Below the pieces are notes generated by a model. It searched no databases. It was given only the letters and a program-made list of their open reading frames with translations, and was not told the DNA's origin. 44,234 nucleotides of DNA from Escherichia phage vB_EcoS_CEB_EC3a. How positions within the stretch are numbered: the stretch's first letter is position 1; each line of letters begins with the position of its first letter. The stretch is from the sequence record NC_047812.1; one strand, given 5' to 3'. The translations under genes were made by a program, and so were the position numbers. Shown one piece after another: positions 1 through 44,234 of the stretch.

Positions 1-89
1 CTAAGCTGACACGTAACGCCTGTAGCGCGATGTAAGCCAATGCCTATCGTTACGCTAGTTACGCGAAGCTACGCCCAGACTTACACTAT

Positions 90-345
90 AAGTGCCTAAT
101 ATATATATATATCTTCTTTCTATTATTATTATTATTATTAATATTATTGTATGTAAGTCATGTAACAGGGGTCCTGGCGATATCTATATGTTTTTTCCTA
201 TCAGTTATAGCCGAGGCTATAATTTAGGGTATGGTGGGGGTGTTTTGGGGATGTTTGCATCGTTACACGCACGACACGCTACTCACATTGAGCTATAGCT
301 GGGCTGGCATGCCATTTCACGTAACGACCCCCAAAAGTTACCAAG
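90..345. promoter_or_regulatory. AT-rich block (copy A) with (TA)n, (TTA)n and ACGTAAC/GTTACG repeats; homologous to 26480-26760
   Basis: Shared ACATTGAGCTATAGCTGGGCTG (287-307 vs 26677-26698), shared ACGTAACGA, TCATGTAAC and TTATTATTATTA runs; no convincing ORF. Confidence 0.55.
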
Positions 346-413
346 AATTACACTTGACTACACGTGTAAGTCGGGATATTATGGACTCAACTTAAACGAG
401 AGGAGTGATAGAG

Positions 414-893
414 ATGAGCGAGAAGGTAACATTAGGCCAAGTGATTCGTGAGATGGTAAAAGCAGCGCTTAAGTCTGAGGATAAGCAGATCAGCGTGACA
501 CTCAACAAGATTGAGAGCCTTATTGGTGCCGAAGATGGTGGCCTACACAAGCTTAAGAGCTCATACATCTATAATACAACGGCTCGCATGCCTGAATTGA
601 GAGATGCAGGACTGAAGGCAACTCACCATTATGATGAAGAAAGGGGTATTAATGAATTTACTGGGAGTGAGATACTTGGAGACAAGAAGCTGGTTATCAA
701 ACTGATTCCAGGCTCGGCAAACATTGGAATCAGGAAGAAGACCAACGACGCGATCAAGAATGAGGCAATCACTGAGTTCAAGGCGAAGATTTCTAAGGTG
801 ATGCCAGACCTTTCTGAGTATGAGGGTGAAGCGCTTGCGGCAGCGATGAAGGCCATTAAAGATTACCGATTAATTATTGAGGAGATTAAATAA
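414..893 (+). CDS. hypothetical protein
   Basis: ORF with AGGAG RBS 8 nt upstream of ATG 414; first gene after regulatory block. Confidence 0.6.
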   Translation: MSEKVTLGQVIREMVKAALKSEDKQISVTLNKIESLIGAEDGGLHKLKSSYIYNTTARMPELRDAGLKATHHYDEERGINEFTGSEILGDKKLVIKLIPGSANIGIRKKTNDAIKNEAITEFKAKISKVMPDLSEYEGEALAAAMKAIKDYRLIIEEIK

Positions 894-1414
894 TGTTTGA
901 CTTTAAAGACAAACTAACAAGCGAGCAGATCATCAATATTGCACGTGCTGATGGTTATCCACTATTGCGAGTTGCAATCAATGCCAATGGATATCGTAGC
1001 TAAAATAAGTTCTGGGGTCAGCCTGATGCGTCAGAAGTATACAAAGATGAGGCGCTTGGGGTTCTGATTAAGCTAATCATGAAAATGGCAAGGAACGGCA
1101 AAGGAGTTGTCGGCATCAGATATCTATATGAAGGTGCTCGCAAGCTGAAACCATTTGCTGGGCGCGATGGAATGATGCTAGTGATCAAGGACAAGCTAAT
1201 TCCAGAGCTCGATAAGATGAATGTTACCTGTCTAATTGGAGATAAGGTTTACGTCAACCCTGCCTTGACGGATTTAAGCTGGCAACCAAACTTCAAAACT
1301 TACGAAGGTGAGCATGCTAGTAGACTACCATACCACTTGCGGTACAGTGAGGGTGAAGTGGAGATGGCTGTCGAGTTCTACCGGAAAGCTAAATCACTCC
1401 TGAACGGTGAATAG
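893..1414 (+). pseudogene. degenerate inverted paralog of gene 40729-42312: N-terminal fragment 893-1003 and frame-shifted C-terminal fragment 1079-1414, central ~430 codons missing
   Basis: MFDFKDKLTSEQ...LRVAINANGYR matches N-terminus and NGKGVVGIRYLYEGARKLKPF...CLIGDKVYVNP matches C-terminus of the 527-aa protein; fragments in different frames. Confidence 0.55.
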
Positions 1415-1454
1415 CACGGATTGCTAAACAATGGATCGGGTAGTCAGCTATAAT
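1412..1454 (+). promoter_or_regulatory. palindrome-promoter module (TAGCACGGATTGCTAAA, -10 TATAAT 1449-1454)
   Basis: Inverted repeat TAGCA-N5-TGCTA, 22 bp to -10, leader TTACCACATCGA; TAG 1412-1414 is stop of upstream ORF. Confidence 0.6.
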
Positions 1455-1484
1455 TACCACATCGACAACAAAGAGGAAATGAAG

Positions 1485-1685
1485 ATGAAAACTATGATTA
1501 TCGAAGATTTCGCAGGTGACATCACTGAGGTGTCTGCTTCAGTATATTACGACGGCATCGTGAGCATTGACATTGACACGGATAACTTAGGCGATGAAAT
1601 TACTATGTCTCACTATACACCAGAGCAAGCGCGCAAACTGGCGGCGGCATTAATCATGGCGGCGGAAGAGTCAGAGAAGCAATGA
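1485..1685 (+). CDS. hypothetical small protein
   Basis: ORF downstream of module; AAGAGGA RBS. Confidence 0.55.
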   Translation: MKTMIIEDFAGDITEVSASVYYDGIVSIDIDTDNLGDEITMSHYTPEQARKLAAALIMAAEESEKQ

Positions 1686-1698
1686 ATGAGAAATTATA

Positions 1699-1917
1699 AT
1701 GCAAGTATATACGAATAGTAATGGCGTAGAGTATTGTGTTGTTTACGGAGTGGTTCTTCGCACTGTTGGTGGCCTCGGGATCATCAACATTTCAGTGATC
1801 AAGCCTGAATCACTGGTGAAAGGAATCCAGGCCGGAATCTTCAGCTTTCACTCAACGCTGACGGCTAAGCAGTATGTTACCCTCGCCAACGCGGTTAAGT
1901 ACGGTTTTATCAAATAG
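1699..1917 (+). CDS. hypothetical small protein
   Basis: ORF; weak RBS; stop TAG lies in palindrome variant. Confidence 0.45.
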   Translation: MQVYTNSNGVEYCVVYGVVLRTVGGLGIINISVIKPESLVKGIQAGIFSFHSTLTAKQYVTLANAVKYGFIK

Positions 1918-1932
1918 CACTTTTTGTTAAAA
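1915..1932 (+). promoter_or_regulatory. palindrome variant TAGCACTTTTTGTTAAAA without obvious downstream -10/leader
   Basis: Sequence match to motif family; followed by hairpin GGGGATT..AATCCCC. Confidence 0.4.
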
Positions 1933-2110
1933 AGGGGATTCATCCTGACTGGTGTAATCCCCACATCAACCAAACAAATGGAAGTTAAGTGACCATATAC
2001 GAACATAAATTCAGCAGTAGGGGTATTGATATGCTCCTGCACTATTTAGACGAAAAATACGCAAATCTCATGCTTAAGGCGCATGGTGGAACAATAACGA
2101 GGATTGAGAT

Positions 2111-2371
2111 ATGAGCAAGTACGACCGCGAGATTATTGGTATTGATGGCACAGTAACAACAGTAGATGTTTATCGCGTTCTTGATGCGTTCAGCGTATCT
2201 GACCCAGCCACTCAGCATGCGGTAAAGAAGATGCTTTGTATGGGGTTGCGTGGACACAAGGATTACATAACCGACCTTAACGACTCAATCGAGTCATTAC
2301 AGAAAGCCAAGGAGCTTTACGGGCAAAAGATGATTCATCAATCGGATAAATCAAATCTGCGTGGTAAATAG
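2111..2371 (+). CDS. hypothetical protein
   Basis: ORF with GAGGA RBS; stop TAG 2369-2371 is first triplet of palindrome. Confidence 0.6.
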   Translation: MSKYDREIIGIDGTVTTVDVYRVLDAFSVSDPATQHAVKKMLCMGLRGHKDYITDLNDSIESLQKAKELYGQKMIHQSDKSNLRGK

Positions 2372-2411
2372 CACGAATTGCTAAACCCTCTCCGCAGGGT
2401 TTTGTTATAGT
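2369..2411 (+). promoter_or_regulatory. palindrome-promoter module (TAGCACGAATTGCTAAA, TGTTATAGT extended -10 at 2403-2411)
   Basis: Motif family member; 22 bp spacing. Confidence 0.6.
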
Positions 2412-2440
2412 TAGTTCACACCAAACGAGAGGAAAAAAAG

Positions 2441-2671
2441 ATGATTACAATTAACCTGTCAGAGAAAGATGCGTCAACACTCAAGCAGCTTCTTTCAGGA
2501 AATCCGGTGCACACTAATGTTTATAACTTTGGTGAAGTAGAAAGGGAGGTTATCGCACAAATAAACAACCAGCAATTCGACGTAAGTGACTTCGAAAGTT
2601 CTAGACAATACGAGGCGATGAGCGTCAATGCTGCATACCTGACCAACTGGGATAAGGCGACTAATAAATGA
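2441..2671 (+). CDS. hypothetical protein
   Basis: ORF with GAGAGGA RBS downstream of module. Confidence 0.6.
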   Translation: MITINLSEKDASTLKQLLSGNPVHTNVYNFGEVEREVIAQINNQQFDVSDFESSRQYEAMSVNAAYLTNWDKATNK

Positions 2672-2994
2672 TTTACATCCACACATATGGCGTAGGCAAG
2701 TTCGGAAAAGAGATTCATCGCACTGTTCACGATACGAAGGAATCAGCCGAAGCAGCACAAAAAGTTCTAGGCGGTGAGTTCAAGGCTTACCGCGAATCCG
2801 ATGACTCAGTTGATTGCTGGCGTGTAGAGCACATGCGAAACGTGCTTGAAAGTGAAGTATCCGAGCTTATAGACAACATGACATGTCACGGCCCAGGCGG
2901 TCCATGGGAGGAGCCAGGATCACCGGAATGGGATTGCGAAAAAGTTGAAACTATGAACAAGATTAGCGATATAATTGATGGTGTTTATCAGTGA
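2668..2994 (+). CDS. hypothetical protein
   Basis: ORF overlapping previous stop (ATGA coupling). Confidence 0.55.
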   Translation: MIYIHTYGVGKFGKEIHRTVHDTKESAEAAQKVLGGEFKAYRESDDSVDCWRVEHMRNVLESEVSELIDNMTCHGPGGPWEEPGSPEWDCEKVETMNKISDIIDGVYQ

Positions 2995-3088
2995 TTTTTT
3001 GATAAAATGATGCATCCTTAACGCCTCTTGGCAGCAGAAGGTGCTCGGTGGCACAATCAAGGTTTGCGAGATAATTAAAGAATACAAA

Positions 3089-3131
3089 TAGCACTAATTG
3101 CTAAACCATCATTGGGGTAATTTGTTATAGT
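3089..3131 (+). promoter_or_regulatory. palindrome-promoter module (TAGCACTAATTGCTAAA, TATAGT 3126-3131)
   Basis: Motif family member with leader TTACCACACCCAAAC. Confidence 0.6.
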
Positions 3132-3161
3132 TACCACACCCAAACTAACGAGGTTATAAGA

Positions 3162-3266
3162 ATGAGTGAATTAATTAAAACTATCGCGGACTATCCATTT
3201 GCTTCGCTTTTTCTTGCTCTTGCAATATATGAAATTGTAAAGATTATTGTAAAATGTATTAAATAG
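3162..3266 (+). CDS. 34-aa hydrophobic micropeptide (MSELIKTIADYPFASLFLALAIYEIVKIIVKCIK)
   Basis: Short ORF between two modules, CGAGG RBS; single predicted transmembrane helix; stop TAG in next palindrome. Confidence 0.45.
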   Translation: MSELIKTIADYPFASLFLALAIYEIVKIIVKCIK

Positions 3267-3306
3267 CACGAATTTCTAAAACATTATCGGGGTATCTTGC
3301 TATAGT
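3264..3306 (+). promoter_or_regulatory. palindrome-promoter module (TAGCACGAATTTCTAAA, TATAGT 3301-3306)
   Basis: Motif family member; leader TTACCCCATCAAAACGAAAC. Confidence 0.6.
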
Positions 3307-3336
3307 TACCCCATCAAAACGAAACAGGAAGCAGAA

Positions 3337-3516
3337 ATGAAATTTCAACAAGGCGAGCCAAAGCTACAAGCCAACCACTTCGACGGCTACGCAACATTCA
3401 TCATTGCTCAGGCTTTCGGAATGCGTGAAGACCCACAGGTTCACACCATTCACATGACTGAAGAGCAGGCCCGAGAGTTGGCATACGAAATTCTAGAGCA
3501 ATTGAATAAGATTTAA
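3337..3516 (+). CDS. hypothetical small protein (59 aa)
   Basis: ORF read directly from sequence; RBS GGAAG. Confidence 0.5.
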   Translation: MKFQQGEPKLQANHFDGYATFIIAQAFGMREDPQVHTIHMTEEQARELAYEILEQLNKI

Positions 3517-3567
3517 CGCGCACAAAACGCATTCTTACGAACAATAATTTAAGTAAGGTGATTAATC

Positions 3568-3693
3568 ATGGAAGTGCAAGAGAGCGCCGTAGAGTGGTGC
3601 AAGAGAATGCAGGACGAAGCTAAGACGGGTGAAGAGGCGATGGCTTACTACGAGATGGCGCAAATGTGGATGGAACGGGAGAAGAAAGAATGA
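3568..3693 (+). CDS. hypothetical small protein (41 aa)
   Basis: ORF with AAGGTGA RBS. Confidence 0.45.
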   Translation: MEVQESAVEWCKRMQDEAKTGEEAMAYYEMAQMWMEREKKE

Positions 3694-3833
3694 GTTTCAC
3701 TGAATACGTGATCGCATGCGAGCGACTGGTCTTTGATATGAAAACCTTCCACTGGTTCATCATTAAGGATTTAATCAAGCCTTATAAGCAGGGCGTTACG
3801 CCGGAGCGGTTTGTTAAGTCATTTTATAAATAG
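3690..3833 (+). CDS. hypothetical small protein (47 aa)
   Basis: ATGA overlap with previous; stop TAG 3831-3833 in palindrome. Confidence 0.45.
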   Translation: MSFTEYVIACERLVFDMKTFHWFIIKDLIKPYKQGVTPERFVKSFYK

Positions 3834-3873
3834 CACGAATTGCTCAACGCAGTCGACACGGATGGCATATAAT
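3831..3873 (+). promoter_or_regulatory. palindrome-promoter module (TAGCACGAATTGCTCAA, TATAAT 3868-3873)
   Basis: Motif family member, 21 bp spacing. Confidence 0.55.
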
Positions 3874-3903
3874 CACCTTACCAACACAACGAGAGATTGA
3901 GAC

Positions 3904-4044
3904 ATGAAGAACACATATAAATTTTATTATGAAGAAGAGTTTGTGGATGATTTAATTTACTTCAATGAGAAATATGGCGACGAGTTCGTCTGCAATGGGG
4001 ATGAAATGGAAGTGACTGCAAGCTTCAGTAGGGGGTTGAATTAA
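3904..4044 (+). CDS. hypothetical small protein (46 aa)
   Basis: ORF with GAGAG RBS downstream of module. Confidence 0.5.
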   Translation: MKNTYKFYYEEEFVDDLIYFNEKYGDEFVCNGDEMEVTASFSRGLN

Positions 4045-4283
4045 TGTTCGGATTATCAGAAGCGCACTTTAACGCAGTTAAACGTCAGGCTGCAAAGTTG
4101 AACGAAGAGTACAGCAAGTTATCGCCAAAGCAGCGCAAGGATGATAAGCAGGTTGCAGCATTGATTTCGAAGATGTGGGAGCCAGTTTTTACAATCATTA
4201 GTCGGGACCGTTTTGTTTGGACTAGCGGATATCTTAAGGGACGTGTTGGTCATGACGAGAATGGGAATAGCCTTTATGAGTAA
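4044..4283 (+). CDS. hypothetical protein
   Basis: ORF from six-frame track, coupled to upstream gene. Confidence 0.55.
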   Translation: MFGLSEAHFNAVKRQAAKLNEEYSKLSPKQRKDDKQVAALISKMWEPVFTIISRDRFVWTSGYLKGRVGHDENGNSLYE

Positions 4284-4383
4284 GTTCATCGATTGCGTTA
4301 TTTACACGCTATGCGTAGCGCTGGCTTCGGCTTCGGTTATGTTAATCATTGCGGCGATTATGATGATGTTGGGGTATGTATGA
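4276..4383 (+). CDS. 35-aa hydrophobic micropeptide (MSKFIDCVIYTLCVALASASVMLIIAAIMMMLGYV)
   Basis: Short ORF overlapping previous stop; predicted membrane helix. Confidence 0.4.
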   Translation: MSKFIDCVIYTLCVALASASVMLIIAAIMMMLGYV

Positions 4384-4661
4384 GTGAGTTAACAATCTGG
4401 TTTATCGCGGGGCTGATTACTTGGGCTTACTTTTTAATCGTTTAGATGGAGATTGTTAAAAAGAGCTTGCATCACTGACCGGAATTATCTAATATTAACC
4501 ACGTAGACAAACGAGGCCACCAGGTGGCAACGGCGCACGGAGCGCAACTACTAAGTCCGTTGCTCATTAAGTAGCGTAGGCGGCATTAAGACCTAGCGCA
4601 AATAGGCAGATTAACCGGCTGTATCAGGCAGCCCCGGAGCCGTAACCGGGAATCATCAAAA

Positions 4662-4739
4662 GCTCTGCTAGCTCAACAGGACAGCAGCAACGACCTTCTA
4701 AGTCGTAGGTTACTGGTTCGAATCCAGTGCGGAGCGCCA
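4662..4739 (+). tRNA. tRNA-Arg (anticodon TCT), CCA encoded
   Basis: Manual cloverleaf: acceptor GCTCTGC/GCGGAGC, anticodon stem ACGAC/GTCGT with loop CTTCTAA, T-arm ACTGG-TTCGAAT-CCAGT, discriminator G + CCA. Confidence 0.8.
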
Positions 4740-4745
4740 AATTAA

Positions 4746-4847
4746 CGTCGCGTTGCTAATGTTGGTTAAAGGGTGGAGCTTATACCTCCATAAAGCAATC
4801 TCCAGATAAGAGATGTAACGCAGGTTCGATTCCTGCCGCGACGACCA
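4746..4847 (+). tRNA. atypical tRNA-like gene (102 nt), possibly tRNA-Ile (anticodon GAT) with ~24-nt hairpin inserted in D-loop; CCA encoded
   Basis: Perfect 7-bp acceptor CGTCGCG/CGCGACG, canonical T-arm GCAGG-TTCGATT-CCTGC, anticodon-like hairpin ATCTC-CAGATAA-GAGAT, extra hairpin TGGAG-CTTATAC-CTCCA at 4774-4790. Confidence 0.5.
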
Positions 4848-4862
4848 ATAAAGGAGTTCATT

Positions 4863-5045
4863 ATGTGGGATGTGAAGTTGTCCATTCGCTTAATGGGCCG
4901 CTCGTGCAAGAATTGCACTCAAGATTATATCGCGTCAGTTGCCGCAATCAGCGCTGAGGATGCGGTAGCGAAAGTAAAGGATATGTCAGGCGCTGACCCT
5001 GACACCCACAAATTCCTGGTAGCTTACGTTCGTGAGCAAAAGTAA
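4863..5045 (+). CDS. hypothetical protein
   Basis: ORF with AAGGAG RBS right after tRNAs. Confidence 0.55.
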   Translation: MWDVKLSIRLMGRSCKNCTQDYIASVAAISAEDAVAKVKDMSGADPDTHKFLVAYVREQK

Positions 5046-5090
5046 AAAGTGTTATACCCTCGTTAAGTTTCGTTTCTCTCGTTGTTTTTA

Positions 5091-5113
5091 GCCCTCGCTT
5101 GAGGGCTTTTTTT
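5091..5113 (+). terminator. intrinsic terminator
   Basis: GCCCTC-GCTT-GAGGGC hairpin followed by TTTTTTT. Confidence 0.75.
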
Positions 5114-5124
5114 CGTCTGCAATA

Positions 5125-5133
5125 TGGTATAAT
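5125..5133 (+). promoter_or_regulatory. extended -10 promoter element TGgTATAAT for packaging/head operon
   Basis: TGnTATAAT consensus about 25 bp upstream of terS start. Confidence 0.5.
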
Positions 5134-5156
5134 CTGACCTCAACAAAGGAGGATTT

Positions 5157-5663
5157 ATGAGCAAAGCAGCATTAAAGATGGGCGAGGGAAATTTCAAGGC
5201 GCTCTACAACAAGAAGTATGGCGATATTGCTATGGTGGCAATCAACCGCAAGTACACGCCGGAAGAGGTATTTGACTTTGCCGTTCGATACTTCTCCTGG
5301 GCTGAGAGTGAGGCAATCAAAGCCATTGAGACGGCGGCATTCCATGGAGTTGTCAGTGAAAACCTTGTACACAAGCCTAGGGTGTTCACATTAACCGGGC
5401 TGGCGCTATTTATGGGTGTTAACATCAATAGATTCGCTCGGTGGCGTACTGAGGCTGGGTACTCTGATGTGATGGAATTCATTGATAGCGTAATCTACGA
5501 GCAGAAATATCAGCTTGGCGTTGCGGGTATCATCAACTCCACAATCGTTGGTAAAGAACTTGGCATTGATAAGCCGCAGGAGATTACCATTAGCAACAAC
5601 TCAACAGCTAACGATGTTGACAGTATGAAGGAAGCTCTGGAATCTGTAATTAGCAAGCTATAA
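5157..5663 (+). CDS. terS: terminase small subunit (putative)
   Basis: 168-aa ORF immediately upstream of large terminase, AAGGAGG RBS; position-based call. Confidence 0.55.
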   Translation: MSKAALKMGEGNFKALYNKKYGDIAMVAINRKYTPEEVFDFAVRYFSWAESEAIKAIETAAFHGVVSENLVHKPRVFTLTGLALFMGVNINRFARWRTEAGYSDVMEFIDSVIYEQKYQLGVAGIINSTIVGKELGIDKPQEITISNNSTANDVDSMKEALESVISKL

Positions 5664-5680
5664 CAATAAGAGGGTATAAC

Positions 5681-7246
5681 ATGTCTTTAGTATGGGAAGA
5701 AATGACCATTCAGGAAAAGATGGCCGTTAAGGCGATATCAGAACACAGCTTCGAGGGTTTCCTTCGTTGCTGGTTCCAGATTACACAAGGCGAGCGATAC
5801 ATCCCTAACTGGCATCACAAGTACTTGTGCAGAATCATTGATGAGATTATCGCAGGAGATCGCAAGGACACCATCATTAACATAGCACCAGGCAGCGGAA
5901 AGACGGAAATTGCCTCAATCCACTTCCCGGCCTATTCGATGGTTAAGCTTAGGAAGGTGCGCAACCTTAACATCTCTTTTGCTGACTCCCTGGTTAAGCG
6001 TAACTCGAAGCGAGTACGTGACCTTATCAAGTCTCAAGAATTTCAGTCACTCTGGCCATGCAAATTTGGCACCTGCAAAGACGATGAGCTTCAGGTTCTT
6101 GATGAGAGTGGCAAGGTTAGATTTGAGTCAATATCAAAGGCGGCTGGAGGCCAGATTACTGGCGCTCGCGGTGGGTACATAACCGAAACATACAGCGGAG
6201 CCGTTCTTTTGGATGACTTTGACAAACCCGCAGATATGTTATCAGCAGTGTACCGCTCGAATAATCACGTAATGCTTAAAAATACGATTCGCTCACGTCG
6301 AGCCAGTTCTGTAAAAGGCAAAGCGACACCAATCATTTCGATACAGCAGCGGCTTCACGTCAATGACTCAACCTATTTCATGATGGAAGGCGGCATGGGT
6401 ATCGAATTCGATTTGATTAAGATACCAGCATTAGTTACTGAGGATTACCTAGACACACTACCTGAATGGATTAAAGAACAGTTTGAAGAGGATGTCCTTA
6501 GTAGTGAATACATAGAGCGCGATGGAGTAAGGTATTACAGCTACTTCCCTAAAAAGGAGTCAGTCAATGACTTGGTTGCGATGTGGGATAGTGACCCTTA
6601 CACCTTCCTTAGTCAGTATCAACAAGAACCAGTAGCTCTAGGTGGCAACCTTATTAACGTAGATTGGTTCCAGCGCCTTAGCGACACGTTCAGACCTCCA
6701 GCTAAGTACGATTATAGATTTATAACTTGCGATACAGCTATGACTACAAAAAGTTATAGTGACTTCTCTGTCCTTCAATTGTGGGGTTATAAAGATGCTA
6801 AGATTTACCTTATTGACCAGCGCAGGGGGAAATGGGAAGCGCCCGAGTTAGAGGCAGAGTTAATCGATTTCGAGAAGAAATCAAGGGCAACCAGTCAATC
6901 GGATGGTATCCTCCGAAAGATTATCATCGAGAAGAAAGCATCTGGAATCGGACTCATTCAATCAGCAAGTCGAGTCATGAGAACGCCAGTGGAACCTTAT
7001 GTTCCTGATAATGACAAGTTAACAAGGGTGATGAGTGCGCTGCCACAGATTAAGGCTGGTAACGTAGTTCTTCCTGAGTCTGCGCCGTGGTTAAGCGGAT
7101 TGCTTACTGAGATTGCGGCATTTACCGCTGACGACAGCCATAATCACGACGACCAAATTGATACCATGACAATGGCTATCAACCTGGTTCTGAACATTGC
7201 GGATGATCCTAAGTCGAGACTGATGCGCATAGCGGGAATGAAATAG
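5681..7246 (+). CDS. terL: terminase large subunit
   Basis: 521 aa; Walker A-like APGSGKTE near N-terminus; C-terminal nuclease-like acidic region; precedes portal. Confidence 0.85.
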   Translation: MSLVWEEMTIQEKMAVKAISEHSFEGFLRCWFQITQGERYIPNWHHKYLCRIIDEIIAGDRKDTIINIAPGSGKTEIASIHFPAYSMVKLRKVRNLNISFADSLVKRNSKRVRDLIKSQEFQSLWPCKFGTCKDDELQVLDESGKVRFESISKAAGGQITGARGGYITETYSGAVLLDDFDKPADMLSAVYRSNNHVMLKNTIRSRRASSVKGKATPIISIQQRLHVNDSTYFMMEGGMGIEFDLIKIPALVTEDYLDTLPEWIKEQFEEDVLSSEYIERDGVRYYSYFPKKESVNDLVAMWDSDPYTFLSQYQQEPVALGGNLINVDWFQRLSDTFRPPAKYDYRFITCDTAMTTKSYSDFSVLQLWGYKDAKIYLIDQRRGKWEAPELEAELIDFEKKSRATSQSDGILRKIIIEKKASGIGLIQSASRVMRTPVEPYVPDNDKLTRVMSALPQIKAGNVVLPESAPWLSGLLTEIAAFTADDSHNHDDQIDTMTMAINLVLNIADDPKSRLMRIAGMK

Positions 7247-7286
7247 CACAAATTGCTAAACACTAAAGCCACGGATGGCGTATAGT
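7244..7286 (+). promoter_or_regulatory. palindrome-promoter module (TAGCACAAATTGCTAAA, TATAGT 7281-7286)
   Basis: Motif family member; TAG 7244-7246 is terL stop. Confidence 0.6.
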
Positions 7287-7315
7287 TACTTCACACAAAC
7301 GAGAGGAGAAGAAAG

Positions 7316-7648
7316 ATGAAGGCAGTATTTAAAGGTTATAAAAAAGCTGGTTGTTTGGAATTTACTATTGGTAAGATTTATGAGCTATCAACGGCAACTG
7401 AGGCTTTCGGATTCTTAAAAGTGACTGATGACGATGGATTTAATGGAGTAATTATCCCAGGTGACACCTATGATTTCGAGGTGCTGATTCCAGATGAATT
7501 TATCAATAAAAAAAAGCAATTTAAATATTACATTAATGGCGAAGTGGTTACTAAGACAAAGTTCGATGATACGCTGTTATGCGTCAAGGATTTTAAATCT
7601 GATGGCATTGACACATCATCAATCAAGTTCGAAGTAAAATTCGAGTAA
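7316..7648 (+). CDS. hypothetical protein, moron-like insertion between terminase and portal
   Basis: 110-aa ORF with own module upstream and terminator downstream; GAGAGGAG RBS. Confidence 0.6.
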   Translation: MKAVFKGYKKAGCLEFTIGKIYELSTATEAFGFLKVTDDDGFNGVIIPGDTYDFEVLIPDEFINKKKQFKYYINGEVVTKTKFDDTLLCVKDFKSDGIDTSSIKFEVKFE

Positions 7649-7669
7649 CCACAAAAGCTATGATAAACT

Positions 7670-7693
7670 AGCCCCTACATGGGGCTTTTTTTA
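7670..7693 (+). terminator. intrinsic terminator
   Basis: AGCCCCTACATGGGGCT hairpin + T7. Confidence 0.75.
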
Positions 7694-7705
7694 TTGGAGA
7701 AAAAC

Positions 7706-8974
7706 ATGGTCAAGACAGACAGCTACGCCAATATCTTTCTCGGCGGCAGTGATGGTAGTGAGATTTACGGAAGTTTACAGAATCAAGCGCCTACAATTCT
7801 GGCTTCTCTTTATGCGGATAACGCGCTGGTGCGTAGAATTATCGACACAATCCCGGAGACGGCATTGGCGGCAGGGTTCCACATTGATGGTATTGATGAT
7901 GAGCCAGCATTTTGGTCGCGCTGGGACTACTTAGAGCTAACAAAACACATCAATGAAGCCTGGTCGTGGGCTAGATTGTTCGGAGGCTCTGCAATTGTTG
8001 CTATCGTTAAGGATAATAGAGCATTAACAAGTCCTGTCAGAGAAGGTGCAGAACTTGAAACGGTACGCGTTTACGACCGCACACAAGTAAAAGTACAAAC
8101 TCGAGAGGAGAATCCACGCAACGCACGTTTTGGTAATCCGCTAACCTATCGCATCACCACTAATGAGAGCGATATGTTCTACGATGTGCATTACAGTCGC
8201 ATTCACATCATTGACGGAGAGCGAATCCCTAACGCAATGCGTCGGCAGAATGATGGCTGGGGTCGCAGCGTTCTCTCCAGTGACATTCTTGACTCAATCA
8301 AGGATTACACCAACTGCGAAAGGCTGGCGACTCAACTGCTCAAGCGTAAACAGCAAGCGGTTTGGAAAGTCAAGGACCTGGCATTGCTTTGTGATGATAG
8401 TGAAGGAGTTGGCGCGGCTCGTTTACGTCTCGCTCAAGTTGATAACAACAGCGGAGTTGGTCAGGCAATTGGCATTGATGCGGAATCGGAAGAATACAGC
8501 ATTCTGAACTCTGATATTGGTGGGATTGATGCGTTCCTGGATAAGAAGTTCGACAGAATAGTTGCTCTGAGTGGTATTCATGAAATAATCCTGAAGAACA
8601 AGAACGTCGGCGGCTTATCATCAAGCCAGAATACAGCGCTTGATACATTCCATAAGTTAGTCGATCGCAAGCGTAACGCTGAGCTACTGCCGATTCTAGG
8701 GTTCCTGATTCCGTTCATTTCAGACGAGCAAGAATGGTCAGTTGAGTTTAATCCCTTAGCTCATGAGTCAGGCAAGGATAAAGCTGAGATTCTGGAGAAG
8801 AACGTAAGCAGCATTGCGACGCTAATTGCATCTGGCGCCATGGATAAGAACGAAGCACGTGATACACTACGCACTATCGCACCAGAGATTAAGATTGGTG
8901 ATAATGATATTCAGGCCGAGGAATCGGAGTTAATTACAGAGACAGAGGTTGTTAATGAAGAAATTGCGATATGA
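7706..8974 (+). CDS. portal protein
   Basis: ~420 aa ORF directly after terminase region; start chosen at ATG 7706 downstream of terminator with GGAGAAAAAC RBS. Confidence 0.75.
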   Translation: MVKTDSYANIFLGGSDGSEIYGSLQNQAPTILASLYADNALVRRIIDTIPETALAAGFHIDGIDDEPAFWSRWDYLELTKHINEAWSWARLFGGSAIVAIVKDNRALTSPVREGAELETVRVYDRTQVKVQTREENPRNARFGNPLTYRITTNESDMFYDVHYSRIHIIDGERIPNAMRRQNDGWGRSVLSSDILDSIKDYTNCERLATQLLKRKQQAVWKVKDLALLCDDSEGVGAARLRLAQVDNNSGVGQAIGIDAESEEYSILNSDIGGIDAFLDKKFDRIVALSGIHEIILKNKNVGGLSSSQNTALDTFHKLVDRKRNAELLPILGFLIPFISDEQEWSVEFNPLAHESGKDKAEILEKNVSSIATLIASGAMDKNEARDTLRTIAPEIKIGDNDIQAEESELITETEVVNEEIAI

Positions 8975-10043
8975 CAGTGCGAAGGTGAAAGCCAGATTTG
9001 ATGAAAACGGCTTTCTGGTTGATACCCCTATCGTTGCGCGTATCGGGGTGCAAACCTATTACCTTCCAGACGGCACGGAACGGAGAGAATTTAGACCAGC
9101 CTCAGAGGTCTTTAAGCCTGATTCTCTGGCTAGTTATCAGGGTAAGCCAATTACATTAGGTCATGTGTTTGTTAACTCAGATAATGCTAAAGAGGTCGTT
9201 GTAGGCGCGGTATCTGGCTCAGCGATGCGCGAAGATTCAAATGTGATTGTTCCACTAACTGTTTACGACAAGGAATCAATCGAGAAGGCCAAAAATGGAA
9301 TTGCTGGTGAGCTGTCTGTTGGGTACTCAACTGTTGACGTTGAGTCTAAAGGATGGGGCAGTAACGAAACTGGTGAGTATAAGCTAGATGGCGAGTATCA
9401 ATCACAGGATGAAATTCCTTCTGACTGGGTTAGATTCGATGCGTTGCAAACTGAAATTAAAGTAAACCATGTCGCGCTGGTATACAAAGGGAGAGCCCAA
9501 GTAGCAAAGTTAAATTTTGACGCTCAACAGGAAAACCCGTATACTACTGACGTTGATATCAATAAAGAGGATAAACAGGAAATGATTAAGATTAAACTCG
9601 ACGGCGCGAAGGAATTTGAAGTCGCCCCGGAAGTCGCTTCTCACATCGAAGCGCTGAACGCAAAGGCTGACACCGCAATCGCAGAGCGCGATTCTCTGAA
9701 AGCTAAAGTAGATGCAATGCCAGCTGAAATCGAAGCTGCCGTTGCTAAAGCGAAAGCTGATGCTGATGCCCTAGCCGCTCTGGTTGCTGTTGCTGCTGAG
9801 GCTGGTGTTAAGGCTGACGGTCTGGATGCTAAAGGCATTAAAGTTTCTTACGTTAAAGAAGTCTCCGGTCTTGATGTTAGTGAGAAGTCTGACGCATACA
9901 TCGACGCGGCATTCGACATTGCCAAAGAATCTGATAAAATGGCTGAAGTGCGTAAAGCGACTACCGCTTCCGACAAATCTGACAGCGCCGATGAGCCTAA
10001 GAAATTAGACCCGCGTGCTCGTTTAGCTAAAATTAAGAAATAA
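8955..10043 (+). CDS. putative head scaffolding / prohead maturation protein
   Basis: Between portal and capsid genes; C-terminal Ala/Lys/Glu-rich coiled-coil region (AKADTAIAERDSLKAKVDAM...). Confidence 0.4.
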   Translation: MKKLRYDSAKVKARFDENGFLVDTPIVARIGVQTYYLPDGTERREFRPASEVFKPDSLASYQGKPITLGHVFVNSDNAKEVVVGAVSGSAMREDSNVIVPLTVYDKESIEKAKNGIAGELSVGYSTVDVESKGWGSNETGEYKLDGEYQSQDEIPSDWVRFDALQTEIKVNHVALVYKGRAQVAKLNFDAQQENPYTTDVDINKEDKQEMIKIKLDGAKEFEVAPEVASHIEALNAKADTAIAERDSLKAKVDAMPAEIEAAVAKAKADADALAALVAVAAEAGVKADGLDAKGIKVSYVKEVSGLDVSEKSDAYIDAAFDIAKESDKMAEVRKATTASDKSDSADEPKKLDPRARLAKIKK

Positions 10044-10055
10044 GGAGTTATAAAC

Positions 10056-10568
10056 ATGGCAATTCGTTCCGTAGCACTGGCTGGTATGGTTTCTGATACT
10101 TCTCTGTATAACATCGACGGCGCTTGTGTAGTTGGTGGTGCAACAGCAATTCCGGCTGGCACTGTTGTTGGTGTAACGGCTGCTCAGCCTGTAGATGGAC
10201 ACAAAGTTGTTGGCCTCCCTGCTGTAACTGGTACACCAGTTAAACCTTATGGTGTTGTTGTTAAATCTCATTACGAGACTCCAGATGGCACAGCTCGCGT
10301 AAATGAAGCAGTTAACGTAATGACTCATGGTCGCATCTGGGTTCGCACAAGTCTCACTTCTGCACCTGCATTTGGTGCTCCAGTTCTGGTATCTAAAAAA
10401 GGATTGGTTGAAGAAGCAGGAGCGGTCGCAACTGGTTGGACTTTTGCTGGTGGTTATGTGTCCGCTTATGCAGGTGGAGCCGACCCAATTAAGCAAGGTG
10501 AAAGCGTTGATGGCGCACTAGTTGAAGTCCAGCTTATCCAGTCCGCAAACTCAACTGTCGCAGCTTAA
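10056..10568 (+). CDS. putative head decoration/structural protein
   Basis: 170 aa, Gly/Ala/Val-rich, strong AAGGAG RBS, followed by terminator; sits before major capsid as D before E in lambda. Confidence 0.35.
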   Translation: MAIRSVALAGMVSDTSLYNIDGACVVGGATAIPAGTVVGVTAAQPVDGHKVVGLPAVTGTPVKPYGVVVKSHYETPDGTARVNEAVNVMTHGRIWVRTSLTSAPAFGAPVLVSKKGLVEEAGAVATGWTFAGGYVSAYAGGADPIKQGESVDGALVEVQLIQSANSTVAA

Positions 10569-10586
10569 TAGCCAAGACATATAAAG

Positions 10587-10606
10587 CCTCCTTCGGGAGG
10601 TTTTTT
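10587..10606 (+). terminator. intrinsic terminator
   Basis: CCTCCTTCGGGAGG hairpin + T6. Confidence 0.75.
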
Positions 10607-10691
10607 ATTGCCTATCATCTCATCATTGCGTGGTCTAAAAACTCGTGTATAATGAACCCGTAGACACCTAACTGAAAAGGAACAATAAAGA

Positions 10692-11636
10692 ATGGCCATT
10701 AAATTTGATGCAGAACAAGCAAAAATCACCGCTCACCTCGAGCAAATGGGCGTAGAGAAAGCCGATGCCGCTGGCATCTGGACCGTTAAGCAGCTTACCG
10801 CTACTCTGAATCGTGCTTACGAAAAAGAATACCCGGATAACTCCGTTGTTAATATCTTCCCTGTAAGTAACGAAATCCCAAGTCACGCAAAATACTTTGA
10901 ATACCCGGAATTCGATGGCGTAGGTATTGCTCAAATTATCGCTGATTACTCTGATGACCTGCCGCTGGTTGATGCTTTCATGACTGAGAAGCAAGGTAAA
11001 GTGTTCCGTTTCGGTAACGCATTCCTAATTTCTACTGATGAAATTAAAGCGGGCGCCGCAACTGGTCAGTCTCTGTCAACTCGCAAACAGGCTCTGGCTT
11101 TCGAAGCGCACGACAACCTGCTGGATAAACTGGTTTGGTCTGGTTCCACTCCTCACGGTATCGTAAGCGTATTCGATCAGCCTAACATCAACAACGTTGT
11201 TGCAACGCCAGACTGGAGCGAGCCGCTTAACGCAGTCAATGACGTAACCGCGATGATTGATGCAGTTGAGACTTCAACTCAGGGTATCCATCATGTGACT
11301 GATATTCTACTTCCGGCATCCTCTCGTCGAGTAATGCAGCGCCTGGTTCCGAACACAACCCTGAGCTATGGTGAGTTGTTCACTCGTAACAACCCTGGCC
11401 TGACTATTCGTTTCCTGCAGTTCCTGGATAACTACGATGGCGCAGGTGGTAAAGCCGCTCTGGCGTTTGAGAAAAACCCGCTGAACATGTCTATCGAGAT
11501 TCCAGAAGCTACAAATGTACTTCCTGGTCAACCGAAAGATTTGCACTTTAAGTACCCGGTAACTTCTAAAGCGACAGGTTTGATTGTTTATCGTCCTCTT
11601 ACGATGGCTGTAATCAAAGGAATCACCTTCGCGTAA
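10692..11636 (+). CDS. major capsid protein (putative)
   Basis: 314 aa ORF in head module, flanked by terminators on both sides. Confidence 0.65.
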   Translation: MAIKFDAEQAKITAHLEQMGVEKADAAGIWTVKQLTATLNRAYEKEYPDNSVVNIFPVSNEIPSHAKYFEYPEFDGVGIAQIIADYSDDLPLVDAFMTEKQGKVFRFGNAFLISTDEIKAGAATGQSLSTRKQALAFEAHDNLLDKLVWSGSTPHGIVSVFDQPNINNVVATPDWSEPLNAVNDVTAMIDAVETSTQGIHHVTDILLPASSRRVMQRLVPNTTLSYGELFTRNNPGLTIRFLQFLDNYDGAGGKAALAFEKNPLNMSIEIPEATNVLPGQPKDLHFKYPVTSKATGLIVYRPLTMAVIKGITFA

Positions 11637-11642
11637 TAAATC

Positions 11643-11664
11643 GCCCTCTTCGGAGGGCTTTTTT
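11643..11664 (+). terminator. intrinsic terminator
   Basis: GCCCTCTTCGGAGGGC hairpin + T6. Confidence 0.8.
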
Positions 11665-11728
11665 ACGTCTGTACCAAATGGATTTGTTCGGTTATAATCA
11701 CTCAATCAGATAAACAAAGGAGACAAAA

Positions 11729-11974
11729 ATGATTCGTTTAGAACACACTGGAGCTTGCCTTATCGTTTACAAAGGTGAGAAATATTTGCCTGGTGACACT
11801 TTCGAGGTTGATGTAATTTGCGACGGGCTCAAGCGTTTAATCGCAGAGGGTAAACTCACCATTGAGGGTGACACCAAAGCAACCAAACAAATCGCGCAAG
11901 AAGTTGTTAGCAAGAAAAAGCGCAAAGAACCGAAAACCATCTCCGAGGCTGAGACTGGTAACGAGTACAAATAA
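11729..11974 (+). CDS. hypothetical protein (Lys-rich C-terminus)
   Basis: ORF with AAGGAG RBS, followed by terminator. Confidence 0.5.
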   Translation: MIRLEHTGACLIVYKGEKYLPGDTFEVDVICDGLKRLIAEGKLTIEGDTKATKQIAQEVVSKKKRKEPKTISEAETGNEYK

Positions 11975-11980
11975 CAAACA

Positions 11981-12000
11981 GGGCGCTTCGGCGTCCTTTA
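11981..12000 (+). terminator. intrinsic terminator
   Basis: GGGCGCTTCGGCGTCC hairpin + TTTATT. Confidence 0.6.
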
Positions 12001-12015
12001 TTGTATGGGGCTAAT

Positions 12016-12417
12016 ATGAATGATGCAATTTTGGCGTTTATGCGCTCTCTTGTTCCTGCACTCAAAGCGGTGGATGACGAATCAATTAATGTATGGATTG
12101 ATTTGGCACGTCTATACGTATGCGAAAGCAAGTTTGGCGCAGACAAAGATAAGGCCGTAGGACTTTACGCACTACACCTGATGCTTGCTGATGGCGCATT
12201 TAAGGGTGAGAATGAAGGGCTGGAAACATACAGCCGTAGAATGGCAAGTTATGCACTGAGCGGTGAATTCTCTATCACTTATGATAACCAATCAGCAATC
12301 CAGGGTGACTTATCATCTTCCTCATGGGGCCGAATGTACAAGGCACTTCTCCGCAAGAAAGGTGGCGGCTTTGGATTGATTACTTCCGCTACTGGCGGTG
12401 GGTGCGGTTGCCGATGA
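12016..12417 (+). CDS. putative head-tail connector/adaptor protein
   Basis: Position after capsid; ~134 aa; resemblance to gp6-like connectors judged by eye. Confidence 0.4.
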   Translation: MNDAILAFMRSLVPALKAVDDESINVWIDLARLYVCESKFGADKDKAVGLYALHLMLADGAFKGENEGLETYSRRMASYALSGEFSITYDNQSAIQGDLSSSSWGRMYKALLRKKGGGFGLITSATGGGCGCR

Positions 12418-12785
12418 ACTACAACGAAATCGAATCAATTACTCGCGCTGGCATTAACTTCTTTAGTGATGCCAATGGCGTTTATGATATGAGTACCGGC
12501 GCTGGATATGTTGAGATTATCAACGGCGTTGAAGTAGAGGTTCCTTCGCAGACATTCCATCTAAAAGGCTTGGTGCGAGAAATCAAGACGCGCGATATCG
12601 ATGGTGAGTTTATCCAGTTTGGCGATAAACGAGGAATCTTCACGGCCCAGGTAGAAATCAAGCAGGGTTATCAGATTAAAGTTGATGGCGAGACTTTTGT
12701 TGTTGTTGACCCGCGCCCAGTTAAACCAACCGGCACAGTCGTTGGTTATAGGCCGATTCTTCGTAGGGTGGCTACTTATGGCTAG
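12414..12785 (+). CDS. putative head-tail joining protein
   Basis: ATG overlaps upstream stop (ATGA); structural gene block. Confidence 0.4.
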   Translation: MNYNEIESITRAGINFFSDANGVYDMSTGAGYVEIINGVEVEVPSQTFHLKGLVREIKTRDIDGEFIQFGDKRGIFTAQVEIKQGYQIKVDGETFVVVDPRPVKPTGTVVGYRPILRRVATYG

Positions 12786-13215
12786 AAATATTGGAAGCGT
12801 GGCTACTTTTGAGAAATCTATTGCTGACTGGATTAACAGAGCAGATAAGGGATTTGAAATTGTAGTCGCCAACACGGTTACCAAGACAGCCAACGCAATT
12901 GTGGACTTATCCCCGGTCGATACTGGTAGGTTCAAGGCTAACTGGCAAATCACCGCAAACTCACCAGCTCAGCAATCACTGAATGAGTACGATCAGACTG
13001 GTGGGCAGACAAAAACATATCTCGCCAGACAGGCTAGAGCGGTCGCTAACTCAAAAGCTACGAGTGTTATTTATATAACCAACCGACTTGATTACGCAGC
13101 AGATCTTGAGTACGGAGCTTCAAATCAGGCTCCAGCTGGCGTTTTGGGAGTGGTGCAAGCAAGGTTGGGCAGGTATTTCCAGGAAGCGGTAGAGGAGGCT
13201 CGTCGTGCAATATGA
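12778..13215 (+). CDS. putative HK97 gp10-like head-tail joining protein
   Basis: KSIADWINRADKGFEIVVANTVTKTANAIVDLSPVDTGRFKANWQ pattern; coupled start. Confidence 0.45.
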   Translation: MARNIGSVATFEKSIADWINRADKGFEIVVANTVTKTANAIVDLSPVDTGRFKANWQITANSPAQQSLNEYDQTGGQTKTYLARQARAVANSKATSVIYITNRLDYAADLEYGASNQAPAGVLGVVQARLGRYFQEAVEEARRAI

Positions 13216-13606
13216 ATTATCATTAGCAGCAAGGAAATTCGTCGACGATTTGTTGGTAAATGAATTTCCGGTCAGGTATCCAGTTGCGTGGGAGAATTGT
13301 AAGTTTACCCCCCCTGCCGATGGCTCAATCTGGCTTAAGTACGACTATACAGAGGTTGACACCGTAACCTACGGATTAAGCAGGAAGTGCAAATACTACG
13401 TAGGCATGGTTCAAATTTCAGTATTCTTCAGTCCTGGTACTGGAATTGACAGGCCCAGACATATCGCTAATCAATTGGCAGAATCTATCGTTGATGGTAC
13501 AATGCTTGACAGCGGGACCATTTATGAGTCTGGAGTTGTTAACCCCGTTATCAAATCCAAGTCTGGGTGGTTTATCCCGGTTCGTTTTTATGTTCGTCTA
13601 GACTAA
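13205..13606 (+). CDS. putative tail completion protein
   Basis: ORF overlapping previous stop, upstream of major tail gene; GTG start. Confidence 0.4.
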   Translation: MQYELSLAARKFVDDLLVNEFPVRYPVAWENCKFTPPADGSIWLKYDYTEVDTVTYGLSRKCKYYVGMVQISVFFSPGTGIDRPRHIANQLAESIVDGTMLDSGTIYESGVVNPVIKSKSGWFIPVRFYVRLD

Positions 13607-13621
13607 CAAAAGGAAAAATAC

Positions 13622-14278
13622 ATGGCTCATTTATCAAACGGCACCCAGGTGTTCGTAGAAGGCTCTCGCGGAACTGCAATTGACGTAACTGCAATTTCTA
13701 ATGCAGCTAAACCAGTTTTAACCGTATCTAGCGCATCTGGCCTGGCTAAGGGTGACTACCTTCTTTTTACCGCATCCAGCTCAACTCTCCTGAGTGACAA
13801 GCAGGTGCGAGTAACTAAAGTTTCTGGCACGGAGGTAACAGTTGAAGGTATTGATACCTCAAGCACTACCAAATTCCCTGCTGGTTTAACTGGTGAGGTT
13901 GTCAAGATTACTTCATGGTTCGAAGTTCCGTGCGTTCAGGATGTTTCAACTGATGGCGGCGAGCAGCAGTTCGTTAACTTCCAGTGTCTTTCAGACGACC
14001 GTGAACAGCAGATTCCGACTTATAAATCTGCGGTAACTAACACCTTCACCTTTGCTCATGAGTACACTAACCCGGTTTATCCGGTTCTGCGTAACTATGA
14101 TGAGTCAGGCCAGGTTGTTGCTATTCGCCTGTTCGTACCTCGCGCCCAGGAAATGCGCTTGCAGTCTGGCACTATCGCTTTCAACGACACCCCTACTATT
14201 GGTGTTAACGAAATCGAAACGGTATCCATCGCAGTATCAATTCGTGGTCGCCTGTCCTCTGTGGCGGCTGAAGTTTAA
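13622..14278 (+). CDS. major tail (tube) protein (putative)
   Basis: 218 aa ORF followed by strong terminator, immediately upstream of chaperone/tape-measure genes. Confidence 0.65.
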   Translation: MAHLSNGTQVFVEGSRGTAIDVTAISNAAKPVLTVSSASGLAKGDYLLFTASSSTLLSDKQVRVTKVSGTEVTVEGIDTSSTTKFPAGLTGEVVKITSWFEVPCVQDVSTDGGEQQFVNFQCLSDDREQQIPTYKSAVTNTFTFAHEYTNPVYPVLRNYDESGQVVAIRLFVPRAQEMRLQSGTIAFNDTPTIGVNEIETVSIAVSIRGRLSSVAAEV

Positions 14279-14285
14279 AACACAA

Positions 14286-14307
14286 ACCCTCTTCGGAGGG
14301 TTTTTTA
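14286..14307 (+). terminator. intrinsic terminator
   Basis: ACCCTCTTCGGAGGGT hairpin + T6. Confidence 0.8.
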
Positions 14308-14312
14308 TTGCA

Positions 14313-14355
14313 TAGCACTTTTTGCTAAAGCGTTAATCCAATCTTCCTGTATAGT
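14313..14355 (+). promoter_or_regulatory. palindrome-promoter module (TAGCACTTTTTGCTAAAG, TATAGT 14350-14355)
   Basis: Motif family member, T-rich spacer variant; leader TTAACTCATCGAAACGAAA. Confidence 0.6.
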
Positions 14356-14388
14356 TAACTCATCGAAACGAAATGAGAGATTAAAGAA

Positions 14389-14637
14389 ATGAATAACGTT
14401 AAAAACATCATCAAGCTTGCTGCAGTTCTGGTTGCTTTTTATGCAGTGGTTCAGATTGTTAACCCAACTGGTGAGGCTGATGCAAATATCAAGGCAAACA
14501 AATATACTGTTGAGTTCGCTAAAGCTGAGCGAGCATGCCAGGAACTTGTAGGTGGTAAAGTTGACCAAATCATGAAATATGGCAAAGAGGTCTGCAAGGA
14601 CTCGGCTGCTAATATTGCAAAAGAAAACACTAAGTAA
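14389..14637 (+). CDS. small secreted/membrane protein (moron-like) inserted in tail operon
   Basis: 82 aa with N-terminal hydrophobic segment IIKLAAVLVAFYAVVQIV; own promoter module. Confidence 0.55.
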   Translation: MNNVKNIIKLAAVLVAFYAVVQIVNPTGEADANIKANKYTVEFAKAERACQELVGGKVDQIMKYGKEVCKDSAANIAKENTK

Positions 14638-14676
14638 TAGAATACATACTCACAAACAATAAGAGGATTAACAAAA

Positions 14677-14991
14677 ATGGCAAAGTTCAAACTTTCACTG
14701 GCGGCACTGCCAGACTTCAAGCTACCAGTAAAATTCAAGCTGGCTAACGACCAGGATGTAGAGGTTATTTTTACAGTTAAGCACAAGAAGACTTCTGAAC
14801 TTCAGGAATTGCTTAACAAGGAAGACTTGAGCACCAAAGAGCTTATTATGGCAATTGCTTCTGATTGGGATTTGGAAGAGGAATACAACGAGGATAACGT
14901 TAATGAGTTCTCCGACCTGTTCCCAGCTTCAACCGTTGCACTGACCACGGCTTATATGCAAGCACTTGCTGGTCAGCGAGTAAAAAACTAA
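14677..14991 (+). CDS. tail assembly chaperone (gpG-like)
   Basis: 104-aa acidic protein directly upstream of tape measure; slippery heptamer before stop. Confidence 0.7.
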   Translation: MAKFKLSLAALPDFKLPVKFKLANDQDVEVIFTVKHKKTSELQELLNKEDLSTKELIMAIASDWDLEEEYNEDNVNEFSDLFPASTVALTTAYMQALAGQRVKN

Positions 14992-15311
14992 AACGAGCGG
15001 TGTATCTACAGTACCAGTCAGAGCCAACTGATGCCGAACTGGAAGCTATTGGGATGCGCCGCTCTGATTACGAAGACGAAGAGCCTGAAGTTTTAAACTT
15101 CGACGAAAACATGATGAAAGCGTGGGACATTTATTGTTCAATGGCTACGCAGTGGAGAGTCGGAGCTAACGGAGCTACAGGGATGGATTACAACGTGCTA
15201 AATTTCCTCTTTAGAGTGTATAATGTCTCTGAAGAAGAATTGGTGCTCAGCGATTTACGCATCCTTGAAGCTAAGGCTCTTGAGATGATGGATAACCTGA
15301 GAAAAAAATAA
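14677..15311 (+). CDS. tail assembly chaperone GT fusion (via -1 frameshift at 14982-14988)
   Basis: Downstream ORF 15000-15311 is in -1 frame relative to G and lacks an own RBS/ATG. Confidence 0.55.
14982..14988 (+). other. -1 programmed frameshift slippery site A_AAA_AAC
   Basis: Heptamer AAAAAAC in G frame one codon before stop TAA 14989-14991; -1 frame stays open to 15311. Confidence 0.6.
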
Positions 15312-15333
15312 CCCGCTTCGGCGGGTTTTCTAT
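15310..15333 (+). terminator. intrinsic terminator
   Basis: AACCCGCTTCGGCGGGTT hairpin + TTCTATT. Confidence 0.65.
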
Positions 15334-15346
15334 TATGGAGGCTTAG

Positions 15347-18325
15347 ATGGCAACAAATGAATTAGCCGGAATCACACTAGCCGTAGACGTATCTCAGGTA
15401 GACAGGGGTACGCAATCCCTACAGAAGTTCAGACAGGCCAACCAGCAAGCCGCTTCCGGTATTAGTGAGTTCGTCAATGCTGAGCAGGTTGCGAAAAACC
15501 AGGCTAGAGATACCGCTCACGCACTTGCTGAGCAACAAGCATCTTTAGCTAAATTGCAAACTGCTATTGATCCAACTGCGGCAAAGTTCCGTAAGCTGCA
15601 AGAGGCGGCTGTAGGACTTGATAAGGCATTTGCTGCTGGCGTAGTTCCTGATGAGGAGTTTTTCCGATTAGGTGAGGCCCTTGAAACGCAGAACGCAAAA
15701 CTTGCTCGCTCTCGTGCGGCACTAACTGAGGAGGGTAGAGCAGCCGCGCAAGCTGCAAAAGATAAAGCAAAAGCAAAGGCTGAAGCGGATAGGTTCATTG
15801 CATCACTTGAGCGACAGGCTCAAGCAGCGACATTGACGCGTGAGGAGTACTTAAAGTTACAGGCTGCTCAGCTTGGCGTAAGCTCTCAGGCAGCACCTAT
15901 TATTGACAGAATCGCAGAGGCTTCAGAGAGGGCTAATGTTCAATTAGCAAACCAAAGTAAGGCGTTTCTGAGATCAGGATTAAGTGCCGGTCAATACAGG
16001 AATGCTATCAGGATGCTTCCGGCACAGATAACTGATATTACCACGTCATTAGCTAGCGGCATGCCTGTTTGGCTTATTGCAATCCAGCAGGGTGGGCAGA
16101 TTAAGGATAGCTTTGGCGGTATTGGCAACACATTTAGATTCGCGCTTTCAGCCTTAAATCCATTCAATGTTGCTGTTGGTGTTTTGGGTGGGGCGCTTGT
16201 AGCTCTTGGTGTTGGTGCGGCTCAGGCTGAAAGTGAATTCAGGGCGTTAAACTCCGCAATTGCGTTCTCCAACAACTCTACAATAGCATCAATCTCGCAG
16301 GTTAGAGAGTTGGTTAGCTCCGTATCTGATGCTACTGGCGCCACCAGGGGCCTTGTAACCAGCATCGCAACAAGCCTTGTGGAGCAAGGAAACCTTACGC
16401 TAACGCAGATTGACAAGATTACCAAATCGACAGCTAGATGGGCGCAGTTGACAGGTAAAGATGCGAAGGAAATTACTGGTTACTACAACCAGATTGCAAG
16501 CGACCCAATTCAGGGCTTAGTTGATTTGGATAAGCGCTTTAACTTCCTCACTAAGGGGCAGTTGACGACAATCGAAAACCTAAGAAAGACAAAGGGAGAA
16601 GTTGAGGCCGTTACTGCTGCGATTGATATTTTCAGCAAGTCGCAGGAAGCAAACCTTAACGACATTGCAGCGCAGTTAACTCCACTTGAGTTGGCCTGGA
16701 ATGATTTTAGAAAGTACATCTCTGATATCTGGGATGCAATTAGTCGTAGAACGGTTGGGGCGCTTAACCTTTTTGTTGACGTAATCGCCGGAACAATTGA
16801 GCAGATCAGGGTATTCATTAACCAGGGTGATGTGCTGATTGGTGAATTCGTAATTAGCGCAACCCAGGCATTGCAGAACATTCCTGGTCTTGACGGCGTT
16901 GGTGATGATGTTATCAAGGGTCAGCAAAAGATTATCGATGCGGCTAAGAAACAAAACCTTGAGCTAGAAAAGTCTATCAGGGAGCGAGATGCAAGAATCA
17001 GGGAAGGAGAGCTTGGTTACGTTACTCGCAGGGAAAATCAGAATACGAATGAGCAATCGGGTACTGATGAGGAATTTGCGAAAAGGAGGAAGGCACTTAA
17101 GGAAGAGCTTGACGCGATCAAGAAGAATAGGAAAGAGGAAAATGGGAGGGTTAAGGAGCAAAGAGATTTAACAATTGGTTATGAATCTGGTGTCCTAGCG
17201 CTTCAGGCCCAGCTCAAGGTGCTTCAGGAAAATAGGGATATTGGCGCAGTAATAAGCAATGAGCGCAAGCAGTATCTTCAGGAGGAGGCCAAATTCAGGA
17301 TTCTTGAGCAGAGACAACTTGATGGCTCAATTACCAAAGAGCAAGCAAGACTTCTCATTGAAAAGGATAAAGTTCTTGAGTTAGCCAGACAGAAGGCTGA
17401 GCTAGGTGATCAGATTGTTTTGCAGGAGCGAGCTAATAAGTTAGCTGAAGATAACCGCAAGAAGATTCTTCAGATTAACAATGAGGCAAGTAACATTGAT
17501 TTGGGTGCTGGTTTATCATCTCGCGAGCAGCAGAGAGCCAAAGAGATTCAGGCTCTTCAATCCAATCAGGTTAATGCTGGTGGTTCTGTTGATGATGTTG
17601 ATTTTCAGCAATTACTGGAAGCAAGAAAGGAATACTACAAGCAGGAGGATAATCTTAGGTCAGACTGGCAATCCGGTGTAACATCCACTCTCGACGACTT
17701 GACAGAGAAGTACACTGACTACAACCAGATTGCTAAGGACTTAACTGTTGCGGCATTCGATGGAATTACAGAACAGATTACAAACCTTGTAACCACTGGT
17801 GAGACTAATTTCAGAGATTTCACAGCAAGCATCCTCAAAATGATTGCGAAGATTGCAACTCAGTTACTTTTGGTTAAGGCTATAGAATCAACATTAACTA
17901 GTTTTGGCGGTGGGGGAGGTAATGCGTTTGGCTCTTTTGCATCTGCTATAGGCTTTGCTGGTGGCGGTTACACTGGTGATGGTGGGAAGTATCAGCCAGC
18001 AGGTACGGTTCATCGCGGGGAGTTTGTATTCACAAAAGAAGCTACAAGCCGAATAGGTGTCAAAAACCTTTATGCGCTAATGAAGGGTTACGCAAACGGC
18101 GGCGCGGTTGGTGGTCCTTCAGGATATGCAAATGGCGGCTTGGTTTCTGGTGGTTCAGATGTTAATGTTAGCGGAATTACTGTTAACGTCAATGGTGGCG
18201 TTGGTAGCGACCCAGAGCATGCCAAAGCATTGCAGAGCGGCGTCAAGGCTATCGTAGCGGAAGAAATTGCTCAGTCTTTCCAGCAGGGTGGGCGTGCTTA
18301 TGCTTACCTTCGCGGATTCAACTAA
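15347..18325 (+). CDS. tail tape measure protein
   Basis: 992 aa, Ala/Gln/Glu-rich coiled coils, Gly-rich C-terminus, position after G/GT. Confidence 0.9.
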   Translation: MATNELAGITLAVDVSQVDRGTQSLQKFRQANQQAASGISEFVNAEQVAKNQARDTAHALAEQQASLAKLQTAIDPTAAKFRKLQEAAVGLDKAFAAGVVPDEEFFRLGEALETQNAKLARSRAALTEEGRAAAQAAKDKAKAKAEADRFIASLERQAQAATLTREEYLKLQAAQLGVSSQAAPIIDRIAEASERANVQLANQSKAFLRSGLSAGQYRNAIRMLPAQITDITTSLASGMPVWLIAIQQGGQIKDSFGGIGNTFRFALSALNPFNVAVGVLGGALVALGVGAAQAESEFRALNSAIAFSNNSTIASISQVRELVSSVSDATGATRGLVTSIATSLVEQGNLTLTQIDKITKSTARWAQLTGKDAKEITGYYNQIASDPIQGLVDLDKRFNFLTKGQLTTIENLRKTKGEVEAVTAAIDIFSKSQEANLNDIAAQLTPLELAWNDFRKYISDIWDAISRRTVGALNLFVDVIAGTIEQIRVFINQGDVLIGEFVISATQALQNIPGLDGVGDDVIKGQQKIIDAAKKQNLELEKSIRERDARIREGELGYVTRRENQNTNEQSGTDEEFAKRRKALKEELDAIKKNRKEENGRVKEQRDLTIGYESGVLALQAQLKVLQENRDIGAVISNERKQYLQEEAKFRILEQRQLDGSITKEQARLLIEKDKVLELARQKAELGDQIVLQERANKLAEDNRKKILQINNEASNIDLGAGLSSREQQRAKEIQALQSNQVNAGGSVDDVDFQQLLEARKEYYKQEDNLRSDWQSGVTSTLDDLTEKYTDYNQIAKDLTVAAFDGITEQITNLVTTGETNFRDFTASILKMIAKIATQLLLVKAIESTLTSFGGGGGNAFGSFASAIGFAGGGYTGDGGKYQPAGTVHRGEFVFTKEATSRIGVKNLYALMKGYANGGAVGGPSGYANGGLVSGGSDVNVSGITVNVNGGVGSDPEHAKALQSGVKAIVAEEIAQSFQQGGRAYAYLRGFN

Positions 18326-18330
18326 TTAAC

Positions 18331-18352
18331 GGGGCTTCGGCCCCTAAGGATT
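18331..18352 (+). terminator. weak intrinsic terminator
   Basis: GGGGCTTCGGCCCC hairpin with interrupted T-run. Confidence 0.45.
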
Positions 18353-18355
18353 TTT

Positions 18356-18706
18356 ATGGCTATTGATACTTTTAACTGGTGCACGCAAATCCAGGGTGGA
18401 TCAGCATCTTTCAGTAACACCAACAACGTGCGAATTGTTAGCTTTGGCAATGGTTTTGAGCAAAGAGGAACAGGAGGCTACCGCAGTAATAAACGCAGCT
18501 ACCAGATGACCTACACTAACAAGGATTGGCGGGAGGTTATGGATTTCTGCTTCAACCACATCATTACCCCGTTCTTCTGGACAACTCCGCAGGGTGATAC
18601 ATCAATGTTTGTGATTCAACAGGATAGTATTAGCGTGACACCAGTCAGTAAGGAAGTTCAGACTGTAAACATGCAATTCGTGGAAGTATTTAGCTCAATG
18701 CGTTAA
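18356..18706 (+). CDS. minor tail protein (lambda gpM-like)
   Basis: 116 aa directly after tape measure, lambda tail gene order. Confidence 0.6.
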   Translation: MAIDTFNWCTQIQGGSASFSNTNNVRIVSFGNGFEQRGTGGYRSNKRSYQMTYTNKDWREVMDFCFNHIITPFFWTTPQGDTSMFVIQQDSISVTPVSKEVQTVNMQFVEVFSSMR

Positions 18707-18709
18707 ACT

Positions 18710-18732
18710 AGGCCCCATTAGGGGCTTTTTTA
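18710..18732 (+). terminator. intrinsic terminator
   Basis: AGGCCCCATTAGGGGCTT hairpin + T6. Confidence 0.7.
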
Positions 18733-18744
18733 TTGGAGAAAATC

Positions 18745-19500
18745 ATGTTAAGTCCAAAGTTTGAAAATCAGTTGCAAAGTCTTTTCCCAGGCGAGATTGT
18801 GACTCTAATCCAGGTTGACGGAACCTCATTTGGCTCTCTCGTTTATTCGTTCCACAATGAGAACATTTCATACACGCCAGAGGAAATCATGCTAGCCCAG
18901 ATGAATGGGGAGCCGCTACCAGAGAAGACTATTACATTTCGCGGTGAAGAGTATGGCCCTAGACCTTTCGGTATATCTGGCATCAATATGACCTCTGACG
19001 GCAAGGCCAACAAAGTTACACTAACAGTATCAAACGTAGACCAGCGCATTAGCGCCTTGATTCGAACATACAACGGACTTGTTAAAGCTAAGGTTACCAT
19101 CTGGATTACTACGCGAGATAACATCAATGAAGACGGGAGTATTGCTGATGGAGATTATCGCAAATTCGTTTACTTCATTGAGCGACCTAAGCAGGTTGAT
19201 TACAAAACTGCGTCATTTGAGCTTAGTAGCCCGATGGATATGGATGGCATTTATATCCCAGCGAGACTTGTTCAGTCTGTTTGCTACTGGGCTTCTAGGG
19301 GTTGGTATCGTAGCGGGAATGGGTGTGCTTATGCTGGAAATAGATACTTTAATAAGGATGATGAGCCAGTGGCAGATCCTTCATTAGACTTCTGTGCAGG
19401 AACTGTTAACAGTTGCAAGCTTAGATTTGGTGAGAATAATCAGTTAGATTTTGGCGGCTGCGCTGCCGCAAGCCTTCAGGCTAAAGCCAACCAGAGTTAA
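18745..19500 (+). CDS. minor tail protein (lambda gpL-like) with C-terminal Cys cluster
   Basis: Four cysteines near C-terminus (CYWAS..GNGCAYAG..FCAGTVNSCKLRFG) as in Fe-S cluster of gpL. Confidence 0.7.
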   Translation: MLSPKFENQLQSLFPGEIVTLIQVDGTSFGSLVYSFHNENISYTPEEIMLAQMNGEPLPEKTITFRGEEYGPRPFGISGINMTSDGKANKVTLTVSNVDQRISALIRTYNGLVKAKVTIWITTRDNINEDGSIADGDYRKFVYFIERPKQVDYKTASFELSSPMDMDGIYIPARLVQSVCYWASRGWYRSGNGCAYAGNRYFNKDDEPVADPSLDFCAGTVNSCKLRFGENNQLDFGGCAAASLQAKANQS

Positions 19501-19510
19501 GGGGAAATAA

Positions 19511-20269
19511 ATGTTAACACCAAAAGTTAAACTGGAAATATTCAAGCACGCAAAAGAGGTTTACCCGCATGAGTGCTGTGGAGTTGTCACGCAGAAGGGT
19601 CGGGCCCAGAAGTATCACAGAATCACCAATGCAAGCAAAGATCCTGAGAATGAATTCATCCTTGACTCAAATGAGTATGCAGATATTCTCTTTGAGTTGG
19701 CTCACAATGAATCTATTGTTTACGTAGTTCACTCTCACACTGGTGATGGTGCCACAACAAGACCCAGTCCTGCGGATATCTGTAGCTGTAACGAGTGCGA
19801 GATTCCTTACGTTATCGTAAGCATCCCAGAGGGAGATATGCGGATTCTTGAGCCATCAACCATGCCTCTGATTGGTCGACCCTGGGGCCTTGGTAGCTTT
19901 GATTGCTGGGGATTAGTCATGGAATTTCACAAGAAATACGGCGTAAAAATGAATGACTACCGCGTTAATTACCCGTGGTGGGAGAAGCGGTACAATGAAA
20001 ATATCTATGACGACAATTGGATTAAGGAAGGATTTGAGCTGGTAAAAAATTCAGATATTCCGATTGGCTCAATGATTATGATGCAGGTGCAAAGTGAGGT
20101 TACAAACCACGCTGGAATCTACATTGGCAACAACAGATTCATTCATCACCTTTATGGTAAAATGAGCTCAGTTGATATCTACTCCGATTACTGGCGAGAG
20201 CGCACTGTGCGAATCGTTCGCCATAAGGATTTACCAGAGGATGTAATTTATGACCCAGAAACTGATTGA
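19511..20269 (+). CDS. tail assembly protein (lambda gpK-like; MPN/JAMM + NlpC/P60 domains)
   Basis: JAMM-like HSHTGDGATTRPSPAD motif and C-terminal Cys/His (FDCWGLV ... HAGIYIG). Confidence 0.75.
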   Translation: MLTPKVKLEIFKHAKEVYPHECCGVVTQKGRAQKYHRITNASKDPENEFILDSNEYADILFELAHNESIVYVVHSHTGDGATTRPSPADICSCNECEIPYVIVSIPEGDMRILEPSTMPLIGRPWGLGSFDCWGLVMEFHKKYGVKMNDYRVNYPWWEKRYNENIYDDNWIKEGFELVKNSDIPIGSMIMMQVQSEVTNHAGIYIGNNRFIHHLYGKMSSVDIYSDYWRERTVRIVRHKDLPEDVIYDPETD

Positions 20270-20822
20270 TATTAAGTTAGGCCTGTCTCTAGGTCGCAAG
20301 TTTGGCAAGCTTCATCAGATGGCAGTGAATAGCGTACCCGAGGCGATGCGAGCTCTTTGCTCCCAGATTCCAGCCTTCAAGGAGTTCATGAATAGCCATG
20401 TAGGGCAAAACACAAGGTACGCCGTTTTCGTTGATGGCAAAAATGTGAACGAACATCGAATCTCTGATTTCAGTGCCGTTCAGGAGATACGCATCTTGCC
20501 AATCCCGCAAGGCCGAAAGTCAGGCGGTTTGTTTCAAACAATTTTGGGTGCCGCGCTTATCACGGTAGGTATCTTCACTGGTCAGATTTATCTTGTCGGC
20601 GCTGGCGTTTCCCTAGCTGCGGGTGGTATTGCTCAGCTGTTATCACCGCAAGCAACTGGATTGAAGACTCAGAACAACCAAACAAGCAACCGTGCATCAT
20701 ACGCATTCGGATCCGCTGTAAACACAGTGGCCGCTGGATATCCAGTCTGCCTACCATATGGCTATCGAACGGTTGGCGGCTCGGTGTTTAGTGCTGGCAG
20801 CTACGCCGAAGACAATGCTTAA
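20250..20822 (+). CDS. tail assembly protein (lambda gpI-like)
   Basis: 190 aa overlapping K, upstream of J; C-terminal hydrophobic Gly-rich segment. Confidence 0.65.
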   Translation: MTQKLIDIKLGLSLGRKFGKLHQMAVNSVPEAMRALCSQIPAFKEFMNSHVGQNTRYAVFVDGKNVNEHRISDFSAVQEIRILPIPQGRKSGGLFQTILGAALITVGIFTGQIYLVGAGVSLAAGGIAQLLSPQATGLKTQNNQTSNRASYAFGSAVNTVAAGYPVCLPYGYRTVGGSVFSAGSYAEDNA

Positions 20823-20829
20823 ATATCAT

Positions 20830-20852
20830 ACCCGCCTAGTGCGGGTTTTTTA
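20830..20852 (+). terminator. intrinsic terminator
   Basis: ACCCGCCTAGTGCGGGT hairpin + T6. Confidence 0.75.
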
Positions 20853-20863
20853 TTTAGTGTAGA

Positions 20864-23800
20864 ATGGCACAAATGATCAAAACAAACATGAGGCTTCGTG
20901 ATATGGCTGAAGAGATTAAGATTTATGGTGCTAAGGGTGGTAGCCAGAAGCAGCACCAACCAGTGGAGCAGGAAGACAACCTCATTTCACTAAACAAGGT
21001 TAAGGTTTTGCTTGCTGTCGCTGACGGAGAGGTGGATTCAAACTTCTCAATGAAGGATTTATACCTTGCTGACGTTCCCGTGCAAAACCAGGATGGTAGC
21101 TACAACTACGAAGGTGTTCGCGCTGAGTTCCGTGCTGGCACGCAGTATCAGGAATATATCGCTGGTCTTGATGGTGCCAACTCAGAGATTCAGGCTTCCA
21201 GAGAAATCACGAACGATACCCCGTACATCATTGCGGTTAACAATACTCAGCTATCAGCGATTCGAATTAAGCTATTTTGGCCTCGACTAGTTAAACAAGA
21301 GAGTAACGGTGACCTGAATGGTATAACTTGCGAGTATGCAATTGACCTTTCCGTTAATGGTGGTGCTTACCAGGAATACACTCGCGGAGTTGCTAACGGG
21401 AAGACCACTACAGGTTACGACCGCAGCATTCGCGTGAACCTTCCTGCAGAGTTTGATAGCGCATTGGTTCGCATCCGTAAGATTACAGCAGATTCAACAA
21501 GTAGCACGCTGGTTAACGGAATGCAGATTACAACCTATCAGGAAGTAATCGACGCTAAATTCCGCTATCCGCTTACGGCACTTGTTTATGTTGAGTTCGG
21601 CTCTGACTTGTTCCCTAACGGCATCCCGACAATCTCAATCAAGAAGCGATGGAAGTTAATTCAGGTCCCAACGAACTATGATCCTGAGACTAGAACCTAC
21701 AGCGGCACGTGGAATGGCCTGTTCAAAATGGCGTGGTCAAACAACCCTGCCTGGGTTCTTTATGACTTAGTGACAAACCGCCGATATGGTCTTGATCAGC
21801 GAGAGCTTGGTGTAGAGATTGATAAATGGGGACTGTATGAAGCTGCGCAATTCTGCGACCAGATGGTGCCGGATGGTAAGGGTGGAATGGAACCGCGATA
21901 TCTATGCGACATGGTTGTACAGAACAAGGTTGAGGCCTACACACTAATTCGTGACATTTGCTCAATCTTTCGTGGACTGACTTTCTATGATGGAGAAAAG
22001 ATTGGTATCGTGGTTGATAAACCTCGCAATCCATCTTACATCTTCACTAATGATAACGTTGTAAACGGATTATTCAGCCGCACTTTTGCCAGCGATAAAA
22101 GCCTTTACACTACGGCAAACGTTCAGTTTGATGATGTGGAGAACAACTATCAGCAGGATGTTGAGCCAGTATTTGAGCTCGAGGCTACTCGCCGATTTGG
22201 TTTTAACCCGGTCGACCTAACGGCAATTGGATGTACGCGAAGAAGTGAAGCAAACAGACGCGGAAGATGGCTACTGAAAACCAACCTGAGAAGCGAAACT
22301 ATCAGCTTCACTACCGGGTTGGAAGGCATGATTCCGATGATTGGTGAGGTTATTGCGGTTAATGACGCTGCATGGTCGAGCAACTACCAGTTAAACCTTT
22401 CCGGTCGTATTGAATCAGTTCAGGGATTGCAGGTTTTCACCCCGTTCAAAGTTGACGCGGCACCGGGTGACAGAATTCTTCTGAACAAGCCTGACGGAAG
22501 CCCGGAAGCAAGAACTATCGCCAGCGTTTCGGAAGATGGTAGAACTATCAACCTGAATACTGCTTTTAGTTTTGTAGCTCAGCCTGACACTGTATTCGCA
22601 ATCGATAAGGATAATCTGGCGCTTCAGCAGTATGTTGTGACCGGGATTCAAAAAGCAGATTCTGATGGTTCGGATTCATTCCAGTATACGATTACCGCGG
22701 TGGAGTATGACCCGAACAAGTATGACGAGATTGACTACGGCGTTAACATTGTTGACCGTCCAACTTCAATTGTGGAACCTGACAGATTATCGCCACCAGA
22801 AAACCTGACCGTGTCAAGTTATAGTAAGGTTGTTCAGGGCTTGTCGGTTGAGACGATGGTTATCGGATGGGATAAGGCTCCATACGCTAAAACCTACAAT
22901 GTTCAATGGAGGAAAGAAAATGGTAACTGGATTAACGTACCCAGAACAGCAAGTACAGAGGTTGATATCGAAGGTATTTACGCAGGAATCTATGACGTTA
23001 GGGTTCGCAGCGTATCAGATACTGAAAACGTGTCTGCCTGGTCTGACATTGTAACTGTATCACTAACTGGCAAGATTGGTCGTCCCTCTGCACCTACGGT
23101 TATCACGGCATCAAATGATGAAGTATTTGGTATCCGTGTTAAGTGGGGTTTCCCTGATGGCTCTGGCGATACTGCTTATACTGAACTTCAGCAGGTTGCT
23201 GATAATGGTGATGGTACATACAATCCTGATAACGCAAGTTTGCTTACGTTACTTCCGTACCCAGCCTATGAATACTGGCATACGCCAATTCAGCCAGGCA
23301 AGGTTATCTGGTATCGCGCAAGATTGATTGACAGAATCGGAAATACGTCTGATTGGTCTAATTTCTCAAGAGGCATGAGTACTGACGACGCCAACATTAT
23401 CAATGATTACATCAAGGTTGATATTGAGGGTTCTGAAGGATTCAAATACCTCGAGCAGAATGCGATTCAAAAGAATCAGGACATTCAGAATCAGGCAGAG
23501 TCAATTCTTGAGAACGCATTAGCTAATGACACTGATGTTCGTCGCATGACTAAGGAGAATGGCAAACGTAAGGCTGAATATGTTCAGGCGGTGAATCTCA
23601 TAGCTGATGAAACTCAGGCGCGTGTAGAAGCTCTAACGCAGCTTAAGGCGCAAATTGATGATGAGGTCGTTGCATCAATTACTGAAGTTCAGACAGCGTT
23701 AGCAACCGAGACGGAGGCAAGAACTACATCCGACACTCAGCTATCAGCAAGAATTGGTGATAACGAGGCAGCGTTAAACCAGAAGCTGGACGCTTTTGCT

Positions 23801-24289
23801 AACGCCACATCGACTGGCGTACAGTACGGGATTAGCCTTGGCCTGAAATACAATGGGCAGACTTATTCATCCGGGATGAGCATGGAGCTTGTTGGCACCG
23901 GTGGGAATGTTCGCAGCCAGTTCATTTTTGATGCAAACAGATTCGCGATCAGTAACGGCATTGGCTCTGGTTCCGGTCAGTGGCAGCTCCCCTTCGTTGT
24001 CGAGAACGGAAACGTAATCATCCAGAGCGCAGTAATCGGTGATGGTTCAATCAGTAACGCGAAGATTGGTAACTTTATTCAGTCAAATAACTATGTGGCA
24101 GGAACTACAGGCTGGAGGATTGATAAATCAGGAAGTGCAGAGCTAAGCAACGCCACTGTAAGAGGTAATCTTTACGCTAACAATGGTAACTTCGCATTCA
24201 ACGGAACCAATAACACTGTTCAGATTAACAACAATGGAATTACGGTAAACTTACCGAACGGAGGTAGAGTTGTAGTTGGAGTGTGGTAA
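20864..24289 (+). CDS. central tail fiber / host specificity protein (lambda gpJ-like)
   Basis: 1141 aa, last gene of tail operon after I. Confidence 0.85.
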   Translation: MAQMIKTNMRLRDMAEEIKIYGAKGGSQKQHQPVEQEDNLISLNKVKVLLAVADGEVDSNFSMKDLYLADVPVQNQDGSYNYEGVRAEFRAGTQYQEYIAGLDGANSEIQASREITNDTPYIIAVNNTQLSAIRIKLFWPRLVKQESNGDLNGITCEYAIDLSVNGGAYQEYTRGVANGKTTTGYDRSIRVNLPAEFDSALVRIRKITADSTSSTLVNGMQITTYQEVIDAKFRYPLTALVYVEFGSDLFPNGIPTISIKKRWKLIQVPTNYDPETRTYSGTWNGLFKMAWSNNPAWVLYDLVTNRRYGLDQRELGVEIDKWGLYEAAQFCDQMVPDGKGGMEPRYLCDMVVQNKVEAYTLIRDICSIFRGLTFYDGEKIGIVVDKPRNPSYIFTNDNVVNGLFSRTFASDKSLYTTANVQFDDVENNYQQDVEPVFELEATRRFGFNPVDLTAIGCTRRSEANRRGRWLLKTNLRSETISFTTGLEGMIPMIGEVIAVNDAAWSSNYQLNLSGRIESVQGLQVFTPFKVDAAPGDRILLNKPDGSPEARTIASVSEDGRTINLNTAFSFVAQPDTVFAIDKDNLALQQYVVTGIQKADSDGSDSFQYTITAVEYDPNKYDEIDYGVNIVDRPTSIVEPDRLSPPENLTVSSYSKVVQGLSVETMVIGWDKAPYAKTYNVQWRKENGNWINVPRTASTEVDIEGIYAGIYDVRVRSVSDTENVSAWSDIVTVSLTGKIGRPSAPTVITASNDEVFGIRVKWGFPDGSGDTAYTELQQVADNGDGTYNPDNASLLTLLPYPAYEYWHTPIQPGKVIWYRARLIDRIGNTSDWSNFSRGMSTDDANIINDYIKVDIEGSEGFKYLEQNAIQKNQDIQNQAESILENALANDTDVRRMTKENGKRKAEYVQAVNLIADETQARVEALTQLKAQIDDEVVASITEVQTALATETEARTTSDTQLSARIGDNEAALNQKLDAFANATSTGVQYGISLGLKYNGQTYSSGMSMELVGTGGNVRSQFIFDANRFAISNGIGSGSGQWQLPFVVENGNVIIQSAVIGDGSISNAKIGNFIQSNNYVAGTTGWRIDKSGSAELSNATVRGNLYANNGNFAFNGTNNTVQINNNGITVNLPNGGRVVVGVW

Positions 24290-24295
24290 ATGATT

Positions 24296-24320
24296 AGGCC
24301 CCTTTCGGGGCCTTTTCTTT
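24296..24320. terminator. bidirectional intrinsic terminator between convergent operons
   Basis: AGGCCCCTTTCGGGGCCT hairpin with T-run downstream and A-run upstream. Confidence 0.75.
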
Positions 24321-25291
24321 TAGTAGAAGTTTGGAATAAATGGAAGTGCCATTGATATGTTTGTGTCGAAAGGGAACCGGGCGCCAGTCTGGGTTGAATA
24401 GTTACCTATTACAGAGCCAGGAACAGCCCTAACAGAGCCTCCAGACATGCAAATGCCCTTGTATCGCAAGTTGTTATACCCTCCAGTAACTCTAGTCGTA
24501 GCGCCACATCTAAGAAGCGGGAAGAATCCACCATTTATTGACTGATATACATTGCTTATTTGTATAAATCCACTAAGTACAAATGGTCGCCTAACGCTGG
24601 AGAAAACAATCTGACCAGAGCTATTTGACATTGTAAGACCGGGTCCAGCTACTGGAGGTTCATTCCTGAATATCACCAACTGAACGTAAGTGCTTGCCGC
24701 CACGTCATCTATGCCACCATAGTTTACATCACGGCACCATATCGTACTGCCATCACTCTCCAGAGACACATTTGGGTTATCCCACTTACCAAATGGTATT
24801 CCGCTAACTGGTAGCGACGCTGCCCCGTTAACCTGTATACCTCCAACCCATGCTGCTGACATTAGTCTCGAGTTGCTTGATATAGCAAGGAAGTCAGTTG
24901 AGTTCTCAATGAGTATCCCTGGACTTGATGAAGATGAAGCCGGTAGTATCTCAAAGCAATTCCCAGCAAAGTCAATTATTCGACCTCTGGCACCATTGAA
25001 GTTGCTGAGCGTTATCCTACCAGTGCCGTCATTTACCTTTTGAAACCCGTTCATGTAATAAACTTCGGGTATAACATCATAAGCGTCAACGTGGACCGCC
25101 TTCGTTGGTAGGCAGAAAGCCGTAGAGCCAGGGGACATTGTCAATCCAAAATCCCAAGAACTTGCTGGGGTTGAAAGTCCATTGGTATTTATTGATCCAG
25201 TCACAGCAGGTGCCCTTAACCCTGCCGTAATCTCCATAGCTGGTCTTCCGTCATTGAGGTCAATCAATATACCCTGAGGCATTATTTCCAC
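24320..25291 (-). CDS. hypothetical Ser/Gly/Asn-rich protein co-transcribed with cor-like gene
   Basis: 323 aa ORF; start overlaps stop of upstream lipoprotein gene. Confidence 0.6.
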
Positions 25292-25524
25292 TCCTTACTG
25301 CCGTGATCTGCAACAGAACCGCCGTAACCGCCACCAGTGGCCTTAATTCCATCGTATCGCACATCAACTTCACCAGCTGGTACAATCACACCATTTTTCC
25401 ATTTAGCTACGCACACGCCGTTTGCTTGGGTTGCACACCATCCATCAGGTCGAGGACCTGAAGAACAACCTACCATCATGATTACTGCTGCGGCGATGAT
25501 TGCTGATTTGATTAAGTTAGTCAT
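25282..25524 (-). CDS. cor: Cor-like superinfection-exclusion lipoprotein (putative)
   Basis: 80 aa, signal peptide with lipobox MMVGCSS, Cys/Gly-rich; downstream of tail fiber genes. Confidence 0.5.
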
Positions 25525-25544
25525 TTTGAATTCCTCATTAAGTT

Positions 25545-25606
25545 GTTTCGTTTCGATGTGGTAATAGTATCGAATCCTTGCGATCAGTGTTTAGCAATTA
25601 GTGCTA
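25545..25606 (-). promoter_or_regulatory. palindrome-promoter module, minus strand (TAGCACTAATTGCTAAA; -10 TACTAT; leader TTACCACATCGAAACGAAAC)
   Basis: Reverse complement of 25545-25612 matches module; palindrome TAG is stop of Rha-like gene. Confidence 0.6.
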
Positions 25607-26251
25607 TTTCTTTTCGAGTAACATCTTGATGTCAATGCCGAGATTATTTTCAATCAATCCAGTCAGTGCATCCGTCTTTTCTTTAAGGGCAAAACACTGA
25701 GCTTCATACTTAAATCTTTCCTCCATCTCGTCAGAGCGACTAACCCAGCACTGGCGAGCCTCGCAAGCCAGCATGTCGAGTTTTTCATCGGTATTCTTAT
25801 CCATGAGTAAGATCTCATTTATTCTTTGCTCTGCAACAATGCGCTGACTAAGGTGTGCATTTTGCGCATTAGCCACACCAAGCATCATTCGCACTTCTTT
25901 TAACTCATCAATGCTTACCATCTGGCTGATTACTTCTTCTTGTTTTTTAACTAATTGCTCAAGCTCATGAAGTCGACGGATAACTTTGTGTCGAAGCACG
26001 ACGCTGTAGCCAGTGATTAGCGTTTCGGTGAGTTCCTTGTTGAGTAAAATCTCAGATGTATAGCCTCGATTGTCTGTAAGTAGTTGATAATCATAATGAC
26101 CCAAATCTGGGGCATCGTTATAATGTAACAATTCATTGATCATTTCCTTTGTGTCGCGAACGACGTGATCATGACGTTTCCCGGTTAACTCTGCGATTTC
26201 CTTTGTGCTCATCATGGTTTTTGGTTGTTCTTTGTACAATTCAATGTTCAT
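25604..26251 (-). CDS. Rha-family phage regulatory protein (putative)
   Basis: N-terminal STKEIAELTGKRHDHVVRDTKEMI motif; start at ATG 26251 with AGAGAG RBS. Confidence 0.55.
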   Translation of the reverse strand: MNIELYKEQPKTMMSTKEIAELTGKRHDHVVRDTKEMINELLHYNDAPDLGHYDYQLLTDNRGYTSEILLNKELTETLITGYSVVLRHKVIRRLHELEQLVKKQEEVISQMVSIDELKEVRMMLGVANAQNAHLSQRIVAEQRINEILLMDKNTDEKLDMLACEARQCWVSRSDEMEERFKYEAQCFALKEKTDALTGLIENNLGIDIKMLLEKK

Positions 26252-26315
26252 TTTCATCTCTCTTTGGTTTTGTGATACGAAATTTTCGTAGCACAAGCAG
26301 CACCATTGCCGCCAT

Positions 26316-26366
26316 GCGCCTAAATATAACTAAAGATAGTCAGTTGTCTTTAGCAATTAGTGCTAT
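26316..26366 (-). promoter_or_regulatory. palindrome-promoter module, minus strand (TAGCACTAATTGCTAAA, -10 TATATT)
   Basis: Reverse complement shows palindrome 22 bp upstream of TATATT; upstream of Rha-like gene. Confidence 0.5.
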
Positions 26367-26379
26367 TTATCGCCAATTT

Positions 26380-26760
26380 CACCATAAATCACGGTTACAC
26401 GTAACCGATGTAACTCTATGTATACAATATCATCCGCGGAAAATGATATACGCGCTGTTACGCCAATTTACGCATTGGTTACATTAAAATATCTATATAT
26501 ATCAACCTTTTACTCTTATTATTATTATTATATATATTACTGTGTATATCATGTAACTACTTCTATAGAGTGTTCCGGTTATAATTTTAATATCATGTGG
26601 ATTTATACAGTATTGCGTGGCAACTATACCAACGCACCCTCAGCCAGGAATGGTATACACGATATACACGACGGTTACATTGAGCTATAGCTGGGCTGAG
26701 GTGCCCAAAAACGTAACGAGAGCTAATACCTACACGGAATTACGAGGATTCACACGTAAC
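26380..26760. promoter_or_regulatory. divergent regulatory region; AT-rich block (copy B) with ACGTAAC/GTTAC repeats including palindrome GGTTACACGTAACC
   Basis: Homologous to 90-345; palindrome at 26393-26406; (TTA)n and (TA)n runs; no convincing ORF. Confidence 0.55.
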
Positions 26761-26853
26761 TTTAAGTCAACGATTGGCAAAACCAATTGGACTTGTTGCG
26801 ATGCCGAATATATAGTTACCTCATCGAAAGCAAGCAACCAGAGAGATATAGAA

Positions 26854-27048
26854 ATGACCTACTACATTATCAAAGAGAAAAACAATGCACTGTTCGGCGA
26901 CTGCTACTTTGGCGGGCCTGCTGGATACACCACAGATAAGAATGAGGCAGACCGATTCGATACCAAAGAAGAAGCCAGAGATGTTCTGACCGGGTACTTC
27001 ACTGAGGAAGATTTGAAGTCTGTTAAAGTGGTTAAGGTCAAGGGGTAA
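26854..27048 (+). CDS. hypothetical small protein
   Basis: ORF preceded by TATAGTTACCTCATCGAAAG leader and AGAGAG RBS. Confidence 0.55.
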   Translation: MTYYIIKEKNNALFGDCYFGGPAGYTTDKNEADRFDTKEEARDVLTGYFTEEDLKSVKVVKVKG

Positions 27049-27051
27049 GTT

Positions 27052-28017
27052 ATGAGCTTTACTGTTTACACACGAGAAGAACTATCAAACTCTGAGTACC
27101 ACTCTGAGACTGATCACATCTCCGGTAGCTCGCTTGTCGAGATTATCCATGGTTCGCCAGCTAAGTGGAAATTCAAACAGCGCAATAATGATAGTAAGGC
27201 TCTTAAATTTGGCACGCTGTCACATACTTACATCCTAGAAGGTGACATGTTTGATAAAGAATTCCTTCGAGCCACAGACCTTGACGCGATTGAAGGCTTA
27301 ATTACAAGCCAGACCGGATTATCGGCAGCGCTGAAAAAAGTTGGCGTTGCTGGCACGTCTGGGAAGGGCTATAGCGAACTTGTAGAGATGATGTATCGCT
27401 CCGGTGAGGATTGGCCTGTTAAGTGGCTAATTGAACAGCAGGAGAGTGCTCAGGCGCTTGTGGAGGGTAGGGAGCTAGTTAGCGCGGCAGACTATGACAA
27501 AGTGGTGGCGATGCGTGAGGTTCTTTGTAATATTCCAGCATATAATGCAATAGTGAACAGCGAGACAGCGCAGAAAGAGCTATCAATCTTTGGTGAGATT
27601 CTCGGCGTCGGCGTGAAGATTCGAATTGACCACGTTGATGTTGTTGATGGTGTGGTGTGTATTACCGATCTGAAAACGACAGCCAGCGCATCACCTCAGG
27701 AGTTTGGGAGACTTGCATTCAAGCATGGGTATCTTGCAAAAATGGCTCTACAGCACGATGTTTTTGTTATGGCTTTTAATGAAAAAAGAAAAACAAAAGT
27801 AAGGCTACTTGCAATCGAGAAAGAGGAGCCTTACCTACCAATGCTTTACAACATTACAGAAGAGCAACTGAAGGTTGGTCGCAGAATGTATTTAGAGGCG
27901 CTTGCCACTTACAAAAAGTGCAAAGAGAATGATGTGTGGCCCGGTTATGCAATGGGCGCAACAGAGATCGACCTAGATGTTCCTGAGTGGGATATGAGGA
28001 AGTATAAAGAAATTTAA
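27052..28017 (+). CDS. recombination exonuclease, PD-(D/E)XK family (putative)
   Basis: IDHVDVVDGVVCITDLKTT resembles D..(D/E)xK nuclease core; precedes Erf and SSB. Confidence 0.6.
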   Translation: MSFTVYTREELSNSEYHSETDHISGSSLVEIIHGSPAKWKFKQRNNDSKALKFGTLSHTYILEGDMFDKEFLRATDLDAIEGLITSQTGLSAALKKVGVAGTSGKGYSELVEMMYRSGEDWPVKWLIEQQESAQALVEGRELVSAADYDKVVAMREVLCNIPAYNAIVNSETAQKELSIFGEILGVGVKIRIDHVDVVDGVVCITDLKTTASASPQEFGRLAFKHGYLAKMALQHDVFVMAFNEKRKTKVRLLAIEKEEPYLPMLYNITEEQLKVGRRMYLEALATYKKCKENDVWPGYAMGATEIDLDVPEWDMRKYKEI

Positions 28018-28018
28018 A

Positions 28019-28061
28019 TAGCACGAATCGCTAAAGACAAAATTAAAAGGTGGGGTATGAT
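28019..28061 (+). promoter_or_regulatory. palindrome-promoter module (TAGCACGAATCGCTAAA, -10 TATGAT 28056-28061)
   Basis: Motif family member; 20 bp spacing. Confidence 0.55.
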
Positions 28062-28090
28062 TACCCAATCAACAACGAACGAGGTTAAAG

Positions 28091-28741
28091 ATGCAAATTT
28101 CAGAATCATGCAAATCAATTTTAAACGCGCTACACACTGCCAAGTCGCTATTTGCGAAGGCTGAAAAGTCGAAGCAGAACTCGCACCTAAAGAACAGATA
28201 CAGTACTCTTGATGATGTTCTTGCTGCTGTGGAGCCTGGCCTTGAAGAATGTGGTCTTGTAATGTTTCAGAGCGTAATTGATAGCGAAGATACTGGACTA
28301 TTAAAGGTTGAGACAAAGTTATTCCATGCGGAGTCAGGTGAGTGGGTTAGCTTCTTAATGATTGTCCCAATCAGCAAGAATGACGCTCAAGGTTACGGAT
28401 CAGCATTAACATACGCTCGACGTTACGGAATCACAGCGGCATTAGGACTTAGCCAGGCAGATGATGATGGAAATCTTGCAGCGAAGGGTGTTAAGGACTT
28501 TAAGCGAGAACTTGAGAAGTGCAATACTCTTGATGAGCTTCGCAATGTCTGGAAAGATGCTAAGCAATCACTTGATGCGGCAGGATGGAAGGTCTTTGAA
28601 CCTCATATTATCGAGCGCAAAGCAGAGATAGAGGCTAATGCAGCAACTGGCTTCAACCCGGCAACACCAAAGAAAGTTGCAGAAAAAAGTAGTCCTGAAG
28701 AAAAGATTGAAGTAGAATCACAACAAATCGACACATTCTAA
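28091..28741 (+). CDS. ERF-family single-strand annealing protein (putative)
   Basis: GSALTYARRYGITAALGL segment typical of Erf-type recombinases (by recall); adjacent to SSB. Confidence 0.6.
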   Translation: MQISESCKSILNALHTAKSLFAKAEKSKQNSHLKNRYSTLDDVLAAVEPGLEECGLVMFQSVIDSEDTGLLKVETKLFHAESGEWVSFLMIVPISKNDAQGYGSALTYARRYGITAALGLSQADDDGNLAAKGVKDFKRELEKCNTLDELRNVWKDAKQSLDAAGWKVFEPHIIERKAEIEANAATGFNPATPKKVAEKSSPEEKIEVESQQIDTF

Positions 28742-28785
28742 ATTTTACGGGGCTACGGCACCAAACCAACAGAGAGATATAAAAC

Positions 28786-29217
28786 ATGCACGTAATTACT
28801 GGTCAGATTCGACGCGCTCCATTCACTAAGGAAGGTCAGAATGCTAATGGTACCTGGAAAATGTTCGCGGTTGATTTGAGTGAGCGATACAAAGATAAAG
28901 ATGGTCAGACTCAGTATAATAACTATCGCGCCGTCTTTTTCGCTAAAGAGTCAATGCTAGATTGGTACAATGAGGCATTTCAAGAGGGTAAAGTTGTTAG
29001 CGTTAGCGCTGAAAGTTTATCTGTAGATGTTCGTGACAAAGATGGTAAAACATACGTAACCATTAATATGAATAATCCACGACTTGAGTTTAGCCAGCGT
29101 GGCGATGGTGGTGGTCAACAACGGCAACAGCAGCGTCATCAGCCACAACAACCACAGCAACAGCAACAGCAACAACCGAAGCAGCAACAGAACTTCGAAG
29201 ATGATATTCCTTTCTAA
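28786..29217 (+). CDS. ssb: single-stranded DNA-binding protein
   Basis: C-terminal acidic tail ...FEDDIPF identical in type to bacterial SSB tip; Gln-rich linker. Confidence 0.85.
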   Translation: MHVITGQIRRAPFTKEGQNANGTWKMFAVDLSERYKDKDGQTQYNNYRAVFFAKESMLDWYNEAFQEGKVVSVSAESLSVDVRDKDGKTYVTINMNNPRLEFSQRGDGGGQQRQQQRHQPQQPQQQQQQQPKQQQNFEDDIPF

Positions 29218-29223
29218 AGAAAA

Positions 29224-29245
29224 GGCCCCTTTCGGGGCCTTTTTT
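29224..29245. terminator. bidirectional intrinsic terminator
   Basis: GGCCCCTTTCGGGGCC hairpin flanked by A-run and T-run. Confidence 0.8.
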
Positions 29246-32054
29246 ATGAAGCTGTATTTACCTGAAGATATGCACCATTAGTTGCACCAAACCATGCGTA
29301 AGCAGATCCGTAAGTTGTTGGGTTATCATTTAAGATGAAGTCACCCGCTCTAATTACGCACTTTTCTCCATATTTATCAGTTGGCCTTGCACTAAAACCA
29401 TAATCAACATATCTAAAACCAACCTTCGTTACGTTCTTGTTAAGAGGAAAAATCCTTAAGAAGCTAGAAGCCCTAAAGTCATTATTCCTGAAAATTCCTC
29501 CTGTAAAGTTATCCATATCAAACATTGTGGTTAAACTTGAAGCAACAGTATTCATGAACTTGTTGCCTTCATATGTCGGAGCTACTACTTCATAGCCAAC
29601 TCTTAGCTGAACAAATCCTCCATCAAGAATATTGTCCTTAATTGTTGGGTACTGACCGCCGATTGATAACGCCCCAAAGCCAGGTGTAAATTTGCAACTA
29701 TTATTACTAAATATAGTACCAACCCAACCCTGATTTGTAATATATGGCGCTTTCGTGTCTGTCATGGTGTTTCCGGTGATAATCAATCCATTCTTAGCCT
29801 GGACTCCCTCCTGGTAGCCCTGAATCGCTACTCCACCACCAATCATAATGTTATCAGCGATAAGAATATTACTTAGACCTTCGTTAACACCCCAATCACT
29901 TTCTGAATCATTTGTTATCAGTAAGTAGTGAGAAGAAGCCCTGCCAGTAGCGTCTGTAGTTATGATGCTTGTATTCCCTTTGCATATAACATTGTTTGCC
30001 GCAAAAACCTCAACAAATATACCAGAGCCTTCGTAGTAGTTATCAGTAACCGTTATGTTATTGCCAGCAGGCGTTATACGTGACTGGATAGATATTGGAT
30101 AATAGAACTTGTTGGCGTGAGCATAAGACCTTTTGCTTTTTTCGGATATTGCATAATCCTCCGCGAAAGTGTGCCATGCCCTTCCTGACTGTTTTGTTGT
30201 GTTTCCGATAAACTCTGAGTAGTCACAGTTTCTTGTGAGTAAGCAGTAGTTAGCGTTGTATCTGAAGTTTGAATCTCTAAGAGATACGAATGCATTAGAC
30301 AAACCATTAAGAGCATCGGCATTAACAAAGGCCCTCGAGGCATTAACCTCCATACGCTCAATCAAAACTGATGCGCATCCTTCAACCATAAATCCAAACC
30401 AGTCTTCTCTTGGTTTATGCGTTGTATCTAATGGTTGGATTGAGTAATCTGAAAAGTCACTATTCCAGTTGAGGCCGCTAGCTTTAAGTGTGCAATTCTT
30501 TGCGCCGAAAACAACCCTCTCAGGTGATGAACTTCCAGATATATCGATCTCAACATCATTATTGGCAAAAATATCAACATTAAGGCCATTAATGAAGAAT
30601 GCCGTCTTCCTTAATACGTTGTACTTATCATTGTACTGAATATCAGTGGAGAATGAGACTTTCAGTCTTCCAGCGCTAATTCTTACCTTCCTGTTTGTAT
30701 TGTGACCAAGGTTTATACATGCCATAACCGAGGCGTTTGATTCATTAACTCCAGACACATCATGACCAGCCCATTCGGTATGGATATCATCAACACCTCC
30801 CGTAAACCTAACCCAGCAACCATTTTCACCTGGTGATGTCTCACCCGCTCCGCTAAGGAAGTCTGAAAGCGTGGAATATGTACCATCAAATGGAACCGTT
30901 GGGCTAAAAACAGTAATCCCGTTATGTTCGCTCTTACTTACTAATGGACTCCAGTAGAACAGACCGCCACCAGAGTTTGATCCAGAAATGTAAGACCTTA
31001 CATTTGCTAAATTTTTATTCTCATTTGTTTGTTTGATTAGTTCGTAAATTGAATCAACTGAAGATAGTCCTAAATTACTCCTGGCAAGGCTTTTATCCGC
31101 AACATCAGAGAAATTCAATGATTTTTGAAAAGTCTCATTTTTTGAGTAAACATCAAGTAAACCTCTTACTCGCTGGGCGTTAGCGCCTCCAGCTTCATTT
31201 CCGCCAGGCAAGTAGATTGACTCTCTAACATAGTAATTCCTAACACCACCGGAAGTATTGTAACTGATGTGATAACGTCTAAAGTTGCCATCGATACCGG
31301 TGTAGGTTGACACTTGAATATTTCTTGATCCAGTCCCAGTTGCTCCGCCCTCTACAGATATAACAAGCGTAGCATTGCTTGGTACTTTTAATGCTTCTGG
31401 TGCATTTGTGCAAGCAGAGAAAGCAACCCTATAATGACCGCCAACAACAAAATTAAAAGTTTGGAAATCAAGTTCACTTAAAATATTGCTACCATTACCG
31501 ATACCCCAACCAGAAAGTGTAACTAGTGTTCCAGCATCACCAGCACTATTAATTGCCTCAATAGTAGCATCTCTCGCTGATGTGGTTGTATCTCTTGCAC
31601 TAACGGCAGTAGCTGCGCTCTCTGCGGCAGCAATCTGGCTAGCTAAAGCATCCGCTGCTCCTTGCACTGACTGGCTTGCCAATTGCTCAAAGCGAGGCCA
31701 ATCAAAAGAATCCTGACCAATGAAATCAATCAGGCTCTGAATGCTAGTTTCCCTACTCTGATAATAACGAAGTGTCTCCGCTACATTTTGAGCTAAACCC
31801 TGAACACTAATACCATCATGTGCAAGGATTGCATAACCAGTGCCAGCGGGAACGGTTTCACCATTAGGGTTGTATACAGCCATTGATGTGTCGCTGGTGA
31901 TTTCAGAGATAGTGTAAATCTGTACTGGCTCCGTTTTAAACACTAAAGTAGCACCAACGCGAATAAGTGTTAGTGGCATGGTCCATTGAGTGCCAACTCC
32001 AGTAACCTGACCGTTCGCTGCTAAACTGGCAGTGCCAGTATCATAAATTGCCAT
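29244..32054 (-). CDS. tailspike / side tail fiber with parallel beta-helix (putative polysaccharide depolymerase)
   Basis: 936 aa; repeated beta-helix-like motifs (NNVICKGNTSIITTD, NILIADNIMIGGG, IITGNTMTD, IKDNILDGG); start at ATG 32054 with GGAGAC RBS. Confidence 0.7.
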   Translation of the reverse strand: MAIYDTGTASLAANGQVTGVGTQWTMPLTLIRVGATLVFKTEPVQIYTISEITSDTSMAVYNPNGETVPAGTGYAILAHDGISVQGLAQNVAETLRYYQSRETSIQSLIDFIGQDSFDWPRFEQLASQSVQGAADALASQIAAAESAATAVSARDTTTSARDATIEAINSAGDAGTLVTLSGWGIGNGSNILSELDFQTFNFVVGGHYRVAFSACTNAPEALKVPSNATLVISVEGGATGTGSRNIQVSTYTGIDGNFRRYHISYNTSGGVRNYYVRESIYLPGGNEAGGANAQRVRGLLDVYSKNETFQKSLNFSDVADKSLARSNLGLSSVDSIYELIKQTNENKNLANVRSYISGSNSGGGLFYWSPLVSKSEHNGITVFSPTVPFDGTYSTLSDFLSGAGETSPGENGCWVRFTGGVDDIHTEWAGHDVSGVNESNASVMACINLGHNTNRKVRISAGRLKVSFSTDIQYNDKYNVLRKTAFFINGLNVDIFANNDVEIDISGSSSPERVVFGAKNCTLKASGLNWNSDFSDYSIQPLDTTHKPREDWFGFMVEGCASVLIERMEVNASRAFVNADALNGLSNAFVSLRDSNFRYNANYCLLTRNCDYSEFIGNTTKQSGRAWHTFAEDYAISEKSKRSYAHANKFYYPISIQSRITPAGNNITVTDNYYEGSGIFVEVFAANNVICKGNTSIITTDATGRASSHYLLITNDSESDWGVNEGLSNILIADNIMIGGGVAIQGYQEGVQAKNGLIITGNTMTDTKAPYITNQGWVGTIFSNNSCKFTPGFGALSIGGQYPTIKDNILDGGFVQLRVGYEVVAPTYEGNKFMNTVASSLTTMFDMDNFTGGIFRNNDFRASSFLRIFPLNKNVTKVGFRYVDYGFSARPTDKYGEKCVIRAGDFILNDNPTTYGSAYAWFGATNGAYLQVNTAS

Positions 32055-32078
32055 TGTGTAAAGTCTCCATTTGTAAAG

Positions 32079-32095
32079 TAGCACTAATTGCTAAA
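32079..32095 (+). promoter_or_regulatory. palindrome TAGCACTAATTGCTAAA in + orientation between two minus-strand genes
   Basis: Motif family member; possible downstream -10 TGTATAAAA at 32119-32127 would read antisense into primase gene. Confidence 0.4.
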
Positions 32096-32120
32096 GTGGA
32101 TTGTATCATCTTTCATGTAT

Positions 32121-32143
32121 AAAAAAACCTCCCGAAGGAGGTT
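32121..32143 (-). terminator. intrinsic terminator (minus strand) after primase gene
   Basis: Reverse complement AACCTCCTTCGGGAGGTT + T7. Confidence 0.75.
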
Positions 32144-33065
32144 AGTCTAGTAATTCGCTTGCTTTGTATATTCGCTTTCTTATGCCTGACTTGAAAAAAT
32201 TATCATCATTTGGCATTACCACATCAAGATTGCGATCGTCAGCAACAGCGAGTAAATCAAAATCGTGGCGAGTACAAGCGACGCGTAACTTGTAGTTTCT
32301 AAGCGCATAAGCAACCATTTCCATGTTGTAGCTGGAGTGGCAAACAAGCACACAGCGGTTGCCAGTAGCAATGTGAACGCGATAGCCGTCAATGAGATTA
32401 TCGACCAGATAAGCGTACTCATCATCTTTAAAGGCGCCAATAATAGAAACAGACTGGCGAGTATAATCTTTTGCAGCATAGCTAACATCTCCATCTTCAT
32501 TGATAAACATTACATTGCACATATCATCTGATATGCCGTCACTATAAGCCATAAAGCACGGTACTGCGTGTATTAGTTCGCCTGATTTAGTCCTGCCAAC
32601 ATCAAAACCAAATTCGCTATAGATACCCTCGTATATACTGAGCGGTGTTGATTCTACTCTTTCCGTCCTTTCCATTATCTCAAGGCATCTTTCGTGGTCA
32701 ATCTGCGCGCCCATTTTATAAAGCTTAGTTCTTGATGCTTGCTTGTTTGCCTTAACTATAACCTCAATTGGTGTTAAGTTCAGCCAGTCACCAAGCAAAT
32801 TCACTGAATCGGCGAAGGACGATCCAGTGCACTTCATGACCCATCCTATACCTGAGTCACTTCCGCATTTCGAACAAACTGCCGCGCCATTTCCTTTTTC
32901 ACTGCCTATTTCGTCGGTAAATCTGAATCTGTCAGTGCCAAGGCAGTATGGGCATGGTCCGTGCTTCTTACTTAGGTGTCTATCATTCCAACCAAGTTCC
33001 TTTGCATAAAATAATTTCCACAATCCGGCCATCTTAGGTATAACTTCATTCTTATCGTAATTCAT
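32142..33065 (-). CDS. DNA primase (zinc-ribbon containing)
   Basis: Cys motif CPYC...CSKC near N-terminus; adjacent to helicase region. Confidence 0.6.
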   Translation of the reverse strand: MNYDKNEVIPKMAGLWKLFYAKELGWNDRHLSKKHGPCPYCLGTDRFRFTDEIGSEKGNGAAVCSKCGSDSGIGWVMKCTGSSFADSVNLLGDWLNLTPIEVIVKANKQASRTKLYKMGAQIDHERCLEIMERTERVESTPLSIYEGIYSEFGFDVGRTKSGELIHAVPCFMAYSDGISDDMCNVMFINEDGDVSYAAKDYTRQSVSIIGAFKDDEYAYLVDNLIDGYRVHIATGNRCVLVCHSSYNMEMVAYALRNYKLRVACTRHDFDLLAVADDRNLDVVMPNDDNFFKSGIRKRIYKASELLD

Positions 33066-33541
33066 TTGCTTAACCCGTGATTTTCGTGAAAGTTGTATTT
33101 TCTCTCTGCTTCAATTCTTACTTTATACGCCTGCTCTGGAGTATCGAAGTTCCCAAGGTGTAGCTGCTTACCGTCAACCTTGATGTGAGCCTTAAATTTT
33201 CCGTGATTTAGCTTTGCCACTCCACAATAACCAGTTGTTGATAAAACGCTAAGCTTGCAATTTCTTGAGTTACCTTGATTTGTTGTTACTCTTAGGTTTT
33301 CTATTCTGTTATCTAATTTGTTATGGTTTATATGATCAATGTAGTCGCCATTTTTAAGTTCTCCATTAAACATCTCCCACACAACTCTATGTACATAAGT
33401 CCTAAAGCCATTAACAGACACTTTGTAATAGCCAGATGTAGATAGTGAGTTGCACTCATCGCCAACCTTAACACGTCTTGCAGTGCTAATCTTCCAATGC
33501 AATTTGCCATCTACATAGTAAAAATAATCATGCCAGTTCAT
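33062..33541 (-). CDS. HNH homing endonuclease with AP2-like DNA-binding domain
   Basis: DYIDHINHNKLDNRIENLR HNH motif; GYCGVAK...GKQLHLGNFDT AP2-like segment. Confidence 0.8.
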   Translation of the reverse strand: MNWHDYFYYVDGKLHWKISTARRVKVGDECNSLSTSGYYKVSVNGFRTYVHRVVWEMFNGELKNGDYIDHINHNKLDNRIENLRVTTNQGNSRNCKLSVLSTTGYCGVAKLNHGKFKAHIKVDGKQLHLGNFDTPEQAYKVRIEAERKYNFHENHGLSK

Positions 33542-33556
33542 TTTCTTCTCTCCAAT

Positions 33557-33587
33557 AAAAAAAGGATGTACCGATTATGGCACATCC
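33557..33587 (-). terminator. intrinsic terminator (minus strand)
   Basis: GGATGTACCGATTATGGCACATCC hairpin preceded on + strand by A7 (T-run on minus). Confidence 0.6.
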
Positions 33588-33593
33588 AATTAT

Positions 33594-34067
33594 TTACTCT
33601 TTAGCTTTTCGTGCGGCTTCGTTAGCTGCCTTGATCTTTCGCCATGAGCGACACTCTGGTTTAGTTGCTAGCTCAGCCTCAGTAACAACACGCAGCATAT
33701 GACGCTTCTTGCAACGTAGAGTTAGCGGTTTCCCGTTACCGTCGAATTGCAGATCTGGTCGGCAGAATGTAGCGCGAAAACCTTCTCCATTTCGCTTATA
33801 GTAGTTGTGCGACAGCTGGGCGCCGCGCGCAGAAATCATCCCACGCTTAAACCATTCTTCTACAGCCTGAGGTGTCACCTTTAACTGCTTTGCGATATTT
33901 GCCTTTGTGCCGAAGAAATCAAGAACAATCTCCAACCGTGCGCGCAACCCAGCCCTTACCTCGTCTTTTAAAACGTAGTAGCCTGAAGGTCGTTTCCGTT
34001 GTTTTTTGTCTTCAGTACGAATGGTTCCGTTGTTCCCGTTAATTGTTCGCTTGTCTACTGCATTCAT
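33594..34067 (-). CDS. putative HTH DNA-binding regulator
   Basis: Basic protein with helix-turn-helix-like NIAKQLKVTPQAVEEWFKRG segment; divergent from helicase gene. Confidence 0.4.
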   Translation of the reverse strand: MNAVDKRTINGNNGTIRTEDKKQRKRPSGYYVLKDEVRAGLRARLEIVLDFFGTKANIAKQLKVTPQAVEEWFKRGMISARGAQLSHNYYKRNGEGFRATFCRPDLQFDGNGKPLTLRCKKRHMLRVVTEAELATKPECRSWRKIKAANEAARKAKE

Positions 34068-34168
34068 TTCATTACCTCAATAGCATTTTTTGTTAAAAGT
34101 CATTCCGATTTAATGTTATTATTGTACTCAATTAAACGCTACAAGACAATTTTTATAGGAATTTAGAT

Positions 34169-36163
34169 ATGTTGCCTATCGAGAAGCTGGTTGCCAACTT
34201 TGATAAAGAAAGAATTAAACAGATTCAGAAAGATTACCAGTTTGGCGAGATAACCCCTTACGAGTTCCAATGCGTTACATTTGATGCAATTGGGAAGGCT
34301 ATTGGCAAGTATGAGGCTCCATTTATCGCAGACCTCTCGGTATCTGCTGGTAAGACAATCATCCTGGCTATGATTGGTAAGCGCATGGAGCAGCTTGGGC
34401 TTCCTTATATGGTTCTTTCTCGCCAGTCAGAAATTATCAGCCAGAACTCAGAAGAGCTTCGTAATTTCGGCATCCGTAACAGCGTCTATTGCGCTGGCCT
34501 TAACGTTAAATCAGTTTATTACCCAACCATAGTTGCCAGCGAGGGTACGGCTGCTAACGGATTGTTTAAGGGGCTTGGTGACTATGTTCCGGCAGTTATC
34601 GCTATCGATGAATGTCACATGCTTGACACTATGGATATAGTTGAAGCAGAGGAGAACGAAGAAACATTTGAGCAAATGAGCACAAAGAAAGGAGAGATGG
34701 TTTTCAAGGATGGCGTTAACACTGGATTAATCGGTACTGGTCGTTCGCAATACACTCTAATCATTACAGAGATGAAACGACGTTGTCGTGAAAAGTACGG
34801 TCGGGAGCTTCGTATATTCGGCCTTACTGGTAGCCCATATCGTAACAATGACCATATCGTCGTTAGCAATCCAAACATCCGTGGGTTCTGGCGCAAAACA
34901 GTGATCCAGGTCCCAACCAATTACCTTGTTGATTTGGGATTCGTGGTACCTACTGTTTACGGTGAGGTAGGTGATTTGGGTTATGACCTTGCGGAGTTTG
35001 CGCCGGATGGCAGTGATGGTGTGAAAGATTTCAGCAAGAAAGAAATGGATGCTATGCAGGAAAAAATTCATCAAAACCAGTCCATGACTCAAAAGATTAT
35101 GCAGTTCGCAGCCAAGTTTATGGAAACTCGTAACGCAGCACTAGTAACTTGCTCAGGCAAGCGGCATTGCGAGGAAGCAGCCGCGGCGCTTCCTGATGGT
35201 GTAACCTGGGCTATAGTAACTGACTCTACTGGTGAGAAAAAGCGTCGTGAGATTCTTTCTGACGCAGCTGAAGGTAAGTATAAATTCATCTTTCAGATTG
35301 GTTGCCTCACAACCGGCGTGAACGTTCCGACATGGGACACGTCAATAATTCTTCGCAAGGTTGGTAGCATCACGTTACTGATTCAGCTTTTGGGGCGAGG
35401 TATGCGAATTCTTAAGAAGAAGCACAAGGAAATGGGAATGGTTAAGGATGATCACGTGGTGCTGGACTTCGCTGGTACTCTTGATGACATGGCGGAATTG
35501 TACTTTGACCCAATCATAGAGGAAGTGCAGGACCAGAAATTTAAGTATTCACGCAAAGTCGGCGATGAGCCAAGAATATGTCCGGCCTGTAGTTACGAGA
35601 ACTCTCCTTTTGCTCGTCGTTGCAATAACGTAATTGACGGGAAGCGTTGTGAGCATTTTTTTACATTTCGCTTATGTGAAGATATAGAGGACCCGCAGAC
35701 AAAAGTTACTATTAAGAAAGGTTGTGGTGAAAAGAATGATATCGCCGCTAAAAACTGCCGCTGCTGCGGAGAAATGCTTATTGACCCTAACGCAAAATTG
35801 TCTGGAAAGATGTATCGAAAAGGTGATTGGTTGAGAGTTTACGGATTCAGCATTGGATTAACAAAGAACCAAACTGGAATCGTTGCTCGCTATGAAATCA
35901 TGTCGCATAGTGGGGATAGGTTTGTTGCTTACGAAACTTTCTTCCCAGAGAGTGACCATCGAGTTTGCTCTGTAAAATGGAAAGCATTTTGCTCGAGTCA
36001 CATAGAGAACAGGACTGAGGCTTTTAGAATTGGCAGATTGCGTAATGCTAAGATGATTATGACTAATGCTCACCTTTTCCGTGCGCCATTAAGGATTACA
36101 CACCGTAAGAACCAGAAGTCTCAAGATATTATCGCAAACAAATCATTTACTATGGAAGACTGA
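34169..36163 (+). CDS. SF2 DEAD/DEAH-box helicase with C-terminal Cys-rich zinc-ribbon region
   Basis: Walker A SAGKT, Walker B DECH; C-terminal CPAC..C..C and CRCCGE clusters. Confidence 0.8.
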   Translation: MLPIEKLVANFDKERIKQIQKDYQFGEITPYEFQCVTFDAIGKAIGKYEAPFIADLSVSAGKTIILAMIGKRMEQLGLPYMVLSRQSEIISQNSEELRNFGIRNSVYCAGLNVKSVYYPTIVASEGTAANGLFKGLGDYVPAVIAIDECHMLDTMDIVEAEENEETFEQMSTKKGEMVFKDGVNTGLIGTGRSQYTLIITEMKRRCREKYGRELRIFGLTGSPYRNNDHIVVSNPNIRGFWRKTVIQVPTNYLVDLGFVVPTVYGEVGDLGYDLAEFAPDGSDGVKDFSKKEMDAMQEKIHQNQSMTQKIMQFAAKFMETRNAALVTCSGKRHCEEAAAALPDGVTWAIVTDSTGEKKRREILSDAAEGKYKFIFQIGCLTTGVNVPTWDTSIILRKVGSITLLIQLLGRGMRILKKKHKEMGMVKDDHVVLDFAGTLDDMAELYFDPIIEEVQDQKFKYSRKVGDEPRICPACSYENSPFARRCNNVIDGKRCEHFFTFRLCEDIEDPQTKVTIKKGCGEKNDIAAKNCRCCGEMLIDPNAKLSGKMYRKGDWLRVYGFSIGLTKNQTGIVARYEIMSHSGDRFVAYETFFPESDHRVCSVKWKAFCSSHIENRTEAFRIGRLRNAKMIMTNAHLFRAPLRITHRKNQKSQDIIANKSFTMED

Positions 36164-36164
36164 C

Positions 36165-36584
36165 ATGCAAATTACAGACAAAGAAGATTACATTGAGTTT
36201 TACCCAGGCCCGGTTAAGTCGTGTCCGAAAGAGGATGACGAACAAATCTTTTGCTCTGATTGGGTTAAGTATAACTACCCGGAGATGGTATTTTTCCACT
36301 GCGTAAATGAGGGGAAGAAAACCATTGGACAGGCAAGAAAGGACCAGGCTAAAGGGCTCCTTAAAGGCGTGTCAGACTGCATGTTTCTTATTCCCGAGTC
36401 TCTGAGAGGCAAATACCCTTTCGGAGCTATAGAGCTGAAGAGGGCTGGCAAAACTCAGGCTAGCCCAGTCAGTGACGAACAGAAGTCTTTCCTTAAAAGC
36501 GTAAGAGAATCAGGCGGTTTCGCTGGTGTTGCCTACGGGCGCGAGGGTTTTCTTGCGGCATTCAAAGAAATGATTTCAAAATAG
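36165..36584 (+). CDS. VRR-NUC domain nuclease (putative)
   Basis: IELKRAGKTQASPVSDEQKSFL pattern; stop TAG in palindrome. Confidence 0.55.
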   Translation: MQITDKEDYIEFYPGPVKSCPKEDDEQIFCSDWVKYNYPEMVFFHCVNEGKKTIGQARKDQAKGLLKGVSDCMFLIPESLRGKYPFGAIELKRAGKTQASPVSDEQKSFLKSVRESGGFAGVAYGREGFLAAFKEMISK

Positions 36585-36624
36585 CACGAATTGCTAAAGA
36601 CGATTTTAAAAGATGCGATATAGT
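36582..36624 (+). promoter_or_regulatory. palindrome-promoter module (TAGCACGAATTGCTAAA, TATAGT 36619-36624)
   Basis: Motif family; leader TTACCACATCGAAACGAAAC. Confidence 0.65.
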
Positions 36625-36662
36625 TACCACATCGAAACGAAACACATAGAGAGAGAAACAAA

Positions 36663-36857
36663 ATGGCTACTATCTACACTGAAAAACTCTACAAGTCACG
36701 CAAAACTGGTTATGAATATGAATTAGCAATCACCGCTGAGGGTTATATTCTTGATGATGGCGAAGGTTACGCATTCGAAGTTAGCCCGACTTACAAAGAT
36801 GACCTGGAAACTGTTAAAAACGCATTCGGCGAAAAATTTGATGAGGTATCGGAATAA
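36663..36857 (+). CDS. hypothetical small acidic protein
   Basis: ORF downstream of module. Confidence 0.55.
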   Translation: MATIYTEKLYKSRKTGYEYELAITAEGYILDDGEGYAFEVSPTYKDDLETVKNAFGEKFDEVSE

Positions 36858-37078
36858 TGGAAATTTTTAAGTTTGAAGAGCAGTGGGATTATTTCAAAGC
36901 TATGGCTGTACAGGAACTGCATAAGTCAGGATACAAGGGAGACAAATGGTTTTTAGCTGACTGCCTAGACATGAGTTTTGAGGAAGACTACTTAAACACC
37001 GATATCGAAACATGGCGCGACCGCATGGTTGCTGATATCGAAGAAATGAAGAAAGATTGCCCAGAGGATTTTGAATAA
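36857..37078 (+). CDS. hypothetical small acidic protein
   Basis: Coupled ORF (overlapping stop/start). Confidence 0.5.
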   Translation: MEIFKFEEQWDYFKAMAVQELHKSGYKGDKWFLADCLDMSFEEDYLNTDIETWRDRMVADIEEMKKDCPEDFE

Positions 37079-37203
37079 TGAAAATCGTAGACAAAGAGAT
37101 GTTCGAAATTGCACAGACTTACGCAAATGATGCTGTAAAAACTGGCTCAGAATGGTCATGGATGTGTGCTAAAGAATACCTAAAAATGGCTTGCGGATTA
37201 TGA
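37078..37203 (+). CDS. hypothetical small protein (41 aa)
   Basis: TAATG-coupled ORF read directly from sequence. Confidence 0.4.
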   Translation: MKIVDKEMFEIAQTYANDAVKTGSEWSWMCAKEYLKMACGL

Positions 37204-37448
37204 TAGTTGAAACAGGACGCGCCGCTGTTTGGGCGCATTGTGGAGAGGCCGGGCTGCAAGATGACATTAAGCAGATATCCCGATTCTTTGACATAAAAGA
37301 TATCAGCGTTGTGTTCAATGGTAAATTCTCTTACATGGATGAGCGCCCAAGAAAATACGTAAGAGTTAAGCCAGGTGTCAGGATTGATGTTAACGAGTTC
37401 CTTAAATCTGAGGGATTCAAGTTTAAGATAACGAAGCCTAAGGATTAA
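37200..37448 (+). CDS. hypothetical protein
   Basis: ATGA-coupled ORF. Confidence 0.5.
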   Translation: MIVETGRAAVWAHCGEAGLQDDIKQISRFFDIKDISVVFNGKFSYMDERPRKYVRVKPGVRIDVNEFLKSEGFKFKITKPKD

Positions 37449-37450
37449 GT

Positions 37451-37702
37451 ATGTTGGGTTTAGATTTTCAGCCAGGGCATTACGATTTAGTATATGGGCA
37501 AAGTGGAGCTAAGTTTAGGGCGATACCTATTGCTGACTGGTTACCTCCTGATTATGTGGATGTTAATGCAAAAACTAAAGACGGGAAGTGGGTTCAGATT
37601 TACTACTCCCCAGCATGCGGAAACCTTTGCATGACTGACCTTGATCAGAAATTAGCAATTAGTGCGGAAGTTATCGACTACTGGTTGAAAGAAGTTGAAT
37701 GA
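37451..37702 (+). CDS. hypothetical protein
   Basis: ORF from track, tightly packed with neighbours. Confidence 0.5.
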   Translation: MLGLDFQPGHYDLVYGQSGAKFRAIPIADWLPPDYVDVNAKTKDGKWVQIYYSPACGNLCMTDLDQKLAISAEVIDYWLKEVE

Positions 37703-37785
37703 AGAGCCTGATACTAGTAGCATTAGTCCCACTGTTTAGCTTTACTATCTTATACTTTATCGTAATGAATTAAGGAACTTATATA

Positions 37786-38916
37786 ATGGCAACTGCAAAA
37801 ATTACCAACGAAGAACTGCGCGAAGAACTGGCAAATGGCATGACCAACAAGGCAATCGCAGAGAAGTACGGAATGAACATTCGCAACGTTGAATTGCGTC
37901 GTAGTAAATTGGCTAAACAAGGTGAGGGGCATGGCCGTGATGTTAGTAACCTAATCCCTCAAGGTTACGCCGTTAAGGGCGTTTCTAGCTTAATTGGTGC
38001 TGATGGTGAGATCAAGCAACAGTGGGTAAAGTCTGACATTGACAAGGAGAAGCAAGAAGAAATGATGCTTCAGGCAATTCAGGCGATGACCGATGAGTTA
38101 CCACGCGAAAAAGCGAAGCCACTCAGTACGTCATCATTTGAGGACACTCTGAGCCTTTACCCTGTATTCGACCTTCACATTGGCGCAATGGCTCACCATG
38201 CTGAATGTGGCGAGAACTACAGCACTGAAATCGCCGAGCGAGTCCTTAATAGTTATTTTGATTACGCCGTTGCAAAGGCACCAAACTCCAAGAAAGCTGT
38301 ATTGCTGATTGGTGGTGACTTCCTTCACTCTGACGGAATGGAGGCGGTAACCCCAACCAGTCGTCATATTCTTGATCAGGATAGTCGATACCACAAATTG
38401 GTTTACGTAGCAGTGAGAGCGACGCGAAGAGCAATTAGTCGGATGCTTGATAAGCACGCTGAGGTTGAGGTTCAGATTATTCCTGGAAACCACGATCTTT
38501 CAGGAATGATTTGGTTGCGTGCGGCAATGGCCGCTTTCTATATGGATGAGCCTCGAGTTAATGTTGATGCGTCACCTGCTGCGCTTCACGTAACGCAGTT
38601 TGGAAAGACGCTACTTGGTTACTGTCATGGACATGAACTCAAAAAGCCTGATACCAGACTATCAACACTGGCTCGTGACCATCGTAAGGCTTTTGGTGAG
38701 TCTGAGTATGTTTACACTCATAGTGGCCATTACCACCATCAAACGATTACAGAGGGTAACTTAGGTATCGATGAGTCTCATGGTCAGCTTGGTTGTAAGG
38801 ATGCGTACAGTGCCAACGGTGGTTATCGCTCTTATCGCCAGGCGTCTGTAATCATCTACAGCCCTAAATTCGGAGAGATTGGTCGATTCACTTGCCGTCC
38901 CGAAATGTTTAGTTAA
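37786..38916 (+). CDS. HTH domain + calcineurin-like metallophosphoesterase
   Basis: N-terminal GMTNKAIAEKYGMNIRNVELRRSKL; phosphoesterase motifs DLHIG, GGDFLHSDG, GNHD, CHGHE, GHYHH. Confidence 0.6.
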   Translation: MATAKITNEELREELANGMTNKAIAEKYGMNIRNVELRRSKLAKQGEGHGRDVSNLIPQGYAVKGVSSLIGADGEIKQQWVKSDIDKEKQEEMMLQAIQAMTDELPREKAKPLSTSSFEDTLSLYPVFDLHIGAMAHHAECGENYSTEIAERVLNSYFDYAVAKAPNSKKAVLLIGGDFLHSDGMEAVTPTSRHILDQDSRYHKLVYVAVRATRRAISRMLDKHAEVEVQIIPGNHDLSGMIWLRAAMAAFYMDEPRVNVDASPAALHVTQFGKTLLGYCHGHELKKPDTRLSTLARDHRKAFGESEYVYTHSGHYHHQTITEGNLGIDESHGQLGCKDAYSANGGYRSYRQASVIIYSPKFGEIGRFTCRPEMFS

Positions 38917-38959
38917 TAGCACTTTTTGCCTAAAGAATGCCGTAGAAATGCGGCATAAT
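38917..38959 (+). promoter_or_regulatory. palindrome-promoter module (TAGCACTTTTTGCCTAAAG, -10 CATAAT 38954-38959)
   Basis: Motif family; leader TACCACATCGAAAC. Confidence 0.6.
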
Positions 38960-39000
38960 TACCACATCGAAACTAGACAAACAAAACGAGGAAACACAAA

Positions 39001-39177
39001 ATGACTAAAATGATTTTTTGCACCAAGAACAACTCCAAGACGCTGCCATTTACAGTTAACCAGCCGTACAATGCAGAGTATCAAGGTGACGGATACTACA
39101 AGATTTATGGCGACGATATGACGTGGATTTTAGCGCCGATTGATGGTTCGCTGGTTGAATTTATTATCGCAGACTAG
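39001..39177 (+). CDS. hypothetical small protein (58 aa)
   Basis: ORF with ACGAGGAAA RBS downstream of module, followed by terminator. Confidence 0.5.
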   Translation: MTKMIFCTKNNSKTLPFTVNQPYNAEYQGDGYYKIYGDDMTWILAPIDGSLVEFIIAD

Positions 39178-39203
39178 CGCATCTAAAACATAGCTTTACA
39201 AGT

Positions 39204-39231
39204 GGGGGGCCTTTTGGCTCCCCTTTTTTAT
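39204..39231 (+). terminator. intrinsic terminator before lysis cassette
   Basis: GGGGGGCC-TTTT-GGCTCCCC imperfect hairpin + T6. Confidence 0.55.
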
Positions 39232-39308
39232 GCTTCTTTTCCGAGCGGTGCTAATGTATCATTCTTTTACTAACTTAAACATTGACAAATACACAAATGG
39301 AGGATCAC

Positions 39309-39524
39309 ATGAGGGAAGTAATCAACGCTGCTACGGCGTCAACTGGAGGGGCTGCGGTAACTGGCGCGGCAACTGGTCAAATGACTATAGCAATAATCAG
39401 CCTTATCGCTCTAATCATTTTTGGTGCGTGGGGAGCTTACTGGAAGTTTAAAGATAGCCAGGCTATTCGGCGAGCGCTTGAGTCTGGCGACCTAAAAACA
39501 GCAATCAATATAAGGAGCAAATAA
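39309..39524 (+). CDS. holin (possibly pinholin)
   Basis: 71 aa, Gly/Ala-rich weak TMD plus strong TMD IAIISLIALIIFGAWGAYW, charged C-terminus; directly upstream of endolysin. Confidence 0.65.
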   Translation: MREVINAATASTGGAAVTGAATGQMTIAIISLIALIIFGAWGAYWKFKDSQAIRRALESGDLKTAINIRSK

Positions 39525-40010
39525 ATGAAGCAAAAGCTGCTAATTAGCGCGGTTACGGCTGCGGCAATATACATCGCAGCGCCGCTTATTGAGCTCGTTG
39601 AGGGTGTGGAGAACAAGCCTTACATGGACATTGCCGGAATCCCTACAGTTTGTTCCGGTATTACTGGTCCTGACGTTGTTTGGGGTAAGACTTACAGCAA
39701 TAGTGAGTGCCGTAACCTGCTGGAGAAACACATCCAGATTCATGCTAAGTATGTTCAGGATGCAGTTACCTACCCAATCGCACCGCAGACAAGGGCAGCG
39801 TTAATCAGCTTTAGCTATAATGTTGGCGGCTCAGCGATGAGGAAGTCTACGGCTGTAAGGTTAATCAACCAGGGTAAAGTGGAGCAAGGTTGTAAGGCTT
39901 TGAGCCTTTGGAATAAAGCTACCGTTAATGGCAAGAAGGTTGTGGTTAAGGGCTTGGTAAACCGCAGGAATGAGGAGATTAAGTTATGCTTAAGCGGATT
40001 GCAGCGTTAG
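39525..40010 (+). CDS. SAR endolysin (T4-lysozyme-like muramidase)
   Basis: N-terminal signal-anchor-release segment SAVTAAAIYIAAPLI; catalytic E...D...T spacing in EGVENKPYMDIAGIPTVCSGIT. Confidence 0.8.
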   Translation: MKQKLLISAVTAAAIYIAAPLIELVEGVENKPYMDIAGIPTVCSGITGPDVVWGKTYSNSECRNLLEKHIQIHAKYVQDAVTYPIAPQTRAALISFSYNVGGSAMRKSTAVRLINQGKVEQGCKALSLWNKATVNGKKVVVKGLVNRRNEEIKLCLSGLQR

Positions 40011-40375
40011 TAATGTGCGTAGCTTTATATGGATGTTCAGCAACATCTGCTCTGACCGGATTAATTGGCAGTAAGCCAGAGATTAGCGCTCAAGCTGGTG
40101 CAGAAAACAATAAGGTTGGTCTTGGTTTAACGAACAGGGTTGACTCAAGTAACTCCAGCGATGCCACAGTTAAGGATTCCAGCGTGGGCTCACTGGATAG
40201 TTCTAGCGGGAAAAAGACTGCTGATAATTCGATTAAGGCCTCTACAATCACTGCCGAAAAGATTGAGATTACCAATAACGACTCATCAGCGCTTCCGTGG
40301 ATTGGAACAGGAGCGATGGGTTTGCTGGTTCTGATTCTCCTTGCCTTAATCTTAAGACGTAAAAAAGCCTCCTAA
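39986..40375 (+). CDS. unimolecular spanin (u-spanin, T1 gp11-like)
   Basis: N-terminal lipoprotein signal with lipobox LYGCS plus C-terminal TMD GAMGLLVLILLALIL and basic tail. Confidence 0.7.
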   Translation: MLKRIAALVMCVALYGCSATSALTGLIGSKPEISAQAGAENNKVGLGLTNRVDSSNSSDATVKDSSVGSLDSSSGKKTADNSIKASTITAEKIEITNNDSSALPWIGTGAMGLLVLILLALILRRKKAS

Positions 40376-40392
40376 TGGAGGCTATATTTTTA
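40366..40392. terminator. bidirectional intrinsic terminator
   Basis: AGCCTCCTAATGGAGGCT hairpin flanked by A6 and T-run. Confidence 0.7.
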
Positions 40393-40725
40393 GCTAAATA
40401 ACTCTTCGTCAGTCATTGTCCCTATGTTCATCATCTCTTTTATGTACTGGCTTTCATACCCGTTAAGCGCCTCAAAGTTGAAACCAAATGGCCTCTTCAA
40501 GCTACCCTTACTAACAAACTCACCGCACTTGCCATCAATGTATCCGGCACTCAACATCTTCGCGCAGAACTCCTTTGAAGCTGCGCTGCAAAAATCTCGA
40601 TGCGATAACCCCGCCGCCTTACTGAATCTCTGAGAGTCCTTATGCTTGTAGATGAATCGCGCCAAATGCTGGCGCGTGAAAAAGCTATAGGATTCGCAAA
40701 ACTTAAATATATCTAGCAGGAACAT
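40390..40725 (-). CDS. hypothetical protein
   Basis: 111 aa ORF coupled to upstream 527-aa gene. Confidence 0.5.
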   Translation of the reverse strand: MFLLDIFKFCESYSFFTRQHLARFIYKHKDSQRFSKAAGLSHRDFCSAASKEFCAKMLSAGYIDGKCGEFVSKGSLKRPFGFNFEALNGYESQYIKEMMNIGTMTDEELFS

Positions 40726-40728
40726 CGC

Positions 40729-42312
40729 TTACCCCAGCAGTCTAGGATTAATGTAAACTTTATCACCAATCAGGCACGTGTAGTTTTTCTCATCAAGCAT
40801 TGGCAGCAAGTGATCTTTAATCTTCGTCATTACTCCAGCCTGAGCCTCGAATGGCTTAACCTTACGAGCCGCTTCATACAATGAACGAATGCCAACTACG
40901 CCCTTACCGTTCTTACCTTGCTTGATCAGAATATCAATCAGCTTATTCATCTCGGCATTGTCGCCAGCGTGACCAGCGGCGTTAGCAGATGACAAATAAG
41001 TCTTGCTAAGTTCCTGGAACATAATTACAGCCTCTTGCATGGTTTCGAGTTCAATCTCTCTGGACTTCTGCGGACTCCCGCCATTTGGGTTAAACCAGTT
41101 ACGCACAGTGTGAAGGACCGCTGCAATCCTGATAGCCTGCTTATCAAACTTACCAAGCGCACCGCGAAGCATTGTGTGAGAATACTTACCGCCGTCAGCG
41201 AGGTGAGGCTCCATTTCCTGACGTGCTCGGTTGAGGTACTTCATCGCTGAGTTGCTTACTGTCAGCTTAACATCTTGCTCATTCATTATTTCGTGAACCA
41301 AGCGGAAGTAGTCAGCCTTCAGGCCACCATCAATAGGTTCGTAAGTTGAGTCTCCATTCTCATCAACGAATACACGTTCGCCGAGGAATGACTTCTCGCG
41401 CACAAGAAGGAAACGTTCCGATACACCGATACCACGCGCGCCAGCATTCATGATTGCATTGATTGTTTCATCCTGCGCAATTACAGAGATGCAACCCATA
41501 GCAACGAAACTCATGTTGTTTTCTGCGTTCGCACGCGCGATAGACACGTTACCCGCATCCCATGCTTTCAGTACAAGTTCGCTGTTCGTTTTCTTGGATC
41601 CGTCACCGTAGGTCATGCCAAGCAGCGAGTTCACGCTCGTCGCCTCATCCGAGATGACTGCGAAGTTGCCCTGGCGGTTGTTGATTCGAGCAAGGCCTTC
41701 AGGCGTGGTATCTGATACTGGGAATACGATATCGCACAACTTCTCCAGCTTTTCTTCCAGCTCCTCTTTCTCCTCAAAAAGTGAAGCCATCTCTGACGGG
41801 GATTTTTCCTGCTTCATCTCTTTCGATAATGTAGATAGCTTAGCCATAATCTTTTTGCGCTCACGCTTGCGCACTTCATTAAGTCGCTCAGTCTCAGTAA
41901 TCATTGGAGCAATCGAAAGTGAGTTAATGGCCGACTTACCAGTTGATGGCGGTTGGCTTGTCACGACGTAAAGAGATGTTGGCTGTTGGGTGCCATGATA
42001 CTCGACAGTAAAGCGTCCAAGCATTGCGGCAGAAATACACCCAAGGAAGTGCATATAAGCTGAAGACTCTGGAAACTGAACTGAACGAGCGATGTTAGAT
42101 GACAATTTACCAACAACATCAATATCATTTCCTAGTGAGATTACGGGGTATTTGTCATTTGCAGCATCAATCTCCACTGGTGCTTTCCAGAATGATTGAG
42201 ACTGGCGATAGCCATTGGCATTAATGGCGACTCGCAGTGGCGGGAGGTTGTCTGCGGCAGCAATTGCCATAACCTGTTCAACAGATAGTTTATCTTCGTT
42301 GAAATCAAACAT
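40729..42312 (-). CDS. large conserved hypothetical protein with P-loop-like motif (possibly DUF3987-like ATPase)
   Basis: 527 aa; PPSTGKSA Walker-A-like segment; GGAGAG RBS; has degenerate paralog at 893-1414. Confidence 0.6.
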   Translation of the reverse strand: MFDFNEDKLSVEQVMAIAAADNLPPLRVAINANGYRQSQSFWKAPVEIDAANDKYPVISLGNDIDVVGKLSSNIARSVQFPESSAYMHFLGCISAAMLGRFTVEYHGTQQPTSLYVVTSQPPSTGKSAINSLSIAPMITETERLNEVRKRERKKIMAKLSTLSKEMKQEKSPSEMASLFEEKEELEEKLEKLCDIVFPVSDTTPEGLARINNRQGNFAVISDEATSVNSLLGMTYGDGSKKTNSELVLKAWDAGNVSIARANAENNMSFVAMGCISVIAQDETINAIMNAGARGIGVSERFLLVREKSFLGERVFVDENGDSTYEPIDGGLKADYFRLVHEIMNEQDVKLTVSNSAMKYLNRARQEMEPHLADGGKYSHTMLRGALGKFDKQAIRIAAVLHTVRNWFNPNGGSPQKSREIELETMQEAVIMFQELSKTYLSSANAAGHAGDNAEMNKLIDILIKQGKNGKGVVGIRSLYEAARKVKPFEAQAGVMTKIKDHLLPMLDEKNYTCLIGDKVYINPRLLG

Positions 42313-42342
42313 TACTTCTCTCCGTGTTGTTTCTGAGCGGCC

Positions 42343-42388
42343 ATTATATCAACGACCGCTTATAATTCATTATCAATTTGTGCTATTT
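42343..42388 (-). promoter_or_regulatory. palindrome-promoter module, minus strand (TAGCACAAATTGATAA, -10 TATAAT)
   Basis: Reverse complement of 42343-42388; upstream of 527-aa gene. Confidence 0.5.
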
Positions 42389-42806
42389 ACAGGTACTGGG
42401 CCTCAAAATGGTACGTCTGGCAAAGAGTGTAAAATCCAACATCCTCGCTACGGTAAAGCTGCCAGGCATTGCCATCCTCATCGTAAATGTAACCTGCATT
42501 TTGTCCAAGCCCAGCATGAAGTGCCACCTGGTAACGTTTCCCCTCTTTAAAGTCTTTTTTAATCCCAGATTTGTGATTAACCTTTTTGCAGTAAAGCGTT
42601 TTGGTCTTAATGTACTTACCGCGCCCTTCCAGGTTAATCCATTTGCCATCTTTCTTGATTTGCTCAAATTCCACTTCATCAACTACACCATTAACCAATT
42701 GGTGAACCTTTTTAACGCGAGCTTTGTAGAGTACGTTTTCGTTGCTAACCCAGTTCTTTGTGGTTTTGTTCCATCCGACAGTTATCTTGCAGTAATTGAT
42801 AGTCAT
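42387..42806 (-). CDS. hypothetical basic protein
   Basis: ORF on minus strand in a minus-strand gene cluster; start ATG 42806 (alternative GTG 42830). Confidence 0.5.
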   Translation of the reverse strand: MTINYCKITVGWNKTTKNWVSNENVLYKARVKKVHQLVNGVVDEVEFEQIKKDGKWINLEGRGKYIKTKTLYCKKVNHKSGIKKDFKEGKRYQVALHAGLGQNAGYIYDEDGNAWQLYRSEDVGFYTLCQTYHFEAQYL

Positions 42807-42966
42807 TATTTTATTCTCTTCGTTGTCCACATAAATTTGTTTGGTACTGATTTGCGCACGATGCGCACCACAATCTTATCAACCTTCTGAACTAAACCGT
42901 AAATCTTCCCATCAAGTGACGCGCGGTACACTGCCTCTTCCATTGCGTCGTAAAAGTTGTCGAACA

Positions 42967-43146
42967 TTAAATCGCCACCTTAACCTCAAACTCTTCAATA
43001 AGGTAATAATCAGGAACATAACCAAGAGTTATATCGATATCTAAGAGTCTATTCTTTTCAAATTCAGCTAGTTCCTCTGTATCAAAAACACCAAAGATTT
43101 CAAAGCCATCATAGTTAGTATAACCATTGAGTAAGTAAACTTTCAT
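42967..43146 (-). CDS. hypothetical small acidic protein (59 aa)
   Basis: ORF read manually; GAGAGGAGA RBS; downstream of minus-strand module. Confidence 0.5.
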   Translation of the reverse strand: MKVYLLNGYTNYDGFEIFGVFDTEELAEFEKNRLLDIDITLGYVPDYYLIEEFEVKVAI

Positions 43147-43175
43147 TTTTTATCTCCTCTCGTTTCGATGAAGTA

Positions 43176-43221
43176 ACTATATAACATCCGTGGCGGTGAG
43201 TTTTAGCAATTCGTGCTATTT
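43176..43221 (-). promoter_or_regulatory. palindrome-promoter module, minus strand (TAGCACGAATTGCTAAA, TATAGT, leader TTACTTCATCGAAACGAGAGG)
   Basis: Reverse complement matches module; palindrome contains stop TAA of upstream gene. Confidence 0.6.
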
Positions 43222-43364
43222 CGTGCCTTCTCAATCGCCTTCAGCACAATCTCGTGAGACTCAAGCAAGTCCTCGTTGAACCAGTCTCCGCAAGGCCAGC
43301 CCTTTCCGCTATAGGCACTTATGACCTCAAGATCGAAATAATTTATCTCAGATGGTAGAAGCAT
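43203..43364 (-). CDS. hypothetical small protein (53 aa)
   Basis: ORF read manually; ATG overlaps upstream stop (TGATG); stop TAA inside palindrome. Confidence 0.45.
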   Translation of the reverse strand: MLLPSEINYFDLEVISAYSGKGWPCGDWFNEDLLESHEIVLKAIEKARNSTNC

Positions 43365-43603
43365 CACTTCACCTCGTCAAAAGTTGCAATTCCAGGAATA
43401 AACATTCCAACCTTCCAGCCTGCAATGGAAATCCATCCAGAATTGTGCTTGTGCGGTCGCTCAGCGCCATTAATCACCCACTCGTTCGGGATTGTCTTCC
43501 CGTTAATGATTAGTGGCTCAGCGTCGTATACATAGCCTTTTACGAATGGCGTTAAGACTTTCTTGTCGGTACTGGTGATGCAATTAGTGCAGCGAATTTT
43601 CAT
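43364..43603 (-). CDS. hypothetical protein
   Basis: ORF from track in coupled minus-strand array. Confidence 0.5.
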   Translation of the reverse strand: MKIRCTNCITSTDKKVLTPFVKGYVYDAEPLIINGKTIPNEWVINGAERPHKHNSGWISIAGWKVGMFIPGIATFDEVK

Positions 43604-43788
43604 AATTGAACCTCGACCTCATCCTCGAAAACTGTAGCTGGCTTACCAACTGAGTTAATAATGTCAAATGATTTAAGTTCAGTATCCCTATCAATAACAT
43701 CGTAGACCTTGCCAATGAAAAGGCCATAATCAATTTCATCTGACCCGTCCATGTCAATATCTTTAAACTTAACTAACTTGATTTTCAT
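43600..43788 (-). CDS. hypothetical small acidic protein
   Basis: ORF from track; ATGA overlap with downstream gene. Confidence 0.5.
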   Translation of the reverse strand: MKIKLVKFKDIDMDGSDEIDYGLFIGKVYDVIDRDTELKSFDIINSVGKPATVFEDEVEVQL

Positions 43789-43798
43789 ATCTCAATCC

Positions 43799-43978
43799 TC
43801 AAACAAATGGCAGGCATTCTGCGCATCCAAGCCCATCACAGCACAGAAATTCATCTTCTGACTGGAATTGCCTGGCAATGTCAATATCAATCTTGTCGAG
43901 CAGAACAAGTGCAGTGTAAATCTCATTCAACCCAATCAGTGCGCATTCGTGGCGTAACTCGTCTTTATCAATCTTCAT
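43799..43978 (-). CDS. hypothetical small Cys-containing protein (59 aa)
   Basis: ORF read manually; GAGGAGATAG RBS; downstream of minus-strand module. Confidence 0.5.
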   Translation of the reverse strand: MKIDKDELRHECALIGLNEIYTALVLLDKIDIDIARQFQSEDEFLCCDGLGCAECLPFV

Positions 43979-44004
43979 ATCTATCTCCTCGTTTTGATGA
44001 GTTA

Positions 44005-44049
44005 ACTATATCCTCCATGACCCACAATGTCTTTAGCAAAAAGTGCTAT
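44005..44049 (-). promoter_or_regulatory. palindrome-promoter module, minus strand (TAGCACTTTTTGCTAAAG, TATAGT, leader TTAACTCATCAAAACGAGGAG)
   Basis: Reverse complement matches module family. Confidence 0.6.
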
Positions 44050-44057
44050 TCGTTAGA

Positions 44058-44152
44058 TTTATTGATTGTTGCATATATTGCAATGATTATCATGACTATT
44101 GCACATATGGCAATATTGCTTCAGATGCAATGATGTTTTTGATTGTTGCGAA
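44058..44152. repeat. cluster of short TTGCA/TGCAAT and GATTGTTGC repeats upstream of rightmost minus-strand module
   Basis: GATTGTTGC at 44064-44072 and 44141-44149; ATTGCA-type motifs repeated 4-5 times. Confidence 0.45.
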
Positions 44153-44234
44153 AAGTGAAATGAAGTTGGGAGTGAGTGAATGAAAGATGGATGGACTACC
44201 ATACAAGTTGATTTTGATTCCCGCTGAGCCATTT

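Follow-up and report, generated by a model that had tools for sequence, protein, structure and literature searches.

A small gene for a predicted exported protein occupies a variable slot in the tail operon of an Rtp-like coliphage

The window, that is, the whole stretch of DNA analysed (44,234 nucleotides), comes from Escherichia phage vB_EcoS_CEB_EC3a (NC_047812.1), a virulent Rtp-like (T1-family) coliphage of the Drexlerviridae/Braunvirinae. An 82-codon ORF lies within its tail operon, between the terminator of the major tail protein gene and the chaperone genes G/GT, exactly at the coordinates given in an earlier sequence-only reading (Table 1). The tail-tube gene is 92-94% identical to those of Rtp, AugustePiccard and JeanPiccard. 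The terminator that follows it, at 14284-14303, folds at -11.5 kcal/mol (z -4.8) and was also called by the terminator scan; a terminator occupies the equivalent place in T1, LL5, KarlJaspers, KLPN1, AKS96, Rtp and TR1/TR2. On the downstream side, a joined G/T frameshift product is annotated in LL5 and KLPN1.

Table 1. Features of the 82-codon ORF and its surroundings (window coordinates).
Feature	Position	Strand	Remarks
Major tail (tube) protein gene	13622-14278	+	Phage_tail_3, E 1.4e-68
Intrinsic terminator after tail-tube gene	14284-14309	+	8-bp stem, UUCG loop, U-run
Upstream element ATAGCACTTTTTGCTAAAGC (20-mer)	14312-14331	+	Contains palindrome TAGCA-N5-TGCTA
-10 hexamer TATAGT	14350-14355	+	18 bp after 20-mer
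Conserved leader TAACTCATCGAAACGAAATGAGAGATTAAAGAA	14356-14388	+	Same leader behind most module copies
Shine-Dalgarno GAGAG	14375-14379	+	9 nt upstream of ORF start
82-aa ORF	14389-14637	+	ATG start; between tail-tube gene and G/GT
Putative Sec-type signal peptide or signal anchor, codons 1-32	14389-14484	+	Read from sequence and hydropathy
C-terminal basic domain, codons 33-82 and stop	14485-14637	+	50 residues, pI 9.0
Gap between ORF and gene G	14638-14676	+	39 nt, unstructured
Tail assembly chaperone gene G	14677-14991	+	Phage_TAC_4, E 6.5e-33
-1 slippery site A AAA AAC	14982-14988	+	Read directly in sequence
Tail assembly chaperone gene T	15000-15311	+	DUF1799 (Pfam)
Next intrinsic terminator, before tape measure gene	15310-15333	+	Terminator scan; fold -12 kcal/mol
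Rtp45-type exclusion lipoprotein	25282-25524	-	PF24052; beside receptor-binding protein

The ORF is confirmed as a genuine gene under purifying selection, because its pairwise dN/dS is 0.07-0.31 (eight relatives) and the 82-residue protein occurs in about 80 phage records (39 protein clusters, every contig phage-sized). The protein has no match in Pfam (E up to 1) or NCBIfam, and its sole PHROGs match is phrog_22925, a family annotated just 'hypothetical'. A word-indexed search of 5.8 billion proteins gave no homologue outside the Braunvirinae; likewise, a profile search of 1.84 billion representative proteins returned its own cluster alone, with nothing beyond the Braunvirinae. The literature on T1-like phages (virion proteomics, transcript maps, promoter motif) holds nothing bearing on the gene.

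The N-terminus of the protein has the features of a Sec signal peptide, with a positively charged n-region (MNNVKNIIK; K5, K9), a 15-residue hydrophobic core (LAAVLVAFYAVVQIV), a break at N25-P26 within the c-region (NPTGEADA) and small residues at -3 and -1. The core has the best 15-residue Kyte-Doolittle mean, 2.55, in agreement with the hydrophobic N-terminus reported earlier. A putative cleavage site lies after A30-D31-A32 and before N33, placing Ala at both -3 and -1. Within the family Asn25, Pro26 and Asn33 do not vary, and Ala32 hardly does. The product is thus supported, from its sequence, as an exported or membrane-targeted small protein, and its 50-residue C-terminal part should lie in the periplasm, where it would be either freed by signal peptidase I or tethered to the inner membrane through an anchor that stays uncleaved. 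Compared with the distant TR2/ES alleles, pN is 0.145 in the hydrophobic segment and 0.39 in the mature part; the segment is unusually conserved for a disposable signal peptide, which leaves room for the uncleaved anchor. A lipobox is absent, as there is no cysteine in residues 1-32, and PF24052 was not matched (Pfam, E up to 1).

In the C-terminal part, C50, C69, G55, K57, Q60 and Y64 are invariant across the family. An AlphaFold2 model built from 16 sequences contains three helices but is weak (mean pLDDT 62.8), and at this same low confidence the C-terminal part is predicted as two helices (residues 30-54 and 57-81). A Foldseek search with the model found nothing of E below 1 in either PDB or BFVD. 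With a weak model and an empty search result, structural analogies for the protein, Spackle included, were dropped.

Ahead of the ORF, a full palindrome-promoter module (14313-14355) had been proposed to give the gene a promoter of its own. The module, TAGCA-N5-TGCTA followed by TATAGT, is present and far from chance: its 20-mer is found four times in the window at three or fewer mismatches, against 0.01 expected. It directly precedes the ORF as proposed, but it is not private to this gene: it is the promoter type used as standard in the Drexlerviridae, and the window contains at least 14 copies. With a looser pattern the window yields 14 full modules, all intergenic and all co-oriented with the next gene, and the same pattern has 14 matches in Rtp and 20 in T1, where module copies number about 18. 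The spacing between 20-mer and -10 hexamer is 18 bp in 31 of the 38 module copies in the window, Rtp and T1. The leader also stands behind the module in Rtp (before a different gene), in phage C130_2 and in Cronobacter phage leN. Elsewhere in the window, one module copy, at 25606(-), heads the exclusion lipoprotein operon, and another, at 7244, heads a gene labelled virion structural protein by PHROGs. Transcription would start near 14362.

The module has no usable -35 element, TTGCTA lying 22 bp upstream of TATAGT, and a sigma-70 scan called no promoter at 14312-14355. An ordinary sigma-70 promoter with TTGCTA as its -35 was rejected on account of this rigid 22-bp distance. On inspection, the sigma-54 pattern TGGCAC-N5-TTGC likewise failed: TAGCAC-TTT-TTGC has AG in place of GG, and its spacer is too short by 2 nt. 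The element is unlikely to be a symmetric operator bound by a dimeric phage repressor, as AAA on both sides makes the flanks asymmetric and the element always points the same way as the gene. Rfam over 14000-15400 returned just a chance rsmX match (E 0.13).

The upstream element can be compared with the marbox, for which the consensus is gcannwwntgnnaaa or AYnGCACnnWnnRYYAAAY (PMC12052159, PMC3709825). The 20-mer is an exact match to the first in forward orientation, and agrees with the second at 18 of 19 positions, with the mismatch at position 19. Exact matches to gcannwwntgnnaaa number 12 in the window (0.97 expected), and those to AYnGCACnnWnnRYYAAAY at one mismatch or fewer number 15 (1.03 expected). 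Variation across 41 module copies lies at the N, W and Y positions, with position 19 usually off consensus. A class II marbox is in forward orientation over the -35 region, with its centre between -36 and -55 (PMC12052159), and the micF marbox lies near -41 (PMC8811837). This geometry fits the candidate site, which is co-oriented with the gene and centred near -40 from the inferred start. Class II MarA/SoxS/Rob promoters such as micF likewise have a forward marbox and no -35 hexamer (PMC8279559, PMC8811837); the phage modules, however, add a conserved -10 and a leader, which the marbox leaves unexplained.

It is possible, although we consider it doubtful, that this promoter, along with the others that each T1-family genome carries (some 14-20), is a consensus class II MarA/SoxS/Rob site that recruits host RNA polymerase. 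In place of a -35 element, the phages would then rely on the host mar/sox/rob activators, of which Rob, being constitutively abundant, is the most plausible. Such a scheme would extend to genes of the early region, to the Rtp45-type exclusion operon and to the 82-aa envelope protein, and the tail slot would count as one among several module-flanked sockets for exchanging small envelope proteins. A phage-encoded activator of the modules was considered and rejected: its HTH protein, at 33594-34067(-), is Cro-like rather than AraC-like, and no AraC-type protein was found. A tblastn search against the phage with a MarA query gave nothing, which is a weak negative. If the marbox assignment is true, the presence of the module in Hungariovirus C130_2 and RB49-type Cronobacter phages would make it a trick common to unrelated enterobacterial phages, and a need for MarA/SoxS/Rob would tie T1-family infection to the antibiotic and oxidative stress regulon of the host.

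The terminator scan found neither terminator nor hairpin in the gap between the ORF and gene G (fold -1 kcal/mol, z 0.22). Because no terminator follows it, the ORF would be the leader of a promoter-ORF-G-GT unit and not an autonomous cassette; the ORF and G/GT are probably co-transcribed, with the ORF leading. This bears on the suggestion that the gene is a moron, an independently expressed insertion in the Juhala/Hendrix sense of the term (as stated in PMC3594210). The gene is indeed an extra one, absent from collinear relatives. A promoter module precedes it, but this is the module used genome-wide and the sigma-70 scan called no promoter there. The gene has no terminator of its own, the next being at 15310, past G/GT, and its base composition is not deviant (with a GC content of 0.402 it lies about 1 sd below the genome value of 0.442, in the 15th percentile of 249-nt windows). 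Furthermore, as the phage belongs to the virulent Drexlerviridae, expression from a repressed prophage, and with it the prophage sense of 'moron', probably has no bearing on this gene.

Comparison with relatives bore out the view of the gene as an insertion among otherwise T1-family tail genes. In five other Drexlerviridae genera the tail-tube gene leads straight to the chaperone gene, LL5, KarlJaspers, KLPN1, phi2457T/T1 and AKS96 holding only a 73-115-bp gap, and the slot between tail-tube terminator and G/GT was found only in Braunvirinae. The synteny check further established that the 82-aa gene is not a constant part of related tail operons, being absent or replaced. In Rtp, MM01, RobRod40, AugustePiccard and TR1 the slot cargo is an unrelated lipoprotein of the rtp34 family (31% identical in TR1). 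The Rtp slot has the terminator, promoter and leader seen in the source phage, but these drive the lipobox (LLAGC) protein. TR2, of the same genus as TR1, and phages like it carry a 46-residue two-helix membrane peptide together with an 82-residue homologue, and this peptide is present at a different locus in phiA2-1. The comparison shows, at the level of gene content, a swappable, lineage-specific cargo hotspot that opens with one module copy and the conserved leader. The cargo is envelope-targeted, as predicted, in every variant seen, and in both of the larger cargo families the exported part retains two cysteines, as would suit an oxidising compartment.

The flanking tail genes are 92-99% identical between phages with differing slot cargo, which indicates that the 82-aa protein is dispensable for virions. 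Judged by this exchange of cargo, the protein is non-structural and accessory. A role in tail structure or assembly, or an incidental ORF whose promoter serves solely to resume transcription into G/GT and the tape measure gene beyond the strong tail-tube terminator, is hardly credible. The promoter would indeed also feed G/GT, with no terminator behind the ORF, and the label on the gene behind the 7244 module copy is consistent with a structural association. However, an export signal is hard to square with cytoplasmic tail assembly, the protein sequence is under purifying selection, and the gene is missing from the five genera above and gives way to a lipoprotein in Rtp-type phages, whose tails are near-identical. 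Moreover, T1, KarlJaspers and phi2457T, in which the module at the tube-G gap is reversed, cope without a forward promoter there. Across the database the cargo type tracks the tape-measure variant (about 921 aa versus about 991 aa), a correlation confounded by linkage. A coupling of cargo to tape measure was also contradicted by ACG-M12/ECH1, in which the tape-measure segment is 99% identical but the small protein only 49%.

We regard it as plausible, though short of probable, that the product of this accessory gene in a Braunvirinae cargo slot acts on the envelope, most likely by excluding or disarming phage after receptor binding. Transcription would begin near the inferred start, pass through the ORF into G/GT and end at the terminator at 15310. 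The N-terminal Sec signal would send the basic, helical, two-cysteine part to the periplasm, so that the protein could serve as an accessory factor in the infected cell's envelope. An incoming phage might then be blocked at a periplasmic or inner-membrane step, in a manner resembling HK97 gp15, T4 Imm and T4 Spackle.

A factor that masks the receptor, binding it at the outer membrane from the periplasmic side as Cor, Llp or Rtp45 would, and so keeping further phage and cell debris from binding progeny, is improbable. Such a factor would be expected to be small and directed to the periplasm, as this protein of a virulent siphophage is predicted to be; the same promoter type heads the operon of the known exclusion lipoprotein, at 25606(-), and the slot of Rtp does hold a lipoprotein. 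The 82-aa protein, however, lacks both lipobox and PF24052 match, and an Rtp45-family lipoprotein is already encoded beside the receptor-binding protein of this phage. Furthermore, the allele is carried both by JeanPiccard (LptD receptor) and by IME253 (FepA receptor), while Rtp and AugustePiccard, again LptD-type, have the slot lipoprotein instead (receptors from PMC8594841), so LptD-type phages occur with either cargo. In the genomes compared, the slot allele does not follow the terminal receptor. It is the resident Rtp45-type lipoprotein and the allele shared by LptD and FepA phages that make receptor masking unlikely.

Exclusion after adsorption has precedents in another virulent phage: Spackle (gp61.3) and Imm of T4 are small exported or membrane proteins that block superinfection at that stage. 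In being small, helical and exported, and in coming from a virulent phage, the 82-aa protein is broadly like Spackle, which would also suit a role in protecting or tuning the cell wall or lysis. It might, in the manner of Spackle, inhibit an enzyme carried by the tail or used in lysis, or it might modulate lysis timing from the periplasm; a promoter-proximal position might add a timing advantage. We consider this quite unlikely, since no Spackle-like PDB match was obtained (none reaching E 0.001) and the ORF is far from the lysis cassette, placed near 39.2-40.4 kb by collinearity with the 2725-N35 annotation.

A factor directed at the host or at competitors, which might block colicin or nutrient import, counter an envelope defence or alter LPS or the envelope, is unlikely. 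Adaptive ORFans are typical of variable, module-flanked phage slots (PeSL concept, PMC2839356), the slot cargo is envelope-targeted throughout, and the 46-residue peptide behaves as a mobile accessory gene, with its second location in phiA2-1. Against it, no similarity to known anti-defence or modification proteins was found in Pfam, PHROGs or NCBIfam, and no particular target is indicated.

The phages that carry the slot are well used, among them Bas01/Bas02 of the BASEL collection and Rtp, as well as the fermentation and laboratory contaminants DTL, OzMSK and TR1/TR2. The slot therefore offers a tractable variable locus, with alternative exported proteins, as predicted, on near-identical tails. 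If these are post-adsorption exclusion factors, as we favour, they would represent a mechanism beyond the already solved receptor-masking lipoproteins of the family and would be relevant to the design of phage cocktails.

Among known systems, T4 Spackle and Imm share the general character set out above, but nothing resembling either was found among PDB matches of the 82-aa model, and there is no Pfam match. The PeSL cassettes of RB49-type T4-like phages are similar in that a terminator hairpin and a strong promoter edge a variable small ORF (PMC2839356), and the repeated regulatory units allow cargo to be swapped by recombination (PMC2839356). A near-identical module is present in leN, itself an RB49-type Cronobacter phage. 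The slot described here differs in having the stem-loop and promoter unit upstream of the ORF only, with none downstream, and belongs to a different phage family.

The Rtp45/Cor/Llp proteins of T1- and T5-like phages are likewise small, periplasm-facing proteins of virulent siphophages, expressed from the same promoter type, and Rtp45 is a receptor-level exclusion lipoprotein (PMC12685063). The 82-aa gene differs in lying far from the receptor-binding protein, in lacking a lipobox and a family match, and in having an allele independent of the receptor. The rtp34 family of Rtp, MM01, RobRod40, AugustePiccard and TR1 shares the slot, the terminator, promoter and leader ahead of it, the export and two conserved cysteines in the mature part; its members, however, are lipoproteins of 126-128 residues, compared with a 50-residue soluble or anchored domain, and the sequences are unrelated (BLASTP E 0.09).

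HK97 gp15, the original 'moron', is a small YebO-like exclusion protein of the inner membrane whose gene adjoins those of the tail chaperones (PMC3594210); it blocks genome entry in a tail-dependent, receptor-independent manner (PMC3594210). The 82-aa protein has no sequence relation to gp15 and, as no Pfam family was matched up to E 1, no membership of the YebO-like family. HK97 is temperate, and its moron, located between GT and the tape measure gene, comes with a terminator of its own and deviant GC; the present phage is virulent, and its gene, between tube and G, has no terminator and ordinary GC. Both genes nevertheless encode a small protein that inserts, or here would be expected to insert, into the envelope, and both stand in a lambda-like tail operon next to the chaperones and are absent from close relatives.

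The 82-codon ORF described in the sequence-only reading was recovered with the coordinates and codon number claimed for it and begins with ATG, and the major tail protein terminator placed upstream is a clean hairpin. The 'G/GT' label given to the downstream chaperone genes also proved right, since a -1 slip on A AAA AAC leads from G into T; the 3' end of G reads GTA AAA AAC TAA, consistent with the expected G/GT programmed frameshift. The 82-residue protein was detected by tblastn in 80 phage records, as a single copy in each, and a search of 5.8 billion proteins returned 39 clusters, all of close relatives. Pairwise dN/dS among eight alleles was 0.07-0.31, with synonymous divergence reaching saturation, and invariant positions include N25, P26, N33, Y39, F43, C50, G55, K57, Q60, Y64 and C69. 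The ORF is a real gene under selection.

Coordinates of the features discussed (positions in the window unless another record or locus is named)
Feature	Position	Strand	Remarks
Major tail protein gene			upstream of ORF; Phage_tail_3, E 1.4e-68
Tail-tube terminator	14284-14303		UUCG loop, U-run; -11.5 kcal/mol, z -4.8
82-codon ORF	14389-14637	+	start ATG
G			downstream of ORF; Phage_TAC_4
Slippery heptamer A AAA AAC	14982-14988		end of G; -1 slip enters T frame
T	15000-15311		downstream of ORF; DUF1799
Module copies	1412, 1915, 2369, 3089, 3831, 7244, 14313, 32079, 34081, 36582	+	looser pattern
Module copies	25606, 26365, 43218, 44048	-	looser pattern
Module-led gene, 110 residues	7244-7648	+	phrog_14592 ('virion structural protein'); between large terminase and portal genes
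Operon of PF24052 'phage lipoprotein' (80 aa; Rtp45-type exclusion protein) and DUF6453 protein	24320-25524	-	module at 25606(-)
Rha/antirepressor-like protein gene	25604-26296	-	phrog_8235, Phage_pRha
Module copy	32079-32135	+	between tail-fibre and primase genes
HNH endonuclease gene	33062-33541	-	between primase and Cro-like regulator genes
46-residue ORF, unannotated	L004 (TR2) 1359-1499		very hydrophobic, two helices; between module and 82-residue homologue
46-residue ORF, other locus	phiA2-1 (OR861626.1) 32135-32272		
Module copies, T1 (L014)	18847, 15083	-	hairpin-facing or antisense
Module, relatives' tube-to-G loci	L006 ~1765-1785; L008 ~1752-1772		hairpin-facing or antisense
Module, unrelated phages	C130_2 (L012) ~1201-1261; leN (L013) ~1201-1263		upstream of small genes

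The window is about one genome in extent and collinear with phage Rtp. Over 13600-15350 it shows 91-95% identity to many complete Escherichia phage genomes classed as Drexlerviridae, subfamily Braunvirinae, among them 2725-N35, JeanPiccard (BASEL Bas02), the vB_EcoS-12210I group (Veterinaerplatzvirus), IME253 and DTL; the group is one of virulent, T1-like, Rtp-related siphophages. The records 'Pseudomonas phage PsgS01F' (equal in length to Escherichia phage vB_EcoS_UALMA_PCEc3) and 'Campylobacter phage A110b' are >90% identical to Braunvirinae coliphages, and protein cluster P0036, labelled Nitratidesulfovibrio liaohensis, derives from a 46.7-kb contig; all three labels are probably contaminants or wrongly named hosts. 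An Rha/antirepressor-like protein in a virulent phage and an HNH endonuclease gene were also observed.

The N-terminus of the protein runs from two lysines through LAAVLVAFYAVVQIV (Kyte-Doolittle mean 2.55), Asn-Pro and Thr-Gly-Glu-Ala-Asp-Ala to Asn33, a textbook layout for a predicted signal peptidase I substrate and in keeping with the signal peptide or membrane anchor proposed earlier. The Ala at -1 is almost invariant, and most alleles have Ala or Thr at -3; neither a lipobox nor a twin-arginine motif occurs in the sequence. Against the distant TR2/ES alleles, pN was 0.145 for the first 32 codons and 0.39 for the rest (pS 0.53). A disposable signal peptide is not usually the most conserved part of a protein, and an uncleaved signal anchor is therefore possible. 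In both cases the C-terminal portion is expected on the periplasmic side, and two conserved cysteines fit that compartment. The other 50 residues are basic (pI 9.0) and hydrophilic, with two predicted helices (weak model, mean pLDDT 62.8).

Pfam and NCBIfam gave no match to the protein, and PHROGs matched it to phrog_22925, in the function-unknown category. A 16-sequence profile run against 1.84 billion representatives recovered its own cluster only, Foldseek with the weak model found no match below E 1 in PDB or BFVD and, in PDB, nothing similar to Spackle, and Rfam placed no RNA family in the ORF region. The family is new and narrowly distributed, in a familiar category, the phage accessory envelope proteins.

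Synteny across relatives bore out the proposed insertion in the tail array. From the tail-tube gene to G, five other Drexlerviridae lineages (Tlsvirus LL5; Hanrivervirus KarlJaspers; Webervirus KLPN1; Tunavirus phi2457T and T1; Rogunavirus AKS96) have only a terminator-bearing gap of 73-115 bp, which makes the slot gene an insertion specific to Braunvirinae. Members of this subfamily differ in what the slot contains. The Rtp slot has the same terminator, TAGCACTTTTTGCTAAAGCG element and leader (...ATCGAAACGAAATGAGAGATTAAAGAAATG) as the window, and its gene is rtp34, encoding 128 residues that begin MKAIIAIMATLLLAGC, with a classical lipobox. Homologues of rtp34 occupy the slots of MM01, RobRod40 and AugustePiccard, and that of TR1 holds a 126-residue lipoprotein with 31% identity to rtp34 (E 4e-14). 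In TR2, of the same genus as TR1, a 46-residue ORF is followed by a copy of the 82-residue protein at 56% identity, an arrangement repeated in TR3, Rao1 and CY1, where the small ORF likewise follows the module; since it is found at another locus in phiA2-1, it appears to move between such module-flanked sockets. ACG-M12 carries a variant of 88 residues.

The 82-residue family shows no relationship to rtp34 (E 0.09). Among ~87 Braunvirinae records, counted via the chaperone gene, the former occurs in 80, rtp34 in five (four phages) and the TR1 type in at least one; all cargo types observed are predicted to be envelope-directed. The tail genes beside the slot are 92-99% identical regardless of cargo, which is therefore dispensable for tail building. 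The protein is lineage-specific, under selection, swappable with other envelope proteins, apparently non-structural and predicted to be exported.

It would work in the infected cell's envelope. Masking of the receptor there is unlikely, because the window phage already encodes a lipoprotein of the Rtp45 family, whose mechanism on LptDE has been solved (PMC12685063), and because the allele is independent of the receptor: the same one is found in JeanPiccard and IME253, with LptD and FepA, respectively, as terminal receptors (PMC8594841), and either cargo occurs in LptD phages. In both location and type, the closest precedent is gp15 of HK97: this small protein of the inner membrane, whose gene adjoins those of the tail chaperones, stops genome entry in a tail-dependent, receptor-independent manner (PMC3594210). 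By this analogy we propose, with modest confidence, an exclusion or protective factor acting after adsorption. The tape measure has ~921 residues, its central segment missing, with rtp34 and ~991 with the 82-residue family (81 records of this tape-measure type vs 80 of the family). This coupling was not counted as support, because the genes are linked and ACG-M12 and ECH1 are mismatched, the tape-measure segment being 99% identical and the small protein only 49%.

Independent expression, as the sequence-only reading had it, held in part. The predicted palindrome promoter is present at 14313-14355 (TAGCA-N5-TGCTA, then TATAGT) and precedes the ORF, but it is a genome-wide standard, and no terminator was found by terminator scan or RNA folding in the unstructured 39-nt gap to G; the first one downstream lies at 15310, past T. 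The ORF therefore looks like the lead gene of a short promoter-ORF-G-GT unit and would be transcribed from the module jointly with G/GT.

A 20-mer of the module recurs in the window, and a looser pattern yielded 14 complete modules, which read aaaTAGCACnnnTTGCTAAA(c/g)-N18-TATAGTTAcc.CATCGAAACGA..GGAG..ATG (core aaaTAGCACnnnTTGCTAAA-N18-TATAGTTA..CATCGAAACGA). All 14 are intergenic and oriented toward the next gene. They lead into small-gene clusters at either end of the genome, into the gene for the helicase, into the operon encoding the Rtp45-type protein and a 323-aa DUF6453 protein (an Rtp44-type receptor-binding candidate), and into the 7244-7648 gene, a second promoter-led unit within the late region. 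Reading TTGCTA and TATAGT as a -35/-10 pair was rejected: their rigid 22-bp spacing is too long, and a sigma-70 scan did not call the sites. T1, KarlJaspers and phi2457T have the module reversed between the tube gene and G, where it faces the tube terminator, so that a forward promoter is no general need for G/GT expression; in the slot it goes with the cargo. Some copies, among them the one between the tail-fibre and primase genes of the window, aim directly into a terminator hairpin or antisense into late genes, and might serve as insulators or as sources of very short RNAs.

The upstream 15-20 nt of the module are an exact match to the marbox, the MarA/SoxS/Rob binding site, in class II geometry and with no -35 hexamer. 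The published site gcannwwntgnnaaa (PMC12052159) has 12 exact matches in the window (0.97 expected), and the alternative consensus AYnGCACnnWnnRYYAAAY (PMC3709825) has 15 at <=1 mismatch (1.03 expected). Rtp, 2725-N35 and T1 contain 14, 17 and 20 matches to the marbox pattern used for scanning (~0.5 expected), a few of them outside the full module's ATAGCAC context; the ORF's predicted promoter is the standard one of the family, at ~14-20 copies per T1-family genome. When 41 module copies (window, Rtp, T1) were compared at positions left free by the search pattern, position 1 was A in 39 and position 13 G in all 41, positions 10 and 14 were only A/T and C/T, and 8-9 were free; position 19 alone departs from the marbox consensus. 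Class II sites lie forward over the -35 region, centred at -36 to -55 (PMC12052159), and the micF marbox, near -41, has the sequence CACT-7N-AAA (PMC8811837). The ORF's module, centred at ~-40 (start inferred from the -10 hexamer), reads CACT-TTTTGCT-AAA, and 14312-14330 is identical at 15 of 19 positions to ATGCCACGTTTTGCTAAAT, the mar promoter marbox of structural work (PMC8279559).

Near-identical modules, including -10 and leader, occur in Hungariovirus C130_2, RB49-type Cronobacter phages (leN, Cronuts) and a few others, with box, -10 and leader conserved and the spacer unconserved; this sharing between unrelated phages argues for a host-side reader. No phage-encoded AraC-type protein was found, the HTH protein being Cro-like and tblastn with a MarA sequence giving a weak negative. 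We hypothesise that the module may be read by host Rob, MarA or SoxS. Full-text literature searches returned no phage-related mention of the motif or of marbox/Rob-dependent phage promoters, and the promoter is more surprising than the protein.

Compared with the definition of a moron (PMC3594210), as which it had been put forward, the ORF is an extra gene, arguably with its own promoter, but it lacks its own terminator and a deviant composition (GC 0.402 vs 0.442), and the phage is virulent. Its product lies outside the Cor/Llp/Rtp45 and YebO families. RB49-type phages have comparable PeSL units, in which a stem-loop and a strong promoter border variable ORFans (PMC2839356); the slot is similar to these on one side only.

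Follow-up and report, generated by a model that had tools for sequence, protein, structure and literature searches.

A probable LptD-directed host-recognition cassette downstream of the central tail-tip gene of Escherichia phage vB_EcoS_CEB_EC3a

The position downstream of gpJ was defined as a receptor-binding protein (RBP) locus by Maffei et al. 2021, who reported that the allele carried there predicts the terminal receptor across phage families, and that alleles of the Rtp44/45 type are tied to LptD without exception (PMC8594841). Furthermore, a 2026 preprint based on genome-wide screens confirms that the DUF6453-type family is associated with LptD.

Structures of both partners on this receptor come from Dunbar et al. 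2025 (PNAS, PMC12685063). The lipoprotein Rtp45 of phage Rtp was solved by cryo-EM on the periplasmic side of LptDE (PDB 9RPS); its anchor lies in the inner leaflet of the outer membrane, and it is flanked by LptE and LptM. From there a hairpin braced by the Cys30-Cys38 disulfide runs up the LptD lumen and extracellular loop 4 (EL4) is lifted by up to 20 Å, a conformation that the RBP cannot bind. The exclusion itself is a structural inference, and the sections of the paper that were consulted report no in vivo exclusion assay. The same study covers the RBP of phage Oekolampad (RBPOeko), a soluble protein when purified with a His tag, which attaches to LptDE from the outside, the RBP contacting extracellular loops 3-5 and 11 of LptD. 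Genetic evidence is provided by phage OzMSK, which cannot infect lptD Δ(Y658-Y678) and Δ(L394-V396) mutants (Black et al. 2025, PMC13035648). OzMSK infects fhuA-disrupted strains and arose on them as a contaminant. Its gene product OzMSK_038 is annotated as ‘putative LptD-receptor binding protein based on experimental evidence’.

We analysed a locus of the same kind in the 44,234-nucleotide sequence of Escherichia phage vB_EcoS_CEB_EC3a (NC_047812.1; the window). The window is an Rtp-like Drexlerviridae genome, whose structural half shows 93.5% nucleotide identity to UALMA_PCEc3, and the locus itself is 92.8% identical to that of vB_Ec-G8 (G8). It comprises the following features:

20864-24289, plus strand: gene of the gpJ-like central tail-tip protein, 1141 aa, with a C-terminal Phage_Tail_Tip domain at aa 971-1109.
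24296-24313, no strand given: G+C-rich hairpin AGGCCCC-TTTC-GGGGCCT, which separates the convergent gpJ and RBP genes; a terminator-like site is reported here on the plus strand.
24320-25282, minus strand: RBP gene, 320 aa from the ATG at 25282, DUF6453, predicted LptD-binding tail-tip protein.
25291-25296, minus strand: Shine-Dalgarno sequence AAGGAG of the RBP gene, within the end of the lipoprotein gene and 8 nt before the ATG, read from the sequence.
25282-25524, minus strand: ORF of 80 aa, predicted superinfection-exclusion lipoprotein gene, Rtp45 orthologue.
25532-25536, minus strand: Shine-Dalgarno sequence GAGGA of the lipoprotein gene, 7 nt before its ATG at 25524, read from the sequence.

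An earlier note on this DNA had proposed two coupled minus-strand ORFs that converge with gpJ, the larger of them 323 aa long, and both ORFs are there, far beyond chance (Pfam E-values of 1.8e-139 and 8.1e-39). The coupling was found as well, in the form of a TAATG at 25284-25280 in which the TAA stop of the lipoprotein gene overlaps the ATG of the RBP gene and shares with it the A at 25282. This overlap makes the pair a single unit of transcription and translation. The same stop/start junction with a shared base is annotated in OzMSK, G8, Rtp, TR1, 2004IV and mEp515, and in OzMSK a ribosome-binding site is annotated at the place equivalent to the GAGGA of the lipoprotein gene. The length of the large protein, however, had to be revised. 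The ORF listing opens the frame at GTG 25291, giving 323 aa, and this GTG overlaps the AAGGAG Shine-Dalgarno sequence (25296-25291). The ATG at 25282 agrees with the annotated starts of the OzMSK, G8 and Rtp homologues and with the N-terminus of PDB 9RPT_C, and the real RBP product is therefore 320 aa long.

At the other end of the unit, the hairpin is likely to be a bidirectional intrinsic terminator, given its place between the two convergent stop codons (gpJ gene end at 24289, RBP gene end at 24320). A promoter scan found no sigma-70-like promoter in 25525-25603, directly upstream of the lipoprotein gene. The scan returned candidates upstream of the Rha-like gene (about 26320-26550, minus strand), but shuffled sequence yields such sites just as often. 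The layout of gpJ, convergent RBP gene and overlapping lipoprotein gene recurs in Rtp, Bas01, OzMSK, G8, TR1 and others, and in Shfl1 and Gluttony, too, the gpJ homologue is directly followed by an RBP gene that is accompanied by a gene for a small lipoprotein.

The 80-aa protein starts with a type II signal peptide, made up of a basic n-region (MTNLIK), a 12-residue hydrophobic core and the lipobox M-V-G-C, in which the cysteine is Cys20 and is followed by Ser-Ser, so that the lipobox-bearing lipoprotein of the earlier note is borne out. Position +2 holds serine and not aspartate, which would permit sorting to the outer membrane. The protein matches the Pfam family PF24052, ‘Phage lipoprotein family’, over residues 1-79 of 80 with an E-value of 8.1e-39 and 131.9 bits (curated cutoff 27 bits), and it also matches phrog_4281 (E 4.6e-35). 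When all PDB chains were searched with phmmer, it matched 9RPS_D, named ‘Phage lipoprotein’, at an E-value of 1.2e-39. Its identity is about 84-87% to Rtp45, with residues 20-61, including the Cys30-Cys38 pair and the hairpin, almost unchanged, 86% to the OzMSK lipoprotein and about 38% to the Dhillonvirus lipoprotein of Gluttony. Homologues are present in about 380 phage records; across 11 of them G19, C20, C30, C38 and E78-W79 are invariant, as are G28, G36, G45 and G51. Collectively, these similarities assign the protein, by prediction from sequence, to the Rtp45-type superinfection-exclusion lipoproteins (PF24052; phrog_4281).

The large protein matches Pfam DUF6453 with an E-value of 1.8e-139 and 464.5 bits, well beyond the cutoff of that family. 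Among all PDB chains it matches one sequence over its full length, chain C of 9RPT/9RPW/9RQI, which is the Oekolampad RBP on LptDE (9RPT_C: E 3.7e-67, residues 2-320 against 2-321, 44.3% identity). Closer relatives are OzMSK_038 (95.3% identity) and the vB_Ec-G8 protein (96.9%), while Rtp44 is about 39-40% identical over residues 1-320 and the Bas01 protein likewise 39%; homologues occur in about 390 phage records. The composition is rich in Gly (11.6%), Ser (11.2%) and Asn (7.2%), as had been noted earlier. The hydropathy scan confirms the earlier reading that a signal peptide is lacking, and it shows no transmembrane stretch either (maximum 19-residue Kyte-Doolittle mean of 1.08).

Compared with the Oekolampad RBP, conservation is found in the N-terminal segment (57%), in the segment 162-201 (62%) and in a C-terminal IPN.Y motif, whereas residues 42-121 are the most diverged and only about 30% identical. 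This distribution of conserved and diverged parts agrees with the location of conserved residues at the tail-proximal base (PMC13035648). A single-sequence AlphaFold2 model of the RBP was unusable (pLDDT 29.7); the 44% identity to the solved structure points to a fold in which two antiparallel beta-sandwiches carry loops at one tip. We predict from these relationships that the 320-aa protein is a virion RBP of the LptD-targeting family (DUF6453; phrog_1265).

The neighbouring gpJ carries the Pfam domains FNIII-A_GpJ, Phage-tail_3 and Phage_Tail_Tip, belongs to phrog_31, ‘central tail fiber J’, matches J-like tail tip proteins in the PDB and is 89% identical to the J protein of Bas01. By analogy with the docking described in PMC8594841, gpJ would be the docking platform of the RBP.

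Because gene structure, family membership and close homology to characterised proteins agree, the locus is very probably an LptD-specific host-recognition cassette of an Rtp-like (Drexlerviridae, Braunvirinae-type) lytic siphovirus. For its own group of RBP alleles the link to LptD consists of the phage-level genetics of OzMSK, the alleles studied structurally or biochemically (Rtp44, RBPOeko) being 39-44% identical.

By analogy with the homologues, which the EC3a allele would be expected to resemble in behaviour, the cassette may work as follows. The RBP, which has no signal peptide, would be made late and dock on gpJ, and its loop-bearing tip would enter the extracellular face of the LPS translocon LptDE, leading to irreversible adsorption and DNA injection. 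The lipoprotein would be exported and lipidated on Cys20, and the serine at +2 would take it to the inner leaflet of the outer membrane, where it would bind the periplasmic side of LptD between LptE and LptM. Its beta-hairpin, reaching up the barrel lumen, would displace extracellular loop 4, so that RBP binding is lost. Such a block of LptD would prevent superinfection and may keep progeny from being wasted on the debris of lysed cells.

The alternative that survives best keeps the module of RBP and exclusion lipoprotein and assumes that LptD is not the receptor of this RBP allele, or that a co-receptor, for instance NupG engaged via gpJ, is needed. Room for it is left by the distance of the RBP from Rtp44 and its Bas01 counterpart (39%) and from RBPOeko (44%), which is largest at residues 42-121, and by the 89% identity of gpJ to that of Bas01, a phage that according to the 2026 preprint needs NupG (via a gpJ domain) in addition to LptD. 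We nevertheless consider it very unlikely. OzMSK, with an RBP 95.3% identical to the one studied here, is blocked by two independent lptD mutations, and the LptD-contacting core of the lipoprotein is nearly identical to that of Rtp45, which would be senseless unless LptD were the receptor. Furthermore, the RBP exceeds both values by which the preprint delimits its LptD family, identity above 30% at a coverage above 99%.

Still less probable is the proposal of the earlier note that a Cor-type lipoprotein inactivates FhuA here and that the large protein is a second, cell-located exclusion factor. In size, lipobox and place the lipoprotein gene does resemble T1 cor, which is found about 1 kb past the J gene and on the other strand, one GenBank record names an orthologue ‘Cor superinfection exclusion protein’, and Cor gives weak, sub-threshold cross-matches with PF24052 and phrog_4281. 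These cross-matches, however, are confined to the signal peptide and lipobox: against phrog_1119 the lipoprotein reaches an E-value of 0.056 and 14.9 bits over residues 8-34 only, whereas T1 Cor, as a positive control, gives 3.3e-30. Similarly, the BLASTP alignment with T1 Cor covers residues 1-45 with a 13-residue gap and 20.8 bits, essentially the signal peptide. A relationship to Llp was likewise rejected, as the phmmer search of all PDB chains with E-values up to 10 matched 9RPS_D and five chance matches and returned no chain of T5 Llp, a negative result that presumes the FhuA-Llp structure (PMC9586334) to be among those chains.

Evidence on the receptor points the same way. Rtp45, to which the lipoprotein is 84% identical, was seen bound to LptDE (PMC12685063), and OzMSK, whose RBP and lipoprotein are 95% and 86% identical to those described here, infects FhuA-disrupted strains and depends on LptD (PMC13035648). 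The homologue of the large protein is soluble; it is described as the RBP of the virion, which attaches to the extracellular side of LptD (PMC12685063, PMC8594841, PMC13035648). The ‘receptor-interacting component’ that the earlier note offered as its other option for this protein is the part that agrees with these reports, and the second exclusion factor is the part that does not; essentially, the protein is predicted to be a tail-fibre component, which the note itself had named as the finding that would speak against its proposal. What stands of the Cor-like lipoprotein is the logic shared with Cor and Llp, that of a probable exclusion factor acting on the phage's own receptor; membership of the Cor family falls with the phrog_1119 and BLASTP results, and FhuA gives way to LptD as the predicted target.

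The idea that the 320-aa product belongs to a membrane of the host cell, or is a ‘moron’, and is no virion component, which follows the category of phrog_1265 (‘moron, auxiliary metabolic gene and host takeover / membrane protein’) and the orthologue label ‘membrane protein’ in many RefSeq records, has almost no probability left, because the protein has no hydrophobic segment in the hydropathy scan (on which ground we reject the label), its homologue RBPOeko is soluble and binds LptDE from the outside, the allele of the gene tracks the terminal receptor across phage families (PMC8594841), and the kuravirus homologue lies within the tail gene block.

Returning to the LptD-specific cassette, we compared its pieces with those of four related phages. 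Identities to the window proteins were:

Rtp: RBP 40%, lipoprotein 87%, gpJ C-terminus 92%.
2004IV: RBP 42%, lipoprotein 82%, gpJ C-terminus 90%.
Shfl1: RBP 67%, lipoprotein 42%, gpJ C-terminus 71%.
ESCO41: RBP 75.5%, lipoprotein 92.5% (the closest lipoprotein), gpJ C-terminus 85%.

Such discordant identities of the pieces of one module indicate recombination breakpoints between the genes, and this mosaicism is what one would expect if the exclusion protein acted on the receptor regardless of the RBP allele.

Outside the window, distant members of both families are also found in podoviruses of about 68-78 kb belonging to the Gordonclarkvirinae (Kuravirus), in which the two genes are unlinked. 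There, ES17_20 is a member of DUF6453 (87 bits; PDB 9RPT_C with an E-value of 1e-9) and directly follows ES17_19, which corresponds to the SU10 tail-needle protein gp18 (PDB 7Z4B, E 2e-176) and shares the Phage_Tail_Tip domain with the C-terminus of gpJ. About 90 such records carry a DUF6453 gene at least 60% identical to ES17_20. The PF24052 lipoprotein is found among the kuravirus early genes (Bas87_0096, E 6.5e-36; ‘putative lipoprotein’ in SU10). The SU10 structure paper makes no mention of gp19, and no link between kuraviruses and LptD was found in the literature searched. The presence of both families suggests that LptD may be an unrecognised terminal receptor of kuraviruses; if this is true, LptD would serve as receptor in a podovirus lineage that is now thought to finish adsorption on the LPS core.

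A combined hypothesis would have the RBP and the lipoprotein as independently exchangeable cassettes, one Rtp45-type lipoprotein cross-excluding all LptD-binding RBP alleles, and LptD as the kuravirus terminal receptor. We put it forward tentatively, as a possibility that is somewhat more likely to fail than to hold.

The module is already known in its gene content, arrangement, receptor and mechanism (Maffei 2021, Black 2025, Dunbar 2025), and the EC3a copy is unremarkable, with near relatives among phages already published. For the window, the main value of the analysis is a correct annotation, since the public labels ‘membrane protein’, ‘Cor superinfection exclusion protein’, ‘u-spanin’ and ‘exonuclease’ given to the two families are wrong or misleading. 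LptD being essential and conserved, such modules are of interest for phage steering and engineered host range, a case that has already been published. Only two points are new, the family's apparent occurrence in kuraviruses and the mosaic manner in which alleles of the RBP and the exclusion protein are exchanged.

Among the known systems, the OzMSK/MSK RBP (CPT_vB_ecoS_OzMSK_038) and the G8 RBP are the nearest, with the same length of 320 aa, the same locus and only few substitutions. The next gene upstream encodes a Rha-like anti-repressor in EC3a and in G8, but a DNA methylase in OzMSK. Rtp45 of phage Rtp shares with the lipoprotein described here the signal peptide with lipobox Cys20, the Cys30-Cys38 pair, the hairpin core and the gene position overlapping the RBP gene start. 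It differs in the Gly-rich C-terminal segment, where the EC3a protein has a 4-residue insertion and substitutions (ATGGGYGG against GSSG), and in its partner, the EC3a lipoprotein being paired with an RBP allele about 39-40% identical to Rtp44. The RBP of Oekolampad (Bas18; PDB 9RPT, 9RPW, 9RQI) belongs to the same DUF6453 family, with full-length homology and 44% identity, but this phage is a Dhillonvirus and its exclusion lipoprotein is of another subtype.

The pairs T5 pb5/Llp and T1/phi80 Cor follow the same logic, in which an outer-membrane protein is recognised by a dedicated RBP or tail tip and this receptor is then disabled by a small lipoprotein of the outer membrane that faces the periplasm. 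The receptor in those systems is the TonB-dependent transporter FhuA, whereas here it is, by prediction, LptD, and the sequence relationship of T5 Llp and T1/phi80 Cor to the lipoprotein described here ends at the signal peptide. The modes of action differ as well, since according to PMC12685063 the Rtp45 type physically displaces EL4 of LptD from inside the barrel, whereas Llp acts on FhuA by long-range allostery.

We found that three neighbouring pieces of the tail-tip region, the C-terminus of the central tail-tip protein gpJ, the predicted receptor-binding protein (RBP, a DUF6453 protein) and the lipoprotein of family PF24052, give discordant similarities when window 23840-25524 is compared with seven other phage loci (L004, L007, L008, L009, L011, L012 and L014). 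Measured against the window proteins, phage Rtp reaches 92% in the gpJ C-terminus and 87% in the lipoprotein and 40% in the RBP, while for Shfl1 the RBP stands at 67%, the gpJ C-terminus at 71% and the lipoprotein at 42%. Furthermore, the nearest lipoprotein is that of ESCO41 (92.5%) and the nearest RBP that of G8 (96.9%). On these alignments, the RBP gene looks like an exchanged cassette whose neighbours on either side, the end of gpJ and the exclusion gene, are conserved.

The complete gpJ (window 20864-24289) is 89% identical to that of AugustePiccard (Bas01), a phage reported in a 2026 preprint to require NupG besides LptD, via a gpJ domain. Residues 988-1100 are nearly identical in the two proteins, and the coiled-coil region around residue 929 of the window gpJ has a 33-residue deletion and reduced identity; the stretch of particular note in this comparison is residues 841-985.

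Directly upstream of the RBP-lipoprotein module lies a further gene:

Window 25604-26296, minus strand: Rha/anti-repressor-like gene (Pfam Phage_pRha, E 1.2e-8; phrog_8235, E 2.3e-86)

The phage carrying this gene looks like a virulent T1-like phage, and in OzMSK and Bas01 the same slot is instead occupied by a DNA methyltransferase gene. Because a scan of the window found no promoter-like site between the Rha-like and lipoprotein genes, these two genes and the RBP gene may be co-transcribed.

The full gpJ-RBP-lipoprotein layout is also present in the lambdoid coliphage mEp515 (L014:1202-2436), and a DUF6453 homologue is found in Yersinia phage PY54 (H170). Were such a phage resident as a prophage, the lipoprotein could be a lysogenic-conversion gene that shields the lysogen from LptD-dependent phages.

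The labels given to genes of both families, represented here by window 24320-25524, have drifted in public records. Many RefSeq records call the RBP gene a "membrane protein", and in one Klebsiella phage (H59) its distant homologue is entered as "exonuclease"; the lipoprotein orthologue of G8 (H1) is labelled "Cor superinfection exclusion protein", and the more distantly related gene of phage Chapo (H99) "u-spanin".

Distant members of both families are present, as an unlinked pair, in podoviruses of the genus Kuravirus (Gordonclarkvirinae), with about 90 phage records concerned. The genes in phages ES17 (L006) and Bas87 (L005) are:

L006:3932-4900: ES17_19, tail-needle gene, equivalent to SU10 gp18 (PDB 7Z4B), with a gpJ-type Phage_Tail_Tip domain
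L006:4902-5933: ES17_20, DUF6453 protein (Pfam, 87 bits; PDB 9RPT_C, the Oekolampad RBP on LptDE, E 1e-9)
L005:2926-3252: Bas87_0096, PF24052 lipoprotein (E 6.5e-36) with lipobox LTGC and an Rtp45-like core

ES17_20 lies directly 3′ of the tail-needle gene, and the kuravirus lipoprotein gene is located among early genes. In the SU10 structure paper gp19 goes unmentioned, and none of the literature searched connects kuraviruses to LptD. This pattern predicts that the kuravirus tail-needle tip would carry an LptD-binding protein and that the phage would encode an exclusion lipoprotein directed at LptD.

In Klebsiella Webervirus phages and Salmonella phage FSL SP-016, by contrast with the convergent order of the window, the DUF6453 gene directly follows gpJ on the same strand:

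L013:1501-2457: DUF6453 gene of Klebsiella phage NJR15, unannotated in the record
L010:1501-2460: DUF6453 gene of Salmonella phage FSL SP-016

In neither group is there a lipoprotein gene beside the DUF6453 gene, and the PF24052 gene of the Klebsiella phages sits elsewhere in the genome. This arrangement consists of the same parts in a different layout.

Follow-up and report, generated by a model that had tools for sequence, protein, structure and literature searches.

The 600-bp non-coding gap between a Rha-family gene on the minus strand and a 64-aa gene on the plus strand raises the question of what kind of element it houses. An earlier note on this DNA had described the gap as the second copy of a duplicated block, with a perfect palindrome in a divergent promoter region, and had proposed a candidate operator array for the early/recombination switch of a phage with no recognizable CI/Cro pair. 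The window, that is, the whole stretch of 44,234 bp that was analyzed, is a complete T1-like siphovirus genome (Drexlerviridae, Braunvirinae-like; coliphage) and corresponds to IMG/VR contig UViG_2974674459. Escherichia phage vB_EcoS_UALMA_PCEc3 is near-identical to it in the regions tested, and BEK3, IME253, and Veterinaerplatzvirus phages are 80–92% identical to it across the region of the block in the gap, hereafter copy B. A related block, copy A, lies at the left end of the genome (Table 1). The region is indeed one of divergent promoters, with a leftward promoter that carries a 21-nt repeat as its upstream element and a rightward promoter, P_B, that has the −10 and leader of the family and no marbox. 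The statement about CI and Cro is only partly correct: the phage is of the virulent type, but a Cro fold is seen in the protein encoded at 33594–34067. Protein-coding potential of the block was considered and rejected on the basis of frame-breaking indels in the alignment and the pure A+T tract; where some records annotate ORFs across it, these either extend the 64-aa gene at its N terminus or are spurious.

Table 1. Positions of the two blocks, their parts, and the neighboring genes and promoters in the 44,234-bp window
Feature	Position	Strand	Description
Copy A	about 1–400		runs on across the circular junction; site order >>> <<<< (AT tract 97–150) >>
Copy A 8-bp perfect inverted repeat	79–86 / 152–159		GACTTACA / TGTAAGTC; flanks AT tract 97–150
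P_A, TTGACT-17-TATTAT	354–382		right edge of copy A, upstream of DUF7174 gene
DUF7174 gene	414–893		downstream of copy A promoter
terS	5157–5663		about 5 kb from copy A
Rha-family gene	25604–26251	−	Pfam Phage_pRha, E = 1.4e-8
Leftward promoter of Rha-like gene	−10 TATATT at 26328–26323	−	upstream element is the 21-nt repeat
21-nt T1-family repeat ATAGCACTAATTGCTAAAG	26346–26368	−	left edge of copy B region; matches marbox consensus
Copy B	about 26390–26760		core 26396–26568
Reported palindrome GGTTAC-AC-GTAACC	26393–26406		two core-motif copies in inverted orientation; symmetry imperfect here
Left array GTAAC, GTAAC, GTATAC	26401–26425	+	direct repeats, 9–10 bp spacing
Conserved center CCGCGGAAAAT	26434–26444		between the two opposed arrays
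Right array, four iterons ATATACGC, GTTACGC, TTTACGC, GGTTACAT	26446–26484	−	10–11 bp spacing; abuts AT tract
AT tract (TA)n ATCAACCTTTTACTC (TTA)5 (TA)n	26485–26539		about 55 bp
ATGTAAC	26551–26557	+	inverted partner of GGTTACAT (26477–26484) across AT tract
Conserved GGTTATAAT	26577–26585		contains TATAAT
Right half of block	26654–26698		TATACACGA twice (9-bp spacing), GGTTACAT, 22-mer exact in copy A
Perfect 10-bp palindrome AGCTATAGCT	26683–26692		inside the shared 22-mer
Distal sites	26712–26760	+	CGTAAC (26712–26717), GAATTAC, CACGTAAC (26753–26760)
P_B, TGGACT-17-TATAGT	26788–26816	+	sigma-70-type; upstream of 64-aa gene and recE/erf/ssb
64-aa gene	26854–27048	+	followed by recE, erf, ssb
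Cro-fold (HTH) protein gene, 157 aa	33594–34067		7 kb from copy B

The sequence GGTTACACGTAACC is present at 26393–26406 as had been reported, but as a palindrome it is imperfect: it reads GGTTACGTGTAACC in reverse complement, and two 6-bp arms (GGTTAC and GTAACC) are separated by a 2-nt spacer, AC, that is not self-complementary. A perfect 14-mer, GGTTACGCGTAACC, is found in three relatives (ES, p111, and ACG-M12); in other relatives the left arm has decayed (AGTTAC, CATAC, ATATAC) and TAC-RC-GTAAC is kept. The additional half-sites described alongside it do exist (GTAAC at 26410–26414, GTTAC at 26457–26461 and 26478–26482), and the inverted pair is one member of direct-repeat arrays, not a stand-alone operator. 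Neither core promoter overlaps this pair, which is separated by about 27 bp from the upstream element of the leftward promoter and by about 390 bp from the rightward −35.

These sites are concentrated in the two blocks. The genome has 125 GTWAC sites (2.8 per kb), nine in 26394–26756 and seven in 1–340, which places 16 of the 125 within the 832 bp of the blocks (binomial p = 2e-9); the two densest 400-bp GTWAC windows of the genome are those around 26.4 kb and around position 1. Four of the five genomic copies of CACGTAAC and 10 of the 37 copies of ACACG also fall inside the blocks, and same-orientation GTAAC or GTTAC pairs 9–11 bp apart occur in the whole genome only at 26401/26410 and 49/58. 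When 23 blocks were taken together, 28 such pairs were counted, compared with 0.1 in shuffles, and TACRC gave 43 same-orientation pairs at that spacing, compared with 0.3; the 23 blocks come from related phages, so these pair counts are non-independent. Because they are enriched, about one helical turn apart, conserved in relatives, and co-vary with phage lineage, the GTAAC/GTTAC sites appear to behave like binding sites of a sequence-specific protein.

In both copies, an AT tract of the pattern (TA)n-ATC-N9-(TTA)5-(TA)n has opposed site arrays to its left and inverted sites on both of its sides. The left array of copy B is preceded by GTTAC, and the (TTA)5 run at 26516–26530 reads (TAA)5 on the complement. 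The IHF core consensus has just two matches in the genome, one of them TATCAACCTTTTA (26500–26512) at the center of the copy B tract; copy A of this genome has no such match. Weak promoter-like hexamers, such as TTTACT-18-TATATT, occur inside the tract. The inverted-repeat signal over 26369–26500 is equally strong on both strands and therefore represents symmetry at the level of DNA. All copies examined have such inverted sites around the AT tract: GGTTACAT..ATGTAAC for copy B, GACTTACA..TGTAAGTC for copy A, and ATCTTAC..GGTAAGAT for the Klebsiella Webervirus Sushi.

The description of the locus as a duplicated block is correct in that there are two copies, but a clean duplication is not what is seen. 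An exact 22-mer, ACATTGAGCTATAGCTGGGCTG, is common to both (26677–26698 and 285–306), as are the AT tract and several motifs of 6–10 nt. The shared elements follow one order: ACACGTAAC..GATGTAA, three to four TTACGC-type repeats, the AT tract, CATGTAAC, two ACACG repeats, the 22-mer with AGCTATAGCT, TGCC..CGTAAC, and finally GAATTAC..ACACGT..TAAGTC. The flanks alone, without the AT tract, align weakly between the copies (z = 3.9 and 2.1), and the blocks are thus a collinear mosaic of shared motifs and no recent duplication. In copy A, the arrays read GTAAC-GTAGC-GTAAG and then GTTACGC-GTTACGC-GCTACGC-CTTACAC. A further copy A site, ACACGTGTAAG, sits in the spacer of promoter P_A and is the sole site found within a promoter spacer; P_A is sigma-70-type and, as P_B, has no marbox-like repeat. 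A cluster of TTGCA/TGCAA (44056–44140) lies beside copy A only. The 18-mer ATTGAGCTATAGCTGGGC matched only four loci in IMG/VR, two of which are the window itself.

Duplex stability, calculated from nearest-neighbor energies over 60-mers and expressed as a genome-wide z, sets the two AT tracts apart from the rest of the genome. No 60-mer elsewhere in the genome is as unstable as these two (z = 5.7 and 5.3; next, 3.6), and the copy B tract ranks second. The two least stable 60-mers of T1 also lie in its two blocks (z = 5.8 and 5.5; next, 3.75), and Sushi, at 51% GC, gives z = 5.8 and 5.5 (next, 3.65). In all three genomes these minima occupy homologous positions, one at the left end and one upstream of the exonuclease gene.

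All 132 related phage records cover at least 80% of the copy B core (26396–26568), and 72 of them are 95–99% identical to it. The adjacent recE gene is 80–90% identical in 59 records and 60–80% identical in 62. Veterinaerplatzvirus isolates of the vB_EcoS series are 97% identical in the core, and recE of one of them is 80% identical. The core is conserved above the adjacent recE gene and appears to be under purifying selection. In seven orthologs that are 78–92% identical overall, a repeat-rich stretch of about 95 nt, which spans TTACATTAAAATATC, the microsatellite-like tract, and CATGTAACTAC, shows no difference at all, and such invariance is unusual for slippage-prone sequence. The left neighbor of copy B, on the other hand, is variable. 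Rha, Roi, or KilA-type genes occupy this position in this phage, AugustePiccard, BEK3, and CY1; an unannotated 215-aa gene does so in p111, a Dcm methylase in JeanPiccard, a lipoprotein or cor gene in ES, Rogue1, and T1, and another gene in ACG-M12.

Comparison with T1 and Sushi separates what is constant in the module from what changes. T1 keeps both blocks, together with the Cro-like regulator (52% identity), the primase (41%), and the helicase (50%). In Sushi, the flanking repeat is GTAAGAT/ATCTTAC; there are at least 11 of these in copy B at 10-bp spacing, perfect 16-bp palindromes are included, and the GTAAGAT motif also brackets the AT tract of copy A. The sequence CGCGCAAAA(A)T, similar to the conserved center CCGCGGAAAAT, adjoins the AT tract in both Sushi blocks. 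The exo/erf/ssb module of Sushi is inverted, and copy B has moved along with it, such that it lies downstream of the primase terminator with no divergent genes around it. The repeat motif itself is GTAAC/GTAAG here, GTAAC and ATTAC in T1, and GTAAGAT in Sushi. The two copies within a genome use the same motif here and in Sushi, and those of T1 have only the TTAC/GTAA core in common. Across the Escherichia and Klebsiella Drexlerviridae, therefore, the architecture is constant and the repeat motif drifts by lineage. This pattern points to a binding protein that the phage encodes and that co-evolves with the sites, not to a host factor. Direct-repeat boxes of the host OmpR, CpxR, or ArcA type were set aside on the same ground, that the motif changes with phage lineage.

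Which phage protein might bind is best approached by asking which proteins accompany the blocks. The Rha-like protein, put forward in the earlier note as a possible regulator, is unlikely to be the general binder, because the left neighbor of copy B varies among relatives and T1, which has both blocks, lacks a Rha homolog. A tblastn search of T1 detected no homolog of Rha, DUF7174, or the 64-aa protein, and the latter two were rejected as universal binders for that reason. The 157-aa HTH protein encoded at 33594–34067, the other protein named in that note, is a more reasonable choice. It is conserved in 823 phage records, and its AlphaFold model (pLDDT 86) is an all-α Cro fold. Foldseek places it near Xfaso-1 Cro (TM 0.72) and N15 Cro (TM 0.69), with weak E-values, and its best sequence match is P22 Cro (E = 0.75). 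The identity bands of the protein (76 records at ≥95%, 18 at 90–95%, and 33 at 80–90%) run parallel to those of the core (72, 18, and 34), a parallel that may reflect only genome mosaicism. Against this choice, the promoter region of its own gene contains no GTWAC site. The Cro-fold protein is nevertheless the best available candidate for the binder.

The 21-nt repeat at the left edge of the region shares the intergenic space with copy B, yet it is a separate element with a separate sequence. A 21-nt intergenic repeat has been described for TLS, with its function listed as an open question (PMC11447400). Unlike the block, the repeat is present in about 16 copies per genome, all oriented toward the downstream gene; in 11 of the 16, a −10 hexamer, TATAGT or TATAAT, starts exactly 38 nt after the box, which puts the box center near −41. 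A search with AYNGCACNNWNNRYYAAAY (AYnGCACnnWnnRYYAAAY; consensus from PMC3709825), allowing at most one mismatch, gives 15 matches for 1.03 expected, and the exact form GCANNWWNTGNNAAA (definition from PMC12052159) gives 12 for 0.97 expected. In T1, there are 21 marbox-type matches. A class II marbox is in the forward orientation, with its center between −36 and −55 and overlapping the −35 (PMC12052159), and the micF site is at about −41 (PMC8811837). The repeat agrees with class II sites in consensus, orientation, and position; by this evidence, most promoters in the T1 family would belong to class II, of the MarA/SoxS/Rob type, and they might use the constitutive host protein Rob. A literature search returned no paper linking the T1-family repeat to the marbox and no T1-family transcriptome.

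What, then, would a protein do on these arrays? From the anatomy and conservation of the blocks, the co-variation of their motifs, and their low duplex stability, we infer, tentatively, a module of the replication-origin type, with iterons and an unwinding element, in two copies per genome; this is our preferred reading, although it falls somewhat short of being probable. Copies A and B would be cis-acting modules, each the platform for a multi-site complex of a sequence-specific DNA-binding protein that the phage encodes. Short-motif arrays (YGTAAS/TTACGC here), with sites one helical turn apart, converge from both sides, and inverted copies of the motif bracket the (TA)n/(TTA)5 tract, which is about 55 bp long and melts more easily than any other DNA of the genome. 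The iterons would load an initiator beside this DNA-unwinding element, an IHF bend may assist in copy B, and the module, situated between divergent early transcription units, may influence those units too. The recognition sequence would then drift by lineage (GTAAC, GTAAG, GTAAGAT) while the architecture stayed constant.

Two features that are expected of an iteron-type origin are present: tandem short repeats in helical register and, in the window, T1, and Sushi alike, an adjacent A+T-rich unwinding element at minimal duplex stability. A conserved AT tract that is the least stable duplex and has inverted sites around it is also expected in origins more than in operator arrays. In the origins of lambda and of iteron plasmids, iterons are 17–22 bp long and spaced at about 22 bp. 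The module differs from them in its unit, of which the conserved part is only 5–7 bp, repeated at 9–11 bp, and in that it lies outside any initiator gene; as an origin it is a candidate, with a putative function. It resembles them in that repeated, helically phased sites adjoin an easily melted A+T-rich tract, in the IHF consensus (in copy B here), and in its location within early transcription units (PMC11447400). Neither block contains a GATC (Dam) site, so there is no cluster of the kind found in oriC; the best DnaA boxes found by eye match at only 7–8 of 9 positions; and GC skew, which tracks the direction of transcription, carries no origin information.

Duplicated or bipartite origins are familiar among phages, with SPP1 oriL/oriR, P4 ori and crr, and the T4 origins as examples. 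Like SPP1 oriL/oriR, P4 ori and crr, and T4 oriF(uvsY)/oriG, the module comprises two separated, related cis elements that carry the same short protein-binding repeats, and one copy adjoins recombination genes, as does T4 oriF beside uvsY. It has no sequence similarity to any of these origins. The annotation of the T1 primase notes a similarity to the P4 α protein, but the T1-family primase is a stand-alone protein of 307 aa without the helicase and origin-binding domains of P4 α. A further likeness is to the DnaA-box/DnaA-trio arrangement, the basal unwinding system of bacterial oriC (PMC8287927), in which double-strand boxes are followed by a trinucleotide run with a central A on one strand; the (TAA)5 run in the unwinding region of copy B has this layout. 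The module has no DnaA boxes, and the likeness is an analogy of layout only. The more specific proposal, that the two blocks are the T1-family origins and that a phage protein, possibly the Cro-fold protein, oligomerizes on the arrays and melts the trinucleotide-repeat element as a counterpart of DnaA boxes and DnaA-trios, is rather unlikely.

The main rival is the operator array of the earlier note in modified form, and it is possible but rather unlikely. A phage regulator, for example the Cro-fold protein, would coat the arrays in both blocks, and P_A and P_B (activator-independent) and/or the leftward promoters would thereby be switched off or on at the early-to-late transition, with the AT tract acting as an UP-element, promoter, or bending element. 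What survives of the original proposal is the binding-site-like character of the GTAAC/GTTAC sites; the palindrome lies off the core promoters, and Rha is accessory. Several observations favor such a regulatory hub, and some of them are at the same time difficulties for an origin. The module is located exactly where control of early promoters is expected, directly upstream, in both blocks, of sigma-70-type promoters that have no marbox-like repeat; one copy A site lies within a promoter spacer; copy B of Sushi is still attached to the inverted exo/erf/ssb operon, as would be natural for the regulatory region of that operon; and the strictly conserved length of (TTA)5 could reflect a promoter spacer constraint, given the weak promoter-like hexamers within the tract. 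The Cro-fold protein is present family-wide, the inverted pair TAC-RC-GTA is conserved, and perfect palindromes of 14–16 bp occur in some relatives. Also against an origin, recombination-dependent replication may be the main route in T1-type phages, whose genomes carry genes for RecE, Erf, and SSB; copy A of this genome lacks the IHF match; and the promoter region of the Cro-fold gene lacks GTWAC. Cro/CI operator arrays, such as those of lambda, P22, and N15, would be expected to consist of palindromic operators of 14–18 bp that overlap the −35/−10 of the promoters under control. Short inverted repeats of 14–16 bp do occur in the module, although the 14-mer is imperfect here and perfect in only three relatives, and this phage does encode a Cro-fold protein. 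In contrast to those arrays, the sites of the module are mostly direct repeats, are far more numerous (at least 10 per block), and lie off the core promoters and away from the regulator gene; arrays of direct repeats at about 10 bp are atypical for Cro-type dimers. Most sites are 100–400 bp away from the promoters that they would control. The expected linkage to an adjacent, autoregulated regulator is missing both for Rha, which is absent in T1, and for the Cro-fold protein, the gene for which is 7 kb away behind a promoter without sites. A stability minimum of about 55 bp of pure A+T, conserved above coding DNA, is left unexplained by operator function.

Two other explanations carry much less weight. 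Repeated short motifs together with IHF are also characteristic of the pac sites of P1 and SPP1, and the arrays could be sites for the terminase small subunit, or an accessory protein, in a pac region, in which case copy B would be an additional or vestigial pac-like site, or else a hot spot for recombination. Copy A does lie in the left-end untranslated region where the T1 pac is placed (PMC7718038), the T1 record marks 1–2800 as a terminal repeat, and several records begin within a few hundred bp of copy A. Record starts, however, are non-independent evidence, as many begin 400–650 bp upstream of the DUF7174 gene by convention, and position 1 of the T1 record is about 120 bp outside the block, in the TTGCA/TGCAA cluster. 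A pac site would be a single start site in or next to terS; the module occurs twice per genome, compared with one mapped packaging start in T1, and terS is about 5 kb off. T1 has also been reported to start packaging at the lambda P-Q region, and a search of that region found nothing resembling the arrays or the left-end TTGCA/TGCAA element. A role in packaging is accordingly very unlikely. Lower still is the likelihood of a small non-coding RNA or structured leader, transcribed for example from GGTTATAAT, which we regard as negligible or nearly so. The conserved TATAAT is followed by a conserved stretch of 25 nt, and there is a local hairpin, CCTCAGCC..GGCTGAGG, in this genome, but the block has no Rfam match, RNAalifold on seven orthologs (plus strand, 26587–26800) gives z = 0.12, and no terminator is present. 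As a long-range structure, the hairpin was rejected, being conserved neither in copy A nor in orthologs and having arms that vary with no compensating changes. The remaining probability belongs to a cis-acting protein-binding module with some other role.

Overall, the element appears to be a previously undescribed cis module, under strong constraint, in a phage family that is itself well known, and by analogy it is most like an iteron-plus-unwinding-element origin in two copies. T1 is a classical Delbrück phage and a notorious laboratory contaminant, and its relatives are widely used in phage therapy collections. Two recent genome papers found no origin or origin-type repeats in the family: in TLS, iteron-type repeats were found nowhere and no origin is given for T1-like phages (PMC11447400), and in SU57, no oriC-like site was found (PMC7718038). 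With a core of about 170 bp now defined as a stability minimum that is conserved above its neighbor gene, is present twice per genome, and carries a lineage-specific repeat, the origin question becomes directly testable. If the module is a control hub instead, a virulent family that encodes neither an RNA polymerase nor a sigma factor would have its first defined regulatory switch. On either reading, the module and its putative binding protein would provide handles for engineering or blocking T1-like phages.

The 21-nt intergenic repeat of the T1 family, aaATAGCACnnnTTGnTAAAA, matches the Escherichia coli marbox consensus, with 15 matches in the window against 1.03 expected; under a second marbox definition, 12 exact matches were found in the window against 0.97 expected. 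T1 itself has 21 sites of this marbox-like repeat, which is oriented forward without exception. In 11 of the 16 copies in the window, 38 nt separate the box from the start of the −10 hexamer, and the box centre therefore lies near −41. As read from sequence, this arrangement is the class II geometry of MarA/SoxS/Rob promoters.

The rightward promoter of copy B, the second copy of the duplicated non-coding block, has the −10 element and leader typical of the family. At this promoter, the 21-nt repeat is replaced by an inverted repeat, ATTGG-caaaa-CCAAT. In Klebsiella Webervirus Sushi, a primase terminator lies at the edge of copy B, and its stem is composed of the block motif (GGTAAGA...TCTTACC).

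Across 132 records, the non-coding core of copy B is far more conserved than the adjacent recE gene: core identity is 95-99% in 72 of them, whereas that of recE is mostly 60-90%. In the nearest relative the core is 97.7% and recE 99.9% identical, and among vB_EcoS (Veterinaerplatzvirus) isolates the values are 97% for the core and 80% for recE (one isolate). The genome is, by these comparisons, evidently a mosaic. Left of copy B, and at the orthologous positions in relatives, there is an accessory-gene hot spot whose content varies with the phage: Rha, Roi or KilA-type genes in some, and in others a Dcm methylase, a cor or lipoprotein gene, or different genes again. Near-identical T1-like coliphage genomes are also deposited as 'Pseudomonas phage PsgS01F' (PP134917.1) and 'Campylobacter phage A110b' (MG065688.1); these host labels look doubtful, and T1-type contamination may lie behind them.

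TTGCA/TGCAA/ATTGCAAT motifs form a conserved cluster that adjoins copy A only and falls at position 1 of the annotated 2.8-kb terminal repeat of T1. We consider this cluster a candidate pac recognition region, separate from the duplicated block. Comparison of the left-end elements with the lambda P-Q region gave no meaningful similarity and was uninformative.

Elsewhere in the window, tRNA-Arg(TCT) is followed immediately by a second tRNA-like match in Rfam (41 bits, 99 nt). ARAGORN makes no call for this match, which may represent a tRNA that is degenerate or contains an intron. Between the genes for the Cro-fold regulator and the primase lies an inserted HNH_3 endonuclease gene. Because T1 has no gene at this position, the product is probably a homing endonuclease.

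Coordinates of the features discussed
Feature	Record	Position	Strand
21-nt repeat	window	26346-26368	−
21-nt repeat	window	25587-25609	−
21-nt repeat	window	44029-44051	−
21-nt repeat	window	28016-28036	+
21-nt repeat	window	36579-36599	+
21-nt repeat, ~11 further copies	window		
Inverted repeat	window	26773-26791	
Further CCAAT/ATTGG	window	26373, 26463, 26474	
Core of copy B	window	26396-26568	
recE	window	27052-28017	
Accessory-gene slot	window	24320-26251	
TTGCA/TGCAA cluster	window	44056-44140	
TTGCA/TGCAA cluster	T1	1-60	
TTGCA/TGCAA cluster	Sf12, record end	1-60	
Primase terminator stem	Sushi	26303-26329	
tRNA-Arg(TCT)	window	4662-4739	
tRNA-like match	window	4746-4844	+
HNH_3 endonuclease	window	33062-33541	−

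The function of the T1-family 21-nt repeat was previously unexplained, and our literature search for a link between this repeat and the marbox found none. The marbox match and the putative class II geometry together suggest that the promoters of T1-like phages make use of host Rob/MarA/SoxS, or of a phage-encoded mimic.

Follow-up and report, generated by a model that had tools for sequence, protein, structure and literature searches.

The gene at 28786..29217 (+ strand) of Escherichia phage vB_EcoS_CEB_EC3a (NC_047812.1) raised the question of whether an SSB (a protein that binds single-stranded DNA) with a linker dominated by glutamine is a peculiarity of this phage, and whether such a linker alters what the protein does. 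The whole stretch of DNA that was analysed, 44,234 nucleotides long, is referred to here as the window. The ORF encodes 143 aa plus a stop and was identified as the ortholog of Rtp gp49 and T1 gp27 with the ORF list, tblastn and PHROG 44. Three parts could be distinguished in the protein. An OB-fold, putatively ssDNA-binding domain (aa 1–105; 28786..29100, +) is followed by a Gln-rich disordered linker (aa 106–135; 29101..29190, +), delimited on the basis of sequence, pLDDT, composition and CAA/CAG periodicity, and by an acidic SSB-Ct-like tip, NFEDDIPF (aa 136–143; 29191..29214, +), recognised from its sequence. In translation, the protein reads MHVITGQIRR...NNPRLEFSQR, then GDGGGQQRQQQRHQPQQPQQQQQQQPKQQQ, then NFEDDIPF, with the C-terminal end ...GDGGGQQRQQQRHQPQQPQQQQQQQPKQQQNFEDDIPF, and the stop codon (29215–29217) directly follows DDIPF. 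An earlier interpretation made from the letters alone (the sequence-only reading) had called the ORF an SSB with a DDIPF tip, which was confirmed: the coordinates matched the ORF list exactly and the translation ended in DDIPF. The reading frame is secure, since the OB domain on the 5′ side and the IPF tip on the 3′ side were in frame in every homolog despite changes in linker length.

The SSB profile PHROG 44 was matched by the full-length protein with an E-value of 6.3e-29 and by the OB domain alone with 1.2e-20. By tblastn, the protein was 86% identical to the product of Rtp rtp49, annotated as 'putative single-stranded DNA binding protein, similar to gp27 of phage T1', and the annotated SSB of phage SU57 was 89% identical. 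The OB domain shared 95–98% identity with those of the nearest Rtp-like phages, e.g. SU57, and the closest database match to the SSB of the window was 96% identical (P0001). The threshold of Pfam PF00436 was not reached (14.6 of the 26 bits needed; E 0.034), nor was that of the NCBIfam model TIGR00621 (28 bits against 53.95), to which the OB domain alone gave no match. A single-sequence search of PDB sequences returned only noise (xylanase and PsaH, E ~0.3). When a profile of 38 family members was searched against PDB sequences, the SSBs of Klebsiella (2e-13) and E. coli (2e-10) were retrieved. Once the profile had been rebuilt on the OB domain without the tail, the score of E. coli SSB was 8.4 bits, near noise. 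The full-profile match to PDB SSBs was therefore largely tail-driven and not independent evidence of OB homology, and it was dropped as proof of such homology.

The AlphaFold2 model, computed for a single chain with a 45-sequence alignment, had a pLDDT of ~95 across residues 1–105, with beta strands and one helix (residues 55–64). The pLDDT was <50 across residues 108–138 (108–129 and 131–138), where no secondary structure was predicted. In a Foldseek search against the PDB, the best 17 matches were bacterial-type SSBs and the best 50 were all SSBs or PriB; the T7 gp2.5-type structure (PDB 1JE5) was absent from the PDB matches, and the gp2.5 fold was not the best relative. Residues Y35, Y47 and F52 aligned with the ssDNA-stacking residues W40, W54 and F60 of E. 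coli SSB in a profile alignment that was itself weak, and the position aligned with W88 was not aromatic. Throughout the subfamily, Y47 was invariant and N46 nearly so. The subfamily is compact, with just 69 representatives at 50% clustering, among 1.8 billion proteins, that matched the OB domain at E <= 0.001. By its modelled fold, which is evidence independent of the tail-driven profile match, the protein is an SSB of divergent sequence, and in the same model a disordered linker follows the OB domain, as in bacterial-type SSBs.

The window is the genome of an Rtp-like phage of the Drexlerviridae. The 7-kb stretch around ssb matched phages UALMA_PCEc3 and PsgS01F at 94.6% identity and many Rtp-like coliphages at ~80–87%. 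The first gene of the module to which ssb belongs encodes an exonuclease VIII-like PD-(D/E)XK nuclease (27052..28017, +; Pfam DUF3799, 2.5e-24; PHROG 412 'exonuclease VIII', 3.5e-97). It is followed, directly 5′ of ssb, by the gene for an Erf-family single-strand annealing protein (28091..28741, +; Pfam ERF, 6e-27; PHROG 155, 1.2e-45). Downstream, a gene for a tail fibre of 946 aa (29244–32084, −) is convergent with ssb. The order exonuclease VIII, Erf and SSB, convergent with the tail-fibre gene, is the same in the annotation of Rtp and T1, and the adjacency of Erf and SSB was also found in Tls, Klebsiella phage Shelby (Webervirus) and ACG-M12. The Erf annealase is the likely functional partner of the SSB.

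Immediately after the stop codon of ssb, a GC-rich hairpin (AGAAAAGGCCCC-TTTC-GGGGCCTTTTTT) is flanked by A and T runs (29218..29245; RNA fold −19.7 kcal/mol, z −3.5). Lying where ssb and the tail-fibre gene converge, it probably acts as a bidirectional terminator; in T1, terminators are annotated on both strands at the corresponding place. A consensus terminator scan did not pick up the hairpin, probably owing to a stem that reaches into the T run.

Two further observations were made in the course of these comparisons. The C-terminal residues of Erf (...EEKIEVESQQIDTF) probably form a disordered tail that ends in a conserved motif, SQxIxxF(E/N), which was present in the Erf proteins of the window, Rtp, T1, Tls, Shelby and ACG-M12, although the sequence before it diverges. 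The motif may be a short docking peptide, with the exonuclease or the OB domain of the SSB as its binding partner. Separately, the host labels of some records looked doubtful (PP134917.1, MG065649.1 and MG065646.1). 'Pseudomonas phage PsgS01F' and E. coli phage UALMA_PCEc3 are both 44,679 bp long and matched the window equally well, and 'Campylobacter phage' records carried T1-like or rV5-like coliphage SSB genes.

The linker had been described as almost purely glutamine, and its domination by this residue was borne out. Glutamine made up 18 of its 30 residues (60% Q, with 13% G and 10% P) and 18 of the 25 residues (72%) in the stretch quoted in the sequence-only reading. In the window's remaining 40 long non-overlapping ORFs, Gln made up 3.7% of residues, corresponding to a binomial P of ~7e-21 for the tract, and the richest other 25-aa stretch in the phage proteome contained six Gln. 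The tract is therefore real and far beyond chance. The linker opens with GDGGG, contains three Pro and no aromatic residue, and has four charged residues among its 30, with a net charge of +2. Its Gln codons (10 CAA and 8 CAG) are interleaved without a pure repeat, in a genome that favours CAG 2:1, and a periodicity of 3, 6, 12 and 21 nt was detected with Tandem Repeats Finder. The longest Q run was 7 residues, within a range of 4–11 across close relatives. Being Q/N-rich, of low complexity and low charge, and disordered in the model, the linker has the composition by which Gln-rich or prion-like condensate drivers are recognised.

The view that such a linker is unusual was not upheld by comparison with relatives, among which Q-rich linkers of this kind are common, an outcome that the sequence-only reading had itself named as counting against it. 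The close set consisted of the 120 nearest cluster representatives, which were 83–96% identical to the SSB of the window. Q-rich linkers were found in 121 of 121 close sequences, window included (Q fraction 0.46–0.73, median 0.62), and the window, with a Q fraction of 0.60, ranked 72 of 121, in the middle of the distribution. The Q fraction was 0.70 in Rtp gp49, 0.54 in T1 gp27 and 0.52 in ACG-M12. Since every close relative has a Q-rich tail, this is a trait of the lineage and not a peculiarity of this genome. In the wider subfamily (37 diverse members), Gln was the leading linker residue (median 30%, interquartile range 22–43%), with separate high-Q members (P0139, 51%; P0150, 50%; P0157, 57%) and a low-Q, G/S/N-rich member (P0148, 5% Q). 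Klebsiella phage Shelby has a host-like G/Q/P linker (24% Q, 22% G). The SSBs of Klebsiella and E. coli are nearly the same, yet the linker of Shelby is host-like, so Q richness is not dictated by the host SSB.

The contrast with 'the usual Gly/Pro-rich linker' held in part. The linker is indeed Gly-poor and Gln-dominated relative to bacterial linkers, but the contrast was overstated, as the linker of E. coli SSB is described as Gln/Gly/Pro-rich, with 17 G and 11 Q in 56 residues, two of which are aromatic and two basic (PMC12143593). Among 134 bacterial SSBs surveyed, linkers were mostly Gly-rich and of low complexity, as cited in 10.1101/2022.01.17.476650, and Gly clustering in SSB linkers is conserved in gamma-proteobacteria (10.1101/2021.08.19.456831). 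Nothing relevant was found in the literature on glutamine-rich phage SSB linkers. The Gln-rich linker is visible in the Rtp and T1 records, and no paper discussing it was found.

Linker sequence was far less constant than the domain that precedes it. While the median OB identity to the window was 96% in the 120 close representatives, these had 101 distinct linkers (102 with that of the window), 23–35 aa long and always with the tip in frame. Counted from the first Gln on, the 102 distinct linkers consisted of 74% Q, 8% P, 5% R, 4% K and 3% H. Aromatic residues occurred in 1 of the 102, and the net linker charge ranged from 0 to +4. The sequence and length of the linker drift quickly, probably via slippage and point changes in the CAA/CAG tract. 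A PxxP element, as in Bianco's linker-binding model, is present in the window as PQQP; as any PxxP was present in only 10 of the 102 distinct close linkers, it was rejected as a conserved linker element.

The hypervariability of the linker beside a conserved OB domain could mean that the Gln tract is a neutral by-product of CAA/CAG slippage, that any disordered spacer of similar length suffices and that composition is unselected. The periodicity of the tract agrees with this account, as does the fact that distant relatives work with G/P/A/S/N-rich linkers, one of them with only 5% Q. We regard it as doubtful, while giving it some weight, on the basis of how the Gln codons have changed. Single transversions from Gln codons reach K, E, P, L and H. 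Among such single-transversion neighbours in the 102 linkers, K was counted 106 times and E twice, and P 208 times and L four times, although shared ancestry means that the counts lack phylogenetic independence. Even so, the asymmetry between K and E and between P and L is large and speaks for purifying selection acting on composition, in which polar and basic residues are allowed and acidic, hydrophobic and aromatic ones excluded. Together with the near absence of aromatics, it argues against neutral slippage, as do the interleaving of CAA and CAG without a pure repeat and the high Q content that T1 keeps at only 45% overall identity. A conserved composition combined with free sequence and length, as observed here, is what a functional disordered spacer usually shows.

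We consider it highly probable that the gene encodes the phage's own SSB, the T1 gp27/Rtp gp49 ortholog and last gene of an exonuclease VIII–Erf–SSB module, and that the Gln richness of its linker is lineage-wide and selected by composition only. The OB domain would coat ssDNA from the phage exonuclease and from replication forks. By analogy with characterised SSBs, the host-mimicking tip would recruit host SSB-interacting proteins and probably the adjacent Erf as well. The linker would serve as a flexible, polar, slightly basic, low-charge spacer that behaves like the linker of E. coli SSB, where such a composition supports tail–tail association, cooperative binding and condensate formation. 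Gln richness would be kept by selection on composition only, i.e. for polar residues and for the absence of acidic, hydrophobic and aromatic ones. Experiments on members of the T1/Rtp SSB subfamily were not found in the searchable literature, and we infer the ssDNA binding, oligomeric state, partner binding and linker role of the SSB of the window.

The suggestion of the sequence-only reading that such a linker might change phase behaviour or the recruitment of partners is plausible by analogy with E. coli SSB. In that protein, liquid–liquid phase separation (LLPS; PMC7584906) depends on the linker, as do cooperative binding and the formation of condensates, and partners are bound by the tip (PMC7584906; 10.1101/2022.01.17.476650; PMC12143593). 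Studies of E. coli SSB variants indicated that linker composition and length decide co-condensation (PMC7584906; PMC12143593), that the substitution W136D abolishes condensation and that linker compatibility governs co-condensation (PMC12143593). These findings lend support to a more specific proposal, namely that a Gln-dominated linker alters phase behaviour or partner recruitment relative to the host SSB, e.g. through separate or invasive condensates that capture host partners. The phage linker is also half the length of that of the host, lacks aromatics of the W136/F148 type and has 60% Q compared with 19%. Amide–amide contacts of G, Q and N have been proposed as drivers of condensation, but in the same preprint by Kozlov it is argued that the backbone amides of Gly outweigh the side chains of Q and N, and an N/Q-rich tail from P. 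falciparum did not phase-separate (10.1101/2022.01.17.476650), which argues against a Gln-specific effect. Klebsiella phages of the same family, moreover, use host-like G/Q/P linkers with an almost identical host SSB, so Q richness is not required. We consider the Gln-specific proposal unlikely.

Little credence is also given to a further form of this idea, in which the linker of the Rtp/T1 proteins, being short, poor in Gly, free of aromatics, dominated by Gln and slightly basic, would be an adaptation. The linker would give these SSBs their own cooperativity or condensates, e.g. excluding or invading those of the host SSB, with partners of the host SSB and the phage Erf captured by the host-like tip. 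If this were true, the fast turnover of the linker would stem from tuning or from evasion of sensing by the host instead of neutral drift.

The last five residues of the tip, DDIPF, are identical to those of E. coli SSB (...MDFDDDIPF; PDB 1eqq), and the upstream Phe is also kept. Across the subfamily, I141, P142 and F143 were nearly invariant. A host-like tip on an OB domain that is very divergent from those of bacterial SSBs would fit a protein that is mainly a decoy, with weak DNA binding by the OB domain and a tip that titrates ExoI or RecQ from phage DNA. Interference with host ExoI has been proposed for a phage SSB-like protein with an FDDDIPF motif (10.64898/2026.04.29.721553), which would favour such a role. 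We nevertheless judge it improbable as the main function, given the aromatics aligned with three of the four E. coli ssDNA-stacking positions, the invariant or nearly invariant N46/Y47 and a location beside exonuclease and Erf genes that is typical of a working recombination SSB; the roles of decoy and working SSB can also coexist. That the tract is part of another gene can practically be dismissed: an antisense ORF of 56 aa, nearly pure Leu (MLLRLLLLLLLWLLWL...; 29017..29187, −), and an Asn/Ser-rich +2-frame ORF of 65 aa (29084..29281, +) exist mechanically in the ORF list, but both are unlikely genes and were rejected as mirror artefacts of the repeat, being mirror or frame-shifted readings of CAA/CAG, and indels in 120 of 120 relatives leave the Gln frame continuous with both OB domain and IPF tip, while the hairpin at 29218–29245 falls within the +2-frame ORF.

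Variation at the C-terminus was observed among the homologs. The tip differed among the close homologs P0001–P0120 (NFEDDIPF, QFEDDIPF, QFNDDIPF, QFDDSIPF, QFDSDIPF, TFDGDIPF); some variants had only two acidic residues, and only F-x-x-x-IPF was essentially fixed. Such drift within the genus may reflect a partner specificity that is relaxed or shifted relative to the host DFDDDIPF. Several homologs extended beyond the tip (ACG-M12, L005:601-1062; Vibrio phage K435, L004:595-1131; P0117; P0124), with the pattern ...DDIPF-AP[IVF]GLQ[YF]G....[IM][YH]x[LI], which is absent from the window. Because the extension makes the Phe non-terminal, canonical carboxylate-dependent docking of the tip should be blocked in these proteins. 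A tblastn search with FEDDIPFAPIGLQYGMSNIYVL returned 207 phage records, including rV5-like myophages of 137–150 kb, podophages of 38–40 kb and Vibrio phages, and on account of this variety the tip plus extension looks like a widespread mobile module.

Pieces of host-type tail were also encountered. The C-terminal end of the Tls SSB (L002:601-1026) is NEPPMDFDDDIPF, identical to a piece of the host SSB tail. The E. coli SSB linker motif GWGQPQQP was present in Shelby (L003:601-1065), P0121, P0146 and P0158, and the window retains only the QPQQPQ core (29140–29157) of the host-type tail motif. These host-identical pieces suggest either that C-terminal tails have been swapped with host-type ssb genes or that convergence has been strong.

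Taken by itself, the finding matters little, as the protein is a recognisable SSB of a well-sampled genus in which a Gln-rich tail is the norm. It represents a new allele, with a best match of 96%, of a well-sampled and already annotated family. For the study of SSB linkers, however, the family is a natural experiment with >100 natural linker variants on a near-constant OB domain and tip. In this set, sequence and length vary freely but composition is kept (Gln accompanied by P, R, K and H; E, L and aromatics absent), in contrast to the Gly-clustered linker of the host. The linker properties behind cooperativity, condensation and mixed condensates with host SSB could be probed with this set, as could the question, relevant to the portability of recombineering, of whether the adjacent Erf annealase is fed by phage SSB tips.

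Phage SSBs of the T7 gp2.5 type have an acidic C-terminal tail whose last residue is Phe. These proteins, which are abundant and take part in replication and recombination, are sensed by host defences (Retron-Eco8, Hachiman). The SSB family of the window was considered as a known defence trigger and rejected, as the triggers of Retron-Eco8 and Hachiman are gp2.5-like and that of DRT10 is a two-OB protein of phage Bas52. The SSB of phage HK620, like that of the window, is a phage-encoded distant SSB homolog whose gene adjoins that of a single-strand annealing protein. Its acidic C-terminal ...PF tail is needed to stimulate the neighbouring annealase Sak4 (PMC5928155), which offers a functional parallel for a putative coupling of SSB and Erf in the window. 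HK620 differs in its annealase, which is Sak4/RecA-like and not Erf, and in its tip, NDYPPF.

With E. coli SSB (PDB 1eqq, 1eyg), the protein of the window shares the OB fold, a disordered low-charge polar linker, the ...DDIPF end and the hexapeptide QPQQPQ. The linkers differ in length (30 aa in the window, 56–57 aa in E. coli SSB) and in composition, with 60% Q and 13% G in the former and 19% Q, 30% G and 16% P in the latter. The linker of the window contains no aromatic residue, whereas that of E. coli SSB contains W136 and F148. Unlike E. coli SSB, the window protein lacks an EPPM stretch before the tip, and its NFEDDIPF is less acidic than the DFDDDIPF of the host. The closest of the systems compared were Rtp gp49 and T1 gp27, to which the SSB of the window is 86% and 45% identical, respectively. 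All three fall into a length class of 140–143 aa and share the OB domain, the Q-rich linker and a [DE]D[DS]IPF tip, and the SSB of the window differs from this group only in the exact sequence of its linker and in a few substitutions in the OB domain.

Follow-up and report, generated by a model that had tools for sequence, protein, structure and literature searches.

A beta-helix tailspike at the lateral-fibre locus of Escherichia phage vB_EcoS_CEB_EC3a, most likely directed at the O6 O-antigen

Phage vB_EcoS_CEB_EC3a (EC3a) carries on its minus strand a gene that we regard, with good confidence, as encoding the lateral tailspike of a T1-like phage (Drexlerviridae, Braunvirinae), a protein that binds, and probably cleaves, a host polysaccharide, most likely O6. 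The window analysed here is the entire genome of EC3a (44,234 nt), a member of the Drexlerviridae near ACG-M12. The idea of a tailspike had been raised by a sequence-only reading of this DNA, and it is supported by the homology of the N-terminus to known anchors, by the genomic locus, by a beta-helix in the structure model and by the occurrence of the same receptor module in tailspikes of other phages.

Results

The tailspike gene and its start codon

The list of open reading frames for the whole genome contains a minus-strand frame of 946 aa starting at a GTG (29244..32084). Within it, an in-frame ATG at 32054 opens a 936-aa protein ending at 29244, in agreement with the frame described in the sequence-only reading. 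All full-length homologues of the EC3a tailspike begin at residue 1 with MAIYD, and a GGAG lies 10 nt upstream of this ATG, indicating that ATG 32054 is the real start. The GTG at 32084 was dismissed on account of the same MAIYD beginning. The protein has 567 homologues at E ≤ 1e-3 and, in a PHROG search, matches phrog_24092, annotated as tail fiber protein, over its full length (E = 0), so that this 2.8-kb frame is not a product of chance. The features discussed below are collected in Table 1.

Table 1. Coordinates in the EC3a genome of the tailspike gene, its parts and associated features
Feature	Position	Strand	Remarks
Tailspike (lateral tail fibre) gene, complete	29244..32054	-	936 aa + stop codon; 100% identical to 'tail fiber protein [Escherichia phage vB_EcoS_CEB_EC3a]'
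Conserved N-terminal virion-anchor domain, aa 1-110	31725..32054	-	Depo32/DpK2 match; invariant columns
Ala-rich long alpha-helix, aa 119-182	31509..31700	-	Single helix in AF2 model; presumed trimeric coiled-coil stalk
Beta-sandwich domain, aa 190-290	31185..31487	-	AF2 model, five strands, pLDDT 79-93
Junction motif LDVYSKxETFxKSLNFSDxxxKxxARxNLG, aa 296-332	31059..31169	-	Homology to other fibre alleles ends here
Small conserved domain (GGGxFxW...HNG...CW) and beta-helix capping helix, aa 345-460	30675..31022	-	Invariant residues; model
Right-handed parallel beta-helix, aa 462-860	29475..30671	-	Presumed glycan-binding and catalytic body; holds the five repeat motifs quoted earlier
Small C-terminal domain, aa 877-936	29247..29426	-	Strands and one helix past the last rung; model pLDDT 67-86
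Terminator-like hairpin between primase and tailspike genes	32126..32143	-	AACCTCCTTCGGGAGGTT then TTTTT
Hairpin GGCCCC-TTTC-GGGGCC with A-run and T-run flanks	29220..29245	.	Read by eye; not reported by pattern scan
J-like central tail fibre / tip attachment protein	20864..24289	+	phrog_31; Pfam FNIII-A_GpJ, Phage-tail_3, Phage_Tail_Tip
DUF6453 protein, presumed terminal-receptor-binding protein, downstream of J	24320..25291	-	PF20051, E = 1.9e-139

A conserved anchor joined to an exchangeable module

Residues 1-170 of the EC3a protein matched the Klebsiella depolymerases Depo32 and DpK2 (PDB 7VYV, 7VZ3, 7LZJ; E = 8e-32), and the majority of the columns that are invariant among 69 Drexlerviridae homologues fall within aa 1-110. 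The N-terminal region of Depo32 was named by its authors the anchor domain of KP36-like (T1-family) phages (PMC10581125). Past aa 170, Depo32 (from phage GH-K3) and DpK2, both of KP36-like siphophages, show no detectable sequence similarity to EC3a; moreover, Depo32 has a carbohydrate-binding module after its helix that is absent in EC3a, and its substrate is capsule, not LPS. The 'helical bundle' of Depo32 is the counterpart of the EC3a helix at aa 119-182, and the EC3a tailspike presumably forms a trimer. In the AF2 monomer aa 1-110 were poorly modelled (pLDDT 34-70), a low confidence that fits an intertwined oligomer and proves nothing. An Ala/Gln-rich region of some 150 residues had been described at the N-terminus; Ala enrichment is confined to aa 111-180 (24% Ala, 7% Gln), whereas aa 1-110 form a conserved Thr/Ala/Gly-rich domain (T 14%, A 10%), with Gln at 6%.

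A PDB fold search (Foldseek) with the model of aa 1-345, of low overall confidence (pLDDT 64.7), returned no significant match for the beta-sandwich (best E = 0.34). This domain is missing from the 849-aa relatives P0016-18, and P0016 has Tail_spike_N at aa 182-238, where the sandwich would sit. About 100 homologues, among the matches listed, align with aa 1 to ~330 at identities of 49-81% and differ in their C-termini; their BLAST end-points bunch at aa 307-340, homologues of the C-terminal module begin at aa 315-330, and the junction motif was detected in several fibre alleles.

The module itself (aa ~330-936) sits behind a complete P22 Head_binding domain (PF09008, E = 1.5e-63) in a Salmonella prophage (P0121, 62% identity), is labelled 'tail spike' in Citrobacter phage K1M, and occurs also in Kagunavirus, Kayfunavirus, Vectrevirus and Gamaleyavirus phages. 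Clustering at 50% identity splits its family into about 17 groups, out of 1.84 billion representatives. The densest block of invariant residues lies at aa 345-460, and most of the 540 matches in the representative library (E ≤ 1e-3) cover that stretch only. The Salmonella copies with 62% identity belong to serovars Johannesburg and Bukavu, which are O:40; a relation between Salmonella O40 and E. coli O6 was sought in the literature, including an E. coli O-antigen review, with no usable result. A blastn search ('distant') with the module DNA gave no match in 5,426 complete E. coli genomes, so that the module could not be linked to an O-type through a prophage of this species.

Host data point to the O6 O-antigen

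The specificity had been given as unknown in the sequence-only reading. What has been published on the hosts of phages carrying this module suggests that the target is most likely the E. coli O6 O-antigen. One of these phages is phiEB49, also of the Drexlerviridae, whose host is CFT073 (O6:K2:H1) and whose gp24 is 71.6% identical to the EC3a tailspike over the module and 58% overall; gp24 differs in being 997 aa long and in having Tail_spike_N (PF18668) at aa 323-388, directly before the module. PhiEB49 yielded 0 pfu on waaL, wzy and waaG mutants of CFT073, complementation restored infection, and the K2 capsule was dispensable, a dependence on O6 that the authors do not ascribe to gp24 (PMC12488582). 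ACG-M12, with a tailspike 90.6% identical to that of EC3a, lysed 4/4 O6:H1 isolates, CFT073, both O14 isolates and 4/6 O-rough isolates (PMC3347319). The correlation with O6 is imperfect, because ACG-M12 also gave positive spot tests with two O18ac:H7 isolates and with single O25:H1 and O135:H6 isolates, and a negative one with an O6:H25 isolate (PMC3347319). EC3a itself was used against strain CECT 434 (PMC5727068). UALMA_PCEc3 (93.6% identical) was isolated on ATCC 25922. CECT 434 is the same strain as ATCC 25922, of serotype O6. Identical glycan specificity is not guaranteed by homology of 72-91%.

PhiEB49, whose module is 72% identical, plates normally on a capsule-less ksl mutant and never on O-antigen mutants, which argues against a virion tailspike acting on a capsule (K-antigen) or another exopolysaccharide instead of the O6 O-antigen, a substrate we consider unlikely. 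Capsule would accord with the large halo of EC3a, of a kind classically tied to capsule depolymerases, and with the closest solved relatives of the anchor, Depo32 and DpK2, being K2-capsule depolymerases; furthermore, the Drexlerviridae phages Bas04 and Bas06 require the K2 capsule of CFT073 (PMC12488582), and the O18ac:H7, O25:H1 and O135:H6 isolates lysed by ACG-M12 could have a common K type. However, the hosts CFT073 (K2) and 536 (K15) differ in capsule and are both O6, although 536 is implied only by the name of phage 536P11, at 39% identity, and the module is carried by P22-type prophage tailspikes. Tailspikes of that type are typically O-antigen specific.

Beta-helix, candidate catalytic residues and the halo

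As anticipated in the sequence-only reading, the model of the module contains a right-handed parallel beta-helix body, as do tailspike depolymerases with the pectin-lyase-like fold, with a cap helix at aa 440-453. The five repeat motifs quoted there (among them IITGNTMTD, IFSNNSCKF and IKDNILDGG) were all found, at aa 687, 729, 758, 781 and 805 (spanning aa 687-813), inside this body. The best fold matches of the beta-helix are enzymes. On the whole tailspike, Pfam-A gave 0 families at E ≤ 1, with neither Pectate_lyase_3 (PF12708) nor Beta_helix (PF13229) matched, and the NCBIfam search gave no domain; the only precomputed domain listed for the module is PF27114. Sister alleles of this locus have PF12708 or PF13229 matches. 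Compared with P22-type tailspikes (the endoglycosidases of P22, Sf6 and HK620), the EC3a protein shows 11-12% sequence identity to HK620, has no PF09008 head-binding domain according to Pfam-A and no PDB sequence match beyond the anchor, and the catalytic residues of P22 and HK620 could not be mapped onto it by sequence. The C-terminal domain may act as a trimer lock.

Eight acidic residues (E405, D432, D476, E512, E550, D580, E632 and E682) do not vary across 11 homologues, the most distant of them at 32% identity. The pair E550/D580, and also E512, E632 and E682, are candidate catalytic residues. A lyase mechanism is not expected, because O6 lacks uronic acid.

Plaques of EC3a have an 11.5-mm halo (PMC5727068). 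In the HHpred screen of all ORFs by the EC3a authors, no depolymerase was found except a gpK-like peptidase, to which the halo was credited. Their candidate, ORF35, is an ordinary gpK-like JAB + NlpC/P60 tail protein, and we found no other depolymerase candidate among the tail-tip and other scanned proteins, all of ordinary kinds for a lambda-like tail, for recombination or for replication. The tailspike is a better candidate than the gpK-like peptidase, and it is probably the halo enzyme.

That the beta-helix is a non-catalytic adhesin, binding the glycan reversibly only, with a halo of another cause, appears improbable. Invariance of the eight acidic residues across phage families is more than the binding of differing glycans should demand, neither our scan nor the HHpred screen offers an alternative depolymerase, and enzymes head the fold matches.

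Genomic position and partner proteins

The tailspike gene is flanked by genes for exonuclease VIII, Erf and SSB on one side and for primase, HNH, a regulator and helicase on the other (PHROGs), whereas the lambda-like tail operon (tape measure, M, L, K, I, J) occupies 15.3-24.3 kb on the opposite strand; the earlier remark that the gene lies in the replication arm, apart from the tail operon, was therefore correct. The gene order around the tailspike is identical in ACG-M12. The lateral tail fibre locus of the Drexlerviridae lies between the recombination genes and primase/helicase, with the 5' end of the gene alone conserved (Maffei 2021, PMC8594841). The position of the EC3a tailspike is this family-wide locus, usual rather than odd. 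The hairpin at 29220..29245, with its A-run and T-run flanks, is likely a bidirectional terminator common to the convergent SSB and tailspike genes. Scanning for sigma-70 sites revealed no promoter of the tailspike gene that was convincing; TGATACAAT, at 32100-32108 on the minus strand, is a possible extended -10 element.

The site amid early/replication genes, away from the tail operon, could suit a soluble or non-structural protein expressed with them and absent from the virion, but this is very improbable, since terminator-like hairpins on both sides insulate the gene from its neighbours, the anchor domain is common to hundreds of T1-family fibre proteins, the family is recognised to encode its lateral fibres at this very locus, and electron micrographs of ACG-M12 virions reveal short 12-nm terminal fibres. 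Proteomics of related phages detected the J-like fibre only. The tailspike is presumably attached to the EC3a virion.

The DUF6453 protein is a homologue of rtp44 (38.6% identity), and its counterparts in phages specific for O157, phages of E. coli C and O6 phages are identical to it at 88% or more. A terminal receptor-binding role for the protein encoded downstream of J was proposed previously (PMC8594841). The dual receptor recognition suggested for EC3a, surface polysaccharide plus an outer-membrane protein read by J, is supported as a glycan step followed by an outer-membrane receptor, except that in this family the receptor is thought to be read by a separate protein, here the DUF6453 protein, and not by J. 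LptD, the terminal receptor proposed for RTP, was dropped for EC3a, because of the low identity to rtp44 and because the EC3a protein belongs to the JK06/ACG-M12 allele.

Discussion

We propose that aa 1-110 would attach the protein, probably as a trimer, to the tail tip, and that the 64-residue Ala-rich helix would serve as a stalk, with the beta-sandwich and the junction motif leading into the exchangeable receptor module. Within the module, the small conserved domain is followed by the capping helix, a right-handed parallel beta-helix of ~400 residues and the short C-terminal domain. The beta-helix would bind a polysaccharide on the host surface, the O6 O-antigen being the likeliest, and would probably cleave it by hydrolysis. 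As the glycan is cleaved, the virion would descend through the LPS layer and bring the J-associated DUF6453 protein to its outer-membrane receptor, and enzyme diffusing out of plaques could produce the large halo of EC3a.

The lateral fibres of the BASEL Drexlerviridae (PMC8594841) share with the EC3a tailspike the locus and a conserved N-terminus with a hypervariable rest, and they have the same proposed role, a glycan-reading first step before a porin-type terminal receptor. That work, in which the EC3a allele was not analysed, judged that infection can probably do without glycan contact; in contrast, phiEB49, whose module is related, has a strict need for O6. In another Drexlerviridae phage, BECP10 (PMC8402813), the tail spike is variable and the need for O-antigen is proven, with wzy mutants being resistant; the DUF6453 allele of this phage is that of EC3a (88.9% identical). 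BECP10 recognises O157 and is absent from the phage records matching the EC3a module.

More tentatively, and with somewhat less than even confidence, the module (aa 330-936) may be the first recognisable member of a small family of O-antigen endoglycosidases. Its target would be E. coli O6, P22-like prophages of Salmonella would carry an O:40-type relative of it, and its catalytic acids, around E550/D580, would form a new set. The module would then cause the EC3a halo instead of the gpK-like peptidase, and for this branch of the T1 family engaging the O-antigen would be a necessity of infection and not the optional first contact usually assumed.

Proteins of this kind are known, the EC3a gene sits where such genes usually do, and nothing about it is conceptually new. 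Nevertheless, our analysis corrects the published halo assignment for EC3a, for which the beta-helix tailspike is a far better candidate than the gpK-like peptidase. Among uropathogenic E. coli, O6 ranks with the most frequent serogroups (CFT073, 536, Nissle, ATCC 25922), and a defined O6-specific tailspike would serve typing, phage engineering and anti-virulence work. For these phages, one glycan-reading module has been joined to at least six different attachment domains and tail types, and one terminal receptor-binding allele is common to O6-infecting and O157-specific phages.

The tailspike gene and its surroundings

Translated from the ATG at 32054, the ORF yields the 936-aa minus-strand protein expected from the sequence-only reading, whose EC3a database entry is 'tail fiber protein' (100% identity). 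This ATG is the true start, because MAIYD forms residue 1 onward in all full-length homologues in the BLAST comparison and a GGAG lies 10 nt upstream. The five beta-helix motifs quoted in that reading were found at aa 687, 729, 758, 781 and 805, but the Ala/Gln-rich region of about 150 residues shrinks to an Ala-rich segment at aa 111-180 (24% Ala, 7% Gln), aa 1-110 being a conserved Thr/Ala/Gly-rich domain.

The closest phages to EC3a are UALMA_PCEc3 and ACG-M12 (Drexlerviridae, Braunvirinae, Guelphvirus; ~91-95% nucleotide identity). The tailspike gene is flanked by exonuclease VIII, Erf and SSB genes (plus strand) on one side and by primase, HNH, regulator and helicase genes on the other, and the lambda-like tail module (tape measure, M, L, K, I, J) lies at 15.3-24.3 kb. 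The location had been singled out as separate from the tail operon, which is correct, but it is not unusual: a lateral tail fibre locus with recombination and primase/helicase flanks, conserved at its 5' end only, occurs throughout the Drexlerviridae (Maffei et al., PMC8594841).

Next to the tailspike stop codon, before the convergent SSB gene, is a GGCCCC/GGGGCC hairpin with A- and T-runs, and a second hairpin stands on the primase side; bounded in this way, the gene looks like its own transcription unit. A possible extended -10 element occurs past the primase terminator, 45 nt upstream of the tailspike ATG; it is absent from the output of the promoter scan, which demands a -35 hexamer. EC3a carries an HNH endonuclease gene between the regulator and primase genes, with a 4-nt overlap with the primase start, whereas ACG-M12 lacks it there and instead carries, between tail fibre and SSB, an 'endonuclease' gene (L001 10860-11201) missing from EC3a. 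In near relatives, the variable fibre locus thus has mobile nucleases on different sides, and these might favour its exchange. Elsewhere lies a 230-aa ORF with matches to anti-repressor (Ant-like) PHROGs (phrog_8235, E = 2e-86), in contrast with the description of EC3a as strictly virulent.

Coordinates of the EC3a features discussed in the text
Feature	Position	Strand	Remark
Tailspike ORF, longest frame	29244..32084	-	ORF listing; 936-aa protein from ATG at 32054
Predicted beta-sandwich, aa 190-290	31185-31487	-	between coiled coil and junction motif
Possible extended -10 element, TGATACAAT	32100-32108	-	
Hairpin and T-run	32126-32143		divides tailspike gene from primase
HNH endonuclease gene	33062-33541	-	
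ORF35, gpK-like JAB (Prok-JAB) and NlpC/P60 tail assembly protein	19511-20269	+	within M-L-K-I-J tail-tip module
DUF6453 protein, presumed terminal RBP	24320-25291	-	downstream of J; same arrangement as in PMC8594841
Anti-repressor-like ORF	25604-26296	-	

Predicted fold and domain map

Modelled by AF2 from 22 sequences (pLDDT 86.4, pTM 0.85), aa 315-936 begin with a small domain and a capping helix (aa 440-453), continue as ~400 residues of repeated short strands (aa 462-860) and end in a short C-terminal domain. The model's top Foldseek match was the HK620 tailspike (probability 1.0), and model and match together confirm, as far as prediction goes, the beta-helix fold first proposed from repeats. 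Foldseek matches show 7-16% identity and are spread over many enzyme families, so the reaction cannot be read from the fold alone.

BLAST comparison with 129 homologues revealed a sharp homology break at aa ~307-340, preceded by the motif LDVYSKxETFxKSLNFSDxxxKxxARxNLG. About 100 proteins have aa 1-330 in common (49-81% identity) but continue into different C-termini, which include Pectate_lyase_3, Beta_helix and Peptidase_S74 types, while aa ~315-936 alone is common to ~10 protein clusters. Over aa 1-170 the protein matches the N-terminal part of two depolymerases from Klebsiella siphophages, Depo32 and DpK2 (E = 8e-32), a region named conserved anchor domain plus helical bundle by its authors (PMC10581125).

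The AF2 monomer model of aa 1-345 was poor overall (pLDDT 64.7), as expected of a monomer from an intertwined, presumably trimeric, assembly; it contains a single long helix at 119-182 and a confident beta-sandwich at 190-290 (pLDDT 79-93), which has no significant counterpart among PDB folds in a Foldseek search. In the BLAST comparison, aa 144-328, and hence the sandwich, are missing from the 849-aa relatives P0016-18; at the position of the sandwich, directly before the module, P0016 has a Tail_spike_N domain (aa 182-238). In gp24, the homologue from phage phiEB49, such a domain occupies aa 323-388. The modelled sandwich may bind carbohydrate at a second site or serve to dock another fibre.

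A module found on many tails

A complete P22 head-binding domain (PF09008, E = 1.5e-63) precedes the module in the Salmonella prophage protein P0121 (62% identity). Tail_spike_N takes that place in Citrobacter phage K1M (annotated 'tail spike') and Kagunavirus, and more copies of the module occur in the T7-like Kayfunavirus and Vectrevirus and the N4-like Gamaleyavirus. These arrangements indicate that the C-terminal part is a tailspike module shared by many tails. When 1.84 billion representatives were searched exhaustively with HMMER, no more than 17 clusters reached E <= 1e-30; of the remaining ~520 matches, most were confined to the small domain (aa ~350-470). The P22-type combination is common in Salmonella enterica (P0121, P0130-P0141), with one member on 467 contigs; the serovars named, Johannesburg and Bukavu, both belong to O:40.

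Across 11 homologues, with identity down to 32%, 76 residues are invariant, including the acids E405, D432, D476, E512, E550, D580, E632 and E682, together with an Asn ladder. The catalytic pairs of P22, Sf6 and HK620 are spaced by ~33 residues, which the 30-residue spacing of E550-D580 resembles, a lead and not a test.

Halo formation and glycan specificity

EC3a forms plaques of 2.6 mm with a halo of 11.5 mm; its authors, whose HHpred screen of all ORFs gave no 'typical lyase domain', suggested the NlpC/P60 'peptidase' domain of ORF35 as the cause (PMC5727068). This attribution is probably wrong, since ORF35 is a standard gpK-like tail assembly protein, and the tailspike is the better candidate.

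The gp24 of phiEB49 is 71.6% identical to the EC3a module. This phage gave 0 pfu on waaL, wzy and waaG mutants of CFT073 (O6:K2:H1), with plating recovered upon complementation, and is independent of the K2 capsule, which even hinders infection (PMC12488582). ACG-M12 (90.6% identical) lysed all four O6:H1 UPEC isolates, CFT073, both O14 isolates and four of six O-rough isolates, as well as isolates of O18ac:H7 (n=2), O25:H1 (n=1) and O135:H6 (n=1), and failed to lyse one O6:H25 isolate (PMC3347319). EC3a itself was used against CECT 434 (PMC5727068). For UALMA_PCEc3 (93.6% identical), the isolation host was ATCC 25922. We take CECT 434 to be ATCC 25922, of serotype O6. From these host data together we infer, with somewhat better than even confidence, that the O6 O-antigen is the most likely target of the EC3a tailspike. 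The O6 unit, as Jann et al. are said to have reported in 1994, contains no uronic acid, so the reaction would be expected to be hydrolysis rather than beta-elimination.

The record 'Pseudomonas phage PsgS01F' (host: P. syringae pv. garcae) and E. coli phage UALMA_PCEc3 are both 44,679 bp (PP134917.1, PQ314493.1). Their match statistics agree almost exactly over the tailspike gene, and fully over both the C-terminal module and the DUF6453 RBP; a Pseudomonas host looks doubtful for a typical E. coli Drexlerviridae genome.

The second receptor

Dual recognition had been proposed through the tailspike and J, but terminal-receptor specificity lies, according to Maffei et al., in a separate RBP downstream of J, alongside a superinfection-exclusion lipoprotein (PMC8594841). 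The EC3a DUF6453 protein is just 38.6% identical to rtp44 of RTP, and alleles with at least 88% identity to it occur in the O157-specific phages AHP24, AKS96 and BECP10, E. coli C phage Msk, ECOR57 phage SU57 and the O6 phages. One terminal RBP is thus paired with different tailspikes, which fits the two-step, modular recognition scheme; BECP10, a T1-like phage dependent on O-antigen, is an experimental precedent (PMC8402813).

The structural call and general interpretation made from sequence were right, and the EC3a tailspike is an uncharacterised new representative of a well-known kind of protein, which now has a confident predicted fold, a domain map, candidate catalytic residues, a candidate role in the halo and an O6 hypothesis with support in the literature.

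Follow-up and report, generated by a model that had tools for sequence, protein, structure and literature searches.

The closest described system is that of phage TLS, whose re-annotation (German, Kropinski, Misra et al., Phage 2024, PMC11447400) reported a 21-nt direct repeat, aaATAGCACnnnTTGnTAAAA, in 21 places, 18 of which are listed as not wholly inside genes. They are described as oriented "in the direction of transcription", with start codons about 76 nt downstream, and T1, Rtp, and Rogue1 are noted there to carry the repeat as well (PMC11447400). The function was left open by the authors, who offered a stoperator, an enhancer site, or an UP element as options, and whose count of consensus sigma-70 promoters in TLS came to just three, including that of a "transcriptional regulator" gene beside primase (PMC11447400). 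In the literature that we searched there was no transcriptome, start-site map, or regulator study for T1-like phages, nor were there expression or binding data for any of these phages.

Two other systems serve for comparison. The stoperators of mycobacteriophage L5, to which the TLS authors compared their repeats, are also many short intergenic sites, mostly co-oriented, as here; they differ in being the sites of a temperate-phage repressor that silence transcription through them, and the copy studied below is, moreover, reversed relative to its gene. Lambda cI at OR2/PRM and the restriction-modification controller (C) proteins activate from a dyad at -42 when the -35 element is weak or absent, and repress from a dyad that lies over the core promoter. 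The likeness to these proteins, which we treat as an analogy only, consists of a -42 dyad and a candidate regulator with a Cro/C-protein-like fold; they act at a single switch region, whereas the phage factor proposed here would act at about 18 sites spread over a virulent genome.

The copy that concerns us is found in Escherichia phage vB_EcoS_CEB_EC3a (NC_047812.1), whose 44,234 nt were analysed as a whole (hereafter the window), and which is a T1-like siphophage of E. coli (Drexlerviridae, near Braunvirinae). For region 31000-34000 the best match was Escherichia phage vB_EcoS_UALMA_PCEc3 (PCEc3), with 97% identity over an aligned part of 73%; identity to RobRod40, DTL, Rtp, and others is 80-93%. 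The best match covers just 73% of the region because PCEc3 lacks an HNH homing endonuclease gene (33062-33541, minus strand), which is flanked by the regulator gene and the primase gene and overlaps the start of the latter; the HNH gene is present in DTL, RobRod40, and AugustePiccard, is missing also from Rtp, and looks like a mobile insertion polymorphism. Three records named after other hosts matched as well: Pseudomonas phage PsgS01F (PP134917; 97% identity, length equal to PCEc3), Campylobacter phage A110b (MG065688; 89% identity over the intergenic region), and Campylobacter phage A14a (MG065641; a primase match with 42.5% protein identity). Since these match E. coli T1-like phages, the Pseudomonas syringae and Campylobacter jejuni host names suggest contamination or wrong host attribution. 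The features of the locus are the following:

29244-32054, minus strand: tail-fibre/tailspike gene, 936 aa from the ATG at 32054, annotated in relatives as tail fibre protein
32065-32068, minus strand: Shine-Dalgarno sequence GGAG of the tail-fibre gene (sequence and alignment)
32076-32096, plus strand: reverse-oriented 21-nt Drexlerviridae repeat, AAGTAGCACTAATTGCTAAAG (27.3 bits)
32100-32108, minus strand: predicted extended -10, TGATACAAT (TGaTACAAT), without usable -35 (sequence and conservation)
32118-32123, plus strand: TATAAA, earlier put forward as an antisense -10; in our judgement it arises simply from the T-tract of the terminator
32119-32143, minus strand: primase intrinsic terminator, AACCTCCttcgGGAGGTT followed by seven T (terminator scan; kept in all relatives aligned)
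32142-33065, minus strand: DNA primase gene (Zn_Ribbon_Prim, E 8.9e-11), stop codon at 32142-32144

The 936-aa tail-fibre protein had no match in a Pfam search. An earlier sequence-only reading of this DNA had described a palindrome copy at 32079-32095, in plus orientation between the minus-strand primase and tail-fibre genes; its position and orientation are confirmed by the sequence, and the two flanking genes agree with the domain match and with the annotation of the relatives.

The repeat is thus intergenic, with the tail-fibre start codon on one side and the primase stop codon on the other. It contains an exact TAGCACTAATTGCTAAA at 32079-32095, and what had been called a palindrome is merely a 5+5 bp dyad (TAGCA-N5-TGCTA, here TAGCA-CTAAT-TGCTA at 32079-32093, plus strand) within an asymmetric 21-mer. 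The distance between the half-site centres is 10 bp, or one helical turn, as would suit binding by a helix-turn-helix dimer. At up to three mismatches the 17-mer pattern has 17 matches in the window against 0.18 expected, a number reached in none of 100 shuffles, and four copies are exact (3089+, 25590-, 26349-, and 32079+). A scan with a weight matrix built from the co-oriented copies returned 18 strong copies, scoring between 21.6 and 32.4 bits (99.9th percentile of the background, -0.9), and 32076-32096 is the only one of the 18 that is not co-oriented with a downstream gene.

This is the same intergenic element as in TLS, with about 18-21 copies per genome and the same A/T/G central-triplet subtypes, and the window copy matches the TLS consensus and fits its intergenic placement. 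In contrast to the TLS copies, with their orientation along transcription and their long distance to the start codon, it points against the transcription of its flanking genes and is located only 25 nt upstream of the ATG, past the -10.

The remaining copies, about 17, are co-oriented with their genes and share one layout, which in the aligned copies reads aaaTAGCACnnnTTGCTAAA, 20 bp, TATAGT, the leader TTACCnCATCGAAAC, a ribosome-binding site, and ATG. Candidate repeat promoters were collected from several genomes by a loose pattern search, so that a few probably spurious intragenic sites are included in the numbers that follow. The -10 lies exactly 20 bp past the 17-mer in 48 of 57 candidates (window, T1, and Rtp), and in the larger set from four genomes it is a good one, matching TATAAT at five or more of six positions in 59 of 76, with a TGn in 31 of 76 against ~6% by chance (1/16). 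A -35 element was sought in the same 76 candidates and none was found beyond chance: the mean best match is 2.68 versus 2.49 in random sequence, and no candidate reaches 5/6. The TTGCTA of the repeat was considered as a -35 and rejected, since all canonical copies have it 22 bp away from the -10, which is too far. The dyad centre of the canonical copies falls near -42, the position of class II activators and of lambda cI at PRM. The fixed distance of 20 bp from a -10 without a -35 points to activation at these copies, unlike at stoperators.

Several further observations were made on the canonical promoters. A leader sequence about 24 nt past the -10, TTACCnCATCGAAACGA (e.g., 36625-36645), is conserved in most repeat promoters, and is present also in those of Klebsiella Webervirus N141; conservation of this strength downstream of the start site suggests a second signal, which may be a start-site context, a processing site, or a translation signal. 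In many canonical promoters inverted repeats bracket or overlap the -10, with arms that vary from copy to copy while complementarity is kept (GGGGTA/TACCCC, GGGGTT/AACCCC, AGGCCA/TGGCCT, GGGGAA/TTCCCC, and AGGGCA/TGCCCT). Such loci are found in the window at 3264-3330, 28019-28075, and 25550-25606 (minus strand), in T1 at 1451, 2270, 3536, 4345, 4865, and 47616, and in Rtp at 29629 and 37796. Perfect stems of at least 6 bp occur in 26% of the 76 promoters versus 4-6% in shuffled or swapped-spacer controls (maximum 13%), and this 26% is an undercount, because the stem criterion skipped longer stems extending into the hexamer. The inverted repeat could stabilise the 3' end of the upstream transcript, bring about a pause, or, as a cruciform, expose the -10.

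Reversed repeats were also noticed in the plus-strand structural region of T1 (15069-15085 and 18833-18849, both minus strand) and of TLS (15024-15044). The one before the major head gene overlaps TTGACG-16-TATTAT in T1 and TTGAAC-16-TATATT in TLS, and the second in T1 lies before ST40. The major head gene of the window and of Rtp has no repeat in front, but TTGCGT-16-TATAAT instead. A T-tract hairpin stands directly past the head-gene repeats of T1 and TLS, and these copies, for which the -10 in use is only putative, were not counted as firm support.

On the minus strand, the interval between the two genes reads as a putative promoter of its own. From the primase side the order is the terminator hairpin with its seven T, ATACATGAAAGA, the extended -10 TGATACAAT, CCACTT, TAGCAATTAGTGCTA, CTTTACAAAT, GGAG, ACTTTACACA, and ATG. 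The predicted element resembles that of extended -10 (TGnTATAAT) sigma-70 promoters and stands directly past the terminator. The dyad begins 7 nt past the -10 hexamer, with 6 nt between, so that, if transcription starts 7 nt past the hexamer, the position that we infer, the dyad would cover about +1 to +15.

Alignments of this interval from 22 Drexlerviridae were inspected, comprising Braunvirinae, Rogunavirinae, T1/Tunavirinae, Tempevirinae, Nouzillyvirus, Vilniusvirus, a Klebsiella phage, and unclassified records. Three blocks stand out as conserved, namely the terminator, the TGnTAnnnT motif, and the reversed repeat. Of the 22 phages, 19 have retained TGnTAnnnT while the flanking bases drift, and its hexamer moves among valid forms (TACAAT, TATACT, TAAAAT, and TATTAT); the three others, Mishu, TLS, and Sazh, have TTGCAT-17-CATAAT in its place. 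The reversed repeat is likewise kept in 19 of the 22 phages, 6-13 nt past the -10, and the full layout of terminator, TGnTAnnnT, reversed repeat, and ribosome-binding site was reported in 19/22. JK06 retains the extended -10 and has lost the repeat, and TLS and Sazh keep only a degenerate remnant, which explains why Table S1 of the TLS paper has no entry at this position (PMC11447400); the repeat is therefore dispensable in some lineages. Its subtype varies by lineage (GAA, TAA, TTT, and a TTGTTA variant in MM01, Mishu, and K50evo12), and is always among those used elsewhere in the respective genome, a turnover through valid forms that argues for selection on binding rather than for a frozen sequence. 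The sequence-only reading had offered, as an alternative, that the palindrome acts regardless of orientation as an operator upstream of the tail-fibre start. This suggestion of an operator fits the alignments well; independence of orientation stays hypothetical, as all relatives have the one orientation through common descent.

A second reversed copy is located about the gene of the candidate binding protein, in a region with the following features:

33564-33619, minus strand: putative HNH/primase promoter, with a weak repeat (33599-33619) and, past it, the hairpin of the regulator gene's terminator (33564-33587)
33594-34067, minus strand: gene for a helix-turn-helix "transcriptional regulator" of 157 aa (homologous to T1 gp23 and Rtp52), the candidate binder of the repeat
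34078-34098, plus strand: dual-use repeat, canonical for the helicase promoter (plus strand), reversed for the regulator gene, whose ribosome-binding site it adjoins
34121-34149, minus strand: sigma-70-type regulator promoter TTGTCT-17-TACAAT, upstream of the reversed repeat (promoter scan)

The equivalent promoter is TTGAAT-17-TATAAT in T1 and P57 in TLS (Table S1 of PMC11447400). Between this promoter and the gene, the reversed repeat ends 1-3 nt before the ribosome-binding site, and this arrangement is found in 10 phages, among them T1, Rtp, DTL, PCEc3, JK06, K50evo12, atuna, N141, and Sazh. In the window the -10 hexamers of the divergent helicase and regulator promoters are adjacent, so RNA polymerase on one promoter would exclude it from the other. 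At the other end of the gene, its terminator (GGATGTGC-CATAAT-CGGTACATCC and then seven T) carries in the loop a CATAAT exactly 20 nt past the weak repeat, and the Rtp equivalent of this weak-repeat promoter is at 34814. Similar fusions, in which the hairpin of the upstream gene fills the 20-bp spacer or carries the -10 in its loop, were observed, besides 33564-33619 (minus strand), in T1 (39977-40030 and 41957-42010) and Rtp (2360-2410), the 20-bp distance from repeat to -10 being kept regardless.

The regulator has a weak match to P22_Cro (E 3.9e-6, below Pfam's cutoff). Its structure model is confident (pLDDT 87) and has a core nearest to the all-alpha Cro proteins Xfaso1 and N15 Cro (TM 0.72 on target, E only 0.04), and the fold matches include the restriction-modification controller proteins C.Esp1396I and C.BclI; the model thus points to an all-alpha Cro fold, with a match that is weak by E-value. 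It is the sole transcription factor annotated in T1 and Rtp, whereas KPN N141 annotates a second putative regulator, and its homologues are found on contigs of phage-genome size, ~45-52 kb. In each of five Drexlerviridae genomes that encode a homologue there are 12-15 core dyads. None was found in a Skatevirus that has a related primase but lacks the homologue; this is a single negative genome, and phylogeny confounds the comparison.

In our view, 32076-32096 is most likely an operator located inside the tail-fibre promoter. The dimeric factor of the -35-less promoters would bind here too and would lower transcription, and to this reading as a whole we give a probability of roughly 0.5. Starting from the observed sequence, geometry, and conservation, and from the lack of a -35 at the canonical copies, we infer the binding protein and the direction of the effect in addition to the transcription start. 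A dimeric helix-turn-helix protein, for which the phage Cro-fold regulator (33594-34067) is the most probable candidate, would bind the dyad near -42 at about 17 other promoters of the window and there replace the missing -35, as lambda cI does at PRM or as controller proteins do. At the tail-fibre promoter the bound factor would instead occupy the space of RNA polymerase, leading to less tail-fibre transcription, and the reversed repeat by the ribosome-binding site of the regulator would have the same effect on the regulator gene. We count towards the operator role that the 32079 copy is a complete repeat and has no -10/leader block. The regulator gene, with a sigma-70-type promoter followed by a reversed repeat in 10 phages, appears as a parallel case. 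That the reversed site might activate the tail-fibre gene in class II fashion was considered and rejected, as the canonical distance would put the -10 on the ATG. The reason why a general activator would repress a structural gene is not obvious.

The same dyad could alternatively work in the RNA, as a 5' hairpin (UAGCA-N5-UGCUA) that stabilises the tail-fibre mRNA or modulates access to the ribosome-binding site. The predicted start would place it at the extreme 5' end of the transcript, the repeat adjoins the ribosome-binding site in several phages and at the regulator gene, and the 5-bp hairpin is included in the minimum-energy fold. That fold, however, is a weak one, with an energy of -4 kcal/mol (z = +0.6) that is matched in 149 of 200 shuffles. 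Compensatory changes are absent among the relatives, and the MM01 variant disrupts the possible stem by an uncompensated A-C mismatch, yet equals a common variant of the repeat. Conservation extends to the asymmetric flanks of the repeat, for which a hairpin has no need, and the canonical copies stand upstream of their own transcription starts. We therefore consider an RNA element unlikely.

A binder other than the phage regulator would leave the operator role unchanged, and host Lrp is the candidate for which a case can be made. Its E. coli consensus is yAGhAwATTwTdCTr (PMC5554404). The repeat fits 11-13 of these 15 positions, with a full fit in both 5-nt arms (TAGCA/TGCTA), and Lrp is conserved across the enterobacterial hosts of Drexlerviridae phages. 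The consensus is nevertheless degenerate, and where its conserved A/T core has wATTw, the commonest subtype reads C-G-A-A-T; the core is a misfit in the GAA and TAA subtypes. We estimate that the arms would be matched by ~0.6% of arbitrary 5-N5-5 dyads, and the repeat was compared with many consensus sequences. T1 grows well in rich medium, a condition in which little Lrp is present. Moreover, the repeats co-occur with the phage regulator, itself under one of the few consensus promoters. Binding by Lrp is accordingly improbable in our judgement, and the phage protein is retained as the candidate binder of the proposed operator.

It may also be asked whether the reversed repeat has any function here, or is a relic or neutral passenger kept by common descent only. 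Its loss or degeneration in JK06, TLS, and Sazh, which occurred without loss of the gene, speaks for such a reading. Against it, the repeat is retained in at least six Drexlerviridae subfamilies or genera while the adjacent intergenic bases diverge, its subtype has turned over and is still always valid, and its place is fixed at 6-13 nt downstream of the -10. A functionless passenger is thus quite improbable.

The sequence-only reading had favoured transcription in the other direction, in which the plus-strand repeat, together with the TATAAA at 32118-32123 (within TGTATAAAA at 32116-32124), would drive transcription that runs across the primase terminator and into the primase gene in antisense direction. 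The repeat is indeed exact and complete on the plus strand, the A+T-rich hexamer downstream matches a -10 at 5/6 positions, and the hairpin has no T-tract on that strand and so would not terminate plus-strand transcription. The hexamer, however, starts 24 nt past the dyad core and 22 nt past the 17-mer, an excess of 2 bp over the usual spacing; it lacks the -7 T, and neither a -35 nor a TGn is nearby. Scored for the -10/leader block, the downstream sequence gives -14.5 bits at the usual offset of 20 and +0.5 bits when the offset is set to 22 (median 16.5), which is background level: the block is absent. The plus-strand TATAAAAAAA comes from the seven-T tract of the primase terminator, whose complement, together with a TAT, makes up the hexamer. 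Of 15 relatives, 9 have CATAAA, CACAAA, or AATAAA in this place. With no downstream block, the wrong spacing, an origin in the T-tract, and poor conservation, the antisense promoter is unsupported and we regard it as very unlikely. A promoter scan of the region listed no plus-strand promoter at TATAAA, an Rfam search of it gave no family at E <= 1, and no conserved plus-strand open reading frame was found behind the reversed copy among the relatives; a hidden plus-strand gene antisense to the primase 3' end was rejected, as frame, start, and length of the open reading frame vary by relative and MM01 has none.

Other recognition elements were dismissed on position or spacing. The -24/-12 consensus of sigma-54 is TGGCAC-N5-TTGCW, with GG and GC 10 nt apart; the repeat (TAGCAC-N3-TTGCT) has AG for GG and 8 nt, not 10, between AG and GC, and it may be noted that all repeat copies resemble the -24/-12 element (TGGCACG-N4-TTGCW) shortened by 2 bp. 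The positions or spacings of the T4 MotA box, the lambda CII repeats, IHF, and Fis do not fit either.

The operator reading can be extended, more tentatively, to a view in which one Cro-fold protein and about 18 repeat sites make up the whole transcription programme of T1-like phages; with all its steps included we hold this possible, if rather doubtful. The protein would be made from one of very few host-type promoters and would turn on all -35-less promoters from -42, while reversed sites over the start or leader would shut the self-sufficient promoters, namely those of its own gene and of the tail fibre. Genome replication may multiply the sites, titrate the protein, and thereby time the expression of the repressed genes. 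If this view is true, the reversed copy is the main pointer to a repeat that serves as a protein site in both directions rather than as an UP element or a stoperator.

The repeat family is already published, and the mechanism proposed is ordinary among bacterial regulators. T1, on the other hand, is one of the seven classic coliphages, and a backward repeat on a conserved extended -10 promoter makes the old question of how T1 controls transcription with host RNA polymerase directly testable. The model predicts a binder, activation versus repression according to site position, and a start for the tail-fibre transcript. The paper on phage SU57 asked if the tailspike gene behind the terminator is transcribed at all (PMC7718038), a doubt on which it bears that a conserved predicted promoter stands between the terminator and this gene. 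Tail-fibre and tailspike modules are swapped to re-target Drexlerviridae phages for therapy, and the signal for their expression would lie within these 90 bp.
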